This document shows, piece after piece, positions 1-64,000 of a stretch of 64,000 nucleotides of DNA. Each line of letters begins with the position of its first letter. The stretch's first letter is position 1. This stretch comes from an uncultured Candidatus Rokubacteria bacterium (GTDB taxonomy: Bacteria; Methylomirabilota; Methylomirabilia; Rokubacteriales; CSP1-6): positions 224,001-288,000 of the forward strand of contig CAWBMV010000012.1 in the NCBI GenBank assembly GCA_963789955.1, written 5' to 3'. A model generated the notes under the pieces. The model worked only from the letters and a program-made list of their open reading frames with translations. It was not told where the DNA came from and searched no databases. Both the position numbers and the translations under genes were made by a program.

Positions 1-1013
1 GCCGGCCGAGTCGGTCTCGCGCGGCCTCAAGGACGGCGGCACGCCGTGGGACGTGCGCTGGCAGGGGCCGCCGTTTCCCGACGATCGAGTCAGCTTCGAC
101 TCGCACGCGCGCATCAAGGACATGGACATCGAGGGCGTCGACGTGAACATGGTCCTGCCCTCGGGCGGTATCGCCTCGTTTTCGCGGTCTCGACGACGTC
201 GCGGTCGAGACGTCGATGTACCAGGCGTATCACCGCTTCCTCAAGGACTACTGCGCGCCGTACCCCGATCGGCTCACGAGCGTGCTCCACGTCTCGGTTC
301 GCGACGTCCCCGGCTCGGTTGCCGAGATCCGGCGCTGCGGGAAGGAGCGGTGGCCGGTCGGCATCTTCCCGATCTGCCCGCCGGGCATGACGCTCGACGA
401 TCCCGACTGGGAGCCGATCTGGGCGGCGGCGCAGGAGCACGACCTGACCGTGGTGATCCACTCGTTCACGATGTCGATCCCGTATCCGCCGGGCATGTGG
501 GACAACTGGGACAACATGTTCCTGGTGCGCTCCGCCAGCCACGTGTGGAACGCCCAGCGCAACATGGCGGCGATCATCGGCTCGGGCGTGCTCGATCGCT
601 TTCCGAACCTGCGTCTGACCTCGCTCGAGTGCGGCCACGGGTGGCTCGCCTTCTGGGCCTCGCGGCTCGACGAGCAGGCCGAGATGAGCCAGCACGCGCT
701 GCCGCGGCTGAAGCGCAAGCCGAGCGAGTACATCCGCGGGCCGCAATACTTCCAGAGCATCCAGCTCCACGAGGGCGAGCTGTCCTTGCGTCAGGCCATC
801 GAGGCGATCGGCGAGAACACCCTGATGTTCGCGACGGACTATCCGCACTCGGAGAGCTGGTTCCCGAAGTCGGTCGACGCGGTCCTGAAGTGGACGTCGG
901 TCGGCGAGGGCGCTCGGCGCAAGCTGCTCTGGGAGAACGCGGTGCGGTGCTATCGGCGCTACAGCGGTTACACGTCGGCGGTGGTGGAGGCCGCGCCGGC
1001 CGCGGCGCGGTAA
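1..1013 (+). CDS. Amidohydrolase_2 family metal-dependent hydrolase/decarboxylase (5' end outside the window; frameshift near 185)
   Basis: Upstream frame reads ARIKDMDIEGVDVNMVLPS; ORF 216-1013 has LECGHGW and MFATDYPHSES motifs typical of the family. Confidence 0.85.
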
Positions 1014-1019
1014 CCGGGG

Positions 1020-1829
1020 CTACTTGGAGACGATCCACCCGGCGATCTGAGCGACCACCTCGCGCTCGATCCCGTTGTAGCCGTGATAGGCGAAGGCCTC
1101 GCACGGGTCGCCGCGGCTCTGCCCGTCCTTGAACGTGATCAGCGCCTTCTTCGGGACCGCGTCGAGCTTGTGCATCAGGGGCGGCATATCGCGGAAGAGG
1201 CACAGGCTGCAGCCGTCCTGCTCGTGATGGACGACGAGCACGGGGATCCGCAGCTTGTCGAGATCCATCGCGGGCACGGCGCGGCCGCGGTTGTCGGTGA
1301 GAATCGTCGACGTGAGCACGATCCCATCCGGTCCGTCTCGCCCGGTCAGCTGGGTCGCGAGAAACCCCACGGATTGCGTGCCGCGACTCGTCCCGATCAG
1401 CCACACCGGCACCTGAACGTGCTCGCGCAGCCAGGCGATGACGACCTTGATGTCGGCGGCGTGCTCGCGGGTCTGGCGGAAGCCGGACAGGAACGGGATG
1501 CCCTGCCGGTCCGACGGCGCGTCGACGATCGCGACCGCGAGCTCCCGGTCGACGAAGAGCTGGCGCGAGCGAACCAGGAAATTCCCCGCTCCCCACTGCA
1601 ATCGCCCGTCGGAGGAGATCTGGAGGCCGCCGTGGCCGCCCGCGAACAGGACGACGGCGGCCTTGGGCTGCGGCGGAGCCACGAACAGGAATCGCTGAAT
1701 CACGCCGGGGCGAGTCGGCACGTCGACGACGCGCTGAGCGACATCGCTCGAGCTGGGCGACGCCGACACGCCGATCAGCAGGACCGCCGCCAGCGCGGCG
1801 CGAAGCGGAGCGGAAATCTTAAAGCCCAA
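1020..1829 (-). CDS. Secreted alpha/beta hydrolase
   Basis: Signal-peptide-like N-terminus, GTSRG nucleophile elbow, VLVVHHEQD and HGYNG motifs. Confidence 0.8.
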   Translation of the reverse strand: MGFKISAPLRAALAAVLLIGVSASPSSSDVAQRVVDVPTRPGVIQRFLFVAPPQPKAAVVLFAGGHGGLQISSDGRLQWGAGNFLVRSRQLFVDRELAVAIVDAPSDRQGIPFLSGFRQTREHAADIKVVIAWLREHVQVPVWLIGTSRGTQSVGFLATQLTGRDGPDGIVLTSTILTDNRGRAVPAMDLDKLRIPVLVVHHEQDGCSLCLFRDMPPLMHKLDAVPKKALITFKDGQSRGDPCEAFAYHGYNGIEREVVAQIAGWIVSK

Positions 1830-2673
1830 CTTCCTCGAGCTCGAGACCCGCGGGCAGCCGCCCGCCGGTGTTCGAGGGCTTCACCAGACCCAGGCGTTTC
1901 ATCAGGCGCACCATCTGGAAGCCGAAGTCGTACTCGGCCGGGGAGTGGCTGAGCCGGAAAAACTGTGGATAGTGGTGATGGTTGTTCTGCAGGCAGGCGC
2001 TGAACGTGGCCGTCACCGGGAGCCACTCGCCGATGTTCATCGCGTTGTCGTCGTCCTGATAGCGGCGCGCACCGAAGCGGCGGTCGTGCGTCCAGTAGTT
2101 CTGCACCATGTTCGTCCACAGGGCGATGAGCCGCACGCTGACCCAGAGCGCCAGCGCGTACGCCCAGTCGGACACGAGCAGCCAGAGGAAGCCATAGCTG
2201 GTGATCTGCGCCACGACCGCGAAGAACGGGCTCGAGGCCAGGCGCATCGGCCAGGTCTCGAAGATCGGATCGCGCGCCATATCGAACTGGCACCGATACG
2301 GAAACAAGCACAGATAGAGCGTCTTCCAGAAGCCGTCGACACCCAGCTTGTTCGGATCACCGTCGCGGTCGGAGAAGGCGTGGTGGTGGCGGTGACGGTT
2401 CACCCACGAGCGGGGATTGACGTAGATCCCGATCGTGTTGCACACGAGCGTGGTCGATTTGACGAACCAGCCTTTGAACTCGAGCGCCCGATGGGCGATG
2501 CCCATGTGGAGGATCTCGGGAAGATAGAGCCCGGCGACGAGCCAGATGAACACGAGATACAATCCGCCGACCACGAGGCCGCCGGCTGCACCCAATGCCG
2601 GCGGCGCGAGGAACGCAGAGACCAGCGCGTGCAGGCTCAGTAGCGCGTAGCCAACGGCATTGTAGGTCGTCAT
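1819..2673 (-). CDS. Membrane fatty acid (acyl-lipid/acyl-CoA) desaturase
   Basis: Three His boxes (HMGIAH, HRHHH, NNHHH) and hydrophobic segments. Confidence 0.85.
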   Translation of the reverse strand: MTTYNAVGYALLSLHALVSAFLAPPALGAAGGLVVGGLYLVFIWLVAGLYLPEILHMGIAHRALEFKGWFVKSTTLVCNTIGIYVNPRSWVNRHRHHHAFSDRDGDPNKLGVDGFWKTLYLCLFPYRCQFDMARDPIFETWPMRLASSPFFAVVAQITSYGFLWLLVSDWAYALALWVSVRLIALWTNMVQNYWTHDRRFGARRYQDDDNAMNIGEWLPVTATFSACLQNNHHHYPQFFRLSHSPAEYDFGFQMVRLMKRLGLVKPSNTGGRLPAGLELEEVGL

Positions 2674-2748
2674 AGCCCCTCCGAGTGGCGACCCTATCGA
2701 TAATATGAAGGAATGGGGCTCCGGCCAAAGAGATAACGCCCGGCCGGG

Positions 2749-3810
2749 CTAGACGTGGATGACGACCTTGAGGGCGTTGCCGATCCGCTCGGTATACGTG
2801 CGGAAGGCGTCGTGGATCTGATCGAGCCCGAAGTGGTGCGTGATGATCGGATCGGCCAGGATCTTGCCCTTGCTCATGAGCTCGAGCGAGCGCCCGCAGT
2901 TCATCCCGCCCTCGCCGCGCGCCGCGTAGATGCGGACGTTCGAGCGCACGGCGAGGTTCATGTCGACCTCGACCGGGCCCGCGTACCAGGCGACGACGCC
3001 GATGCGGCCGCCCCGCTTGACGTTCTCGAGCGCTTCCTGCATGGAGCTCGGCCCGCCGGCGCACTCGAGGACGCAGTCGGCCCCGCGGCCGCCCGTGATG
3101 TCGCGAATCCGATCGCGGAGGTTCTCGCTGCGAACGTTGATGGTGTGGTCGGCGCCAAGCTGCTTGCCGATCGCCAGCCGCGAGTCGCGGGTGCCGGTGA
3201 GAATCACGCGCGCGGCGCCGAGCGCCTTGCAGAGCTGGACGGCGATGAGCCCGATGGGGCCGGGACCCTGCACGAGCACCGTCTCGCCGGCGACGTAGCC
3301 GCCCATCAGGTCGATCGCCCAGAGCGGCGAGGCCGCGGTCGTCACCATGCAGGCCTGCTCGAAGGACAGGTTCTCCGGGAGCCGATAGAGCGTGTTGATG
3401 TGGTTCACCGCGAACTCGGCGAATCCGCCGTCGCAGGTGAGGCCCTTGGCGCGGTGGCCCTTGGACACGTCGCCGTAGTTGAGGCAGGACGTGTACCAGC
3501 CCTTGATGCAGTTCTCGCAGCGGTCGCAGCCCTTGTGCACCTCGACGGCCACGCGATCGCCCACGCGGAACTCGTCGACGCCGGGCCCGAGGGCGGCCAC
3601 GGTGCCAGCGTACTCGTGACCCATGACGAACTGGCCCGCCGGCTGACCCTGAAGCGTACGGTGCAGCACCTTCACGTCCGTGCCGCAGATCGACGCGACC
3701 TCGACCTTCAGGAGCACCTCGCCAGGGCCGGGTTCTGGGCGGGTCCAGGCCTGGACCCGCATGTCGTCGGCGCCGTGAAGGATCGCGGCTTTCATGGTGG
3801 AGGTCGGCAT
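2749..3810 (-). CDS. Zinc-dependent alcohol dehydrogenase (MDR family)
   Basis: ICGTD, GHEYAG, CxxCxxC structural Zn site, GPGPIG. Confidence 0.92.
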   Translation of the reverse strand: MPTSTMKAAILHGADDMRVQAWTRPEPGPGEVLLKVEVASICGTDVKVLHRTLQGQPAGQFVMGHEYAGTVAALGPGVDEFRVGDRVAVEVHKGCDRCENCIKGWYTSCLNYGDVSKGHRAKGLTCDGGFAEFAVNHINTLYRLPENLSFEQACMVTTAASPLWAIDLMGGYVAGETVLVQGPGPIGLIAVQLCKALGAARVILTGTRDSRLAIGKQLGADHTINVRSENLRDRIRDITGGRGADCVLECAGGPSSMQEALENVKRGGRIGVVAWYAGPVEVDMNLAVRSNVRIYAARGEGGMNCGRSLELMSKGKILADPIITHHFGLDQIHDAFRTYTERIGNALKVVIHV

Positions 3811-3822
3811 AGCTCTGCGCCC

Positions 3823-4578
3823 TCAGGCGATCTTGATGATCCCCGGCTCGACCGGCTTGAAGCGCTCGGCGACTTGCGGATCGTGGCCCGCGACGACGAG
3901 CTTTGCGGAGCCGGCGAGCCGATCGATCGTGTCGAAGGCCGTGAGCATCTCCGGCAGGCTGGTGATGATCTGCACCGGCTGACGCGTCTCGACGTTGTGA
4001 TAGAAGTGCGACGCGTCGGACGTCAGGACGACGGTGCCGCGCCGGGTCTCGACGCTGACGATCTGCAGGCCGGCCGTGTGGCCGCCGACCCGGTGCACGC
4101 GAATGCCCGGCCACACCTCGTGGTCGCCCTCGACGATCCGGATCTTGTTGCCGTAGTTCAACGTGGTCAGGTGCGCCAGCGCCTCGACGTTGGCGGACCC
4201 GCGGAACGCCGGCAGCCGGCCGAACGGCCCGGTCCAGAACGCGACTTCTTCGCCCTGGATCCAGAACTCCGCGTTCGGGAACAGGCTGTGGCCCGCCCAG
4301 TGATCGTAGTGCAGGTGGGTGATCAGCGAGATCGGGATGTCGCCGGGCTTGACCCCGGCGCGCTCGACCATCGCCGCCGGGCTCACGTAGTTGCGAATGC
4401 CGCGGGCGCGCGCGTCGTCGTCGCGGAAGCCGGTGTCGACCAGGAGCGGCTGCGGACCGCCGAGGATCAGCCATACGAAGTAGTCGAGCGTGAGCTTGTC
4501 GTGCGAGGACTCGCGGTAGAAGAACTGGCACTTCGTGGTGTCTCGCTCGCCGTACTTGAGCGCAAAGACTTCGTACAT
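3823..4578 (-). CDS. MBL-fold hydrolase, N-acyl-homoserine lactonase-like family
   Basis: THLHYDH, GGHTAG, SDASH, AGHD motifs. Confidence 0.85.
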   Translation of the reverse strand: MYEVFALKYGERDTTKCQFFYRESSHDKLTLDYFVWLILGGPQPLLVDTGFRDDDARARGIRNYVSPAAMVERAGVKPGDIPISLITHLHYDHWAGHSLFPNAEFWIQGEEVAFWTGPFGRLPAFRGSANVEALAHLTTLNYGNKIRIVEGDHEVWPGIRVHRVGGHTAGLQIVSVETRRGTVVLTSDASHFYHNVETRQPVQIITSLPEMLTAFDTIDRLAGSAKLVVAGHDPQVAERFKPVEPGIIKIA

Positions 4579-4659
4579 GGCGGATCGCCCTCCTGGCGGG
4601 CAACTGTACTATGATCGGCCGCGTGATTCAGGTCCTTTCAATGCTCCAGGAGTTTTGAC

Positions 4660-5640
4660 ATGACCAAGCGCGAGCGCGTCCTGGCGGCCTTGCGCGGGGC
4701 GCCGGTCGATCGCGTGCCCGTGAGCCTCTGGCTTCACAACTTTGCGACCGAGAACTCGGCGGAGACGCTGACCGCCGAGACGCTCCGGCTCGCCGGGCGA
4801 TTCGACTGGGACTTTCTGAAGCCCCAGAGCCGCGCGCAGTGTTTCGCGGAGATGTGGGGACTCCGCTACACGCCCTCGCGCGAGCGCGCGACGCCGTACA
4901 CCGTGACACGCGCGCCGCTCGCGATGGCGGATGATCTACGCCGGCTCGAACCCGCGGACCCGCGAACGGGGGCGCTCGCCGAGCAGCTCCAGGCGTTGCG
5001 AGCGATCCGCAAGGCGGTCGGAAGCGAGACGCCGATCATCTGGACGGTGTTCTCGCCGCTGATGGTCCTACCGTTTCTACTTGCGGGCGGTCGTGCCGCG
5101 GCAGTCTCGCTGATGCGCTCCGAGCCGGCGGCGGTAGACCATGCGCTTCACGCGATGGCGGAGACGCTCGCGGCCTATGCGCGCGCGGCGGTGGCCGAGG
5201 GCGCCGACGGCCTGTTCTACGCCACCAACATGGCCACGCAGGAGCTCTCGACCACCGCCGAGTGCCGCCGCTTCCAGCGCCCTCACGATCTGCGGATTCT
5301 CGGCCAGGTCGCGAACGCGCCGTTCAACCTGCTCCACGTCTGCGGCACCGGGATCCTCTTCGACGAGTTCGTCGACTATCCCGCGACCGCGCTGAGCTGG
5401 GCCGTCGTTCCCGGCAACCCGTCGCTGACCGAAGCACACCGGCGCACCGGCCGCGCCGTAGTAGGCGGCCTACCGGCCAAGCCAGTGATCAAGGGCCTGC
5501 CTCCAGGAGAAGTCGCCGCCCGCGGCCGCCAAGCGATCAACGAAATGCGCGGCCGTTTCCTTCTGCTGGCTCCTGACTGCTCAATCGACCCCGACACCCC
5601 CGAAGCAGTAATGGACGCCGCGACCACCGCAACCCGTTGA
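4660..5640 (+). CDS. Uroporphyrinogen decarboxylase (URO-D)/MtaA-like family protein
   Basis: MTKRERVLAALRG..DRVPV N-terminus, LHVCG, LLAPDCSI; probably not the housekeeping HemE. Confidence 0.8.
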   Translation: MTKRERVLAALRGAPVDRVPVSLWLHNFATENSAETLTAETLRLAGRFDWDFLKPQSRAQCFAEMWGLRYTPSRERATPYTVTRAPLAMADDLRRLEPADPRTGALAEQLQALRAIRKAVGSETPIIWTVFSPLMVLPFLLAGGRAAAVSLMRSEPAAVDHALHAMAETLAAYARAAVAEGADGLFYATNMATQELSTTAECRRFQRPHDLRILGQVANAPFNLLHVCGTGILFDEFVDYPATALSWAVVPGNPSLTEAHRRTGRAVVGGLPAKPVIKGLPPGEVAARGRQAINEMRGRFLLLAPDCSIDPDTPEAVMDAATTATR

Positions 5641-5686
5641 CCGGAGTGCTGGTTCGAGTGACTAGTCAGGGTGTTCGGGCAACCAA

Positions 5687-5811
5687 GCGAAACGGGGAGG
5701 TATCGGAGGGGGCGTCTCGCCCCCCCGATCAGAAACAAGAAGGAGTGAAGGAGTAAACGGGCGCACCCGCGAACCGGGGAGGTATCGGAGGGGGCGCCTC
5801 GCTCCGATCAG
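5687..5811. repeat. REP-like doublet, copy 1: two hairpin units separated by a purine-rich linker
   Basis: Units GCGAA(A/C)CGGGGAGGTATCGGAGGGGGCG..CGC(C)nCCGATCAG; near-identical to 6825-6956. Confidence 0.85.
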
Positions 5812-5872
5812 CCGGTTCTGAGTCGACCCGGCCCTGCCGTCGGACCCCCACCTGAGAGCCATCGCCAATGAT

Positions 5873-6825
5873 GTGATCGCCAACATCCGTTACTCTCTGG
5901 CGGCTGTGGCGGCAGAGGGGCAACCCAGGGCCAAAGGTCAGCTTGACCAGGCAGTACGGGCGCTCCTGGTCCGCGAAAAGCCGGCGACCCGTCAGCGGTT
6001 CCGCGAGCGGGCCCATGCGGTACTGAGCCGGCCCACCGGCCCTGCGGACGATGCACTTCGGGCGTTTCGCCGCCGTCAGCCCAGACGAGTATCCGGCCAT
6101 CGGGTCCGACGAACTTGCAGGGCGCGTCGGCAAACTCTCGGTCGACTCGGAAGCGGTCAAGCAAGAGCCTCAACCAGACCCATCTGATCCTCGGCAAGGT
6201 GGTCCACGATAATCCGCACGTCGTAGTCCAGCATCAGATGCCTGGGCAACCGGTGATTCACCTGGACCCAGATCTGATCGCTGGTCTCGCATTCAAGAAG
6301 ATGCGGCTGTTCATCCGCAAGGTCCGCTGCGTGCAGGAAACCTACGAGTTGCTCGAGGGCTCCGACGCGATCAACATGGGTGGCAACTTCACGACCGCCG
6401 ACGGGAAGACGACCGTGCTCGTCGACCAGTTCAAGGTGTCAGACGACTTCGACGAAGGCGAACTCGTCGATTTCGGGTCTAGCAAGGCTTTCGCTAGCTG
6501 GGACTTGGTCGACCAACTCGGCGGGTTTCCCTTACGTCTACTCCGCGATCATCTAGCTTGGCGGAGAAGGACGACGGGGGCTTCTACAAGTTTCTCAAAG
6601 ACCTGTGGGCCCAGGTAGCAAGCCAAGGTAAGGACGCGGTGGCAAGGAGCGGTCGGCGGAGCAATCGGCGGTGCGATTGGGGCCGCCGTCGGATTCATCG
6701 CGGCGGCGGTCGTCGGTTGCCATCATTGCTTGGCTCGTCAGCCTGTTCGAAAACTCGGATGACATCATCGGCACTAAGGTGGTGACGATGACCCTAGCAG
6801 CCTGCACCAAGTCGTACTACGACTC
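5873..6825 (+). pseudogene. Fragmented hypothetical gene with glycine-zipper hydrophobic segment, truncated at the repeat
   Basis: Coding-like pieces in successive frames (5873-, 6115-6618, 6558-, 6671-); GAVGGAIGGAIGAAVGFIAAAVVG read near 6648-6718; the frame runs into the repeat. Confidence 0.55.
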
Positions 6826-6956
6826 ACCCGCGAACCGGGGAGGCGTCGGAGGGGGCGCCTCGCCCCCTCCGATCAGAAACAAGAAGGAGTGAAGGAGTAA
6901 ACGGGCGCACCCGCGAACCGGGGAGGCGTCGGAGGGGGCGTCTCGCCCCCTCCGAC
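6825..6956. repeat. REP-like doublet, copy 2 (direct repeat of 5687-5811)
   Basis: Perfect stems TCGGAGGGGGCG/CGCCCCCTCCGA and the same linker GAAACAAGAAGGAGTGAAGGAGTAAACGGGCGCACC. Confidence 0.85.
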
Positions 6957-8165
6957 TTACATAGTCGGGCTCGCGAACTCCCCACCCATCGCGACCAGCG
7001 CCCACGGCCCGCCCTGCGCGTCCCAGCTGAACCCGATGTGCGCGCTCAGCGCGTGCTGATCACGGAACAGGCGCTGGATCGGATAGCGGTCGTAGATCCC
7101 GTTGGCGCCGGCGAGCGCATGCAGCGAATCGACCGCCTCGGTGCAGAGCTCCATCGCGTAGGCGACGTTGCGTTTGTAGCGCAGCTTCTCCTCGATCGTC
7201 GGCACGCGGCCCTCGCGGGCGATCCGATCGGCCTCCAGACAGTCCGCGCGGATCGAGAGACGGGCCAGATCGACCATCGCGCCGGCGCGCGCGACGCGGA
7301 GCTGCACCGCCTGGAAGTCGCGCATCCGCATCGCGGTGTAGTTGGTGCTCCGCTCGCGAATCGCCTCGATGGTGAGATCGAGCGCCGCCTGCGCGTTGCC
7401 GACGCCGGCCCCCGCCAGGCAGTGTGAGCCGAGCGCCGCGAGCGGCACCTGGTAGAGGGAATTCGCGTTGACGCGCGCCCCGGGAAACTGACTGCCGCCC
7501 CGCGCCAGGTACATCGACAGCGCGCGGTGCTCGGGCACGAACACGTCCTTCGCGCGGACCGACTTGGAGCCGGTGCTGCGCATGCCGAGCGTGGTCCAGT
7601 CGTCGACGATCTCGTAGTCGCTCTTCGGCACCAGGCACATGCGGTGATCGACGACGCGCTCGCCGTCGCGGACCATGACGGCCAGCATGTTCCAGTCGGA
7701 GGCGTCGACTCCGCTCGAGAAGTTCCAGAAGCCGCTGACGACGAGACCGCCATCGACGCGGCGCCCGCTGCCCTGGGGGTAGGCGATACCGGAGGCGATC
7801 AGCGCGTCCGGGTTCTTGCCCCAGATCTCTTCCTGGGCGCGCTCGTCGTAGAGCGCGAGCATCCAGTGATGCACACCGAGATTCGCGACGTTCCAGCCCG
7901 TCGAGGCGCAGCCGCGGGCGATCTCGGCCGGCACGTCGAACAGCGCGACGAAGTCGAGCTCCATGCCGCCCCAGCGCCGCGGCTGGTGAAAGCGAAAGAG
8001 GCCGGTGCGATGAAGATCGTCGAGCGTCTCGGCCGCCATCTGGCGTCCGAGCTCCGCGCGGCCGGCACGCTCGCGCAGCGCGGGCACCAGGGCGCGCGCC
8101 CGGCGCATCGCCTCGTCGTAGCCGACGTCGGCGAAGCTCACGGACGCGCGCCCGGGATCGGTCAT
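6957..8165 (-). CDS. Flavin-dependent monooxygenase, acyl-CoA dehydrogenase fold (HsaA/C2-hpaH-like oxygenase component)
   Basis: WNFSSG, GMRSTGS, PIQRLFRD motifs. Confidence 0.85.
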   Translation of the reverse strand: MTDPGRASVSFADVGYDEAMRRARALVPALRERAGRAELGRQMAAETLDDLHRTGLFRFHQPRRWGGMELDFVALFDVPAEIARGCASTGWNVANLGVHHWMLALYDERAQEEIWGKNPDALIASGIAYPQGSGRRVDGGLVVSGFWNFSSGVDASDWNMLAVMVRDGERVVDHRMCLVPKSDYEIVDDWTTLGMRSTGSKSVRAKDVFVPEHRALSMYLARGGSQFPGARVNANSLYQVPLAALGSHCLAGAGVGNAQAALDLTIEAIRERSTNYTAMRMRDFQAVQLRVARAGAMVDLARLSIRADCLEADRIAREGRVPTIEEKLRYKRNVAYAMELCTEAVDSLHALAGANGIYDRYPIQRLFRDQHALSAHIGFSWDAQGGPWALVAMGGEFASPTM

Positions 8166-8635
8166 GCGCGCATGCTGGCGACCTGGGGCATCTTCGAGTA
8201 GTCCTCGCCGCCCCAGTCCGTGACGTCCTTCACGCCGAAGAAGTTGAGCTCGATCGTGAGCCCGTTCGGGTCCTTGATGAAGATCTGGTAGAGGTCGAAC
8301 TCCGGGAGCGAGCGCGGCTGGAAGTCCATGCCACGCTCCTTGAAGCGCCGGATGAAGTTGCCCGGCTCGGTGGCCAGGAACGCGATGTGATCGACGACGC
8401 CCGCGTGATCCGTGACCGCGTTCTTCGGCGTGCCGAGGTAGTACATGTCGGCGTTGTCGATGCCGTCCGGCCCCATGTGCACCTGGATCTTGCCGTTCAC
8501 CCCGAGCCAGTAGCCGGGGAACGGGAAGGTCGGCCGCGGCATGACCTGGAAGCCGAGCACGTCGCAGTAGAAATCCTTCGTCTTCTCGAGTTCGTTCGCG
8601 CGGATGAAGTAGTGGTTGAGCTCAGTCAGCGGCAT
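8162..8635 (-). CDS. VOC/glyoxalase family protein
   Basis: LNHY..FYCDVLG, DHIAF, DPNGLTIELN; RBS-like GAGGAGG before ATG 8635. Confidence 0.85.
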   Translation of the reverse strand: MPLTELNHYFIRANELEKTKDFYCDVLGFQVMPRPTFPFPGYWLGVNGKIQVHMGPDGIDNADMYYLGTPKNAVTDHAGVVDHIAFLATEPGNFIRRFKERGMDFQPRSLPEFDLYQIFIKDPNGLTIELNFFGVKDVTDWGGEDYSKMPQVASMRA

Positions 8636-8760
8636 GGGCCCCTCCTCGGAGGAATCGGCGTCGTGAGCCGATGTTACGCGAAAGCGTGAGGTCTGCAAAG
8701 TCGCCCCGACCGCTGGACCCGGGCCGGCATCCGCCGTATCCTCCCGGCCAGGAGGGACCC

Positions 8761-9264
8761 ATGGACCCGAACGTCAAGAAGACCACGCTCCGGATGATCC
8801 CGTACGGCCTCTACGTCCTCACCGCCGCGCACAAGGACGGCCGCATCTCGGCCGGCACGGTCAACTGGGTCACCCAGGCCTCGTTCGAGCCGCCGCTCGT
8901 GGTGGTCGGGGTCAAGACCGACTCGGCGGGCCACGCGCTCATCAAGGACACCAAGGCGTTCGCGCTGAACGTGCTCGGCAAGGGGCAGCAAGCGCTGGCC
9001 TTCACGTTCTTCAAGCCCGCCGAGAAGAAGGGCGACACGATCTCCGGCGAGCCTTTCCGCCCGGGCAAGACCGGCGCGCCGATCCTGGCCAGCACGCCCG
9101 CGTTCATCGAGTGCTCGCTCGAGACGACGGTGGAGATGGGCGACCACTCGATCTTCGTCGGCAAGGTGGTCGAGGTCGGCCTCGCCAAGACGATCGACGG
9201 ACGGGCGGACGACGCGACCCTGTGGATGAAGGAGCTCGGCGACAAGGTCTTCTACGGCGGGTAG
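8761..9264 (+). CDS. Flavin reductase family protein
   Basis: IPYGLYV, QASFEPP, GDHSIFVG; GGAGGG RBS before ATG 8761. Confidence 0.9.
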   Translation: MDPNVKKTTLRMIPYGLYVLTAAHKDGRISAGTVNWVTQASFEPPLVVVGVKTDSAGHALIKDTKAFALNVLGKGQQALAFTFFKPAEKKGDTISGEPFRPGKTGAPILASTPAFIECSLETTVEMGDHSIFVGKVVEVGLAKTIDGRADDATLWMKELGDKVFYGG

Positions 9265-9271
9265 CGCGCGC

Positions 9272-9979
9272 CTAGGACGGTGGCGTGTCGAGTGTGCGCA
9301 GGCGCTCGACGATGGCGGCGACATGTAGCGCCGTCGTGTCGAGCGCCGGGACGCCCGCGATGACCGGAGCGGGTAGCAGCAATGGCAGCTCGGTCCCGCC
9401 CAGAATGACTCCGTCGATGCGCTCCTGATCCCGCAGACGGCCGACGAGCGATACGAACTCCGACCGGGTGTCGTCTCGAAACTCGCCCTTGAGAAGCTCG
9501 CCCACATACCGCGCGTGAATCCAGGCGCGGTCCGCGTCAGTCGGAGCGACCGCGACGATGCCGTGACGCGCGCATACCGCCGGGTAGAACGGGGCTTCCA
9601 TCGTGAATCGCGTGCCGAGAAGAGCCAGTCGACGCAATCCGCGCCGTCTCGCCTCCTGGGCGCAAACCTCGACGATGCTGACCAGAGGGACCGGCGACCG
9701 CGACGCGATCTCGTCGAACACGATGTGAGGCGTATTGGCGGTCATGGCGACGAAGTCCACGCCGGCAGCCGCGAGCCTGAGCACCGACGCCAGCAGGTAC
9801 TCGACGAGCGCCGGCCGGTCACGTTCGACGAGGCGCAGCGCCCGCTGAACGTCGAGACTGTCGATGACGATCGAGGGGGTCGTCGATGGATCGTCTCGCT
9901 GCCACGTTTCCAGGATGCGGCGGTAATAGTCGATCGTGGATTCCGGTCCAAGGCCGCCGACGATTCCGACTCTCGCCAT
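9272..9979 (-). CDS. Aspartate/glutamate racemase family protein lacking both catalytic Cys
   Basis: GIVGGLGPEST, TANTPH (usually CNT), LGTRFTM, GGTELP (usually GCTE). Confidence 0.85.
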   Translation of the reverse strand: MARVGIVGGLGPESTIDYYRRILETWQRDDPSTTPSIVIDSLDVQRALRLVERDRPALVEYLLASVLRLAAAGVDFVAMTANTPHIVFDEIASRSPVPLVSIVEVCAQEARRRGLRRLALLGTRFTMEAPFYPAVCARHGIVAVAPTDADRAWIHARYVGELLKGEFRDDTRSEFVSLVGRLRDQERIDGVILGGTELPLLLPAPVIAGVPALDTTALHVAAIVERLRTLDTPPS

Positions 9980-9993
9980 GGACGGGCGCGTCT

Positions 9994-10674
9994 TCAGGCG
10001 GTGAGCAGGCGGCGCTGCTCCACCGCGACACCCGGCGACACCAGGCGAATGTGCTCTTCGATCCCGCGGAGCTGACGCTCGACGACCTCCGTGGCTACCC
10101 CGGCCGGCGCATAGGCGACGTACAGCACACGGGAAGTCTGTGGGGAGACCGGTGACCGCGCGTCCTGCCCATAGATGACCGAACAGGAGATTCCGTCCGC
10201 GTCCCGCATGATCATGTCGCCCGACCGAATCGCTCTGGGTGTGCCGTTCATCTGCGTCATCTGCTCACCCTCGCGCGATGCGTCGATCACGATCGGCGCG
10301 CGCAGCTTCTCGACGTCGTGCCCCGCCGTCAGGATCAAGGTCTCGACTTCCGCCATGAAATTGGCGTCGACGGCGGGCGATACATCGGGAAGGGGCTTCG
10401 CTTTCAGGACGATCGACTCGAGCTGGAGCTGCACGTGATAGGTCTTGTTGAAGCGCTTGTAGTACCGCTCGTACTCGGCCATCACCGGAAGCGCCAGGAA
10501 GTCCTGACGGGTAAATCCTTTGTAGCGCTCTCGCAAGCCGGCTTCGATGGCGCGTTTGCGCTCGGTCAATCGGGAAGACGAGCCCGTGTTCTCCAGGCCG
10601 GAGAGCTCGAGCAGGCCGATCGTTGCACCGGGGTGTGCTGCGCGCCACTCTTCAGTCGCGGAGATCGTGAGCAT
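9994..10674 (-). CDS. Stand-alone B3/4 domain protein (PheRS beta editing-domain-like)
   Basis: Y..YYKRF.KTYHV, AVDANF, GHD, GDMIMRD..G pattern; ATGA overlap with upstream gene. Confidence 0.7.
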   Translation of the reverse strand: MLTISATEEWRAAHPGATIGLLELSGLENTGSSSRLTERKRAIEAGLRERYKGFTRQDFLALPVMAEYERYYKRFNKTYHVQLQLESIVLKAKPLPDVSPAVDANFMAEVETLILTAGHDVEKLRAPIVIDASREGEQMTQMNGTPRAIRSGDMIMRDADGISCSVIYGQDARSPVSPQTSRVLYVAYAPAGVATEVVERQLRGIEEHIRLVSPGVAVEQRRLLTA

Positions 10675-11468
10675 CAGACAACTCCCCGAACCGCCCACGC
10701 TCGAGCGGTCAGCTCGATCGGCCTGCCCGGTGTCGGCGCAAGGCGCGACTCGAGGTGTCGGCGGATTCGTTCGCGCACCTCGCCATCGACCGAGGCCAGA
10801 TAGGACGGTGCCGCGCCGGTCCTGCCGAGAAACGGCTTCCAGTAGTCGTCGAAGGTCTGGAAGACGGTTGGAATCTCGATGGCGCGAGTCTCCACGGCCT
10901 TGAGGCCACTCTTCTCGAACAATGCCTGGAGCGGACCGGGCTGACAGAGAGGGAATTGCTCGGCCTGGTCGAGCTTCGCGTCATGGGGGCTCACGGCTAT
11001 CGCCGCGTCCCAGAAGCGCCGCATCATCTGCATGCCGCCGGCGTAGTCCCAGACGTACGCGGCGACCGTTCCTCCCGGTCTGGTCACTCTCGCCATCTCT
11101 CGCACCATGCCATCGTGATCCCGCACGAAGTTGAGGACCAGGCCGGAGGCCGTGACGTCCCGGACAGCCGAATTCCAGGGCAGGTGTATCGCATCGCCGG
11201 TCTCGAAGCGAGCCCGCGGGTCGCTGATGCGTTGGCGCGCCAGGGACACGAAGCCCTCCGACGAGTCGATCCCGGAGACGGACGACGGGTCACACATCGT
11301 CAGGATGGCGGACGCCAATGCTCCCGTCCCGCAGCCGACATCCGCCCAGGCGAGGCCCGGACGAGGTGCGAGCCAGCGAAGAAACTCGGTCGCAACCGTC
11401 CGGCTCCAGCGCCCGACATACTGCTCGTAGGCGTCGCCAGAGTCCCAGACCGCCGGCGCACTACTCAA
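10674..11468 (-). CDS. Class I SAM-dependent methyltransferase
   Basis: YEQYVGRWS, DVGCGTG, RVTRPGG. Confidence 0.9.
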   Translation of the reverse strand: MSSAPAVWDSGDAYEQYVGRWSRTVATEFLRWLAPRPGLAWADVGCGTGALASAILTMCDPSSVSGIDSSEGFVSLARQRISDPRARFETGDAIHLPWNSAVRDVTASGLVLNFVRDHDGMVREMARVTRPGGTVAAYVWDYAGGMQMMRRFWDAAIAVSPHDAKLDQAEQFPLCQPGPLQALFEKSGLKAVETRAIEIPTVFQTFDDYWKPFLGRTGAAPSYLASVDGEVRERIRRHLESRLAPTPGRPIELTARAWAVRGVV

Positions 11469-11580
11469 GAGTCAGGCCGCTGTGGCAGCCCGCGACGCAT
11501 GACGGTTGGTGGCCGCGTGTGCCACGGCAATGACCACCGGGAGCAGAAGCTCGGGGATGAGATAGCCCAGGTGTGTTCTC

Positions 11581-11935
11581 CTACTTCTCTTCGATCCACT
11601 CCTTGACGCTGTGGGTAAACGAGTCGAGGGCGTCATTTCGCGCCCACGCTTCTTTCTTGGCCGCGAACGACTGCGCCGCATCGAGAGACCTACCCTCGGC
11701 TATCTGCGTATTGACCGCAAGAGTGCGCATCGCCAGGCCATAGGCATCGAGCTCCTTTGCGCACGCGGATTTCGCACCCTCCACCGTGGGAATGTAGGCA
11801 GCCTTCACATAGTCACGGCCGCAGGCGATATACGCCTCAGCGGTCCTCCACATCTCCGATGTGTCGTCCGCAACTGCTGGGGCCCGCGGCGGCGGCAACG
11901 ATCGCAATCAGCACTACGGCATAGATGGGGCGCAT
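11581..11935 (-). CDS. Hypothetical exported protein (frameshift near 11890)
   Basis: ATG 11935 gives signal-like MRPIYAVVLIAIVAAAAG, joining the ORF ..PAVADDTSEM.. that has two Cys. Confidence 0.5.
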
Positions 11936-11949
11936 ACCGCCCTCCTGCA

Positions 11950-12342
11950 TCATTCGGCGATAACAATCCGGTTGCCTTCGGGATCGGCGACCATGCTCTC
12001 GTAATATCCGTCGCCCGTCCGTCTTGGCCCATCCAGAAGCGGGAACCCGCCGCCCTGCAGTCGTTTGGTCAGGGCGTCGACGGCGGCCCGAGAACCCAGC
12101 TCTACGCCCAGGTGTGCGTAGCCGATGAGCTCGCGTGAGCTCTGTGAATCGGGGATCCTCTGGATGTCGGGCCGGTGCATCAGCTCCAACCGCCCGCCTC
12201 CGGGAAATGTCAGGAAATACGAAGTGAACCTCTTCCGTTCATTTTCATATTTCGGGTTCGACTGCGCGTCGAAGTACTTCTCGTAGAAGGTGCGCATCAG
12301 TTCGAGATCCACAGTCCAGATTGCGACATGGTCAAGCTTCAT
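11950..12342 (-). CDS. VOC/glyoxalase family protein
   Basis: MKLDHVAIW, GYAHL, PRRTGDGYYES..DPEGN. Confidence 0.9.
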   Translation of the reverse strand: MKLDHVAIWTVDLELMRTFYEKYFDAQSNPKYENERKRFTSYFLTFPGGGRLELMHRPDIQRIPDSQSSRELIGYAHLGVELGSRAAVDALTKRLQGGGFPLLDGPRRTGDGYYESMVADPEGNRIVIAE

Positions 12343-12361
12343 ACGGCTGTTGGCGACTCCC

Positions 12362-12985
12362 TCATCCGCCGTCACTTGGCTTGCCCAAAGTGCCGAGCCA
12401 TTTCGGCCGCAAGTGCGGCGGTGTGTCGTCAACCGGTTGGGCGACGCGTCCTTGCAGGAACCGTTCGAGTGCTTGTGGCAGCACGCCCGCAATGAACGCA
12501 GCGAGCTCTCGTACGTCCCGAAGGCCGTGATATCCGAGGGAGATCATGTGCCCTTCGCGGTACTGCGGCGCCGGGTCGTACAGCGCGCGCAGACTGTGGC
12601 CGAGCAGAGAGTCCTGCGCGATGTCCTTCTTCAAGTACGAGGGCAACGGCGGCCGCCGTCGGTTAATCGCTCCCTGGATTCGCCCGAGCTCATCGAGCTC
12701 GACCTGAACGAGGCAACGCGCGAAATCCGACTGGCGCAGGATCGTGGACCCCTTGCTACCCACGGGCTCAAGTTGAATGAGGCCGTGGTACGAATTGCCG
12801 GTGTCGGGACTCGCAAAGCTGGAGCCCTCGAACTTGAACAGCAGCTGTTGCTGAGCTTCCACGGGCTTCTGCCACCCCGCCTGGGTTCCCGTCCAGCGTG
12901 CATAGCCGTTTGTCTTGGCCCAGGGGCCGATCGCGGAGCGTAGCTCTCGATACGCGATCTTTGCGGGGGTGTACGCCTCCGTCAT
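12362..12985 (-). CDS. Hypothetical protein
   Basis: 207-aa ORF with protein-like composition, co-oriented with neighbours; no motif recognised. Confidence 0.6.
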   Translation of the reverse strand: MTEAYTPAKIAYRELRSAIGPWAKTNGYARWTGTQAGWQKPVEAQQQLLFKFEGSSFASPDTGNSYHGLIQLEPVGSKGSTILRQSDFARCLVQVELDELGRIQGAINRRRPPLPSYLKKDIAQDSLLGHSLRALYDPAPQYREGHMISLGYHGLRDVRELAAFIAGVLPQALERFLQGRVAQPVDDTPPHLRPKWLGTLGKPSDGG

Positions 12986-13073
12986 TCGCCAGTACGCCTC
13001 ATGGAAGTCGCCCTTTCACCGAATGCTTCAAGGAGCGCCGATGAAACGGATGTTCTGCTGTGGCCGACGACTC

Positions 13074-13907
13074 TCATTCCGGCTTTCGGCCCCAGACGAA
13101 GATATGCAGACGGCCGGCGACGATAGGTCCTTGAGCCCCCTGATCGTGGAACGCATGCAGCCAGGCGCGGCCCTCGGACTCGGTAACTACGCCGGCCTTG
13201 ACGGCCGCCTCGGCGCAGCGGTCGGCCATGCTGGCATAGAAACTCTGCAGATGGGTCTCGAGCGGAAAGAAGCCGCGCGCGCGGACGTCTATGAGGCCGG
13301 CTCGCTGGAAGAGCAACGGCAACTGGCGGACTAGCCAGCCGTTGACCGCTGTCGCATCCGAAGCCGCAGCGACAATGCGCCGGGTGAGGCTGCGATCGGG
13401 ATGCGTGAACGCGGTCATATCTGTGTCGAGGTCGAAGACCCCGAGACGTCCTCCTGAGCGCAGGACGCGAACCAGCTCGGGGATGGCAGCCTCCCCCTTC
13501 GGAACGTGGGACAGCACGGTCACACACACCGCGGCATCAAATGACCGGTCGGGGAAAGGCAATCGAAGCGCATCGCCTTCGTGAAACTCCACGTGACCAC
13601 CCAGGCCGGTCCCTTGAGCGAGTCCGCGCGCCACGGCCAACAGCGCGGGGCTCGGGTCGAGCCCGACCGCCAGGCCGGTACTGCCGACGCGTCTGGCGAT
13701 GTCTCTGGTGACGGCGCCGCTGCCGCAACCGACGTCGAGGACACGTTCTCCAGCGGAGATGTTGAGTAGGCCAAGATAGGTGTCGCGCGCAGCGACCTCG
13801 TCTTCCGCCTTGGCCCGCTGTTCGAGACGGGCTGCCAGGTCACGCGCCCGTTCGGTGCCCGCCGTCGCTGTATCGCGCCACAAACTCTGTTGTCCGTATT
13901 CGCTCAC
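13074..13907 (-). CDS. SAM-dependent methyltransferase (UbiE-like), begins just after an attC core
   Basis: VLDVGCGSG, GDALRLPFPDRSFD, RVLRSGG. Confidence 0.9.
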   Translation of the reverse strand: MSEYGQQSLWRDTATAGTERARDLAARLEQRAKAEDEVAARDTYLGLLNISAGERVLDVGCGSGAVTRDIARRVGSTGLAVGLDPSPALLAVARGLAQGTGLGGHVEFHEGDALRLPFPDRSFDAAVCVTVLSHVPKGEAAIPELVRVLRSGGRLGVFDLDTDMTAFTHPDRSLTRRIVAAASDATAVNGWLVRQLPLLFQRAGLIDVRARGFFPLETHLQSFYASMADRCAEAAVKAGVVTESEGRAWLHAFHDQGAQGPIVAGRLHIFVWGRKPE

Positions 13908-13932
13908 GTCCTGAACGCTCCCACCTCAGTAC

Positions 13933-13965
13933 GGATAACGGTTGAGCTTCAGCGATTTGTTAGAC
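13933..13965 (-). mobile_element. Internally deleted attC site
   Basis: Minus strand GTCTAAC-aaatcgctgaagctcaacc-GTTATCC; only 33 bp. Confidence 0.65.
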
Positions 13966-14031
13966 GCCCTCAAACGGCAACTAGCCACTGCGAGTACGCA
14001 CCCCTATCAGGTCTGTACCTGTCACATGTGC

Positions 14032-14484
14032 TCATCGGGAAGTCTGCTGCCCGAGCTCTTGGGCAAGCCCGATGAGAATTCCTTCGGGGCCCCGGATGTA
14101 GCAGAGCCGATACGTGTCTTCGTACTGGACCACTTCGCCGACGAGCTCCGCGCCGCGTTTGCCGAGCCGGGCGAGCGTATCGTCGATGTCCTCCACGGTG
14201 AACATGACGCGTAGGTAACCGAGAGCGTTCACCGGGGCGCTGCGGTGATCGGCGACCACAGGCGGCGCGAGGAATCGGGACATCTCGAGCCGGCTGTGAC
14301 CGTCCGGCGTACGCATCATGGCAATCTCGACGCGCATGTCGCGCAATCCAGTGACGCCATCTGCCCAGTCTCCTTCGATTGGGGCGCGCCCCTCGAGCTC
14401 GAGGCCAAGTTCGGTGAAGAACTCAATGGCGGCGTCGATGTCTTCTACCACGATGCCGACGTTGTCCATACGCTTGACCGTCAT
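14032..14484 (-). CDS. VOC family protein (gene cassette)
   Basis: MDNVGIVV..FFTELG, YIRGPEGI; cassette starts GTTAGACGCC and ends GGCGTCTAAC. Confidence 0.9.
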   Translation of the reverse strand: MTVKRMDNVGIVVEDIDAAIEFFTELGLELEGRAPIEGDWADGVTGLRDMRVEIAMMRTPDGHSRLEMSRFLAPPVVADHRSAPVNALGYLRVMFTVEDIDDTLARLGKRGAELVGEVVQYEDTYRLCYIRGPEGILIGLAQELGQQTSR

Positions 14485-14498
14485 GATGTCTCCTTGGC

Positions 14499-14576
14499 GT
14501 CTAACGTCTGAGCTCACCCGCGCGCGGTGGCCGGCGAAGCCGGCTGTAGAGCGTCGGGTGCAGCGACGGGTTAGGC
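14499..14576 (-). mobile_element. attC site (78 bp)
   Basis: Minus strand GCCTAAC...imperfect palindrome...GTTAGAC (RYYYAAC/GTTRRRY); upstream gene's TAA lies in the inverse core. Confidence 0.9.
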
Positions 14577-15107
14577 GTCGCCATGCGCGAGTGCTCGAAG
14601 AACAAACTGCGCGCGTTCGGCAACTGGCAAGCGAGGTACCTCGCACAGGGTATAGCCGCACGAACGGTACCACCGCACAAGCTGGTTGTGAACATGCTCG
14701 ACCCAGGAGAAAGAGTGGTCACGCTCGGCATCGGTTGTATAGATGCCCGACCATGGGGGAAGGATGAACACGGATGAGTGGAATGGATACGCCCGAAGGG
14801 CAGCGTCGAGCTCGGACGCAGACAGCGGCGTAACCTCGTGAAGCATGCCCAGTGCCTCAACGACTCCACGATCAAAGAAAACCCAGCCAGAGTCGCTTGG
14901 ATGAGCGTGGTGCTTCTCGGTGTCGCGACGAAGAATCTCCTGGGCGAACGCAGCTGGCTCCGGACGAGGGCTTTGGCCTTGAGCGCGGCGTTCCGAAATG
15001 ATTGCTCGGGCGGACTCCGCAACGGTTGCGTAACCCCTCTCGGCGAGTTCGGCAAGCAGCGTTGTTTTGCCGACGCCGGGCCCACCGGTAATGACAACGC
15101 GCGGCAT
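14571..15107 (-). CDS. AAA_28-like P-loop ATPase/kinase (gene cassette)
   Basis: ITGGPGVGKTT Walker A, FFDRG, FILPPW..IY..D.ER. Confidence 0.85.
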   Translation of the reverse strand: MPRVVITGGPGVGKTTLLAELAERGYATVAESARAIISERRAQGQSPRPEPAAFAQEILRRDTEKHHAHPSDSGWVFFDRGVVEALGMLHEVTPLSASELDAALRAYPFHSSVFILPPWSGIYTTDAERDHSFSWVEHVHNQLVRWYRSCGYTLCEVPRLPVAERAQFVLRALAHGDA

Positions 15108-15122
15108 AAGTGTGGCGGCGAC

Positions 15123-15179
15123 GCCTAACGCCGCGGTGAGCGGCGCGCGAAGCGCGTCCGCTCCACTGCGAAGTTATGC
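15123..15179 (-). mobile_element. attC site (57 bp)
   Basis: Minus strand GCATAAC-ttcgcagtggagcggacgcgcttcgcgcgccgctcaccgcggc-GTTAGGC; upstream gene's TAA lies in the inverse core. Confidence 0.88.
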
Positions 15180-15584
15180 GGACCAGCGTGCATGCTGGAG
15201 GACTACCCGATATCCATCCGGGTCCGCGAACGTTTGGCCCTGCTTATCCCAGTATGGGTTGAACGCCTTAACCGGTTGGTGGCCGAGCTCTTTCAGCCGC
15301 GTCACGGCGCTGTACCAGTCGTCGGCATCCGGGAGATAGAAGACGAGCAAGTCGTCGTGAGTCGGCGCGGGCGCCATCTGGTGGCCCGCCTTGTGAACAA
15401 ACGCCAGATGATACGCTGTGCCGTTTCGGCCGAGCATCACCGCGTCAAACCCGTCGTGATCTTTGAACTCGCACAACACCTCGAACCCGAGGCCGTCCCG
15501 GTAGAACTTGACCGCCGCGGCCAAGTCAGCGGATAGACGAGCGATGCGCAGGTGAGCCTTGGCTAGATCTGGGGGCTTCGCCAT
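15174..15584 (-). CDS. VOC family protein, YycE-like (gene cassette)
   Basis: LRIAR..FYRDGLG, LLVFYLPD, NPYWD..G.TF.DPDGYRVVL. Confidence 0.88.
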   Translation of the reverse strand: MAKPPDLAKAHLRIARLSADLAAAVKFYRDGLGFEVLCEFKDHDGFDAVMLGRNGTAYHLAFVHKAGHQMAPAPTHDDLLVFYLPDADDWYSAVTRLKELGHQPVKAFNPYWDKQGQTFADPDGYRVVLQHARWSA

Positions 15585-15631
15585 CGCCTTGTTCCCTCCG
15601 CGCGGAGCGTCCATCCGTTAACCGACGTTTG

Positions 15632-15702
15632 AAGCGACGTCGCGGTGAGCGGCCGCGGCGAGCGAAGGCGAGCCAGTGGTCCGCTCCAGCGCGGAGTTCG
15701 AC
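15632..15702 (-). mobile_element. attC site with degenerate right core
   Basis: Minus strand GTCGAAC-tccgcgctggagcggacc...ggccgctcaccgcgac-GTCGCTT; inner boxes resemble those of 15123-15179. Confidence 0.7.
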
Positions 15703-15712
15703 ACCCGTCTCG

Positions 15713-16687
15713 TCATTCGACGACGCGATCCGCCCGCAGGATCAGCGATGGCAGGATCGTGAGTCCAATCGTCCTCGCAGTCTTCAGGTTGACAATCATC
15801 TCGAATCGCATAGGCCGCTGCACCGGCAGATCCCCGGGCTTCGCGCCCTTGAGGATCTTGTCCACATAGGTAGCGGTTTGTCGAAATAGATCGTAGATAC
15901 TCGGGCCGTAGCTCATCAAAAGACCAGCCTCGGTATAGTGGGAGAAGATGCTGGTCGCCGGTAGCCGATGCTTTGCGGCGAGGTCACCGAGCAGTTTTCG
16001 ATGACCGGCCAACAGAGGGGATGGGATAACCAGGAGGCCTCCGTTGCGGCCCGTGACGGCTGCTCTGAACGCGCCTTCAAAGTCGCTCGGCCCGCGGGCC
16101 TCCACAATTTGAAGCTGCAGGCCTAACGAGCGAGCGGCGACCTCAACCGCGCGGAGCGGTGCCGGGTCCTGGTGAGGATCCCGCAGAACGGCCACTCGGA
16201 CGATTCCCGGGATCGCTTCCTTGAGCAGCTGGAGCTGCTTGCCAGACAACTCCGCGAGATCGAGGAAGACGCCCGTGACGTTTCCACCGGGTCGGGCGAG
16301 GCTGGCGACGAAGCCGCTGGCAACAGGGTCCGACTCGACGTCGAGTCCAACGATGGGGATCGTCGTCGTGGCATTCGTGGCCGCCCTGACGGCTGAGGAA
16401 CTTATCGCAACGATCACATCGACCTTGAGACGAGCCGCCTCCGCGGCATACTCGCGGAGCCGAGCCTCGCTGCCGGCCGCGAATCGGTTCTCGATGAGGA
16501 TGTTCTCGCCCTGAACGTAGCCTAGTTCGCGAAGGGCTTCCCGGAAGACCCGTTGCTGCTCTTGAGGGGCCGGGGTGGGGTTTAGCTCGATGATTCTGAA
16601 GATTTTCGTCTGTTGCTGCGGTTGCGCGACGAGTGGCGTCACGAAAACGATGAGCGCAAAGGCAATAGTACCGAGGTGAGTCTTCAC
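15713..16687 (-). CDS. ABC transporter substrate-binding protein (ABC_sub_bind/TrpX-like), orphan, inside a cassette
   Basis: LRELGYVQGENI, DPVASGFVASLARPGGNVTG, GLLMSYG, KILKGAKPGDLPV, RADRVVE. Confidence 0.9.
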   Translation of the reverse strand: MKTHLGTIAFALIVFVTPLVAQPQQQTKIFRIIELNPTPAPQEQQRVFREALRELGYVQGENILIENRFAAGSEARLREYAAEAARLKVDVIVAISSSAVRAATNATTTIPIVGLDVESDPVASGFVASLARPGGNVTGVFLDLAELSGKQLQLLKEAIPGIVRVAVLRDPHQDPAPLRAVEVAARSLGLQLQIVEARGPSDFEGAFRAAVTGRNGGLLVIPSPLLAGHRKLLGDLAAKHRLPATSIFSHYTEAGLLMSYGPSIYDLFRQTATYVDKILKGAKPGDLPVQRPMRFEMIVNLKTARTIGLTILPSLILRADRVVE

Positions 16688-16775
16688 AGCAGGTCTCGCC
16701 TCTTAACCGTCTGGCGACATTGTTGACGAAGCCGACCCACGCTATTCCCCTGAGCCTTGATCCGCCCGCTTGTGT

Positions 16776-16850
16776 GTCGAACGGATCATGCGCTCAGCCG
16801 CGGCGCCGGAAGCCGTTGCGTCGCCGTGACCGGTGATCGCCGTGGCTTAA
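16776..16850 (-). mobile_element. Degenerate attC site
   Basis: Right half cggctgagcgcatgatcc-GTTCGAC retained; left inverse core not recognisable. Confidence 0.55.
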
Positions 16851-16868
16851 GCGGCCTGTAATGCGGCC

Positions 16869-17131
16869 TCATAGTGTCTCCTGCGGGTCGAGAATGCTAG
16901 CCAGCCACGGCACCGCCTTGCCAGCGGCCACACGCGCAGCGTTGAGGGTTGGGGATTCGTGACGCGAGTGATAGCTGACGGGTGTCCACACTCCCATGTC
17001 CTCTGGGTCCCGCCGGAATTCCTCAAAATCAACGTCCCCGCCGGCCTGGAGAAGATGTCGACGCAGCGCTCTGCCTCGGTTGTCTGGTAGCTCGCAAGCA
17101 CTATCCATGACTTGTCCAGGCGCGACGACAT
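16869..17131 (-). CDS. Small hypothetical protein (cassette; frameshift near 17040)
   Basis: MSSRLDKSW..RCVDIFSRPAG joins ..DFEEFRRDPEDMG.W in another frame. Confidence 0.65.
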
Positions 17132-17151
17132 GCTGCCGCGGGCCTCAGTCC

Positions 17152-17216
17152 GTATAACGATGCCAGTCAGCCGCGCGGCCCCTCGGGCCGCGCCGGCTGG
17201 ACTGGCTTTGTTAGAC
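17152..17216 (-). mobile_element. attC site (65 bp)
   Basis: Minus strand GTCTAAC-aaagccagtccagccggcgcggcccgaggggccgcgcggctgactggcatc-GTTATAC. Confidence 0.88.
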
Positions 17217-17460
17217 GGCGACGTGAGAGTCCAAACACGCCATACTCCAAAAGCAGCGCGAGGCCAAGGATAGGCAGCCAGAGTGTTGCAACCAAGTAAG
17301 CGGATGCAAAGATCTGGAAGTCAAAGCGCCGAATGTATTCCTCCGTCGCCGGCGGCCCCGAGACAGCCAGCCACACACGCGTACCCTCAAACATCAGAAT
17401 CGCCGCCAACCACACGAAGATCGTGGTCACAACGACTCGGCGCCGTAGCCGTGGGTTCAA
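17167..17460 (-). CDS. Small two-TM membrane protein (first cassette)
   Basis: Two hydrophobic stretches; ORF terminates inside the attC. Confidence 0.6.
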   Translation of the reverse strand: MNPRLRRRVVVTTIFVWLAAILMFEGTRVWLAVSGPPATEEYIRRFDFQIFASAYLVATLWLPILGLALLLEYGVFGLSRRRLTKPVQPARPEGPRG

Positions 17461-17469
17461 TATGAAGCC

Positions 17470-17547
17470 CGTCTAATTTCTAATTCCACAGAACTGCATA
17501 TCCCGGCCTTGCAGCATATCTCGCAGCATATCGCGGGGGCGGATATC
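17470..17547 (-). mobile_element. attI-like site
   Basis: Minus strand ..gaattagaaA^TTAGACGG; non-palindromic, AT-rich, with direct repeats GCAGCATATC (17511, 17523) and GCATATC (17496). Confidence 0.6.
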
Positions 17548-17570
17548 GGGCGAAGGACGAATCACGTCAA
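17542..17570 (-). promoter_or_regulatory. Possible cassette promoter (Pc-like)
   Basis: TTGACG-17 nt-GATATC pointing into the array; -10 element is weak. Confidence 0.3.
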
Positions 17571-17713
17571 CTCCGACGCGGAGTTACCGTGTCCCATGGT
17601 GCCATCGCGGCGGGATACCCAGACCGGGGCTATTCGCTCACGGCCGCTTAGCGGCCGTGCTGGTCAGGTGATCGGACGAATCAGAGCGGCGCGCGGCGCC
17701 CTTCTACGGCCGC

Positions 17714-18685
17714 CTACGCCGATACGTCCGATTCGGAGCGTTCCAACACGGCGCGGTAGCGGTCCGGATCCTGGTCGAACATCTCTTTGCAATGGCGACA
17801 GCAGAAATAGACGGTCCGGCCTGAAAACTCCGAGCGGAATTTCGCGGTGACGCTGTCGACCGTCATGCCACAGATCGGGTCCTTCGACTCGATCCTGACT
17901 GCCGGTATCGCGTGCACCTCAGGCTCAGCAGTGCGGGTCTTGTCGCTCCGGCGATGCTGGATGATCTCGGCCAGAATGCTCACCGCGATCTCTTCGGGCG
18001 TCACTGCGCCGATGTCGAGTCCCGCCGGCGCCTTCAGCCGGCTCCGTCGCTCGGGTGGCAAGCCGCGGCGCTCGAGACTCTCGAGGATCACGCCGGCCCT
18101 TCGGCGGCTCGCGACCAGACTGACATAGCCCGCGTCGGTCCGGAGCACTCGGTCCAGCACTTCCTCGTCGGACTCCGCGTGTGTGGCCACGATGACCGAC
18201 GAGCGCTCAGTGAGGCGCTGCTCCTCGAGACCCGCCTGCAAGGCGTCGGCGACGAGCGTGACGACCTGAAAGTCTGCGGCACGCCCGAGCGTGGCTAACG
18301 TCTCGACGACCGGCCCGTGGCCGACGAGCACGAGCTGAGGCTTGGGGAGGTAGGGCTCCACGTAGATCTCCAGCGTGCCACCGCTGTGGCACGTCATTCC
18401 ATACTCCAGCATCCCTTCGGTCCGGCCTGGAATGCGCCCGCCCTCGCCGTAGAGGCCGATGAGTCGCGGCCGGCCGTCGCGGATCGCCTCGAGCGCCTCG
18501 CGCGCGACGACCGGCTCGGCGCAGGCGCCGCCGACCCAGCCTTGGACTCGGCCGTCCTCGCGAATCAGTGCTTTCGCGCCGGGCTTGGCCGAGGTCGGCG
18601 CCTCGCAGCGCACGACCGTGGCCAGCGCGAACGCCTCGCCGCTGCGCTGGAGCTCGGCGGCCAGCGCGATCAGCTCGTCAGCCAC
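17714..18685 (-). CDS. XdhC/CoxF-CoxI family maturation factor with C-terminal YHS domain
   Basis: SAKPGAK, GWVGGAC, CHSGG, PAGLDIGAVTPEEIA; DPICGM..YFCC. Confidence 0.88.
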   Translation of the reverse strand: MADELIALAAELQRSGEAFALATVVRCEAPTSAKPGAKALIREDGRVQGWVGGACAEPVVAREALEAIRDGRPRLIGLYGEGGRIPGRTEGMLEYGMTCHSGGTLEIYVEPYLPKPQLVLVGHGPVVETLATLGRAADFQVVTLVADALQAGLEEQRLTERSSVIVATHAESDEEVLDRVLRTDAGYVSLVASRRRAGVILESLERRGLPPERRSRLKAPAGLDIGAVTPEEIAVSILAEIIQHRRSDKTRTAEPEVHAIPAVRIESKDPICGMTVDSVTAKFRSEFSGRTVYFCCRHCKEMFDQDPDRYRAVLERSESDVSA

Positions 18686-18698
18686 GTCCGCGCGTCCT

Positions 18699-21066
18699 TC
18701 ACTCGGTCACGCCCTTTTCGCGCAGGAGCTTCCACACCTTCGCGGGCGTGATCGGGATGTCGATGTGCCGCACACCCAGATGCCAGAGCGCATCGACCAC
18801 CGCGTTGGCGATGGCGGCCGGTGCGCCGACCGTGGCCGATTCGCCGACCCCCTTGGCACCGAGTGGATGATGCGGCGAGGGCGTCACCGTGTGCCCGGTC
18901 TCCCACTTCGGCGTCTCCATCGCAGTCGGCAAGAGATAGTCGATGAAGCTCCCGCCCTGGATGTTGCCGGTCTCGTCGTACGAGATCTCTTCGAAGAGAG
19001 CCGGTGCCAGCCCCATCGTGAGGCCGCCGTGGACCTGGCCTTGCACGATCATCGGGTTGATGATGTTGCCGCAATCGTCGATCGCGACGAAGCGGCGCAC
19101 CTTGACCTCGCCGGTGCCCGAGTCGACGTCGACCACGCAGATGTAGCTGCCGAACGGGTAGGTGAGGTTCGGCGGATCGTAGTAGCTGACCGCCTCGAGC
19201 CCGGCTTCCATGCCCTGCGGATGATTCGTATACGCAGCAAAGGCGATGTCCTGAATGGTCTTCGACTTGCCGGGTGCGCCCTTGACCGAGAACTTGCCCG
19301 GCTCCCACACGAGATCGTCCTCGGCGACTTCGAGGAGATATGCGGCGATCTTCCGCGCCTTGTCGCGCACCTTGCGTGCCGCGACGGCTGCCGCGGCGCC
19401 GGCGACCGGTGTCGAGCGGCTCGCGTACGTGCCGAGGCCGTAGGGCGCGGTGTCGGTGTCGCCCTCCTCGACCTGGATGTCCTTCGCCGGGATGCCGAGC
19501 TCTTCCGCCAGGATCTGCGCGTACGTCGTCTCGTGGCCCTGGCCCTGCGACTTCGTGCCGAAGCGCGCGATGGCCTTGCCCGTCGGATGAATGCGGATCT
19601 CGCAGCTGTCGAACATCTTCAACCCGAGGATATCGAAATGCTTCGACGGGCCCGCGCCGACGATCTCGGTGAAGCTCGAGATCCCGATGCCCATCAGCTG
19701 GCCGCGCTTGCGCTTCTCGGTCTGCTCGCGGCGTAGGTCGGCATAGCCGATCATGTCCATCGCCTTCGTGAGCGCGCCGGCGTAGTTGCCGCTGTCGTAC
19801 TCCCAGCCGAGCGCCGACTTGTAGGGGAACTGCTCGGGCTTCACGAAGTTCTTCATCCGGAACTCGGCCGGATCGATGTTGAGCTGGTGGGCCATCAGAT
19901 CCACCATGCGCTCGATCGTGTGCACCGCCTCGGTCACGCGGAACGAGCAGCGATACGCGATGCCGCCGGGCGGCTTGTTGGTGTAGGCGCCGTCGACCTC
20001 GACGTGCGCGGCCTTGAGATCGTACGAGCCGGTGCACACGTGGAAGAGGCCCGCCGGGAACTTCGACGGGTTGGCGGCGGCGTCCGTGTAGCCGTGGTCG
20101 GCCAACGTCTTGATGCGCAGCGCGGTGAGCGTGCCGTCCTTCTTCGCCGCCAGCTCGGCGGTGATGTGGTAGTCGCGTGCGAACGAGTCCGCCTGCAGGT
20201 TCTCCATGCGGTCCTCGATCCACTTCACGGGCTTGCCGGTGAGCACCGAGGCCGCGACGGCGATGACGTAGCCGGGATAGACCGGCACCTTGCCGCCGAA
20301 GCCGCCACCGATGTCGGGCGAGATGATCCGGATCTTGTGCTCGGCCAGACCGACGTGCCCGGCTGACCAGCGCGAAGACCGTGCGGATCGCGTGCGGCGC
20401 CTGGGTCGTCATCCAGACCGTGAGCTTGTCCATCACCTTGTCGAAGTGCGCGACGCAGCCGCAGGTCTCGATCGACGCGACGTGGATGCGCGGGAGATAG
20501 ATGTCTTCCTTCACGGTGACCGCGGCTTCACTGAAGGCGCGATCGGTGGCGCCCTTGTCGCCCCACTCCCAGTGCCAGATGTGATTGTCCTTCTTGTCCT
20601 TCTTGTCGGTGCGCAGTACCGGCGCGCCCGGCTCGAGCGCTTTCCTGGGATCGATGACGACGGGCAGGGGGTCGTACTCGACCTCGACCGCCGCGGCGCC
20701 GTCGGCGGCGGCGTAGCGGCTCGTGGCGAGCACTGCCGCGACTTCCTGCGCCTGGTACATCACCTTCTCGACCGGCAGCACCATCTGCGTGTCCGACATC
20801 AGCGTCGGCATCCAGTGCAGGTTGTACTTCGCGAGGTCCTGGCCGGTGATCACCGCGAGCACGCCCTTGACGGCCATCGCCTTCGCGGTGTCGATCTTCA
20901 CGATCTTCGCGTGCGCGTGCGGGCTCCGGACGATGTCGAGATAGAGCATCCCCGGCAGCTGGACGTCGTCGACGTAGGTGCCTCTGCCGCGGATGAAGCG
21001 CGGATCTTCCTTGCGCCTGATCGAATGCCCCATGCCTCCGACTTCGGGCGTGGTCTTGAGGTCCAT
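18699..21066 (-). CDS. coxL: Aerobic carbon monoxide dehydrogenase large subunit, form I (frameshift near 20365)
   Basis: RKEDPRFIRG N-terminus; diagnostic AYRCSFR active-site loop; AKGVGE. Confidence 0.95.
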
Positions 21067-21539
21067 TAGGCGCCTCCCTGCGAAATCGCGGCCGCCGCGT
21101 GCTGGACAGCCTTGACGATGTTCACGTAGCCGGTGCAGCGGCAGAGGTTGCCCGAGATCGCCCAGCGGATATCGTCTTCACTGGGCTTGGGGTGTTTCTT
21201 CAAGAAGGCGAAGCTGGTCATCAGCATACCGGGCGTGCAGTAACCGCATTGCAGCCCATGCTCGGCCATGAACCCTTCCTGCAGCGGATGGAGCTTGCCG
21301 TCCTGCTCGAGTCCTTCCACCGTCATCAGCTGCTTGCCCTGAGCCTGCACGGCGAAGATCGTGCACGACTTCACCGGTCGGCCGTCCATGAGGACGGTGC
21401 AGGCGCCGCAATGGGTCGTATCGCAGCCGATGTGGGTGCCGGTCAGCCGCAGTACCTCGCGGATCATGTGCACCAGCAGCAGGCGTGGCTCGACGTTTGC
21501 CTCGTGCTTCTCGCCGTTGACCGAGAGCTTCACCAGCAT
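21066..21539 (-). CDS. coxS: CO dehydrogenase small (2Fe-2S) subunit
   Basis: [27 protein letters not shown]. Confidence 0.95.
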
Positions 21540-21543
21540 CGTC

Positions 21544-22419
21544 TTATCTCCTGCTCCCGGCGCGCTCGACGGCTTTGCGGAGCGCGCGGGCTGTCAGTAC
21601 GCGGACGAGATCCTTCTTGTACTCGACGGAACCGCGCAGGTCGGCCGAGGGTTCCGCCGCCTGGGCGGCGAGCTCGGCGGCCTGCTTGATCGCCGACTCG
21701 TCCAGCGCTTTGCCTTTCAGGGAAGCCTCAGCCTTCGTGGCCTTGATCGGCGTCAGGCCCACGTTGGTCAGCCCGATGCCGACCTGCTCACAGGCGCCGT
21801 TCGCACCGAGCGTCACCTGCACCGCGACCGCCGCCGTGGCGAAGTCGCCGACCTTCCGCTCGAGCTTCAGGTAGGCGCCGCCGCTCCGCGCGGGTGGGAC
21901 GGCGATCCGGATCTCTACGAGGATCTCGTCGGGCTTGAGGCCGGTCTCGAACGGACCCGTGAAGAATGTCGCGATCGGCATGCGGCGTTCGCCCTTGGGA
22001 CCGACGGCGACGATCTCGGCGCCGAGCGCCAGCATCGTGGCCGGATGATCGTTGGCCGGGTCGCCGTGGGCGAGGTTGCCGCCGACTGTCGCCAGATTTC
22101 GCACGATCGGATCCGCGATCACCTTCGAGGTGTCGTGAAGGAGGGGATAGCGGGTCCGCACGATCTCCGATTCCTCGAGATCGGACTCACGGGTCAGCGC
22201 GCCGATCCGCAGAAACCCGTCGGCTTCTCGGATGCCCGACAGCCCGGGGATCGCGTTGATGTCGACGAGATGGGCCGGGCTGGCGAGTCGGAGCTTCATC
22301 AACGGAATGAGGCTCTGGCCGCCCGAGAGGACCTTGGCGTCCTCGCCGAGCTTCGTCAGGAGCGCCGTCGCCTCGTCGATCGTGCTGGGGGCGTGATACT
22401 CAAAGGCAGCAGGAATCAT
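21544..22419 (-). CDS. coxM: CO dehydrogenase medium (FAD) subunit
   Basis: [40 protein letters not shown]. Confidence 0.95.
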
Positions 22420-22531
22420 CGTGGGGTCCCCTTCCAGGTCGGCCGTCGTCTGAAACTGAGCGCACGCTACCGAGCGGCGTCAGCCATGTCAAGCCGACGC
22501 CACCCGCGTCGCGAGGACGAACCGGCGCGGA

Positions 22532-23972
22532 TCAGTGATCGTGGCCGATGGCTTTGTGCAGCTCGGCGATCGGCACGATACGTCCGTGGAGCGGCAGCAC
22601 CTGATCGACCGCGAGGTTCAGGCGCTTGAGATTCTCCGACGAGGTTCACCGTGAACGGATTCGCCGCCGGGGGCGGCGGCGCGTTCGCGGCCAGCGGCGT
22701 GTAGGCGTCGGCTTCGACGAGGATCTTCTCCTTGGGCAGGTACGCCATGATCAGCCCGGAGTGGTGCGTGTTGCCGGCGATGTGCAGGAGCTCCACGGTG
22801 CGCGTGCCGTCGGTCAGCACGCGCTTGTCGCGCATGCCCTCGACCACGCCCTTCTTGCCGGACTTCGCCAGCCGGTCGGGGCGCACGGTGGCCGGCGCGG
22901 CCAGCGCCTTCTCGAGGAACGCCTTGTTCACGTCGTGGGCGATGACGGTCACGCCCTCCGCCGCGATCGCGCGGAGCCCGCCGGAGTGATCGAAGTGGTG
23001 ATGCGTCGCGACCACGTACTTGATCGGCTTGCTCGGCACGAGGCTCTTGACCTCGGCGAGCACCGCGGCCGCGCGATCGTCGTTGAGGGGACTCTCGACG
23101 AGGATCGCGTGATCCTTCATCTCGATCAGCGCGCTGTTGTGGCTGCCGCCGCTCAGAAACCAGACCCCGTCCGCCACCATCTGGGTCGTTACCCGCGCGT
23201 AAGGCGTTGGCGTCTGGCGGATCGGGTCGGGCACGGACGAATCGACGGCGACGTTCGGCTGGACGTCGTTCACGGTCAGCTCGAGCGCGGGGTAGTCCGC
23301 CGATCGTCTGCTTGATCTTCGTCGGGAACTTCACGCCGCCGAAATCCTTGTACTCCGAGTACCGGATCTCGACCGGGACGTCGCCGAGCACGGCGTGGGG
23401 AGCGACCGCGTCGATCTTCTCCACCAGATTCTGACCGTCGACCGTGGCCTTCACGCGGAACTTCCCGGGCACGGCGAACGAGATCGCGCGGCCCTGCACG
23501 GAGGCTTTGTTGGCCATCGCCGCCTTCACGACGCCGTGGGGCGTCGTCCACAGCTGGAGCTGCCGATCGATCAGCGCCACCGGCGTCGGGTTGACTACGT
23601 CGCCGAAGACGTTCCAGGCGAAGTCACCGCCCATCGACGAAGATCTGACGTTGCTCGCCGCGGACCGGCTGGCCGCCGCCGCCGCGCGGCGGGTCTTCGC
23701 CCTGCAGGCGCACGAGCTCGTCGCGCAGCGCGGGTGCTGTCGTAGCTCGCCGGCGCGTGTAGCTCTTGACGACGAACCGAGGCCACGGAAGATCCGGGCT
23801 GTAGTTCTGGCCGACCTGAAAGTTCATGCCCGTGCCGGAATACTGGATCGACTTCACACCGGCAGCGCCCATCGCCTTCGCCACGGCGTCGAGCGACGCG
23901 TCCTGCGCGGTGGCAGCAAGGGGAGAAAGTAGGACGATCGACGCCGGCAAGCCTGCTCAGGAAAGTGCGCAT
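22532..23972 (-). CDS. Exported MBL-fold metallo-hydrolase (several frameshifts)
   Basis: Signal-like start, THHHFDHSGG, LVEADAY, C-terminal VLPLHGR; pieces in consecutive ORFs. Confidence 0.75.
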
Positions 23973-24110
23973 GCAGAGCCTCCTGGGCGACTGGGTTGTG
24001 CAACGGGGATGGTGGCGGGATGCTAGCAGCGCCTGCGGCTGGCGTCAAACGCCGGAAGCGCGTAAAGTTCGCCTCGCAGCATCACTTCGTCGCCTCGAAA
24101 GGAGCAGACC

Positions 24111-24443
24111 GTGAGCACACAAGCCGCCGTCCCTACCGCCCGTGAAGTGGTCCGAGGTGTCGCGCCGAAGCTCATCGACCTGAGCGAGAAAGTGCTCTTC
24201 GGTGACGTCTGGGAGCGCCCCGGACTCTCCAAGCGCGATCGCAGCTTCATCACCGTCGCGGCGCTCATCGCCATGTACCGGACCGATCAGCTGCCGGGGC
24301 ACCTGGAGCGCGCCCTGACCAACGGTGTTACGCGTGAGGAAATCGGCGAGATCATCACGCATCTCGCGTTCTACGCCGGCTGGCCCGCCGCCATGACCGC
24401 CGGCACGATCGCCCGCAAGATCTTCGACGCGAGGAAGCCATGA
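24111..24443 (+). CDS. Carboxymuconolactone decarboxylase family protein
   Basis: LFGDVWERPGLSKRDRS, HLAFYAGWP. Confidence 0.9.
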   Translation: MSTQAAVPTAREVVRGVAPKLIDLSEKVLFGDVWERPGLSKRDRSFITVAALIAMYRTDQLPGHLERALTNGVTREEIGEIITHLAFYAGWPAAMTAGTIARKIFDARKP

Positions 24444-25381
24444 AGATCGGGTTTATCGGTCTCGGCACGATGGGACGCCACATGGCGTCCAATCTCATGA
24501 AGGGTGGCTATCAGCTCGTCGTCAACGACGTGCGGCGCGAAGCGGCGGCGCCCCACCTGAAGGCCGGCGCAACCTGGGCGGACACGCCGCGCGCCGTCGC
24601 CGAGGCGACGGACATCGTGTTCACGTCGCTGCCGGGACCGGTCGAGGTCGAGGCGGTGGCCCTCGGCGAGCAAGGACTGAGCGCGGGGCTCACGGCCGGC
24701 AAGATCTATTTCGATCTCTCGACCAACTCGCCGGCGCTCGTGCGGAAGATCCACGAGATCTTCAAGCAGCGCGGCATCCACATGCTCGACGCACCGGTGA
24801 GCGGCGGCCCGCGCGGCGCCGAATCGGGCCGGCTCGCGCTCTGGGTCGGCGGTGACGAGGACGTCTTCAAGGGCAACAAGTCGGTGCTCGACGCGATCGG
24901 TGATCAGGCCTACTACGTCGGTCCGATCGGCGCGGGCTCGGTGGCCAAGCTCGTCCACAACTGCGCCGGCTACATCGTCCAGACCGCGCTGGCCGAGGTG
25001 TTCACGATGGGCGTCAAGGCGGGTGTCGAGCCGATCGCCCTGTGGAAGGCCGTGCGGCAAGGCGCCGGCGGCCGGCGCCGGACGTTCGACGGGCTCGCCG
25101 ATCAGTTCCTGCCGGGCAAGTTCGATCCGCCGTCGTTCGCGCTGCGGCTGGCCCACAAGGACGTCACCCTGGCGACCGCGCTCGGGCGCGAGCACAAGGT
25201 GCCGATGAAGCTCGCCAACATCACGCTCGAGGAGATGACCGAAGCGCTCAACCGCGGCTGGGCCGAGCGCGACTCGCGCGTGGCGATGCTCCTGCAGGAA
25301 GAGCGGGCCGGCGTGCAGATCAAGGTGACGGAAGAAGCGATCCGGGAGGCGCTGGGGATCGACAAGACGCCACCGCGCTGA
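24440..25381 (+). CDS. NAD(P)-dependent beta-hydroxyacid dehydrogenase (3-hydroxyisobutyrate DH family)
   Basis: GFIGLGTMG, DAPVSGG, KLVHN, LAHKD. Confidence 0.92.
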   Translation: MKIGFIGLGTMGRHMASNLMKGGYQLVVNDVRREAAAPHLKAGATWADTPRAVAEATDIVFTSLPGPVEVEAVALGEQGLSAGLTAGKIYFDLSTNSPALVRKIHEIFKQRGIHMLDAPVSGGPRGAESGRLALWVGGDEDVFKGNKSVLDAIGDQAYYVGPIGAGSVAKLVHNCAGYIVQTALAEVFTMGVKAGVEPIALWKAVRQGAGGRRRTFDGLADQFLPGKFDPPSFALRLAHKDVTLATALGREHKVPMKLANITLEEMTEALNRGWAERDSRVAMLLQEERAGVQIKVTEEAIREALGIDKTPPR

Positions 25382-25441
25382 CGCGCGGCGATTCCAAGCG
25401 GAGCGTATGAGCCGGCGGCGCGTTACGCGCCGTCGGCGTCC

Positions 25442-25974
25442 TCACCTGGGCGTGAAGAAGTAGTAGTCCGCGGTGTAGTTGATGCGCGCCGGCGTCCCGG
25501 CGACCGCTTGCGAGCACCCGGTCGGCAGGGGCCGACGCCGCCGGCGGTATTGACGCGCTGGATGCTCCTGACCTTGCTGAACGAGCCGTCCGGGCCGACG
25601 GACTTCGCGGCCAACAGCAGCCAGGGGATCGCGTCGCTCGTCGGGGCGTTGGCACGCTCCTTCACCGTCCCCAAGATCTTGCTGCCATCGGTCGATTCCC
25701 AGTGCGGGCCTGCATAGTGCTTACCGGTCTTGTTCCCGCGCGCGTCGAAGAGATCGGCTTCCGGAGCCACGAACGCCCATTCGTATCCTCCAGCTTGATC
25801 CTTCTTCGCCAGGCATTCGTAGATCTGCACACCCTGTGCCCGCACGATCATCGACAACGACTCCGTCATGGCAGGCTTGAGCTTGTCCGGCACGCTGATC
25901 GTCGACGTCGGACCGGCGCAGGCGCCGACGAGAAGTACGAGCGAGACGGCGGTGACCCTGGTTGTTCTGGACAC
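25442..25974 (-). CDS. DUF3455-like lipoprotein (frameshift near 25520)
   Basis: Lipobox VGAC, AQGVQIYEC, GKHYAGPHWE, AIPWLLL, IQRVNTAGG, YTADYYF. Confidence 0.8.
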
Positions 25975-25979
25975 GTGAC

Positions 25980-27660
25980 TCAGAACGCGTCGGGCGCGGC
26001 GGCGATCGCGTCGAGCTCGGCGCGCGTGTAGGCGCCAAGGCTCTTGAAGTTCAGCTCGGTGTAGTTCTTGATCCAGCGCATCGCGATTTTCAACGCCTTG
26101 CGATAGCGCTCGTGAGTCTCGGCGCCCTGGCGTCGGGTGAGGATGTCGGCGAGCTCGTCGTTGAGCAGACGCTTGACCAGCGCGAAGTCGTGCTGCGTAC
26201 CGGTTCCGGTCTCGCGCGTTTTGTGGATGATCCGCTGCGCGATCTGCGCGACCGACATGCGCCCGGTCGCGAGGTCTTCCATCAGCGCGGGGTGGATGCC
26301 GGGCTTGCCCTCGAGGCTGTCGATGCCCTTGGCGCCGCGGCCGCCGAGCCAGCCCTCGACGTACTCGATGAGCATCCGCGCGTTGCGCCGCGTCCCCTCG
26401 ACGGTGATCGGGCCTTCGGGCGTCTTGATCGCGACCGGATAGTTGTCCGGGTTCGCCATCTGGTCGGTCGGCTTCCAGCCCGAGCCGATCAGCTTCTTGA
26501 ACGGATCGCCGGCGGTCTTCATGTGGAAGATGTGCGCGACCCAGCCGCGGATGAAGCCCTGCTCGGCCTCCCACTGCTTGTCCCCGCGGATCGCCTCGGC
26601 GGCGGCGCGATTGACCTCGGGGTCCTGGCTCGGCAGCGCGGTGGCCATGCCGCCGATCGGGACGGCGCCTCGCTTGAGGCTGATCGCCACGAGCCGGCGA
26701 AAAATGTTCGCCAGAAACGGCGTGGTCTTGATGTCGACGCCGAAGCGGTCCGGCCACACCTGGGCCGGGATCGGTCATCACGAACTCGAAGATCGAAGCC
26801 TTGAGGTCCCAGCGGGCGGCGTTGAGCCCGGCCGCGTACGGGCCGAGCTCGTACAGCATCTCCTCCATCTCGTACACGCACGGCAGTGACTCGACCAGCA
26901 CGACGGCGCGAATCGTCGCGCGGGCGAGGAACGGGAGCTGTCGCTGGCTCAGGTCGAACAGGTCGCGGTACCAGCGCGCCTCGGCGGCGGCTTCGAGCTT
27001 CGGGAGATAGAAGTAGATGCCCTGGCCGCGGTCGGCCTGAGCGCGCCCGGCGTAGAAGAGCGTGAGGGCGGTGCCCAGGAGCGCCGCGTTGACCGGCTTG
27101 CCGTCGATGGTGACGTCCGGCTCGTCGAGATGCAGCCCGCGCTCGCGGTGCATGAAGAACGGCAGATCGCCGTCGGCGATCTTGTAGTTCCGGTTCCGCT
27201 CCCGGTCCACGAACGTGAGCTCGCGGTTCACGGCGGCCAGGCGGTTGTGCGCGGAGCGGACGGTGTCGATCAGCCGATGGCCGCCCGAGTCTTCGTCGTC
27301 GTCCAGGTCGCCGGCGGCGCGCTCGCCCTCGGGCCCGGGATTGAGCGCGTTGATGAACATCGACGTGATCGAGCACGGCCCCGAGATCTCGATGCCGGGG
27401 ATCTTCAGATCGTCGGGCACCGGCGGCACGCGCCAGGTGCCGGTGTTGGCCTCGCTCGTCGGCGGATGACTCGGCGGGACGTGCTGCTTCAGCGCGCGCT
27501 CGAGGACCGCGAGCCGTCGCGCGCGAAGCTCGTGCGCGCGCGCGTCCAGCTGATCATGGAGTCGCGTCAGGTAGTCGCCGAAGGCGGGCGTGAACAAGGT
27601 CGCGGCCCCTTCGACGGGGGCGAACTTCACTCGCGTAGACACAATCAAAACTTTTCGCAT
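25980..27660 (-). CDS. Malate synthase family protein (frameshift near 26765)
   Basis: ERGLHLDE, YFYLPKLE, GLNAARWD, IGGMA, LMEDLAT. Confidence 0.85.
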
Positions 27661-27727
27661 GGCGACGGCGCGGCTGTCAATGGCAGAATGCCCGCAGCTT
27701 TCCGGAATGGTCAGACGATTTCGCGGC

Positions 27728-28114
27728 ATGGGCAAGGGGCGCAAGACCCGCCGCGCCCTCGAGCGTGGGGGCACCGGGCCGGCACAGCGACTGAACGAGA
27801 CGGTCGCCCGCTGGACCGGCGTCCGCATCACGCCGATGTTCGGGCGCTGGGGCTACTTCGTCGGCGACACGCTCTTCGCGTGTTTTCCGGTCCGCGAGAA
27901 GGAGCGCGATCTCTGGATCCGGCTCACGGCCGACGATCAGCGCCGCGCGCTCGCCGACACGCGCGTTCGCCCGCACCGTCGCTTTTCCCGCAAGGGATGG
28001 ATCGAGCTGGACGTCGAAGCGATCGAGGACATGGGGCGGGCGGTGCGCTGGCTCAGGCGCGGTTACGTGGCCGCGGGGCGCGGCGTGCCGGACGACTCGG
28101 AGGGCGACGACTAG
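27728..28114 (+). CDS. TfoX/luciferase-like small protein
   Basis: PMFGRWGYFVG, GWIE, WLRRGY pattern. Confidence 0.55.
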   Translation: MGKGRKTRRALERGGTGPAQRLNETVARWTGVRITPMFGRWGYFVGDTLFACFPVREKERDLWIRLTADDQRRALADTRVRPHRRFSRKGWIELDVEAIEDMGRAVRWLRRGYVAAGRGVPDDSEGDD

Positions 28115-29404
28115 GACGCGGCGTCCAGAGGCTCTTGGCGTCGATGTCGGTCGAACTTGACCAGCGGCATGAGCAGCCAGGTCAGCGCCGTCATCGCGGC
28201 CGCGATCCACACCAGCCATTCGTAGCCGACCACTTCGTAGAGACGGGCCCCCACGTTCTCGGAGAGCTGCACGCCCAGGTTGTAGACCGACATGAGCGCG
28301 GCGAAGAACGTCGCCTCGACCCGCGGCGGGCACGCCTTCGCGGCGAGGTCGAGGAAACGCGAGGTTGATGATCATGCTGAGCGCGCCGAACGCGACCGTG
28401 ATGATCAGCGCCGAGATCGGGCCGCGATAGAGGAGATACCCGAGAGTCGTCACGATCACGCCGAGCGCGATCGAGAGATGCATGATGCGCTTGAGCGGTA
28501 CGCGCCGGGACAGCGGGGCGTAGAGCAAGGCGCCGACGACGCCCGTTACGGAGCCCAGGGCGGCGAGCCGGCCGATGAACTGCTGGCTGAACTCGAGGGT
28601 GTCGGTCTGATAGTAGAGGAACGCGGGCCCGAAGGACGGGCTGAACCAGAAGAAGAAGATGAATCCCGCCACGACCCAGACGTCGCGGGCTTTGACCGCG
28701 GCCCAGATCGCCCGCGACGTCTCGAGAAAGGCGGCGCGGTTCGCGCGCGCGGGCGTCTCGCGCACGAACGACACGCCCATGGTCAGGGACATCAGCGGAA
28801 AGCACGCCGCGAGGAGCAACGCCGCGCGCAGGCTGCGCGTTTCCGCCATCTGGCCGCCGATCTCGCCCACCAGCACGGACGCCAGCGTGATGCACGCCCA
28901 CTGGACGGACTGAAACGAGCCGGTGAGGCCGAGCGGGCGTCCGCTCTCGACCATCATCGCGTCGGTGAGCACGTCGGTGAAGGCGAGGCCCAGCGCCATC
29001 ACCGTGAAGAGCCCGACGCCCTCGATTACCGTGAACGTGAGCCCGAAGAGGTCGAACGTCCAGATCTGTCCGGTCGCGATCCAGTTGCCCCACGCGAGCA
29101 AGAGCCCGGCGAGGCCCGCGACCGCGGAGGTGAGCAGGAAGTAGCTCTGCCGCCGCCGCCCGAAGAGCGGGACGAAGTCGGACAGGAGCCCGTACAGCGG
29201 CTTGATGACCCACGGTATGAGCGTGATCAGGCCCAGGTCGGCCACCTGGCTCGCGGTGAGGCCGCGGTCCTTGAGCACGATCGTGATGGTCTGATTGGGC
29301 AGGTACCACATGCCCTGGGCGAAATAGACGACGCCGAACAGGACTGCGAGCCGCTTCGCTTCTCGTGTCTTGAACGGGTTGAGCCGCGCGAGCGAGGCGC
29401 GCAT
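28111..29404 (-). CDS. MFS transporter, BT1/folate-biopterin-like (frameshift near 28355)
   Basis: YFAQG, PWVIKPLYGLLSD, FTDVLTDAMMVE, multiple TM helices. Confidence 0.85.
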
Positions 29405-29434
29405 CCGCGGTCATGATACCTTTGGTCGCACGCC

Positions 29435-31476
29435 ATGCTGTCGGTTTGTCCTCACGATTGTCCCTCGTGCTGCAGCCTCGTCGTGACGGTCGACGACGGT
29501 CGGCTCACGTCGGTCACCGGCAATCCTGAGCATCCGTTCACCCGGGGCGTCATCTGCGGCAAGGTGCGCGAGTACGCCGAGCGCGTTCACTCGCCGCTGC
29601 GCGTGCAGACGCCGTTGCGCCGGGTCGGTCCCAAAGGCGCGGGTGCAGCTCGTCCCGATCTCGTGGGACGAGGCCGTGGCGACGATCGCCGAACGCTGGC
29701 GGGCGATCATCGCGAGCCGACGGCGCCGAGGCGATCCTGCCGTTCTCGTACGCGGGCTCGATGGGCCAGGTCCAGTACTACGCGGGCCACCCGTTCTTTC
29801 ACGCGCTCGGCGCCAGCCGGCTCGACCGCTCGATCTGCGTCACGACGGCGTACGCGGGCTGGCGGGCGACCGTGGGGGCCGTCACCGGCAACGACTCCGA
29901 GCAGATGGTCGGGGCGGACCTGGTCGTGCTCTGGGGCGTGAACGCGTCGTACTCGACGATCAACGTGATGACGCTCGTGAAGCAGGCGCGGGCGCGCGGC
30001 GCCCACGTCGTCGCGATCGACCCTTACCGGACTCCCACCGCTCAGCAGGCCGACGAGCACTTGATGGTGCGGCCGGGCACCGACGCCGCGCTGGCGCTGG
30101 CCGTCATGCACGTGCTGGTGGCCGAGGGCCGGGTCGATCGCGCGTACGTCGAGCGCGCGACCCTCGGGTTCGATCGGTTCGCCGAGCACCTGCGGGCGTA
30201 CTCGCCCGAGACGGTCGCGCCGATCGTGGGGCTCGACGCCGAGACGATCGTGCGCTTCGCGCGCCGCTACGGCGCCTCGCCGCGGACCTTCATCCGCATC
30301 GGCATCGGTCTCTCGCGTCACGAGAACGGCGCGATGACGTGCCGAACGCTCGCGTGCCTTCCGGCGCTGACCGGTGCGTACGCCGATCCGCACGGTGGCG
30401 CCTTGCTGTCGAGTGGTGGCGCGTTCGGCTTCGACTACGCGGTGCTCGAGCGGCCGGATCTGATGCCCACGCCCGCGCCGCGGATCATCAACATGATCCA
30501 GCTCGGTCGCGCCTTGACGGATCCGGCCATGACGCCGCCGGTACGCTCGCTCTACGTCTACAGCTCGAACCCGGCCGCCGTCTGCCCGGACCAGACGCGC
30601 GTGCTCCGCGGGCTCGCGCGCGAGGACCTGTTCACGGTGGTCCACGAGCAGGTGATGACCGATACGGCGCACTACGCCGACATCGTGCTCCCGGCGACGA
30701 CCTCGATGGAGCACCTGGACCTCTACCGCTCCTTCGGCCAGTTCACGGTCCAGCTCGCGCGACCCGTGCTGCCGCCGCAGGGTGAGGCCAAGTCCAACTG
30801 GGAGGCGATCGGGCTCCTGGCCCGCGCGATGGGCGTGGCGGAGACGCACTACGCGAAGGGCGACGAGGGGCTCATCCGCGAATTTCTCTCGAAGGGCGAT
30901 CCCAGTGTGCGCTCCATCACCTGGGAACGGCTCGTGCGTGACGGGTGGGCGAGGGCGGAGCTCCCGCGGCCCTACATGCCGTTCGCCGACGGCGCGCCGA
31001 CGCCGTCAGGGAAGGTGGAGTTCTATTCCGCCTGGCTCGAGCGTCAGGGGCTTCCCGCGTTGCCGACCTACGTCCCGCTCGCCGAAGGCCCGGACAATCG
31101 CGAGCTGACGGCGCGATTCCCGCTTCAGTGCATCGTGCCGCCCAACCGGTTCTTCCTGAACTCGTCGTTCAGCCAGTCCGAGCTTCTCCGGCGGCGTCAA
31201 GGCGCGGCGACGGCGATGCTGGCGGCGACCGACGCGTCCGCACGGGGCATCTCTGACGGCGACAGCGTCCGGGTCGAGAGCCCGCGCGGGGCCGCGCGCT
31301 TCACGGCGCGCATCACGGACGCCACGCGTCCCGGCGTCGTCGTGATCGAGGGCATCTGGTGGCATCGCTTCTCGCCGGGCGGGCTCGGGGTCAACGCGCT
31401 CACGAGCGATCGCGTCGCCGACCTCGGCGGCGGGCCCGCGTTTCACTCCAACCTCGTTCAAGTCTCCAAAGCGTAG
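29435..31476 (+). CDS. Molybdopterin-dependent oxidoreductase (frameshifts near 29645 and 29715)
   Basis: CPHDCPSCC, RGVICGK, RPGTDAALA, TDTAHYADIVLPA, TPSGKVEF. Confidence 0.9.
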
Positions 31477-31525
31477 CGGCGCCGTCCGAGCTCGGAGAGC
31501 CGGCGGGGCGGTGCGGAGCTCTGGA

Positions 31526-34307
31526 CTAGCGGTCGAGATCGTGGGTCGCGGTGGCGAGCGGAGGGGCTTCGGCCGCGAGCACGTGCCCCGAGGGCGGCGC
31601 GGTGCGCATCGGCAGCACCATTCGTAGCAGGACCGGCAGGACGACGAGCGCGGCGATCAGGCTCGTGGCCGTGCCCAGGGTGAGGAGCAGGCCGAGGCCG
31701 AAGATGCCGCGGTGATCGGCGATCATCAAGCTGCCGAAGCCGACGATCGTCGTGAGCCCGTTGACCAGCACGGCCATCATCGTGGAGCGCGCGATCAGCG
31801 GACCGCCGTGATCGCGACCCTCCATGAAGCGCAGGACGATGTTCAGGCCGTACTCCGCCGCGGCACCGAGGATGAGCGGAAGCCCGAAGACGTTGCCCAT
31901 GTTGAACTTGAGCCCGAAGAAGTACATGAGACCGAACGCCCACATCAAGCCGAGCCCGAGCGGCAGCAGCGCCAGCACCGTCTCGCGCGTCCGGCGTAAC
32001 ACCAGCGCGGTGACCAAGGTCACGAGCAAGATCGCGTAGACCGTGCCCTGCTGGTAGGCGCGCTCCATCAGGCCGAGGGCCTCGTAGGTGATGATCGGGG
32101 TGCCGGTCACGTCGGGATCCACCGAGCGGAGGTCGGCGACGAAGCGCGCCGCGCCTGCGCGATCCCAGATGTCGACGCCGGGATGGATCTGCAGGAGAAA
32201 CCGGCCGCCTGTCGCTGATGAACTTCGCGCGAAGCTCCTTGGGCACGTCGGCGAGCCCGATCGGCTTGGGCGACAGGTTGTCCTGAAGGCGCTGGAAGCT
32301 CCGGACGAAGTCCCGGTAGATCTGATTCTGCAGATGGGTCAACGCGGGCCCGCTCACCTGGGGATCGCTCTGGCGGATCTTCAGGATGAGCCGGCCGAGG
32401 TCTTCGGCGACGAGCTTGAGCTTCGGCCGGACGTCGCCTTCGGGCGCTTCGTTGCCCGCGATGTCGAAGCGGCGCTTGAGCGTTTCGAGCGCGCCGGCGA
32501 GCTTCGCCGGGTCGACCGAGGTCGCGCGGCCGATCCGGACCGGCGCGACCAGCGGCGCAAAGTCGCCGATGATCTTGAGCTTCTCGGGCTGGTCCTCGGG
32601 AATGAGGAGCAGCACCGAGTCGACTTCGGAGACGCTCGGCAGGGCATGGAACGCCTTGTACTTCTGGCGAAGCTCGTCGAGCGTGTCCGCGCTCGCAAGC
32701 GCGGTGAAGCCGGAGCGTCCGGCCGTCGCGAGAATGCGCTTCTCCCAGACGACGGACTCGGTGCCCACCGCCTGGAGATTGAGCAGGTTGTAGTCGAACT
32801 CGATATAGCGCAGGCCCCACGCCGAGACCGCCGTCAGGGCGGCCGCCATGACCAGCACGGTCTTCGGGTACGAGACCAGGCGCTCGACGAAGGGCACGTG
32901 CATGCGCTCGAGCGCGATCGCGCGCGGGATCGTCCCGGCCGGACGCCCGGCGTGCCGGCGGTCGAGAAGGACCAGCACCGCCGGGAACACGGTCATCGTC
33001 GCGAGCCACGCCAGGACGATCGCGGTGCCCGCGATGAAGCCGAGCTCGCGCACGCCGCGGAAATCGGTCAGCCACAGGACGTAGAAGGTACCGCCCGCGG
33101 TGACCGCGCCGAGCAGCATCCCCGGGCCGCTCCGGGTGGCGGTGATCTCGATCGCTTCCTTGAGGTTGCGTCCGAGGAAGAGCTCCTCTTCGTAGCGGAA
33201 TAGAAAGTAGATTCCGTAGTCGATCCCGATGCCGATCACGATCGAGATGAACATCACCGAGAAGAGCGAGAGGTGCCCGATCACGAGCGTGGCGATGCCG
33301 ATCGACCAGCAGAGGCTCAGGGCGAGCACCAGCAGCATCAGCACCGGCTTGCCGAAGCGGACGAACGCCGCGAGCAAGAGGCCCAGGGTCAGTGCGAAGG
33401 CCAGCAGGGTCGCGCGCTCGCTGTCGCGGAACGCGGCGACCATCTCGTCGTTCTGGAGGGCCGGCTTGCCGGTCACGCCGACCGCCACCTCGGGGAACTC
33501 GCGCTTGAGCGAGGCGATCACGCCGCGGATGCCCTCGATGGCGCGCTGGTCGCCCGTGAAGCTCCCGCGCTGGGTCTCGGGCTCGGCCAGGATGAAGAGC
33601 AGCTTCTGGTCTTCGGACAGGAAGTAGCCGGCGCCGGGATTGTCCGCGCCCGGGACCGCGAACAAGGTCCCGAAGGGCGACTGGTACGGCCCGGGACGCT
33701 CCAGCCGCGCCCCGATCAGCGCCACCAGGTCCTGGACGAACTTGAGGTCGGAGGCGCCCTTACCCTCGGCCAGGCCGAGGTCGATGAAGTTCGCCATGAA
33801 CGCGTTCGCGATCTGCGTGGCCATCCCCTCGGCCAGCTGGTCGAGCGTCGGGTGGGCCGCGAACGCTTCCATGAACTCCTGGTAGTCGAAGACCGCGTCG
33901 CGGATGTTGGCGAGCCGGTCCTTCGACAGGTAGAGCAGGCCGCGGCCCTCGAACTGCTTGGGATCGATCCGGTACGCGATCCGCTTCAGCGGGACGTTTT
34001 CCGCCCGCAGCTGACGGACCAGGCGGTTCGCGTAGAGGGTCGCCTCCGGCAGCGAGGGCGCGTCGACGACGATGGCGATGCTGTCGAGATCGCCGAACTC
34101 GCGCTCGTACTGCGTGTAGCGCTCGACGTAGGGCCGGCCCGGCGGCAGCAGGGCGCGCGTCGAGGTGGCGAACGTCAGCGAGGTGAGCGCGTAGACGACC
34201 GAGAGAGCCGCCAGGGCGACGGCAATGAGCACGGTCGTCACAGGCCGCGCGCAGGCGATCCGGACCAGCGCGCGGAGAGGACGACCGATCAGCCGAGCGA
34301 TCGGCAC
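31526..34307 (-). CDS. hpnN: MMPL/RND-family hopanoid transporter (frameshift near 32205)
   Basis: Two MMPL halves (GIGIDYGI; GAAAEYGL), located in the hopanoid locus. Confidence 0.8.
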
Positions 34308-35381
34308 CTACTCGTCGCCGGCGATGAACCGCTCCAGCCGCTGCCGAGCGGTGTCGTCGGCCCACTGCTCGGGCGGTGACTTCATCAGGTACGCCGACGG
34401 CGCGAACAGGGCGCCCTTGATACCGCGATCGAGAGCGAGCTTGCACGACCGAATGGCGTCGATGACGACACCGGCGGAGTTCGGCGAGTCCCAGACCTCC
34501 AGCTTCAGCTCGACGTTGATCGGCTGATCGCCGAAGCCACTGCCTTCGAGGCGGATGTGGGCCCACTTCCGGTCCGCGAGCCACGGCACGTAGTCGCTCG
34601 GACCGATGTGGACGGCGTCGGCCGGCAGCTCGTGTCCGAGCTGCGAACGGACCGAGTCGGTCTTCGAGATCTTCTTCGAGGTGAGCCGATCGCGCTCGAG
34701 CATGTTGTAGAAGTCGGTGTTGCCGCCGAAATTCAGCTGGCTGGTCCGGTCGAGCCGGACGCCCCGGTCGTTGTAGAGCTTCGTGAGCACGCGGTGGATG
34801 ATCGTCGCGCCCACCTGCGACTTCACGTCGTCACCGACGACCGGCAGGCCTCGCTCCTCGAACCGCCGGCGCCAGTACGCCTCGCGGGCGATGAACACGG
34901 GGATGCAGTTCACGAAGGCGCACCCGGCGTCGAGGATCTGCTCGACGTACCACTTGGTCGCCATCTCGCTCCCCACCGGCAGGAAGTTGACGACGACGTT
35001 GGTGTTGGTGTCGCGGAGGGTGCCGGCGATGTCGGCCGTCGGCCCTGGCGCCTTCTTGATCATCTGGGAGAGGTAGTGCCCGAGGCCGTCGTGCGTCATC
35101 CCGCGCTGGACCGGCACGCCGAGCGGCTTGACGTCCGCGAACTTCACGGTGTTGTTGGGCTCCTGGAAGATCGCTTCGCTGAGATCCCGCCCGACCTTGC
35201 GCTCGTCGATGTCGAAGGCCGCCGAAAACTCGATGTCGCCGACGTGATATCCCCCGAGCCGGGGGTGCATCAAGCCGGGAATGAATTTATCGTCGGGGGC
35301 GTTCCGGTAGTACTGCACACCCTGGACGAGGGCCGACGCGCAATTCCCAACACCGATGATGGCTACTCTGACGGCTCCCAC
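34308..35381 (-). CDS. ino1: myo-Inositol-3(1)-phosphate synthase
   Basis: [40 protein letters not shown]. Confidence 0.95.
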
Positions 35382-35477
35382 GGAGTCCTCCTCAGATAGT
35401 GGTCAGTCGAGCGGGGCGTTAACGGCTAGAAGTCTAGCACGGGCTTGAAAATTTTCCGGCTAACGATCGTCAGCGGC

Positions 35478-36120
35478 TCACCGCAGCGAGGTCCTCTTCT
35501 GCTTTTCTTCGCCGATGAACTCGTCCTGCTTGGTCTTCATCTTCTTCATGAGCTCCTGGAAGGAGGAGGTCGTGATGATCTTGTTGAACTGGGTCCGGTA
35601 GTTGGAGATGAGGCTCACGCCCTCGATGACGACGTCGTAGACGAGCCACTTGTCGCCCCGCTTGAGCATGCGGTAGTCGATCGGGATCTCGGTGCCCTGC
35701 TTGGTGACGAGCTTGGTGCGCACGACCGCGCCTTCGCCCTCGATGGTCTCGCCGAGGAAGTGGATCTGCTCACCGCCGTAGAGCTCGATCTTCGAGATGT
35801 AGGAGCGCTCGAGGAGATCGGTGAAGAGCCCGACGAACTCGTCCTTTTCGGCCTGAGTCCGCGGACGTCCAGTGCCGCGCCAGCGACCGCTTGGCAGTCT
35901 CGGAGAAGTCGAAGATGTCGTTGGCGACCTGGCGAACCGCCTCGCGGCGATCACGCTGCCGGCCATCCTTCTTGAGCTCCGGATCTTCCAGGATCTTGAC
36001 CGCGCGGTCGATCTGCGTGCGGAGCTGGTCGGTCGGCGCGCCGGCCCAGGCCCGCTGGGGGCCGGCCAGCACGACGGGAAGCAACACGGCAAGCACGAGC
36101 GCTCGGGCGAGCCAAGTCAT
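35478..36120 (-). CDS. MlaC/Ttg2D (HpnM-like) lipid-binding protein (frameshift near 35865)
   Basis: FDFSETAKRSLARHW, IDYRM, VYDVVIEGVSLISNYRTQF. Confidence 0.9.
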
Positions 36121-36137
36121 CGGAGCGCCTCCTGCGC

Positions 36138-36578
36138 CTACACCTTGCCGAAGATATACTTGGACAGCAACTCCTCGAAATCGACCGGCGCTTCGACCTC
36201 GCGGATCTTGCCGTTCGGCCCGATGATCTTGTCCGAGCCCCCCGGGCTGATCCGGATGTACTTCTCGCCGATCAGCCCCTTCGTCTTGATCGACGCGATC
36301 GAGTCCTCCTGGAGCTTGATACCCGCCTGCACCCGCAGGGTGACCCGGGCCTGGTAGTCGGCCAGCCCGATCGACTGGACCCTCCCGATCTCGACGCCCG
36401 CGATCTCCACGGTCGAGCCCGTCTTGAGCCCGCCGACCGAGGGGAAATCGACGGTCACGGTATAGCCGCGGCCGGTCAGGAACGAGATCTGGCCGAGGCT
36501 GATCGAGAGATACCCGAGCGCCAGGATCCCCAGAATGACGAAGATTCCCACCGCGATGTTCACCCGCGTCCGCTCCAT
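36138..36578 (-). CDS. mlaD: MCE-domain protein MlaD
   Basis: GGLKTGSTVEIAGVEIGRV, IKTKGLIGEKYI.ISPGG. Confidence 0.92.
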   Translation of the reverse strand: MERTRVNIAVGIFVILGILALGYLSISLGQISFLTGRGYTVTVDFPSVGGLKTGSTVEIAGVEIGRVQSIGLADYQARVTLRVQAGIKLQEDSIASIKTKGLIGEKYIRISPGGSDKIIGPNGKIREVEAPVDFEELLSKYIFGKV

Positions 36579-37342
36579 CAGCGTTCCTCCGAGGCGCGTC
36601 TGTCTATAGAGTGTTGTCCGGCTCGCCCTTGATGAATCGCCGGACGATTGGATTCGTCGAGCTCTGGATCGCCGCCGGCGAGCCCGACCTCGACGATCCG
36701 GCCCTCGTGCAGCATGGCGACCGTGTCGGCGATCTCGAAGATCTCGGGAATCTCGTGGCTGACCACCACCGCCGTGAACCGAGCCCGCCGGTGGAGGTTC
36801 AGGATCAGGTGGTGGATCGTGTTGACCAGGACCGGGTCGAGCCCGGTCGTCGGCTCGTCGAAGAACACGATCTCGGGCTCGGTCACCAGCGCCCGCGCGA
36901 TGGCCACGCGCTTGCGCATGCCGCCGGAGATCTCGGCCGGATACTTGGCGCCCACGCCCTCGAGCCCGACCTGGCCGAGCGCCGCCTCGACGCGCTTGGT
37001 CAGCTCCTCTGGCGGCGTCCGCAACTTCTCCCGGAGAGGGAAGGCCACGTTGTCGTAGCACGTCATCGAATCGAACAGCGCGCCGCCCTGGAAGACGACG
37101 CCGTAGGTGCGGCGGATCTCGTCGAGCGCCCGCCCGCGCATCCGGCTGATGTCGACGCCGTCGACCAGGATCCGCCCGGCGTCGGGACGGATGAGCCCGA
37201 TGAGGTGCTTGAGAAAGACCGACTTGCCGCCGCCGCTCCGCCCGATGACGATCGTGATGGTGCCGGTCGCGACCTCGAGGGTGAGCTCGCGCAGCACCGC
37301 CTGGCGCCCGAAGGACTTCGTCAGCCCCTCGACCTTAATCAT
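36578..37342 (-). CDS. mlaF: ABC ATPase MlaF (possible frameshift near C-terminus)
   Basis: GRSGGGKS, FQGGALFDS, ISGGMRKRV, DEPTTGLDP. Confidence 0.92.
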   Translation of the reverse strand: MIKVEGLTKSFGRQAVLRELTLEVATGTITIVIGRSGGGKSVFLKHLIGLIRPDAGRILVDGVDISRMRGRALDEIRRTYGVVFQGGALFDSMTCYDNVAFPLREKLRTPPEELTKRVEAALGQVGLEGVGAKYPAEISGGMRKRVAIARALVTEPEIVFFDEPTTGLDPVLVNTIHHLILNLHRRARFTAVVVSHEIPEIFEIADTVAMLHEGRIVEVGLAGGDPELDESNRPAIHQGRAGQHSIDRRASEER

Positions 37343-37348
37343 CGGCCG

Positions 37349-38144
37349 TCATTGAAGGATCGAACCCATGAAGTAGTCCCACACGAGGATGAGCACCGAG
37401 GACATGACCACCGCCTGGGTCGTGGCCCGGGCGACGCCCTCGGCGCCGTGGCCGACGTTGAACCCCTTGTAGGTGCACACCCACGTCACGATGACCCCGA
37501 ACGAGAGCGACTTCCAGAAGCCCACCATGATGTCGCCGAGGTCGACGAACGTCTGCATCTCGCCGAAGTACGTGCCCTCCGAGAGGCCGAAGAGCTTCAC
37601 ACCGACCAGGTATCCGCCGAAGATCCCGACCACGTCGAAGAGCGCCGTCATCAAGGGGAAGGTGATCAGCCCCGCCAGGATCGAGGGTGCGACCAGATAC
37701 CGCATCGGGCTCAGCGCCATGACGGTGAAGGCGTCGATCTGCTCGGTGATCCGCATGATGCCGAGCTCGGCCGTGAGCGCCGAGCCCGCGCGGCCGGTGA
37801 CCATCAAGGCCGCCAGCACGGGCCCGAGCTCGCGGATGAGCGAGAGCGCGACGGCGGGCCCGAGGAATGCCTCCGAGCCGAATCGGACCAGGGTCAGGTA
37901 GATCTGCAGCCCGAGCACCATCCCGGTGAACGCGCCCGTCAGGAAGATGATCAGGAGCGAGCGGTAGCCGATGAAGTTGACGCGGTCGAGGAACGCCCGG
38001 AGCTTGAACGGCGGCGTGACGAGGACGCCGAGCGCTTCCGCCAAAGAACGTTCCGAATCGCCCGAGGGATTCGACGATCCCGATCGTCCAGCCGCCGACG
38101 GCCTCGAAGGGGCGCAGCGCCGGCGCGAGCGGCGGCTCAGGCAT
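37349..38144 (-). CDS. mlaE: ABC permease MlaE (frameshift near 38040)
   Basis: RELGPVL, GRAGSALTAELGIMRITEQIDA, GAEGVARATTQAVV. Confidence 0.92.
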
Positions 38145-40040
38145 GCGCGCGGCGATAGATTCCCAGCGCCCAGAGCGGGAAATACTGGGCGTACAGGTGG
38201 TACTTCAGGTAGAAGACCCGCGGGAAGCCCGTCCCGTTCCAGAGCGCGTCTTGCCACGAGCCGTCGTCGCGCTGCGTTCTCAAGCAGGTAGTTCACGCCG
38301 CGCTCGACGGCCGGGCCGCTCGTACGGCCGGCCGCGAAGAGGCCCAGGAGGGCCCACGCGGTCTGACTCGGAATCGACTCGCCCACGCCGGCGAACTCGT
38401 AGTCGTCGTAGCTCTCGCAGGTCTCGCCCCAGCCCCCGTCGCGATTCTGATGGCGCTCGAGCCAGCGGACCGCGCGCTGGATGTATTCGTGGCGCGGATC
38501 CACGCCGATGGCGGCGAGCCCGCGCAGCACCGACCACGTGCCGTAGATGTAGTTCACGCCCCACCGGCCGTACCACGGGCCGTCGTGTCGCTGAGCGTGG
38601 CGCAGGAAATCGATCGCGCGCTGGGCCGGCTCGAAGTCCTTCCGGTAGCCGAGGGTGCCGAGGAGCTCCAGCCCGCGCCCGGTCAGGTCCTCGGTGGACG
38701 GATCGAGCAGGGCACCGTGGTCCGCGAACGGGATGTGGTTCAGGTAGAGCCGATTGTTGTCGGCGTCGAACGAGCCCCAGCCGCCGTCGGCGCCCTGCAT
38801 TCCGAGGAACCAGCCGAGCCCGCGCTCTTTGGCGGTCCGCGCCTGGTCGGCGTCGAGCCCTTGCACCTTTTCGAGGGCCATCACGACCATCGCGGTGTCG
38901 TCGAGGTCCGGGTAGAAGTCGTTGTCGTACTGGAACGCCCAGCCGCCGGGCTGCACGTGCGGGCGCTTCACCTGCCAGTCGCCGGGCACGAAGATCTGCC
39001 GCGCGATCATCCAGTCGGAGGCGCGGCGTAGGGTCGGGTGATCGGGGGGAAGATCGCTCTCGACCAGCGCGTTGACGGCGAGCGCGGTGTCCCACACCGG
39101 CGAGGGGCAGGGCTGGTAGTGGAGCATGTCGCCGTTCTCGACGGCGAGCGCCTCGATCTCCTTGAGCTGCCCCAGCACGAGCGGGTGATCGTCGGGATAG
39201 CCGAGCAGCCGCATCGCCAGGATCGAGTTCGCCATCGCCGGATAGATGCCGCCGAGCCCGCCCGGCACGGCCAGACGCTCCTCGAGCCAGAGGCGCGCCG
39301 TCTCGATCGCGCGGCGGCGCAGGGGGCGCGGCGAGAAGCGCTCCCAGATCTTGAGGCCGTCGTCGACGGCGATGAAGAAGCTCTTCCAGAAGAGACCGCG
39401 CCAGCTGAAGGGCTCGGGGACGCGCGAGAACCGCAGGCTCGTCTCTTCACGCGGCACCGGCCACAGCTCGTCGAGCGAGAGATGGGGCGGCAGCCACTTC
39501 ACCGGCTTTCGATCCAGCAGCACCAGCAGCGGCACCAGGACCGTCCGCGACCAGTACGAGATCTCGTAGATGTTGAACAGGAAGAAGGGCCGCGGCAGCA
39601 GCATGATCTCGACCGGCATCGTCGGCACGCCGTTCCAGTCGTACTCGCCGAAGAGCGCCAACAAGATCTTCGTGAACACGTCGGCTTTCGCCGGACCACC
39701 CATCTCGCGGATCAGCGAGCGCGCCGCGACCATCGTGGGGTCGCTCAGCGCCACGCCGGCCATCTTCATCGCGAAGTAGGCCTTGATCGTCGAGGACAGG
39801 TTGGCCGGGCCGGCCTCGAAGAGGTTATAGCCGCCGTCAGGAAGCTGCTGGCTCTTCAGATAGAGGACCGCGCGCGTCTGATGGTCGCGGTTCACCTGGT
39901 CGATGAGGTGACACGAGGAGCAGCTGCTCGGATGTGATCGTCGTGTTGGCTTCGAGCTGACCGACCCAGTGACCGTCGGGAGCCTGTTGGCCGAGCAGGT
40001 GCGCCTGGGCGCGCTCGATCGCGTCCTGCAGGTCCCTCAC
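38137..40040 (-). CDS. shc: Squalene-hopene cyclase (frameshifts near 39910 and 38275)
   Basis: ISYWSR, YPDLDDTA (DXDD), QW-type repeats, WYGRWGVNYIYGT, GTGFPRVFYLKYHLY. Confidence 0.95.
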
Positions 40041-40084
40041 GGGCGTGATGGTAACATGCTGACTCGATTACGGAAACCTCTCGA

Positions 40085-40826
40085 ATGGACCTCCTGGTCG
40101 GTACCGTCACGCTTCGCCCGTACGTTTTTGCGTTCCTGATCGGGTTCGTAGTGGCCGGCGTAGTCGATCTCGGCTGGCGCCGCACGCTCGGGTTCACGGC
40201 ATCCGTCTGGCCGGTGGCCATGCTGGCCGAGCTCTCGTCCACGCGCACCGGGTTTCCCGTTCGGGTTCTACCAGTACACGGGCCTGACGCGCGGTCAGGA
40301 GCTCTTCATCGCCAATGTTCCCTTCATCGACTCGCTGTCGTTCGTCTTTCTCGCCTACGCCTCGTTCTGTCTGGCCCGGATCGCGCTCGCCGGGCGCGAC
40401 GCGCCGCGCTGGGCGATGGCCCTGACCGCTGGCGCGCTCATGATGGCGCTCGACATCGTCATCGATCCGCTCGCCGTGCGAGGGGATCGCTGGTTCCTCG
40501 GGCCGCTCTTCGCCTACGCCACGCCCGGTCCTTACTTCGGGGTGCCGATCTCGAACTTCGTGGGGTGGGTCATCGTGGGCGCGACGGGGGTTGGGCTGTT
40601 CCTGGCCCTGACCAAGAATGTTTCGGGACGACGAGTATGGCCCGGAGTCGCGTTATACTACGCCGTGCTTGGATTCAACCTCACCATGACGGTTCAGATC
40701 GGTGAGTTGCTGCTGGCGGTGATCGGTGCGACGATTCACCTCGTAGTCGCCTTGTCCGTCTGGTCCATTCACCGGAAGCCGGGCCTTCAAGTAAGCCCGC
40801 AGAGCCAAGGGATTCAGCGCCTATGA
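40085..40826 (+). CDS. CruF/DUF422-like membrane protein (carotenoid biosynthesis protein family; frameshift near 40258)
   Basis: AELSSTRTGFPFG.Y.YT, LDIVIDP, YFGVPISNFVGW. Confidence 0.75.
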
Positions 40827-41845
40827 GCTTGCCCGTTTCACAAATGTGGGCTGTGGCGTCCTATGTCCTTCGCCAGAAGCTCGCCGGCCGCAAACGCTAT
40901 CCGCTCGTGCTCATGCTCGAGCCCCTGTTCCGCTGCAACCTGGCGTGCGCCGGCTGCGGCAAGATCCAGTACCCGGCCCAGATCTTGAAGAAAAACCTGA
41001 CGGTCGAGCAGTGCCTCGCCGCGGTCGACGAGTGCGGCACGCCGGTCGTGTCGATCCCCGGCGGCGAGCCGCTCATGTACCCGGACATCGGGCCCCTGGT
41101 CAAGGCGCTGATCGCGCGCCGCAAGTACGTCTACCTCTGCACCAACGCCATCCTCCTGAAGGAGAAGCTCGAGGCGGGGATCTTCACGCCGTCGAAGTAC
41201 TTTTCCTTCAGCGTGCACCTCGACGGCCAGCGCGAGGAGCACGACGAGGCGGTGTGTCGCGACGGCGTCTACGTCCAGGCGGTGGAGGGGATCAAGGAAG
41301 CTCTGCGTCGCGGGTTCCGCGTCACCACCAACTCGACGCTCTTCGACGGGGCGAGCCCGCTGCGGATGCGCGAGTTCTTCGACGAGATGATGGACCTCGG
41401 CGTCGAGGGCATGATGATCTCGCCGGGCTATAGCTATTCGAAGGCGCCCGACCAGGAGCACTTCCTGCGTACCCAGCGCGCCCACGATCTCTTCTCGCGG
41501 ATGCTCTCGAACCCGAAGCGCCGGTGGCGGTTCAACCAGTCGCCGCTGTTCCTTCAGTTCCTGATGGGCAAGCAGGAATTCGAGTGCACGCCGTGGGGGA
41601 ACCCGACCTACAACGTCTTCGGCTGGCAGCGTCCCTGCTATCTCCTTCAGGAAGGCTACGCGGCCACGTTCAAGGAGCTGATCGAGACCACCCGCTGGGA
41701 GAACTACGGAAAGCGGAGCGGCAACGAAAAGTGCCGTGACTGCATGGTGCACTGCGGCTACGAGCCGACCGCCGTGAACCACACGTTCGGCTCGTTGCGC
41801 GGCTTCCGCGACACGGTCGCGGCCACCGTTACCGGCCGGTATTGA
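40823..41845 (+). CDS. hpnH: Adenosylhopane-forming radical SAM enzyme
   Basis: LMLEPLFRCNLACAGCGK, CTPWGNP, WQRPCYL, CMVHCGYE. Confidence 0.95.
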   Translation: MSLPVSQMWAVASYVLRQKLAGRKRYPLVLMLEPLFRCNLACAGCGKIQYPAQILKKNLTVEQCLAAVDECGTPVVSIPGGEPLMYPDIGPLVKALIARRKYVYLCTNAILLKEKLEAGIFTPSKYFSFSVHLDGQREEHDEAVCRDGVYVQAVEGIKEALRRGFRVTTNSTLFDGASPLRMREFFDEMMDLGVEGMMISPGYSYSKAPDQEHFLRTQRAHDLFSRMLSNPKRRWRFNQSPLFLQFLMGKQEFECTPWGNPTYNVFGWQRPCYLLQEGYAATFKELIETTRWENYGKRSGNEKCRDCMVHCGYEPTAVNHTFGSLRGFRDTVAATVTGRY

Positions 41846-41860
41846 GCACGGAGACGACCA

Positions 41861-42226
41861 ATGACGGACGTCACGCTCGAAGGCTGGATCCCCGAGATCG
41901 GGCCGGGTCTGTCGCTGCAAGAAGTGGTCGACAAGGCGTTCGACTATCGCGGCAACGTCACCGTGGTCCGGACCGACGGCTCCGAGACCGAAGGCTATCT
42001 GTTCAACCGCAACGCCGACGCGCCCGTGCCGTTCGTGCAGATGTTCGAGCTCAGCGGCGAGGGGCCGCGCACGATCGCGTATCGCGACATTCGCACGATC
42101 CGGTTCAGCGGCCGGGACACGGCGGCGGGCAACTCCTACGCGGCGTGGCTGCGCGCGAAGGAAGCGGCCAAATCCGGGGAACGTCCCGAGAAGGGCTCCG
42201 GCTCAGCGCCCGCCAGAGGCGTGTGA
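41861..42226 (+). CDS. Hypothetical protein
   Basis: 121-aa ORF coupled to hpnG; AFDYRGNVT and FSGRDTAAG look conserved. Confidence 0.65.
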   Translation: MTDVTLEGWIPEIGPGLSLQEVVDKAFDYRGNVTVVRTDGSETEGYLFNRNADAPVPFVQMFELSGEGPRTIAYRDIRTIRFSGRDTAAGNSYAAWLRAKEAAKSGERPEKGSGSAPARGV

Positions 42227-42901
42227 CCCGCGTTCTCGTAGTCACCGCCGTCGATCTCGAGGCGCGCGGTCTCGCTCGCCACCTGGGTCTCGCTCGTGTC
42301 TGCCGGCCGCGACTGGCCACACTACCGCGGAGGGGCGCTCGATCTGGTCTGCGCCGGTCCCCGCGCTACGTACCTCGAGGCGCGCTGCGCCGAAGTCGAG
42401 TCGGCTTCACTCGTGATCTCGGCCGGCGTGTGCGGCGCGCTCTCGCCGGATCTTGCCGAGGGCGATCTGGTCGTGCCCGAATCGGTGGTCGCCGCCACCC
42501 GGCGTCTGGCCACCGTCGCGCTACCCGAGTTGCGGCGCGCCGGGACGCTCGTGACCGTCGAGGAGATCGTGGCGACGCCCGAGCAGAAGGCGCGGCTCTG
42601 GGTCGAGACGGGCGCCCTCGCCTGCGACATGGAATCGGCCCCGATCCTCGAGTGGGCCGCCAAGCGCGGGCTTCGTGCCGCGGTCGTCCGCGGCGTGTCG
42701 GACCGCGCGAGCCGCGGCGTCTCGCCCGATCTGGCCGCCGTCGTGGAGCCCGACGGCCGAGTCCGGACCGCGCGTGCGGTCCGCGTGGTGCTGTCGCGCC
42801 CGCGCGCGATCCCCGAGGCCATGATGCTCATGACCGGCACGAACGCCGCCCTGAAATCCGTCGCCGCCGCCCTGGGCCGCGTCGCCCGCGCACGCGCATG
42901 A
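42223..42901 (+). CDS. hpnG: Hopanoid-associated nucleoside phosphorylase (frameshift near 42298)
   Basis: ISAGVCGAL, DMES, VRGVSD; adjacent to hpnH. Confidence 0.8.
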
Positions 42902-42918
42902 GATTCGGCCAATTCCGC

Positions 42919-43170
42919 AGAACCTCGAGCGCCAGATCGGGCGTGTCGGAGCCACGCCGCAGGACCTCCAGGGCCAGATCGGGCGTGTCGGAGCCACGCC
43001 GCACGACCTCCAGGGCCAGATCGGGCGTGTCGGAGCCACGCCGCACGACCTCCAGGGCCAGATCGGGCGTGTCGGAGCCACGCCGCACGACCTCCAGGGC
43101 CAGATCGGGCGTGTCGGAGCCACGCCGCAAGACCTCCAGGGCCAGATCGGGCGTGTCGGAGCCACGCCGC
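42919..43170. repeat. Tandem repeat, 42-bp unit, six copies, each with a GGCGTG/CACGCC hairpin
   Basis: GCCAGATCGGGCGTGTCGGAGCCACGCCGC at 42931, 42973, 43015, 43057, 43099, 43141. Confidence 0.97.
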
Positions 43171-43206
43171 ACCTATCTCAGGCCACCCTCGGTCCAAGCC
43201 GGTCTC

Positions 43207-44226
43207 ATGGCCCCCGCTACAATAGACGCCCTCGTGACCGGGGCGACCGGGTTCGTCGGCGCCAACGTGGCGCGCGAGCTCCTGCGCGAGGGCGCGACGG
43301 TGCGCGTGCTCGCGCGGCCGAACGGCGACCGCCGCGCGATCGAGGGGCTCGCGGTGGAGATCTGCGAGGGCGACCTCGTCGATCCCGCCTCGGTCCGCCA
43401 GGCCGTGCAGGGCGCGCGAATGGTGTTTCACGTCGCGGCCGACTACCGGCTCTGGGCACCGCGACCCGAGGAGATCTACCGCGCCAACGTCGAGGGGACG
43501 CGCGCGGTGCTCCAGGCCGCCGCCGACGCGGGCGTGAAGCGCGTCGTGTACACCTCGAGCGTCGGCGCGCTCGGCATTCCCAAGGACGGGACGCCCGGGA
43601 CGGAGACGACGCCCGTGACCCTGGCCGACATGGTCGGCCCGTACAAGGCGTCCAAGTTTCTCGCCGAGCAGGTGGCGCTCGGCTTCGCGCTCAAGGGGCT
43701 GCCGGTCGTGATCGTGAACCCCTCGACGCCGATCGGTCCGTGGGACGTGAAGCCGACCCCGACCGGCCAGATGGTCGTCGACTTCCTGAAAGGCCGGATG
43801 TTCGCGACGCTCGACACGGGACTCAACATCGTCCACGTCCGCGACGTCGCGCGCGGCCATCTGCTGGCCGCCGAGCGCGGCCAGATCGGCGAAAAGTACA
43901 TCCTCGGCAACGCCAATCTCAGTCTCGACGAGATCGGGGTCCTGCTCGCCGAGATCGCCGGCAGCCGCGCGCCGCGCGCTCGCATCCCGTACGCGGTGGC
44001 CTGGCTCGCCGCCGGCTGCATGGAAGTCGCGGCGCGCGTCACCGGCTCGCCGCCGCGGGCGTCGCTGACCGCGGTCCGCATGGCCCGCAAGCGCATGTTC
44101 TTCAGCCCGGCCAAGGCCGTGCGCGAGCTCTCACTGCCGCAGACCGACGTGCGGACGGCGCTCGCCGAGGCCGCCGAGTGGTTCATCGCGCACGGCTATG
44201 CCGCGCGCGTGCGGAAGACCGCATGA
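43207..44226 (+). CDS. hpnA: Hopanoid-associated NAD-dependent epimerase/dehydratase
   Basis: VTGATGFVG, HVAADYRLW, YKASK, DVKPTPTG. Confidence 0.92.
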   Translation: MAPATIDALVTGATGFVGANVARELLREGATVRVLARPNGDRRAIEGLAVEICEGDLVDPASVRQAVQGARMVFHVAADYRLWAPRPEEIYRANVEGTRAVLQAAADAGVKRVVYTSSVGALGIPKDGTPGTETTPVTLADMVGPYKASKFLAEQVALGFALKGLPVVIVNPSTPIGPWDVKPTPTGQMVVDFLKGRMFATLDTGLNIVHVRDVARGHLLAAERGQIGEKYILGNANLSLDEIGVLLAEIAGSRAPRARIPYAVAWLAAGCMEVAARVTGSPPRASLTAVRMARKRMFFSPAKAVRELSLPQTDVRTALAEAAEWFIAHGYAARVRKTA

Positions 44227-45110
44227 TCGGACATCTCGCGGCCCGCCTGACGCGGAAGAGCCGCTCGAATTTCTACTACGCGTTTCTCGCGCTGCCCAAG
44301 CCCCGCCGCGACGCGCTGTACGCCGTGTACGCGTTCTGCCGGACCGTGGACGACATCGCGGATCTGGGCGACGAGCGCGGCACCGATCGCGCGGAGCAGC
44401 GGCGCGCGCTCGACGGCTGGCGCCGCGACGTGGCGCTCTGCTACGAGCCCGGCGCCACCCCGACCGATCCGATCGCGGCACGGCTGGCGCACGCGGTGCG
44501 CACCTTCGCGATCCCGCGCGACGCGCTCCTGGCGATCATCGACGGGGTCGCGATGGATCTCGACCGCGCACGCTACGAGACCGCCGAAGACCTGTATCCG
44601 TATTGCTATCGGGTGGCCTCGGCCGTCGGCCTCTGCTGCATCGAGATCTTCGGCTACACCGATCCGCGTGCGCGCCAGTACGCGATCGACCTGGGCACGG
44701 CGCTCCAGCTGACGAACATCATTCGCGACGTCGGCGCCGACGCGCGCGACGGGCGGGTCTACCTGCCGCAGGAGGATCTGCGGAAGTTCGGCGTGACCGT
44801 CGAGGATCTGCAGACCGGACGGTACACCGAGCAGTTCGTCCAGCTCATGCGCCATCAGGCGGAGCGGGCGCGGCGGTTCTACCGGGCCGCGCGGGAGAAC
44901 TTCCCGTCGGTCGACGCGCGCTCCCTGGTGCCCGCCGAGATCATGGGGCGGATCTACTTCGCGCTGCTCGAGGAGATCGAAGCGCGGCGCTTCCAGGTGT
45001 TCGGCGCGCGCATCACGGTGCCCACGGCCCGCAAGGTCGCGATCGCGTTTCGCTGCTGGGCGGCGGCGCGGTTCGGCTCCGCCGGCTCTCCCGGCGGACG
45101 CGCGGCGTGA
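44223..45110 (+). CDS. hpnD: Presqualene diphosphate synthase (squalene/phytoene synthase family)
   Basis: SNFYYAF, YAFCRTVDDIAD, QLTNIIRDVGAD..GRVYLP. Confidence 0.85.
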   Translation: MIGHLAARLTRKSRSNFYYAFLALPKPRRDALYAVYAFCRTVDDIADLGDERGTDRAEQRRALDGWRRDVALCYEPGATPTDPIAARLAHAVRTFAIPRDALLAIIDGVAMDLDRARYETAEDLYPYCYRVASAVGLCCIEIFGYTDPRARQYAIDLGTALQLTNIIRDVGADARDGRVYLPQEDLRKFGVTVEDLQTGRYTEQFVQLMRHQAERARRFYRAARENFPSVDARSLVPAEIMGRIYFALLEEIEARRFQVFGARITVPTARKVAIAFRCWAAARFGSAGSPGGRAA

Positions 45111-46117
45111 AGGCCGCGGTCTACCGCGGCGACGGCCGACTCGTCGCCGAAGAGTGGCCCAGGCCATCGATCGGCGCCGGCGAGCTCCTGTTACGCCTCA
45201 AGGGCTGCGGCCTCTGCGGCTCGGACATCGCCAAGATCGTCGATCCCGCGACCAGGATTCCGGCGGTCTTCGGCCACGAGGTGGTCGGTGAGGTCGCCTC
45301 GGTCGGTAGCGGTGTGTCGGCGTACGCGGTGGGCGATCGCGTCGTGGCGGCGCACCACGTGCCGTGCGGCGAGTGTCACTACTGTCGCCGCGGCAGCGAG
45401 TCGATGTGCGCCGCGTTCAAGGCCTCGAACCTCGATCCGGGCGGATTCGCCGAGTACGTCCGTGTCCCGGCGCCCAATGTTCGGCACGCGACTTTCCGTG
45501 TGCCGCCGCACGTGAGCGACGAGGCCGCCTCGTTCGTCGAGCCGCTGGCGTGCTGCCTGCGCGCGGTGCGGCGCGCTCGGGTCCAGCCGGGCGACACCGT
45601 CGTCGTCGTGGGGCTCGGATCGATCGGCTGCCTCTTCGTGCAGCTCTTCAAGCGGGCGGGCGCCGCAGTCGTCGGCGCGGACGCGCTGCCCGATCGCGCG
45701 GTCTTCGCGCGCGGGCTCGGCGCCGACGCGGCGGGGACCCTGGAGGTCGCGGCGGAGGCGCAGCGAAAGCTTTCCGAGGGCCGCGGCGCCGACCATGTCG
45801 TCCTCACCGGCGGCGGCGCGGCGGTGCTCCCGTGGGCGGCGGAGGTCGCGCGCGACGGGGGAAGCGTCCACTACTTCGCGGGTGGCGGCGGCGACACCTT
45901 GCCGCTGCCGCTCGAGACGCTCTATCACCGCGAGCTGACGATCACCGCGACCTACTCGTCGTCGCCGTCCGATCTGGCGGAGGCGTTTCGTCTGATCGCC
46001 GGCGGAGGCGTCGAGGTGGAGCGCCTGATCACCCATCGCGTGCCGCTCGCGAGCCTGGCGGCCGGCGTCGACCTCATGCGCCGGCGCGAGGCGCTGAAAG
46101 TGTACGTGACGCCGTGA
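45107..46117 (+). CDS. Zinc-dependent alcohol dehydrogenase
   Basis: LCGSD, GHEVVG, CGECHYC, EPLACC, GLGSIG. Confidence 0.9.
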   Translation: MKAAVYRGDGRLVAEEWPRPSIGAGELLLRLKGCGLCGSDIAKIVDPATRIPAVFGHEVVGEVASVGSGVSAYAVGDRVVAAHHVPCGECHYCRRGSESMCAAFKASNLDPGGFAEYVRVPAPNVRHATFRVPPHVSDEAASFVEPLACCLRAVRRARVQPGDTVVVVGLGSIGCLFVQLFKRAGAAVVGADALPDRAVFARGLGADAAGTLEVAAEAQRKLSEGRGADHVVLTGGGAAVLPWAAEVARDGGSVHYFAGGGGDTLPLPLETLYHRELTITATYSSSPSDLAEAFRLIAGGGVEVERLITHRVPLASLAAGVDLMRRREALKVYVTP

Positions 46118-47152
46118 GGGCGATGGTCTTCCACGGCCCCGGCGATCTGCGCCGCGAGGACCTGCCGGTGCCGACTCCGGCGCCGGGCGAGCTCGTCATG
46201 CGCATCGACGCGGCGCTCACGTGCGGCACCGACGTGAAGACCCTGCGCCGCGGACACCCGGTGATGATTCCGAAGGTGCCGACGGTGTTCGGCCACGAGT
46301 TCGCCGGCACGGTCGCGTCGGTCGGATCCGGAGTCTCGCAATTCCACGAAGGGGATCGCGTGGTCGCCGCGAACTCGGCGCCGTGCGGGAGCTGTCCGTC
46401 GTGTCTGGCTGGGCGGCCGAATCTCTGCGAGGACCTCTTGTTCGTCAACGGCGCGTACGGCGAGTTCATCGCGCTGCCGCCGCGGCTGGTCGCGACGTAA
46501 CGTCGTGCCGCTGGCGGCGTCGCTCCCGGCCGAGCGCGCCGCATTCACCGAGCCGCTGGCGTGCGCGCTTCTCGCCGTCGAGCGGGCTCGCGTGGAAGCC
46601 GGACAGACGGTGGTCGTGTTCGGCCACGGGCCGCTCGGGTGCTTGCTCGGCATGCTGGCCGCCTCGCGCAAGGCGCGAGTCGTCATGATCGGCAAGGCCG
46701 GCTGGCGGTTCGATCGCTTGAAGACCCTGGGCTTCGCCCGATGGCTCGACGCGACGGCCGGCAACGTCGTCGAGGCGGTCCGCGATGCGACGGCAGGCCG
46801 GGGCGCCGAGGTCACGGTCGACGCGACCGGCCGACCCGAGGTCTGGGAGCTGGCGGTCGACACCGTGGGACGCGGTGGCAGCGTGCTGTTCTTCGGCGGC
46901 TGCGCACCGGGCACCTCGATCCGACTGGACACGCGGCGGACGCACTACGAGGAGCTGAGCTTGCTCGGCGCCTTCCATCACACGCCCGAGATGATCCGCC
47001 GGGCGGTGGAGACTCTGGCGTCCGGCGCGCTGGTGCCCGACAGCTTGATCTCGCATCGCATGCCGCTCGAGGAAGTCGGGCAGGCCCTCGCGCTGATGGC
47101 GAAGGGCGAGGCGCTCAAGGTGCTGATCCGAACGTCGAGCGTGGCATACTAG
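46114..47152 (+). CDS. Zinc-dependent alcohol dehydrogenase (frameshift near 46497)
   Basis: TCGTD, GHEFAG, CGSCPSC, EPLAC, GHGPLG. Confidence 0.9.
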
Positions 47153-47159
47153 GAGCGTC

Positions 47160-48153
47160 ATGAAAGGCCCTCTCTCCGAGATCCTCCTGGCCGGCCCCCG
47201 TGGGTTCTGCGCGGGGGTCGAGCGCGCGATCGACATCGTCGAGCTGGCCCTGTCGGTGTGCAAGCCGCCCGTCTACGTCCGCCGGGAGATCGTCCACAAT
47301 CGCCTCGTCGTCGAGACGCTCCGCCAGCAGGGCGCGATCTTCGTCGACGAGCTCGACGAGGTTCCGGACGACGCGACCGTGATCTTCAGCGCTCACGGCA
47401 TCTCGCCGGAGGTGCGCGAAGAGGGCGCGCGGCGCGGTCTGCGCGTGATCGACGCGACGTGTCCGCTGGTGACCAAGGTGCACCTGGAGGCGATCCGCTA
47501 CGCGCGCGAGGACTACTCGATCGTGCTGATCGGTCACGAGGACCACGACGAGGTCATCGGTACGCTCGGCGAGGCGCCGGAGCGCATCTTCGTGATCGCC
47601 GACGTGGACGAGGTGGCGACGCTCGAGGTGCCGAATCCGGAGAAGGTCGCGTATCTGACGCAGACGACCCTGTCGGTCGACGACACGCGCGACGTCATCG
47701 AGGCGCTGCGCCAGCGGTTCCCGAAGATCGTCGGGCCCTCGCGCAACGACATCTGCTACGCGACGCAGAACCGTCAGGCGGCGGTGAAACGTCTGGCGAA
47801 CGACGTCGATCTCCTGCTCGTGATCGGCTCCAACAACAGCTCGAACGCGATCCGCCTCGTGGAAGTCGCGCGCACGGCCGGCACCCGCGCCTACCTGATC
47901 AACGACGTCGGCGACATCCGTCAGGAGTGGCTCGAGAACGCCCGGCGCGTCGGCATCACCGCCGGCGCCTCGACGCCGGAAGTCCTGGTCACGCAGACGG
48001 TGGAAGCGCTCGCGCGGGCAGGGCGTCCCCGTGCGCGAAGTCCACGTGGTCGAGGAAGACGTGCGGTTCGCGCTGCCGCAGGAGCTCGCGCGGATGGCCG
48101 AGGAGCGTGGCATGACGCTCCCGGCCCGGACCGCGATGCGCCAGACTATTTGA
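47160..48153 (+). CDS. ispH: 4-hydroxy-3-methylbut-2-enyl diphosphate reductase (frameshift near 48020)
   Basis: [44 protein letters not shown]. Confidence 0.96.
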
Positions 48154-48155
48154 AG

Positions 48156-48228
48156 ATGGGGGGCCTCGACGGGCCCCCCAAGCCCCCCGCGCTCGGAAAC
48201 GCCCCGGCGGAGCCGGGGCGCCCCTCGG
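48156..48228. repeat. GC-rich double hairpin (REP-like/terminator-like) after ispH
   Basis: TGGGGGGCC-tcgacg-GGCCCCCCA and CGCCCCGGC-gga-GCCGGGGCG. Confidence 0.7.
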
Positions 48229-48336
48229 TTGTCGCGTCGCGGTTCTGCGCCCGAACGCCGCTTCGGGTGACTTTCCGCTAGATCGCGGGCCTCGGCTGAG
48301 CGGATATACTGCGCGAAAGCCACGAGGGGAAACGCC

Positions 48337-49572
48337 ATGAGCTTCGTCAGCCACGTCGAGTGCACGATCTGCGGCGCCCACCACGACGCGAAGCGGCTCC
48401 TGACGGTCTGCGAGAAATGCGGACAGATGCTCGCGGTGCGGTACGACTTGGAGCGGGTCAAGGCGAGCGTGACGAAAGACGCGCTGCGTCGACGCGCGCC
48501 CGGGATGTATCGCTTCCGCGAGCTGACCCCGGTTGACGACTCGGAGGCGCTGGTGACGCTCGGCGAAGGCGGGACGCCGCTGCTCGAGCTGCCGCGGCTC
48601 GCCGCCCACCTCGGCATCAAGAAGCTGTGGGCGAAGGACGACGGGCAGAACCCGACCGGATCGTTCAAGGCGCGCGGGCTCGGCATGGCCGTCACGCGGG
48701 CGCGAACGCTCGGCGCGCGCGGTTTCGTCATCCCCTCGGCCGGCAACGCCGGCGGCGCGGCGGCGGTGTACGCGGCGCGCTGTGGTCTGCCGTGCGTGGT
48801 CATCGTGCCGCGCGGGACGCCCGCGGCGGCCGTCGCCGAAGCGCAGATCGCCGGGGCGCACGTGTTCACGATCGAGGGCTCGATCGCGACCGCCGGCCGG
48901 GTCGTCGCCAAGGTCGCGCCCCAGCTCGGCTGGTTCGATCTCTCGACGCTCAAGGAGCCGTATCGTCTCGAAGGCAAGAAGACGATCGGGCTCGAGATTG
49001 CCGAGCAGCTCGACTGGCGTATGCCGGACGTCCTTTTGTATCCGACGGGCGGCGGTACCGGGCTCGTCGGCATCCCCAAGGGCTACGAGGAGCTTCGGGC
49101 GATGGGGTGGTTGTCCGGGCCGCTGCCGCGGCTGTTCGCGGTGCAGGCCGAGGGCTGCGCGCCCGTCGTGAAGGCCTTTGCCGAGGGCGCCGAGACGACC
49201 ACGGCGTGGGAGAACCCGACGACGCTCGCCGCGGGGCTCCGGGTGCCGTCGCCGTTCGCGGGTCGTCAGATGCTTCGCCTCCTGCGCGATACGCGGGGCG
49301 GCGCGATGGCGGTCAGCGAGAAGGCGATCCAGGACGCCCAGCGTCTCGTGGCGCGCACCGAGGGTGTCTGGACCGCCCCGGAGTCGGCCGCGCTCGTCGC
49401 CGCGCTCGGCATCCTCAAAGACCGCGGCGAGGCCCTCCGCGACGCCGAGATCATGCTGATTTTCACCGGCGCCGGGCTCAAGTACGACCCGCCGCCGCTG
49501 GGATCGCCGACCGATCTGGCCGGCTCCGAGGACGAAATTCTGGCCCAGGTACGGCGTACGGTCGGGGCTTAA
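48337..49572 (+). CDS. thrC: Threonine synthase-like PLP enzyme
   Basis: N-terminal CxxC..CxxC, LGEGGTP, NPTGSFKARG, SAGNAG, PTGGGTG. Confidence 0.85.
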   Translation: MSFVSHVECTICGAHHDAKRLLTVCEKCGQMLAVRYDLERVKASVTKDALRRRAPGMYRFRELTPVDDSEALVTLGEGGTPLLELPRLAAHLGIKKLWAKDDGQNPTGSFKARGLGMAVTRARTLGARGFVIPSAGNAGGAAAVYAARCGLPCVVIVPRGTPAAAVAEAQIAGAHVFTIEGSIATAGRVVAKVAPQLGWFDLSTLKEPYRLEGKKTIGLEIAEQLDWRMPDVLLYPTGGGTGLVGIPKGYEELRAMGWLSGPLPRLFAVQAEGCAPVVKAFAEGAETTTAWENPTTLAAGLRVPSPFAGRQMLRLLRDTRGGAMAVSEKAIQDAQRLVARTEGVWTAPESAALVAALGILKDRGEALRDAEIMLIFTGAGLKYDPPPLGSPTDLAGSEDEILAQVRRTVGA

Positions 49573-49635
49573 CAGGCTCCTGCCTTCGGTGGTAGCATCT
49601 GGCCCACCGCATCGCTCGTTCTAGGAGGCCAGCTG

Positions 49636-51720
49636 ATGGCGATCGAGATCGGGAAGATCCGGAACGTCGGCGTCGTCGGTCACGGCGGCGTCGGTAAAAC
49701 ATCCCTCGTCGAAGCCATGCTGTTCGCGACAGGCGCGGTCACGCGCCTGGGCCGGGTGGACGACGGCTCGACCACGACCGACTTCGACCCGGACGAGATC
49801 AGGCGCAAGATCTCGATCAACACCTCGGTGGCGTACTGCGACTGGAAGGGCCACCACATCAACCTGGTCGACACCCCCGGGTACGGTGACTTCATCGCGG
49901 ATGCCCGCGCCGGTCTCCGGGTCGTCGAGGCGGCGGTCGTCGTGGTGGACGCCGTCGCCGGCGTCCAGGTCCAGACCGAGAAGGTGTGGAAGTTCGCGAC
50001 GGAGTACGACCTGCCGCGCGCGGTCGTCGTGAACCGCCTCGATCGCGAGCGCGCGGACTTCTTCCGCACGTTCGAGTCACTCGGGAAGCGGCTCAAGGGA
50101 CGGCTGGTCGCCCTGCATCTGCCCATCGGGGAAGAGTCCGGATTCCGCGGCTTCGTCGATCTCGTCAAGATGAAGGCGGTCACGCTCGCGGGTAACAAGC
50201 CCGCCGAGGCCGACATCCCCGGCGACCTCGCCGAGCGCGTCAAGGAGTATCGCGAGAAGCTCGTCGAGGCGGCCGCCGAGACCGACGACGACCTGCTGGC
50301 CAAATACCTCGAGGAAGGCTCGCTCGGCGAGGCCGAGATGCTGAAGGCGCTCCGCGCCGGCATCACCCAGGGCAAGCTCATGCCGGTGGTGTGCGCCGCC
50401 GCGTCGAAGTCGATCGGCGTCCACGCGCTGCTCGACCTGATCGTCGACGAGCTGCCGTCGCCGGCGGAGCGCCCTGAGGTCCCCGGCACCGACGTCAAGA
50501 CCAAGCAGGCGGCCACGCGGAATGCGGACGCGAAGGCTCCCGTGACGGCGCTGGTGTTCAAGACGCTCAGCGATCCTCATATCGGCAAGCTCTCGCTCTT
50601 CCGCGTCATGACCGGCACGCTCAGGGCCGACTCGACCTTGCTCAATCCGGCGCACAGCGCCCGCGAGCGCATGGGGCACGTCTCGTGGCTCCAGGGCAAG
50701 ACGCAGAAGAACGTCGAGGCGCTCGGGCCGGGCGAGATCGGCGTGGCCCAGAAGCTGAAGGAGACGCAGACGGGCGACACGCTCACCGAGGAGGCTCAGC
50801 CGTTCGAGCTGCCGAAGATCAAGTTCCCGGAGGCGGCGATCTCGTTCGCGATCCAGCCCAAGACGCGCGGTGACGAGGACAAGATCTCGACCGCGCTGGC
50901 GCGCATCGCCGAAGAAGACCCGACGGTCCACTACCACTTCGATCCGGAGACCAAGCAGCTCCTGGTTTCTGGTGTCGGCAGCTTGCACGTCGAGATGGTC
51001 GTCGAGCGCATGAAGCGCAAGTACAACGTCGACGTGAACCTGCTGCCGCCGCGCATCCCCTACAAGGAGACGGTGAAGGGGCGCGCCGAGGGGCAGGGCA
51101 AGTACAAGAAGCAGACCGGCGGGCGCGGCCAGTACGGCGACACGTGGCTCCGGGTCGAGCCGATGCCGCGCGGCGGCGGGTTCGAGTTCGTCGACGACGT
51201 CTTCGGCGGCGCGGTCCCGCGCAACTTCATCCCCTCGGTCGAGAAGGGCGTGCGCGACTGCATGAAGAAGGGGATCCTCGCCGGCTACCCGGTCGTGGAC
51301 ATGAAGGTCACGCTCTACGACGGCTCCTCCCACGACGTGGACTCCTCGGACATGGCGTTCCAGATCGCGGCGTCAATGGGACTCCAGAAGGTCTTCATGG
51401 ACGCCCGGCCGATCCTGCTCGAGCCGATCATGAACGTCGAGGTCACGACGCCGGCGGATCACGCCGGCGACGTCATCGGCGACATGAACTCACGGCGCGG
51501 CCGGATCGTCGGCATGGAGCCGGCGGGCGAGACCGCGGCGGTGCGCGCCGTGGTGCCGATGTCCGAGATGCTGACGTACGAGTCGAGCCTGCGCTCGATG
51601 ACCGGTGGTCGCGGCGGCTACTCGATGGAGTTCTCGCACTATGAAGAGGTCCCGTCCTTCCTCGCCGACAAGGTCATCAAGGAGGCGAAGTCGGAGCGGG
51701 AGAAGGCCGAGAAGCACTAG
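49636..51720 (+). CDS. fusA: Elongation factor G paralogue (EF-G2-like), outside an str operon
   Basis: GHGGVGKT, RKISI, DTPGYGDF, NRLD, KKQTGGRGQYG, HDVDSS. Confidence 0.9.
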   Translation: MAIEIGKIRNVGVVGHGGVGKTSLVEAMLFATGAVTRLGRVDDGSTTTDFDPDEIRRKISINTSVAYCDWKGHHINLVDTPGYGDFIADARAGLRVVEAAVVVVDAVAGVQVQTEKVWKFATEYDLPRAVVVNRLDRERADFFRTFESLGKRLKGRLVALHLPIGEESGFRGFVDLVKMKAVTLAGNKPAEADIPGDLAERVKEYREKLVEAAAETDDDLLAKYLEEGSLGEAEMLKALRAGITQGKLMPVVCAAASKSIGVHALLDLIVDELPSPAERPEVPGTDVKTKQAATRNADAKAPVTALVFKTLSDPHIGKLSLFRVMTGTLRADSTLLNPAHSARERMGHVSWLQGKTQKNVEALGPGEIGVAQKLKETQTGDTLTEEAQPFELPKIKFPEAAISFAIQPKTRGDEDKISTALARIAEEDPTVHYHFDPETKQLLVSGVGSLHVEMVVERMKRKYNVDVNLLPPRIPYKETVKGRAEGQGKYKKQTGGRGQYGDTWLRVEPMPRGGGFEFVDDVFGGAVPRNFIPSVEKGVRDCMKKGILAGYPVVDMKVTLYDGSSHDVDSSDMAFQIAASMGLQKVFMDARPILLEPIMNVEVTTPADHAGDVIGDMNSRRGRIVGMEPAGETAAVRAVVPMSEMLTYESSLRSMTGGRGGYSMEFSHYEEVPSFLADKVIKEAKSEREKAEKH

Positions 51721-51754
51721 AGCGGTCGGGGGCCTCGGGTAGAATAGGCCTCAA

Positions 51755-53159
51755 ATGATCTTTCAGCAGATCCTCAACGAAGAGTCGGGCTGTCTGTCCT
51801 ATCTGATCGGCTGCGGGGAGGCCGGGAAAGCTGCTGGTGGTCGATCCCGGCCGTGACCGCGTCCCCGAATACCTCCGCCTCGCCGCGAAGAAGGGCCTCA
51901 CGATCAGCCATATCCTCGAGACGCACACACACGCCGACCACATCTCGGGCGGTCGCGATCTGGCCGAGGCGGTGCGGGCGCCGATCCTCGTTCACCGGAC
52001 CGCCGGGGTCGCCTTCGAGCACCAGGAGGTGAGCGACGGCGACGAGCTCCGGATCGGCAGCGTGCGCTTCAAGATCGCCCACACGCCGGGCCACACGCCC
52101 GACTCGATCTGCCTGATGGTGTCGGACCTGTCCCGTGGCGAGGCCCCGTGGTTCGTCCTGACGGGCGACATGCTGTTCGTCGGCTCCGTCGGACGCCCGG
52201 ATCTCGGCGGCGCCCGCGCCGCGGAGGACGCGTGGGAGAGTCTGCAGCGCGTGCTGCTGCCGCTCGACGACAGCGTCGAGGTCTATCCCGCCCACGGCGC
52301 CGGCTCGGCGTGCGGCAAGGCGATGTCGGCCAAGTCGGGCTCGACGATCGGCTTCGAGCGCCGCTTCAACCCGGCGCTCCAGCTTCGCGGCCGCCAGGAG
52401 TTCGTCGACTTCCTCATGAAGGATCTGCCGCCGAAGCCGCCCTCGTTCGAGAAGATCGTCGGCAAGAACAAGGGGTTGATCTCGCTCGCCGCCGCCAAGC
52501 CGCGGCCGTTCACGGCCCGCGAGGCGTGGGACGCGGTGCAGCGGGGCGAGATCGTCGTGGACCTGCGCGATCCCGGCACCTACGGCGAGATGCACGTCGC
52601 CGGCGCCGTGAACGTGTGGATCGAGAGCCCGCAGTTCGCCGAGCGCGTCGCGGGCATGGTGCCGTCCGGTGCGTCCTTGCTGTTGCTGGCGCAGGGGCCG
52701 TCGGACCTCGACCGCGCCGTGCAGGCGCTCTCGCGCGTGGGCATCGACGAGATCAGCGGCTTTCTCCAGTGGGGCATGATCGAGTGGCGCAGCGAGGGCT
52801 TCCCGGTCGAGTCGGTGCCGCAGATCACGGTGTCCGAGCTCGCCGAGTGGCTCGAGCAGGGACGTGACGTGGCCGTGATCGACGTGCGCGAGCACTCCGA
52901 GTGGATCGACGGCCACATCGACGGCGCGATCCACCTGCCGATGCTCGAAGCCGCGGCGCGGCGCGGCGAGGTGCCGGCCGACCGGCCGAAGGCGGTGCTG
53001 TGCGCCGGGGGCCTGCGCTCGAGCACCGCGATCAGCGCGCTGAAACGCCACGGCCTGCAGGGATGGTACAACGTCACGGGCGGCATGACGGCGTGGAAAC
53101 GGTTCGGCTATCCCGTCGTGCGCTCGTCGTCGGACTCGGGCAGCGCTCCTCGCGCGTGA
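51755..53159 (+). CDS. Persulfide dioxygenase-rhodanese fusion (CstB-like; frameshift near 51830)
   Basis: ETHTHADH, HTPGHT, GDMLFVGSVGRPDL, PAHGAGSACG, two rhodanese domains, last with CAGGLRS. Confidence 0.88.
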
Positions 53160-53208
53160 TCGCCGACAGAAGTGCGAGCCGAAGCGGTGCCTCCGCTGAG
53201 GCGAGCCT

Positions 53209-54406
53209 GTGATCAACGGGCGGTGCAAGCGCTTCAGCAAAGCCGAGCTCGCTCGCTCCGCTGTACGCGGCGGTGTTCGGACGCCCGTGGCTGGTGTGGG
53301 GCTCCGCGGTGCTGGTCGCCACCCTCAACGTCTTCCTCTTCGCCTTCGATCGTCCGTGGACCGCCTCGGACGGGCTCCGGAACTGGGGCGACTGGGTGCT
53401 CACCGGCGTCGGTCTCGTCCGCCGCCCCGACCTCTTGCCGCCCTGGCTCTATTCGGGCTCCCTGCTGAACATCGGCGTCATCGTCGGCGGCACGATCGCG
53501 GCGCTCCTGTCGCGCGAGTTCGCGATCCGCGTGCCGGCGCGCGCCGAGCTCGCCAAGGGGGGCGCCGGCGGGCTCCTGATGGGCGTCGGCGCTGTGCTCG
53601 CCTTCGGCTGCAACATCGGCGGATTCTTCTCGGCGACGAGCGCGCTCTCGCTGTCGGGCCTCGGCATGATGCTCGGGCTCGGCGCCGGCGCGTTCATCGG
53701 GATCCGCTATCTGATCTGGGAAGTCGCGCACCGGCCGCAGTGGTCGCGCGGCGGCGGGCGCATCTATCTGCAGGCGGCGGGTCCGGCGACCGCGGGGCAC
53801 ACGTGGGCCGGAGCGGTCGTCGTCGCCCTGGTCGCGGTGGTGCTCGTTCTCTACACGCGGGCGGGCTACGGGCCGCAAGGCGTGTTCTTGCTCTTCGGCG
53901 CCGCGTTCGGTGTGGTGTTCCAGCGATCCCGGTTCTGTCTGGTGCGCGCTTTCCGTGAGCCGTTCATGACGGGCGACGCCGAGCACACCCGGGCGGCGGC
54001 GCTGGCGCTCGTCGTGGCGACGCTCGGCTTCGCGATCTTGAAGTTCACCGATCTCAAGGACAAGAGCGAGTGGGTGTTCCCGGCGGCGGGGTTCGGCTCG
54101 CTGGCCGGCGGGCTGGCTTTCGGCGTCGGGATGACGCTCGCGGGCGGCTGCGGCGCGGGCTCACTGTGGCGCGCGGGCGAGGGACAGGTGAAGCTCTGGG
54201 CGACCGTCGCGTGCTTCGCCGTGGGCGCGTCGCTGGCGCGGCTGATCGCCGTCCAGACCGGGCTTTTGCAGAAGCTCGGCGCCGCGATCTTCCTGCCGGC
54301 CTGGCTCGGCTGGGGCGGGGCGATCGTGTTGATCGTCGCGATCGCGCTCGCGTGGGCTATGCTGTCGACCTGGAACGAGGAAACGCACACATTCAGCGTG
54401 GTCTAG
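53209..54406 (+). CDS. YeeE/YedE (TsuA/SoxT-like) sulfur-compound transporter (start uncertain, probable frameshift near 53260)
   Basis: LAFGCNIG, QRSRFCLV, LAGGCGAG motifs; multi-TM. Confidence 0.88.
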
Positions 54407-54417
54407 CGGAGGGGCGG

Positions 54418-55674
54418 ATGAAGGAGTCGACCCGAAGAGAATTCCTTCGGACGTCATCCTGGGCAGGGCTCGGGCTGTTCGCCGCGGGTTGCGCGCCGAA
54501 AGTGTCGGACTTCGCCCAGAAGACAGGCCGTCGCGTCGTCGTGATCGGCGGCGGATGGGGCGGCATGTCGGCGGCCAAGTACGTGCGCCTGGCCGATCCG
54601 TCGATCGAGGTCGTGTTGCTCGAGCCGAACAAGGAATTCGTGTCGTGCCCGTTCTCGAACCTGGTCCTGAGCGGCGTGCGCACGATCGACAGCCTGACCT
54701 TCGACTACGACGGCCTGCGGGCCCATGGCGTTCGCGTCCTGCACGAGACGGCCACCATGATCGAGCCCGACCGCAAGCGCGTGCAGGTCGGGAGTGACTC
54801 GCTTCCCTACGACCGGCTCATCGTTTCGCCGGGCGTCGAGTTCCAGTGGGAGCAGGTCGAGGGGCTCGCCGGCGCGCAGGACCGCGTGCTCCACGCCTGG
54901 AAGGCCGGCCCGCAGACCGTGGAGCTGGCGCGCCAGCTCCAGGCGATGCCGGATGGCGGCGTGTTCGTGCTGACGATCCCGCCGGCCGCCTATCGCTGCC
55001 CGCCCGGTCCGTACGAGCGGACGTGCCAGGTCGCGTGGTATTTGAAGAACAACAAGCCGAAGTCGAAGCTGATCGTTCTCGACGCCAACCCGAACATCAT
55101 CTCGAAGACCGCGCTGTTCCGCGCCGCCTGGGCCAACTACCCGAACATCGAATACCGCGGCTCGAACAAGGTCGTGAAGGTCGACCCCGGCGCACGCGAG
55201 GTGACGACGGAGCTCGGCGACAAGGTGAAGTACGACGTGCTGAACCTGATCCCGCCGCAGCGAGCGGGGACGATCGCGGTGACGGCGGACCTGGTCGGCG
55301 CCGACAAGCGCTGGTGCGAGGTCAACCATCTGACCTACGAGTCGGTGAAGCACAAGAACGTTCACGTGATCGGCGATTCGACGATCGGGCTGCCGGTACC
55401 GAAGTCGGGCAACGTCGCCAACGCGATGGGGAAGATCTGCGCGGTCGCGGTCGCGAGCCTGCTCAACGACAAGCCGGTGCCCACGATGGCGCCGGGGAAC
55501 ACCTGCTATAGCTGGGTGAGCGACCGGGAGGCGATCGCGGTCGTCAACAGCTACAAGATCGAGGGCGGCAAGGTCGTGCAGATCGAGCAGAAGCTCACGC
55601 CGGGCCAGTCGGAAGCGTGCGCGCAGAACGCGCTGGGGTGGGCCAACAGTATCTGGCAAGACATGCTCGGCTAG
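54418..55674 (+). CDS. fccB: Flavocytochrome c sulfide dehydrogenase flavoprotein (FccB/SoxF)
   Basis: Tat signal TRREFL, GGGWGG, SCPFSN, YRCPPGPYER, PKSG, NTCYS. Confidence 0.92.
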   Translation: MKESTRREFLRTSSWAGLGLFAAGCAPKVSDFAQKTGRRVVVIGGGWGGMSAAKYVRLADPSIEVVLLEPNKEFVSCPFSNLVLSGVRTIDSLTFDYDGLRAHGVRVLHETATMIEPDRKRVQVGSDSLPYDRLIVSPGVEFQWEQVEGLAGAQDRVLHAWKAGPQTVELARQLQAMPDGGVFVLTIPPAAYRCPPGPYERTCQVAWYLKNNKPKSKLIVLDANPNIISKTALFRAAWANYPNIEYRGSNKVVKVDPGAREVTTELGDKVKYDVLNLIPPQRAGTIAVTADLVGADKRWCEVNHLTYESVKHKNVHVIGDSTIGLPVPKSGNVANAMGKICAVAVASLLNDKPVPTMAPGNTCYSWVSDREAIAVVNSYKIEGGKVVQIEQKLTPGQSEACAQNALGWANSIWQDMLG

Positions 55675-55685
55675 GGCAGGCGAAT

Positions 55686-55792
55686 GATAAAGGCCCATCT
55701 GCTTCGTTGGCGCCCTCGGCCGCACGCTCACCGTACAGAGAGTACGGCTCGCGTGCGGCCTTCGGGCGCCGCCTCGCAGCTGGACCTTTCTC
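55686..55792. repeat. Long imperfect inverted repeat (~107 bp; MITE/REPIN-like)
   Basis: GATAAAGGCCCATCTGC...CCGTAC-agaga-GTACGG...GCAGCTGGACCTTTCTC folds end to end. Confidence 0.75.
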
Positions 55793-55842
55793 ATTCGCCT
55801 GCACGGCTGCTCATACGCCTACATGGTGCGAAAGGACATAGG

Positions 55843-56430
55843 ATGCGACTCTTTGTGAGTCTGCTTCTCATGCTGCTGATGTTGGCCGGGCCGGTGTGGG
55901 CGGGGCCGTTGGATATGGCGGGGGCGCCGCAGGCGCTGGTGTGTAGTGCTTGTCATGGCTTTGCGGGGCAGAGTCGATCGAGCACGATGCCGATCCTCGC
56001 GGGCATGGCTCCCTGGTATTTCAAGAAGGCGATCTCGGATTACGCGGCGGGCAAGCGGCCGTCGCCCGAGATGGAACCCTACGCGAAGATGGTGCTGCAG
56101 TCGGGTGTGGATGACATCGCCGCCTACTTCGCAGCTCAGGCGCGGACGCCGTCGCCGGTCAAGCTCGAGCCCGCGGCGATCGAACGCGGGCGGGCCGCCG
56201 CCGCCCAGTGCACGCTCTGCCACGGCGCCTCGGGCAAGGGTGATCCGTCCAAGGGCGTGCCCGACCTCACGGGCCAGTCGCCGGGATATCTGCGCAACCA
56301 GATGCTCCTGTTCAAGGCCGACCGGCGAAGCCCCGGTGACGATCAGCTCAAGGCCGTGAAGGTGCTGATGCGGACCATCCCCGACGAGCAGATCTCCGAC
56401 CTCGCGGCCTACTGGTCGAGCGTCCGCTAA
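55843..56430 (+). CDS. Di-heme cytochrome c4 (FccA/SoxE-like)
   Basis: Signal peptide, CSACH and CTLCH, LAG..Y / LTGQ..YL. Confidence 0.9.
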   Translation: MRLFVSLLLMLLMLAGPVWAGPLDMAGAPQALVCSACHGFAGQSRSSTMPILAGMAPWYFKKAISDYAAGKRPSPEMEPYAKMVLQSGVDDIAAYFAAQARTPSPVKLEPAAIERGRAAAAQCTLCHGASGKGDPSKGVPDLTGQSPGYLRNQMLLFKADRRSPGDDQLKAVKVLMRTIPDEQISDLAAYWSSVR

Positions 56431-57234
56431 GTGGCGTTCGCCGATGGAGCGATTCTCGTCGCGCTCGGGCTCGCGGTCGGAGCCTTCGGAACGCTCATCG
56501 GCGCCGGCGGCGGATTCATCCTCGTTCCCATCCTGGTCCTCGGCTACCACTTTCCGCCGGCTCAGGCCGTCGGCACGTCGCTGTCGCTCGTCTTTCTCAA
56601 CGCGGCGTCGGGAAGCGTGGCCTATCTTCGTCAGCGGCGGGTCGATCTCTCGCTCGGCTGGAAGTTCGCCGCGTCGACGATCCCCGGGGCCATCATCGGG
56701 GCCTTTCTCACGCGGTCGATCTCCTCGTCGCTGTTCAACCTGCTGTTCGGCATCGTGCTGCTCGCGATCGCGGTGCTGCTCTTCTCCGGCATCACGGCGG
56801 CGCCGTCGAGCCGCGCCGGGGTCCGCCAGGTGGTCGACGCCTCCCGTGAGGCGCACACCTACCGGGTCGACGTCTGGAAGGGCGTGGTCGTCAGCCTGCT
56901 CGTCGGGTTCATGTCGAGCATCCTCGGCATCGGCGGCGGCATCATCCACGTGCCGTTCCTGATCGTCGCGCTGAGCCTGCCGATCCACATCGCCACCGCC
57001 ACCTCCCACTTCGTCCTGAGCATCTCGGCCTTCGTCGGGGCGGTGACGTTCCTGGCGCTCGGCAACGTCGATCTCCGCACCGTCGCGCTCATGGGCGCCG
57101 GTATCCTCGTCGGCGCGCAGCTCGGGGCGCGGGCGTCGCTTCGCGCCGGCGCGACCTTGATCCGGCGGATCCTGGCCGGCTCGCTCGCCGTCGTCGGGCT
57201 CCGGATGATCTTGCAGGGGCTCGGCCGTGCGTAG
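56431..57234 (+). CDS. TauE/SafE family sulfite exporter
   Basis: GAGGGFILVP, AVGTSL, LGIGGGIIHVP, ATATS. Confidence 0.92.
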   Translation: MAFADGAILVALGLAVGAFGTLIGAGGGFILVPILVLGYHFPPAQAVGTSLSLVFLNAASGSVAYLRQRRVDLSLGWKFAASTIPGAIIGAFLTRSISSSLFNLLFGIVLLAIAVLLFSGITAAPSSRAGVRQVVDASREAHTYRVDVWKGVVVSLLVGFMSSILGIGGGIIHVPFLIVALSLPIHIATATSHFVLSISAFVGAVTFLALGNVDLRTVALMGAGILVGAQLGARASLRAGATLIRRILAGSLAVVGLRMILQGLGRA

Positions 57235-57245
57235 GCTCGTCTGAC

Positions 57246-58796
57246 ATGCGCTACGGCTTCGTGATCGATCAGCGCCGATGCATCGGCTGTCACGCGTGCA
57301 CGGTGGCGTGTAAAGAGGAAAATCGTGTCCCGCTCGGCGCGTTCCGCACCTGGGTGAAATACATCGAGCGCGGCAGCTTCCCGAACACGCGCCGCTACTT
57401 CTCCGTGCTCCGCTGCAATCACTGCGACTCGGCACCCTGCGTGACCATCTGTCCGACCGTCGCCCTCTACCGGCGCGACGACGGCATCGTCGATTTCGAC
57501 GGCGCTCGCTGCATCGGCTGCAAGTCGTGCATGCAGGCCTGCCCGTACGACGCGCTCTACATCGACCCGGAGACGCAGACGGCGGCGAAGTGCAACTACT
57601 GCGCGCATCGGGTCGAGGTCGGCCTCGAGCCCGCGTGCGTCATCGTGTGCCCGGAGCAAGCGATCATCGCCGGCGACCTCGACGATCCCGCCTCGCAGAT
57701 CGCCACGATCGTGGCGCGCGAGCCGGTGCAGGTGAGAAAGGCCGAGCAGGGTACGCGGCCCAAGGTGTTCTACCTCGGCGCCGACGCCGCCGCGCTCACC
57801 CCGGAGCTTCAGATCCCGTCGGAGCGCTACCTCTGGGCCCAGCGACCGGCCGAGGAGGTCGACCTGATCAGGATGGTCGCCGCCGCGCAGGAGGCGGATC
57901 ACGCGCGCGGCGGCGCGGCGCTCAGCCGGCCCGTGTACGACGTGCCGCACGCCGTCCGCCCCTGGGGCTGGAAGGTCTCCGCGTATCTGTGGACGAAATC
58001 CGTCTCGGCCGGCGCGCTGCTCGTGGCGGCTTTCGCCGGCTCCGAATCGTGGGGCAGCCTCTTCACCGGCGCCGCGCCGGCGCTGAGTCTCCTCTTCCTG
58101 GCCATCACGACGGCGCTGCTGGTCGCCGACCTCAAGCGGCCCGAGCGCTTCGCCTACATCTTGCTGAAGCCGAACTGGCGCTCGTGGCTCGTGTGGGGCG
58201 CGTGGATCTTGATGGCGTTCGGCATCACCGGCGCCGTGTGGCTCATCGGCGGCGTGACGGGACGGTCGGGCCTGCTCCACCTGGCGCTGATTCCGTCGAT
58301 CCTGCTGGCGCTCGCCACCGCGGGCTACAGCGCGTTCCTGTTCGGACAGGCCGAGGGACGAGATTTCTGGCAGAGCCCGCTCGTGCTGCCGCACCTGATC
58401 ATCGCCGCCGTGGTCGCGGGCGCCGCGACCCTGTCGGTCGCTGCGGCGATGGCGCCGCTTCAGAGCACGGAGGCGGACCCGAGCGCGACCTTGTGGCCGC
58501 TCCTGTTCCTGTCCCTGGTGGCTCACGGTTTTCTCGTCGCGCTCGAGGTGTTCAATCGGCACGCGGTCCACGACGCGACGCTCGCGGCGCGCCTGATCCG
58601 GCGCGGACCGTATCGCGCGCGCTTCTGGGGCGGCGTGGTGCTGGGCGGCGTGGTCGCGCCGATGGCGCTGATGATCGCCGGCGCGGCATCGGACTCGACC
58701 ACCGTGAGCACCCTCGGCGCGCTGCTCGCGCTGGCCGGTCTCTGGGTGTGGGAGGACTTGTGGGTGAGGGCCGGGCAGTCGGTTCCGCTGAGCTGA
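57246..58796 (+). CDS. Fused 4Fe-4S electron-transfer subunit (PsrB/TtrB-like) and NrfD/PsrC membrane anchor
   Basis: CIGCHACTVAC, CNHCDSAPCVTICP, CIGCKSCMQACPY, KCNYC; then W..SAYLW, DLKRPERF, SWL.WGAWIL and TM helices in one frame. Confidence 0.92.
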   Translation: MRYGFVIDQRRCIGCHACTVACKEENRVPLGAFRTWVKYIERGSFPNTRRYFSVLRCNHCDSAPCVTICPTVALYRRDDGIVDFDGARCIGCKSCMQACPYDALYIDPETQTAAKCNYCAHRVEVGLEPACVIVCPEQAIIAGDLDDPASQIATIVAREPVQVRKAEQGTRPKVFYLGADAAALTPELQIPSERYLWAQRPAEEVDLIRMVAAAQEADHARGGAALSRPVYDVPHAVRPWGWKVSAYLWTKSVSAGALLVAAFAGSESWGSLFTGAAPALSLLFLAITTALLVADLKRPERFAYILLKPNWRSWLVWGAWILMAFGITGAVWLIGGVTGRSGLLHLALIPSILLALATAGYSAFLFGQAEGRDFWQSPLVLPHLIIAAVVAGAATLSVAAAMAPLQSTEADPSATLWPLLFLSLVAHGFLVALEVFNRHAVHDATLAARLIRRGPYRARFWGGVVLGGVVAPMALMIAGAASDSTTVSTLGALLALAGLWVWEDLWVRAGQSVPLS

Positions 58797-58824
58797 GACC
58801 GTTCGCTATGACGATAGGACGACC

Positions 58825-61653
58825 ATGACAGATCGCGCGGCCATACCGCTCCATCCCGTGGCCCGGGAGATCGCCGAATCCCAGGGCGGCCTCAAGAGCT
58901 ACCCGCCCGTCGAGCGCTGGGACAACTGGGAAGAGTACGATCCGGTCGCGTGGCCGCAGAAGGTCAAGCGCCGCTACTCGCTGATCCCGACGATCTGCTT
59001 CAACTGCGAGGCGGGCTGCGGCCTGCTCGCCTACGTCGATCGCGAGACGCTCGCGATCCAGAAGTTCGAAGGCAACCCCGCCCACCCCGGGAGCCGCGGG
59101 CGCAACTGCGCCAAAGGCCCCGCGACGCTCAACCAGGTGACCGACCCGGAGCGGATCCGCTATCCGCTGCGCCGGGTCGGCCCCCGCGGGGGCGGGCGGT
59201 GGGAGCGGGTCACGTGGGACGAAGTGCTCGACGACATCGGCGGGCGCATTCGCAAGGCCCTGGTCGAGGGCCGGCAGCGCGAAATCATGTACCACCTGGG
59301 CCGGCCGGGACACGAGCTCGTCTATCTCCAGCGCGTCTTCCACGCCTGGGGCATCGACGGCCACAACAGCCATACGAACGTCTGTTCGGCGAGCGCGCGA
59401 GCGGGCTACGCCTTCTGGCACGGCATGGACCGCCCGTCGCCCGACCACGCCAACGCGCGCTTCATCCTGCTCCTGTCCTCGCACCTGGAGACCGGCCACT
59501 ACTTCAACCCGCACGCCCAGCGAATCATGGAAGCCAAGTCGCGCGGCGCCAAGATCGCCGTGTTCGACACGCGGCTCAGTAACACCGCGTCGATGGCCGA
59601 CTGGTGGGTGGCGCCGTGGCCGGGGTCGGAGTCCGCCGTGCTCCTGGCGATGGCGCATATCCTCGTGCGCGAGAAGCTCTACGACCGCGAGTTCGTCCGC
59701 CGCTGGGTGAACTGGGACGAGTACCTGCGCGAGGAGCGCCCCGATCTGCCGGTCACGTTCGACTCGTTCGAGCGCGCGATCGACGAGCTCTACGCGCACT
59801 TCACCCCGGAGTACGCCGAAGCCGAGAGCAGCGTCCCGGCCGCGACGATCGTCGAGATCGCGCGCGAGATCGGCCGCGCCGGCTCGGCGCTGGCGACCCA
59901 CATCTGGCGCAATACCGCCGCCGGCAACCTCGGCGGCTGGCAGGTCGCGCGCGCGCTCGAGCTGATCGTGGTGCTCATGGGCGCGGTCGGCACGCCCGGC
60001 GGCACCGCGCCCAGCGCCTGGAACAAGGCGGTGCCGGCGCCGCCGATGATGCCGCCGCCGGGCAAGATCTGGAGTGAGCTCCTGATGCCGCGCGAGTACC
60101 CGCTCGCGTTCTTCGAGATGAGCTTCCTGCTCCCGCATTTCCTGCGCGAAGGCCGCGGCAAGCTCGCGATGTACTTCACGCGCGTCTACAACCCGGTGTG
60201 GACGAATCCCGATGGGATGTCGTGGATCGAGGCGCTCACCGACGAGACGAAAGTGGAGCGCCACGCGTGCCTGACGCCGATCTGGAGCGAGACGGCGTGG
60301 TTCGCGGACTACGTGTTGCCGATGGGGCACGCCTCGGAGCGCCACGACCTCATGTCGCAGGAGACGCACGCCGCGCGGTGGATCGGCTTCCGCCAGCCCG
60401 TGCTGCGCGTCGCGCTCGAGCGAGCGGGCAAGCGCTTCGATCTCACCTGGCAGGCGCACGAGGCGGCCGGCATCGGACAGGTCTGGGAGGAGGACGAGTT
60501 CTGGATCGAGCTCTCCTGGCGGATCGACCCCGACGGCTCGCTCGGCATCCGGAAGTACTTCGAGTCGCCGTATCGGCCGGGCGAGAAGCTCCGCATCGAG
60601 GAGCAGTACCGGTGGATGTTCGAGAACAGCGTGCCCGGGCTTCCGGCCGCGGCCGCGAAGGAGCAGCTGACGCCGCTCGAGTACATGCGCAAGTACGGCG
60701 CGTTCCTGATCGAGGACGGCGTGTACCGCACGCACGAGCAGGCGCCCGGCGCGAAAGACCTGGACGGCGCGACCGTCGATCCCGTCACGAGTGTCATCAA
60801 CAAGGGCGGACAGCCGGTCGGCGTCGAGATCGACGGCCGGCGGCACATCGGCTTTCCCACGCCCTCACGCAAGCTCGAGTTCTTCTCGAACACCTTGAAG
60901 TCGTGGAAGTGGCCGGACCAGGCGGTGCCGAACTACATCCGGAGCCACGTCCACTGGTCGAACCTCGATCGCGCCAAGGGCGAGATGGTGCTGCTGCCGA
61001 CGTTCAGGCTCCCGACCTTGATCCACACGCGCTCGGGCAACGCGAAGTGGCTCTACGAGATCTCCCACTCGAATCCGCTCTGGCTCCATCCCGAGGACGC
61101 CACGCGGCTCGGCGTGGCGACCGGCGATCTCCTGAAGATCGCGACGCGGATCGGCCACTTCGTCGACCGGGTGTGGGTGACCGAGTCGGTGCGTCCCGGC
61201 GTGGTGGCGTGCTCACATCACCTCGGGCGGTGGCGTCTGCACGAGGACGCGGGCGGTGAGCGGTGGTCGACGTCGCTCGTCGATCTGAGCCGGCTCGACG
61301 CCGGCAAGTGGCGGATGCGTCAGCTCCACGGTCCGCGACCGTTTCCGAGCGACGATCCGGATTCGTCGCGGGTCTGGTGGAACGAGGCCGGCGTCCACCA
61401 GAACCTGACGTTCCCGGTCCAGCCCGATCCGGTCAGCGGCCAGCACTGCTGGCATCAGAAGGTGACCGTGATGCGGCCGGGCCCCGACGACCGTTACGGC
61501 GACGTCTTCGTCGACACGGACAAGTCGTTCGAGGTCTACCGCGAGTGGCTGGCGCTGGCCCGTCCGGCGCCCGGTCCCGACAATCTGCGGCGCCCGCTGT
61601 GGCTCCCGCGGGCGTTCAAGCCCGACGCGTCCGCCTACAAGATCGGGCCCTGA
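58825..61653 (+). CDS. DMSO-reductase-family molybdopterin catalytic subunit (Psr/Ttr-related), no Tat signal
   Basis: CFNCEAGC..CAKG FeS site, HNSHTNVCS, SETAWFADYVLP, HTRSGN. Confidence 0.9.
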   Translation: MTDRAAIPLHPVAREIAESQGGLKSYPPVERWDNWEEYDPVAWPQKVKRRYSLIPTICFNCEAGCGLLAYVDRETLAIQKFEGNPAHPGSRGRNCAKGPATLNQVTDPERIRYPLRRVGPRGGGRWERVTWDEVLDDIGGRIRKALVEGRQREIMYHLGRPGHELVYLQRVFHAWGIDGHNSHTNVCSASARAGYAFWHGMDRPSPDHANARFILLLSSHLETGHYFNPHAQRIMEAKSRGAKIAVFDTRLSNTASMADWWVAPWPGSESAVLLAMAHILVREKLYDREFVRRWVNWDEYLREERPDLPVTFDSFERAIDELYAHFTPEYAEAESSVPAATIVEIAREIGRAGSALATHIWRNTAAGNLGGWQVARALELIVVLMGAVGTPGGTAPSAWNKAVPAPPMMPPPGKIWSELLMPREYPLAFFEMSFLLPHFLREGRGKLAMYFTRVYNPVWTNPDGMSWIEALTDETKVERHACLTPIWSETAWFADYVLPMGHASERHDLMSQETHAARWIGFRQPVLRVALERAGKRFDLTWQAHEAAGIGQVWEEDEFWIELSWRIDPDGSLGIRKYFESPYRPGEKLRIEEQYRWMFENSVPGLPAAAAKEQLTPLEYMRKYGAFLIEDGVYRTHEQAPGAKDLDGATVDPVTSVINKGGQPVGVEIDGRRHIGFPTPSRKLEFFSNTLKSWKWPDQAVPNYIRSHVHWSNLDRAKGEMVLLPTFRLPTLIHTRSGNAKWLYEISHSNPLWLHPEDATRLGVATGDLLKIATRIGHFVDRVWVTESVRPGVVACSHHLGRWRLHEDAGGERWSTSLVDLSRLDAGKWRMRQLHGPRPFPSDDPDSSRVWWNEAGVHQNLTFPVQPDPVSGQHCWHQKVTVMRPGPDDRYGDVFVDTDKSFEVYREWLALARPAPGPDNLRRPLWLPRAFKPDASAYKIGP

Positions 61654-61717
61654 GGCGCGAATCGACTGTTGGGCTGGACGCATCCTGGATAATGCGAGAT
61701 TGGCAGGAGGGCGAACG

Positions 61718-62215
61718 ATGATGGACGGTTCCCGGATACCCCGGCGCCAGGCGTTGAAGACGCTCGGGGCGCTCGGCGTCGGCGCTGCCGCGAGCGGTCT
61801 CGCGCCGGTGAAGACCGCGCACGCGCAGGCCCCGACGCTCGGCCAGAACGAGAGCGTGCAGGACGCGATGAAGCGGCTCTTTGGCGGCAAGACCATCAAG
61901 GACGGCTCCGCCATCATCAAGTTCGACATCCCGCTCATCGCCGAGAACGGCAGCGTGGTGCCGGTGGCGGTCAGTGTCGACTCGCCGATGACCGCGTCGA
62001 GCTACGTGAAGCACATCTACGTCGTGGCCGACAAGAACCGTATTCCCGTCGTCACGCGGGTGACCCTGGCGCCGGAGGCGGGCAAGGCCTCGGTGGGCGC
62101 GAACATCCGGCTCGGCGAGACCGGTGAGGTGCGCGCGATCGTGGAGCAGAGCGACGGCACCCTGCTGCAGGTCGCGCGCGAAGTGAAAGTCACCGTCGGC
62201 GGCTGCGGAGGCTGA
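61718..62215 (+). CDS. soxY: Thiosulfate carrier SoxY
   Basis: Tat RRQAL, PLIAENGSVVPV, C-terminal VKVTVGGCGG. Confidence 0.95.
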   Translation: MMDGSRIPRRQALKTLGALGVGAAASGLAPVKTAHAQAPTLGQNESVQDAMKRLFGGKTIKDGSAIIKFDIPLIAENGSVVPVAVSVDSPMTASSYVKHIYVVADKNRIPVVTRVTLAPEAGKASVGANIRLGETGEVRAIVEQSDGTLLQVAREVKVTVGGCGG

Positions 62216-62218
62216 GCG

Positions 62219-62552
62219 ATGTCAGACATCGGGAAGGTCCGGCTCCGCATTCCCTCGACGCATCAAGCCCGGTGACGTCGTTCAGGTGCGTTCGCTCGTG
62301 ATCCATCCGATGGAGCGCATCGAGCGCGACGCGCAGGGCAAGATCCTCCAGAAGAACTACAACTACATCAACAAGGTCACGGTGACCTACCTCGGGAAGA
62401 CCGTCGCGGTCTTCGATACGACCCAGAGCGTGGCCGAGAATCCGTTCTTCTCGTTCACGTTCAAGGCGACCGATCCGGGCCAGCTCAAGGTCGAGTTCCT
62501 CGACACGACGGGCGGCCGGTACGAAGGCACCGCCGACATCAAGTTCTCGTGA
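62219..62552 (+). CDS. soxZ: SoxZ (frameshift near 62262)
   Basis: VRSLVIHPME, SVAENPFFSF; directly follows soxY. Confidence 0.88.
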
Positions 62553-62563
62553 TCGTCGCTGTC

Positions 62564-63877
62564 ATGACCGGCGCGACGGCGCGCCGGGCGCTGCGCTGGG
62601 CGGCGTTCGCGATGCTGAGCGCCGGCTGCGCTGGCACCAGCCCTCGACGTGCCCGACTACAACGCCGTCCCGAAGTGGACGTCGCGCGCGTTGCCCGAGG
62701 CGCGCGGCGAGTTCCGTACCGGGCCCGACGGCAAGCGGGTGGCGGTTCGCTACCCCGGATGGACGACGCGCGACTTCGATCGCTATCCGACCTACGCCTA
62801 CGGCGACGAGCGCATCGAGCCCTCGGTGCAGCGCGTGACGATGCCGGCGGGCGTCACCGGCGACGCCCAGAAGGGGCGCGCGCTCTTTCTGAGCCGGAGC
62901 AAGGGGCCGTGTATCGGCTGCCACCTGGTGCCGGGTGACGACGTCTGGCCCGCCGGAAGCGCCGGTCCCGACCAGTCCACGCTCGCCGATCGGAAGCTTC
63001 CGGATCAGTACCTGTATCAGGTGATCTGGGATGCTCGCGCGTACTTCCCGAACACGATCATGCCGCCGTGGGGAGCCACAGGGGTCTTGAGCTCCGAGGA
63101 GATCGTGCACGTCGTCGCCTATCTGCAGACGCTCAAGGGGCCGGCGGCGCCCGAGAAGGACCGGGAACGGAATCCGTTCACGCGTTCGAAGCCGGTGGGG
63201 TTCGGCGACAACCTCGATCCGACGAACAACCCGGCGGTGGTGCTGGCCGACGACGGCGAGGCGCTGTGGACCGCGCGCGGCCCCTCGGGCAAGGCGTGCG
63301 CCGACTGCCACGAGAGTGGCGCGGCGCGCGCGATGCGCGGCGTGGCGACGCAGTATCCAAAGTTCGTGAAGCCGTACGGGCGCGTGATGAGCCTCGAGGA
63401 TTTTCTCGAGGTGCACGCCCCGGAGACGACCGGCCGGGCGATGGCGAGCCAGTCGGCCGACAACCTCGACATGACGATGTTCGTCAAGCGCGCGTCGAAC
63501 GGGCTGCCGGTGAAGCGTCGACGTCGCGAGCCCCGAGGCGCGGGCGGCGCTCGCGCGGGGCAAGGCGACCTTCTATCGCAAGGTGGGCGAGCGGAACCAC
63601 TCGTGTGCCGACTGTCATACGACCGAGGCCGCGGCGGGGAAGTTCCTCGGCGGCCGCGTGCTCGCCGACGTCCGAGCCGGGATTGACCCGACATTTTCCG
63701 ACCTGGCGGACCGATCGCGCCGAGGTCTGGGACATGCGCAAGCGCTTCCAGTGGTGCATGACGCCACTCGGGATGAACATGCTCGCCGCCGATTCCATCG
63801 AGTACGCCGAGCTCGAGCTCTACCTGACCTCCTTCGACAACGGCAAGCCGCTCAACGTGCCCGGGATCCGCCACTAG
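62564..63877 (+). CDS. soxXA: Fused SoxX-SoxA cytochrome (frameshifts near 62645, 63510, 63672)
   Basis: Lipobox LSAGC; SoxX part KGPCIGCH..TIMPPWG continues in frame into SoxA part CADCH..YPK, second CADCH, RFQWC, ELELYL. Confidence 0.85.
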
Positions 63878-63880
63878 CGC

Positions 63881-64000
63881 ATGGACGTCTCGCGGCGCGA
63901 TCTGGTCAAGCTGCTCGCGGTCGCGGCGGGCGCTGGGCTCGCACCGCGCCGTCTCGAAGCCGCCGACGGCCCGGACCGGCTCCTCGCGTTCGAGCCGCTC
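63881..64000 (+). CDS. Tat-exported protein, probable SoxB N-terminus (runs off the window)
   Basis: MDVSRRDLVKLL Tat signal 3 bp after soxXA; identity inferred from gene order only. Confidence 0.5.
   Translation, partial: MDVSRRDLVKLLAVAAGAGLAPRRLEAADGPDRLLAFEPL

What the first reader, a model, noticed from the sequence alone, without database searches (positions are those of the whole stretch)
51755..64000. Sox cluster joined to a cytoplasmic PDO / Mo-enzyme module: candidate alternative sulfur-oxidation route
Seen: one co-oriented run of persulfide dioxygenase-rhodanese, YeeE, FCSD, di-heme cytochrome, TauE, FeS-NrfD fusion, Tat-less Mo subunit, soxY, soxZ, soxXA and probable soxB; no soxCD, dsr or shdr genes in the window. 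Established: Sox systems lacking SoxCD leave sulfane sulfur that is imported through YeeE-type SoxT transporters; PDOs make sulfite; TauE exports sulfite. Inference: sulfane sulfur goes via YeeE to PDO to sulfite, then to the quinone-linked Mo complex or TauE, a third option beside rDsr and sHdr.
Basis: partly seen in the sequence, partly recalled or inferred. Interest (0 to 1): 0.75.

Follow-up and report, generated by a model that had tools for sequence, protein, structure and literature searches.

The report
Rokubacterial sulfur-oxidation cluster lacking SoxCD
A soil bacterium of the uncultured Rokubacteria keeps an incomplete thiosulfate-oxidising Sox system next to a persulfide-oxidising enzyme that probably makes thiosulfate rather than sulfite and an untested inward-facing molybdenum enzyme, which in several relatives is replaced at the same spot by the classic sulfite-oxidising genes, so it most likely oxidises sulfite.

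Summary
The gene run is real and ends soxB–thioredoxin–LysR. No soxCD, dsrAB, aprA or sHdr was found in this 87%-complete genome. Two corrections. (1) The 'PDO' is CstB-type (C201-G202 loop, C408), and CstB releases thiosulfate, not sulfite, so the direct PDO→sulfite→Mo link is doubtful; a thiosulfate-recycling loop fits better. (2) The Mo/CstB module is not Sox-dependent: Mo is in 104 of 124 order genomes, soxB in 57, and 8 of 14 same-genus genomes have a soxC elsewhere. New support for the Mo enzyme as a sulfite:quinone oxidoreductase: aprA (8 of 124) and dsrA-like genes (5 of 124) occur only in genomes lacking it, in at least three lineages, and sat-aprBA-qmoABC or dsr fill the same slot upstream of soxY. 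Its pocket has ArrA-like oxyanion residues. PDO finishing a truncated Sox is already published (Cupriavidus, Beggiatoa). This scan noted the cluster and the enzyme (as PSRLC3-like) before on other DNA. Verdict: new variant of a known kind; nothing is biochemically shown.

The parts
51755..53159 (+). CstB-type persulfide dioxygenase (MBL + pseudo-rhodanese + rhodanese); frameshift near 51832, probably an assembly error
   Evidence: Pfam; the intact 93%-identical orthologue hits PDB 3TP9 (256 bits) and 3R2U (205 bits), canonical PDOs at most 116 bits; motifs; indel
53273..54406 (+). YeeE/YedE sulfur transporter with both CxxG-type cysteine motifs (C113, C293)
   Evidence: PF04143 163 bits; below TsuA and YedE cut-offs; cysteines
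54419..55674 (+). Flavocytochrome c sulfide dehydrogenase flavoprotein (FccB/SoxF type) with twin-arginine and lipobox-like N-terminus
   Evidence: PF21706, PF09242; N-terminus read from the translation
55686..55802 (.). Dispersed palindromic intergenic repeat, not part of the pathway
   Evidence: 13 blastn hits of 40 nt or more in the genome, self-hit and its inverse included; very high contig depth
55843..56430 (+). Di-heme cytochrome c (FccA-like) with signal peptide
   Evidence: PF00034; two CxxCH motifs
56431..57234 (+). TauE/SafE exporter (sulfite or thiosulfate); many relatives have a different TauE paralogue (27-35% identical) in the same slot
   Evidence: PF01925 181 bits
57246..58796 (+). 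NrfC/PsrB-type 4Fe-4S subunit fused to an NrfD/PsrC membrane anchor; starts MRYGF, no export signal
   Evidence: PF13247 + PF03916; beside the Mo gene in 71 of 80 loci
58825..61653 (+). Tat-less Mo/W-bisPGD catalytic subunit (CFNCEAGC; G159-R160; H182-T183-x-x-C186; R191) of a widespread uncharacterised clade, probably PSRLC3-like
   Evidence: Pfam; below every NCBIfam cut-off (best PhsA 200 of 694); model pLDDT 91, fold ties ArrA Z 30.9 and PsrA Z 30.3
61718..62215 (+). SoxY with C-terminal GGCGG arm
   Evidence: TIGR04488 above cut-off
62219..62552 (+). SoxZ (frameshift near 62255)
   Evidence: PF08770
62549..63877 (+). Fused SoxXA (frameshifts near 63513 and 63690, probably also near 62645)
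   Evidence: TIGR04485 above cut-off, TIGR04484 in two pieces
63881..64000 (+). Start of soxB (continues about 1.6 kb beyond the window; frameshift at L001 ~4675)
   Evidence: TIGR04486 323 + 412 bits in two frames

Best explanation
An aerobic sulfide/thiosulfate oxidation cluster without SoxCD, Dsr or sHdr. Outside: FCSD plus its cytochrome oxidises sulfide to sulfane sulfur, and SoxXA/YZ/B turn thiosulfate into sulfate plus SoxY-bound sulfane (established chemistry; genes shown). YeeE passes the sulfane inward (inferred from SoxT1A). Inside, the CstB-type dioxygenase uses O2 to join two persulfides into thiosulfate (inferred from conserved CstB residues). Thiosulfate is either exported (TauE or YeeE) and fed to Sox again, or split by a rhodanese/TusA into persulfide plus sulfite (inferred). 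The two-subunit Mo enzyme oxidises cytoplasmic sulfite to sulfate and reduces quinone, doing the job that Sat-AprBA-QmoABC does in sister lineages (inferred from replacement pattern, pocket residues and orientation). The Mo/CstB/TauE part is the conserved core; soxXAB is an optional thiosulfate inlet. Odds by step: CstB-type thiosulfate formation about 0.75; Mo enzyme as sulfite:quinone oxidoreductase about 0.65; YeeE carrying Sox-derived sulfane about 0.6.
For: Replacement: aprA in 8 of 124 genomes, 0 of 104 Mo-positive and 8 of 20 Mo-negative; dsrA-like in 5, all Mo- and PDO-negative. sat-aprBA-qmoABC, or the part the contig holds, lies directly upstream of soxY in G070, G071, G103, G104, G106, qmoC in G087, and dsrABC-MKJOP in G069. 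These genomes fall in at least three separate places on an RpoB tree, each beside Mo-positive genomes. CstB residues H56, H119, D145, R154, G198, C201, G202, R370, C408, R413 are kept in 9 of 10 full-length rokubacterial loci; no gshB above cut-off; heme-copper oxidases present. The Mo pocket aligns with ArrA R165 (As(V)-binding per PMC12949373) and the His-Ser-x-x-Cys motif, where PsrA has His and no such His. Sulfur neighbours without sox in other phyla: DsrE + TusA + CstB-type MBL in Rhodococcus jostii, MBL-rhodanese + TauE in Halomicrococcus, a CsoR-like regulator in Thermomicrobium; comA-TauE in G116 and G118. G045 (4 contigs, 95%) has the whole cluster with no soxC, dsrA or aprA.
Against: No activity of this Mo clade is shown here or in any paper I could read. 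If CstB releases no sulfite, the sulfite source is a further inference, and the cluster holds no TusA (3 TusA-domain matches lie elsewhere). CstB L205, called invariant in PMC12934615, is Met here, P200 is Ala, and one relative (L014) lacks C201. The genome has a periplasmic SorAB-type pair (SorA 461 of 600 bits, SorB above cut-off) that could take exported sulfite. 8 of 14 same-genus genomes have soxC above cut-off. The direction of the rokubacterial Dsr/Apr is not settled (their DsrA scores below the TIGR02064 cut-off), so 'replacement' assumes they run oxidatively. By sequence the nearest named families are PhsA/PsrA, and ComA consumes sulfite, which fits a sulfite producer as well. 12 of 20 Mo-negative genomes have no aprA. 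All genomes are incomplete MAGs.
Confidence: 0.5

Rival explanations
1. One reading: the dioxygenase releases free sulfite, which goes straight to the Mo complex or out through TauE.
For: PDO, TauE and Mo genes are co-oriented and co-occur (95 of 124 genomes have both Mo and PDO); canonical PDO oxidises sulfane to sulfite in a soxCD deletion (PMC9959259 abstract); L205 is not conserved.
Against: Architecture and the C201-G202/C408 pair match CstB, which gives thiosulfate only; no gshB above cut-off.
Confidence: 0.2
2. The Mo enzyme is a cytoplasm-facing reductase (Psr/Phs-like) that cleaves thiosulfate or poly/persulfide, for example the thiosulfate made by CstB.
For: Best NCBIfam and PDB sequence matches are PhsA and PsrA; fold tie with PsrA; comA neighbour needs sulfite; CstB would supply thiosulfate in the same compartment.
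Against: No Tat signal; pocket has Arg160 and His182 like ArrA, unlike PsrA; thiosulfate reduction by menaquinol is uphill (potentials recalled) and an inward-facing site would not be driven by the proton motive force as in Phs (inference); mutual exclusion with Apr.
Confidence: 0.12
3. The module is a stand-alone sulfide/persulfide detoxification unit that merely neighbours sox; Sox sulfane is finished by a solitary SoxCD where present, or left as sulfur.
For: 59 of 104 Mo genomes lack soxB; Mo-soxB association p = 0.22; soxC above cut-off in 23 of 57 soxB genomes against 13 of 67 without; no RuBisCO; loci titled Acidobacteriota, Planctomycetota or delta proteobacterium carry the Mo pair with no sox gene in the flank.
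Against: soxY sits within 7 kb of Mo in 33 of 42 genomes; 24 of 57 soxB genomes have Mo and PDO but no soxC above cut-off and no dsr (22 if two with split soxC pieces are set aside); the solitary soxC has a mono-heme partner of about 180 aa, lies at different sites in different relatives, and the region syntenic to its site in G022 is assembled in this genome without it.
Confidence: 0.13
4. The Mo enzyme acts on arsenic or another non-sulfur oxyanion.
For: Gly-Arg motif shared with As-metabolising enzymes (PMC12949373 passage); top fold match ArrA; a 33%-identical relative lies in an ars island of Azoarcus.
Against: ArrA model score 109 of 1600; ArrA Y166 is Pro here; the recurring neighbours are sulfur genes; exclusion with Apr.
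Confidence: 0.05

Closest known systems
Truncated Sox plus PDO in Cupriavidus pinatubonensis soxCD deletion (PMC9959259) and Beggiatoa leptomitoformis (PMC11507549)
   Same: SoxCD-less Sox whose sulfane sulfur is oxidised by a dioxygenase and returned to Sox as thiosulfate; 21 of 62 incomplete-Sox species had PDO and no DsrAB (section 3.5).
   Different: There a glutathione-dependent PDO gives sulfite that forms thiosulfate chemically. Here a CstB-type enzyme, YeeE, TauE, FCSD and a Mo complex are in one natural cluster with sox.
PSRLC3 of green sulfur bacteria
   Same: Two-gene polysulfide-reductase-like complex (PMC5473276 passage) described as an alternative sulfite-oxidising system (PMC6338057 passage). 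Earlier scan notes file this clade there. That it is found in strains lacking Sat-Apr-Qmo is recalled, not seen.
   Different: Orthology could not be tested here; context is aerobic, with CstB and sox rather than rDsr.
SoeABC sulfite:quinone oxidoreductase (Allochromatium, Aquifex)
   Same: Cytoplasmic, Cys-ligated Mo enzyme oxidising sulfite (table in PMC10100899).
   Different: Three subunits against two here (B and C fused); no SoeA sequence was obtained for comparison; motif differences are recalled only.
Staphylococcus aureus CstB and cst operon
   Same: PDO-pseudorhodanese-rhodanese with C201-G202 loop, G198, R154, R370, C408, R413; TauE as operon partner (recalled).
   Different: L205 is Met, P200 Ala; partners are FCSD, YeeE, Sox and a Mo complex instead of SQR and CstA (cst operon content recalled).
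Truncated Sox with SoxT1A import and sHdr in Hyphomicrobium denitrificans (PMC11582611)
   Same: YeeE-family transporter beside a truncated Sox, a candidate for moving SoxY sulfane inward.
   Different: No sHdr or LbpA here; SoxT1 clade membership not tested.
ArrA (6CZ7) and PsrA (2VPW)
   Same: Nearest solved folds: Z 30.9, rmsd 3.0, 710 aligned; Z 30.3, rmsd 2.9, 684 aligned.
   Different: Both are Tat-exported and periplasmic; 22-25% identity.

Membership tests
Truncated Sox system | SoxY (GGCGG), SoxZ, SoxX, SoxA, SoxB in a cluster | tested here: met
   soxZ, soxXA and soxB are frameshifted here but intact in relatives
Truncated Sox system | No SoxCD in the genome | tested here: met
   best TIGR04555 score 132 of 420; genome only 87% complete; the site syntenic to the soxC of G022 is assembled without it
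CstB-type persulfide dioxygenase | MBL + pseudo-rhodanese + rhodanese with His-His-Asp iron triad | tested here: met
CstB-type persulfide dioxygenase | C201-G202 loop with G198, R154; rhodanese C408 with R370, R413 | tested here: met
   alignment to 3R2U; 9 of 10 full-length rokubacterial loci; same motifs read in the window sequence
CstB-type persulfide dioxygenase | F148 and L205 invariant (PMC12934615) | tested here: inconclusive
   F148 kept, L205 is Met
CstB-type persulfide dioxygenase | Thiosulfate as sole product | not testable with these tools
   needs an enzyme assay
Canonical glutathione-dependent PDO (ETHE1 type) | No CstB loop; closest to ETHE1, 4YSB, BpPRF | tested here: not met
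   CstB loop present; those chains score 70-116 bits against 205-256
PSRLC3 | Two genes: fused FeS/NrfD subunit and Mo subunit | tested here: met
   'two genes' from the PMC5473276 passage; the fusion as a PSRLC3 trait comes from earlier scan notes and recall
PSRLC3 | Orthology with the green-sulfur-bacterial protein | not testable with these tools
   no Chlorobiaceae genome or sequence could be reached; the defining papers are not held
SoeABC | Tat-less, Cys-ligated Mo subunit with NrfD-type anchor | tested here: met
SoeABC | Separate SoeB and SoeC genes | tested here: not met
   fused in one 516-aa ORF
SoeABC | Falls in the bSreA/SoeA clade | not testable with these tools
   no SoeA model among NCBIfam hits and no record named SoeA among plasmid rows shown
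PsrA/PhsA | Tat signal and PhsA model above cut-off | tested here: not met
   no twin arginine; 200 of 694 bits
ArrA/ArxA | Gly-Arg and His-Ser-x-x-Cys pocket motifs | tested here: met
   G159-R160, H182-T183-x-x-C186
ArrA/ArxA | Tat signal and ArrA model above cut-off | tested here: not met
   109 of 1600 bits
SoxT1 (YeeE family) | Full-length YeeE with conserved channel cysteines | tested here: inconclusive
   377 aa, two CxxG cysteines found; the third, N-terminal cysteine was not located
SoxT1 (YeeE family) | Groups with SoxT1 in a tree | not tested
   no reference sequences fetched
sHdr pathway | shdrC1B1AHC2B2 with LbpA | tested here: not met
   no HdrA-family match; one GcvH-family gene only; CCG genes assigned elsewhere

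The most novel reading that the evidence does not exclude
CstB, a sulfurtransferase step and the two-subunit Mo enzyme form a complete, glutathione-free cytoplasmic cycle (persulfide to thiosulfate, thiosulfate to persulfide plus sulfite, sulfite to sulfate plus quinol) that is a true energy-conserving alternative to rDsr, sHdr and SoxCD. It is swapped as a cassette with dsr and sat-apr-qmo upstream of soxY, and makes most Rokubacteriales, and many other soil lineages with this Mo clade, overlooked aerobic sulfur oxidisers.
Probability: 0.2. Interest if true: 0.8.

Novelty: new variant of a known kind. Interest (0 to 1): 0.5.

Why it matters
Truncated Sox systems without rDsr, sHdr or SoxCD are a recognised leftover class (PMC13500833 methods passage), and how they finish sulfur oxidation is open. 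The slot swap with sat-apr-qmo and dsr gives an independent genomic argument for the role of a very common, never-assayed Mo enzyme (at least 8000 clustered homologues). It also changes how soil Rokubacteria are scored: standard marker sets would call them sulfur depositors. Cultured, harmless carriers of the same enzyme (Rhodococcus jostii RHA1, Thermomicrobium roseum, haloarchaea) make the test practical.

Tried and rejected
soxCD directly downstream: rejected. The SorA-like gene on C22 as SoxC: rejected (461 bits SorA against 132 SoxC, with a SorB partner). The second sox-like cluster on C15 as the missing part: it has fccB-soxX-soxY(AACIE)-soxZ-soxA, no soxB or soxC. NIR_SIR genes as Dsr: both are NirA/SirA-type. 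Frameshifts as decay of the cluster: rejected, relatives are intact. A direct test against green-sulfur-bacterial PSRLC3 could not be made. My recalled locus tags CT2240/CT2241 for it look wrong, since 10.1101/172254 places CT2251-CT2238 in the dsr cluster, and the search with them found nothing. No SoeA-named record appeared in two plasmid searches. The ESM Atlas gave only automatic names. Promoter and terminator scan: at chance level. RNA runs: contigs of 4 runs from 3 studies cover 29-30 of 30 bins, but they are contigs from mixed relatives, cannot show strand or level, and I laid no silent control, so I do not count this as proof of transcription. Fisher p-values overstate because kin are not independent; I lean on the tree. 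The soxY search at E<=1e-36 missed some real soxY genes (G064 has one at the locus), so 52 of 124 is a floor. No complex prediction was run.
Full report
Setting. The window lies on contig C12 of a 6.77-Mb, 38-contig genome, 87.2% complete and 5.1% contaminated. The closest relatives of the Mo subunit (93-94% identity) are in records titled Rokuibacteriota/Methylomirabilota, so I treat it as a rokubacterium.

Observation. Beyond the window soxB is completed and followed by a TlpA-like thioredoxin, an opposite-strand LysR, isocitrate lyase and TCA genes; no soxCD appears in the next 36 kb. Frameshifts break the dioxygenase, soxZ, soxXA and soxB, but relatives have whole frames and RNA contigs of two runs lack the extra base at 51832. 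I read them as assembly errors.

What the genome lacks. Three sulfite-oxidase-family genes exist: a Tat-signalled SorA-like gene (461 bits on SorA, 132 on SoxC) with a SorB cytochrome above cut-off, a short stand-alone member, and MsrP. Both siroheme enzymes are NirA/SirA-type. No dsrA, aprA or HdrA-family gene was found, no RuBisCO and no gshB above cut-off. Heme-copper oxidases are present. A second cluster on C15 has fccB-soxX-soxY(AACIE)-soxZ-soxA without soxB. Absence from an incomplete genome is not proof. It helps that the region syntenic to the soxC site of the close relative G022 is assembled here, on C1, with a different insert.

Co-occurrence. I searched all 124 genomes of the order at 85% completeness or more, this one included. 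Mo subunit: 104. Dioxygenase at E<=1e-70: 104, 95 with both. soxB: 57. soxY lies within 7 kb of the Mo gene in 33 of 42 genomes with both, soxB within 12 kb in 25 of 45; in the other cases the two are on different contigs. So the link is real. But 59 of 104 Mo genomes have no soxB, G003, G063 and G064 have soxY beside Mo with no soxB found, and among 80 loci from other species soxY is in 16 and soxB in 7 while the fused FeS/NrfD partner is in 71. The Mo pair with CstB and TauE is the core, and soxXAB is an add-on. These tallies include three genomes marked unpublished (G100, G006, G099); no conclusion rests on them alone.

Against a clean 'no SoxCD' story. soxC is above cut-off in 36 of 124 genomes, including 8 of 14 of the same genus, plus one split over two contigs. 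Of the soxC contexts I read, only G005 and G108 have it inside a sox cluster, with a divergent soxB and a 344-355-aa SoxD. In the eight others it is solitary, with a cytochrome of about 170-195 aa (mono-heme in the two checked), at varying sites. Of 57 soxB genomes, 23 have soxC; 24 have Mo and dioxygenase but neither soxC above cut-off nor dsr, among them G045 (4 contigs, 95% complete), which has the whole cluster. Whether a solitary SoxCD serves Sox is unknown.

The slot swap. dsrA-like genes occur in 5 of 124 genomes and aprA in 8 of 124. All of these lack the Mo gene, and the five dsr genomes also lack the dioxygenase. In G070, G071, G103, G104 and G106, sat-aprBA-qmoABC, or as much of it as the contig holds, runs directly into soxY-soxZ-soxXA; G087 has qmoC there at a contig end; G069 has dsrABC-MKJOP there. 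On an RpoB tree of 25 of 30 chosen genomes (5 gave no RpoB), they fall in at least three places: G079 beside Mo-positive G052 (support 100), G103/G106 beside G078 (100), and G069/G070/G085 in a clade that includes Mo-positive G088. Sat-Apr-Qmo is the established cytoplasmic route between sulfite and sulfate, so the simplest reading is that the Mo enzyme does the same job. Caveats: three lineages are few, these are MAGs, 12 of 20 Mo-negative genomes have no aprA, and the direction of these deep-branching Dsr/Apr systems is not fixed.

The dioxygenase. An intact orthologue, 93% identical, matches the Alicyclobacillus MBL-rhodanese protein (3TP9, 256 bits) and 3R2U (205 bits), which I recognise as S. 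aureus CstB from recall and from its residue pattern; canonical PDOs score 70-116. The iron triad, R154, G198, C201-G202, R370, C408 and R413 are kept in 9 of 10 full-length rokubacterial loci (two of the nine are identical) and in the window sequence; L205 is Met. PMC12934615 (abstract and passages) shows that CstB shuttles an S-sulfonate from C201 to C408 and releases thiosulfate only. The thiosulfate can be exported and re-enter Sox, or be split by a TusA/rhodanese into persulfide and sulfite, as described for TsuB (PMC11582611 passage).

The Mo enzyme. It scores below every NCBIfam cut-off (best PhsA 200 of 694). The model (pLDDT 91) ties between ArrA (Z 30.9) and PsrA (Z 30.3). In sequence alignment, R160 matches ArrA R165, which binds As(V) (PMC12949373 passage), and H182-T183-x-x-C186 and R191 match ArrA's His-Ser-x-x-Cys and following Lys (the roles of those last residues are recalled from Glasser 2018, not seen). 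PsrA has His where this protein has R160 and lacks the His before the ligand. These residues are unchanged in all 35 locus-derived rows of the alignment and in the Thermomicrobium, Rhodococcus, haloarchaeal and Sulfurovum relatives. That points to oxygen-atom transfer on an oxyanion rather than S-S cleavage. With an inward-facing site, sulfite to quinone is downhill and quinol to thiosulfate uphill (potentials recalled). Outside Rokubacteria the pair sits with DsrE, TusA and a CstB-type protein in Rhodococcus jostii, with an MBL-rhodanese and TauE in Halomicrococcus, and behind a CsoR-like regulator in Thermomicrobium; Natrinema shows no sulfur neighbour. In G116 and G118 it follows comA and tauE.

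What is known. A dioxygenase finishing a SoxCD-less Sox by way of thiosulfate is published for Cupriavidus (PMC9959259, abstract and section 3.5) and Beggiatoa (PMC11507549, abstract and conclusions). Methylomirabilota are listed as Sox carriers, and truncated Sox without rDsr or SoxCD is a defined class (PMC13500833, abstract, passages, sections 6 and 10); its supplementary tables, not opened, may list these genomes. PMC10100899 (passages) notes unnamed Cys-ligated lineages near the Psr/Arr/Ttr group. Earlier notes of this scan describe the rokubacterial cluster and call the enzyme PSRLC3-like; I could confirm only that PSRLC3 is a two-gene complex regarded as an alternative sulfite-oxidising system (PMC5473276, PMC6338057 passages), not the orthology. 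I also read passages of 10.1101/172254 and 10.1101/2020.05.14.086363. Searches listed no title or abstract describing this cluster, its CstB-type enzyme or the swap with Apr/Dsr in Rokubacteria; the library lacks most subscription papers and I read only those named above. The CstB-family alignment in the supplement of PMC12934615 was not seen and may bear on L205.

Verdict. Observation confirmed; interpretation partly supported. It is a natural, conserved cluster for SoxCD-, Dsr- and sHdr-free sulfur oxidation, most likely through a CstB thiosulfate loop and a PSRLC3-like sulfite:quinone oxidoreductase. New variant of a known kind, interest 0.5.

Noticed in passing
L001:5580-6125 (just beyond the window, after soxB): TlpA/ResA-like thioredoxin with an in-frame TGA at the first Cys of its CxxC motif; 26 of 31 homologous matches have a stop there and 5 have Cys; selA and a tRNA-Sec are in the genome. 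Probably a selenoprotein and a candidate SoxS/SoxW-like reductant of SoxYZ; it stays with sox also in the dsr and apr lineages.
   Followed up: partly
L083:8450-11718 (G000 contig C15): Second sox-like cluster fccB-soxX-soxY(AACIE arm)-soxZ-soxA without soxB, next to a xanthine-dehydrogenase-family operon.
   Followed up: partly
L084:5036-6572 (G000 contig C22): Tat-signalled SorA-like gene with a SorB cytochrome above cut-off: a periplasmic sulfite dehydrogenase.
   Followed up: partly
window 55686-55802: Palindromic intergenic repeat between FCSD and cytochrome genes, 13 blastn hits of 40 nt or more in the genome, far higher contig depth than its flanks in 3 of 4 RNA runs.
   Followed up: partly
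window 53167-53218: A 52-bp stretch between the dioxygenase and yeeE that an RNA contig of run X1 skips; strain-level insertion.
   Followed up: no
window 56431-57234: The tauE here is only 27-35% identical to the tauE in the same slot of most close relatives: the gene was exchanged but the function kept.
   Followed up: partly
L159:7505-13609 and L160:6735-12811: In G116 and G118 the Mo pair follows phosphosulfolactate synthase comA and tauE, with no sox.
   Followed up: no
L161:3868-20000 (G069): A deep-branching dsrABC-MKJOP operon with siroheme genes abuts soxY-soxZ-soxXA-soxB, which hints that this rokubacterial Dsr may run oxidatively.
   Followed up: partly
L145-L151, L174: Solitary soxC with a short cytochrome at varying sites in many Rokubacteriales, often among PQQ-dehydrogenase genes, also in genomes without soxB.
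   Followed up: partly
L175:17477-18781, L003, L005: Some relatives carry a second soxXA copy on the opposite strand between the Mo gene and soxY.
   Followed up: no
L108:7284-15175 (Azoarcus plasmid): A 33%-identical Mo enzyme with separate FeS and NrfD genes and a TorD chaperone inside an arsenic-resistance island; possibly the sister group of this clade.
   Followed up: no
L168:14726-15832, L205:8822-9928: A lipoate-protein-ligase-like gene lies between qmoC and soxY in the apr lineages (the L205 copy is matched by length and position only), with no sHdr seen in those stretches.
   Followed up: no
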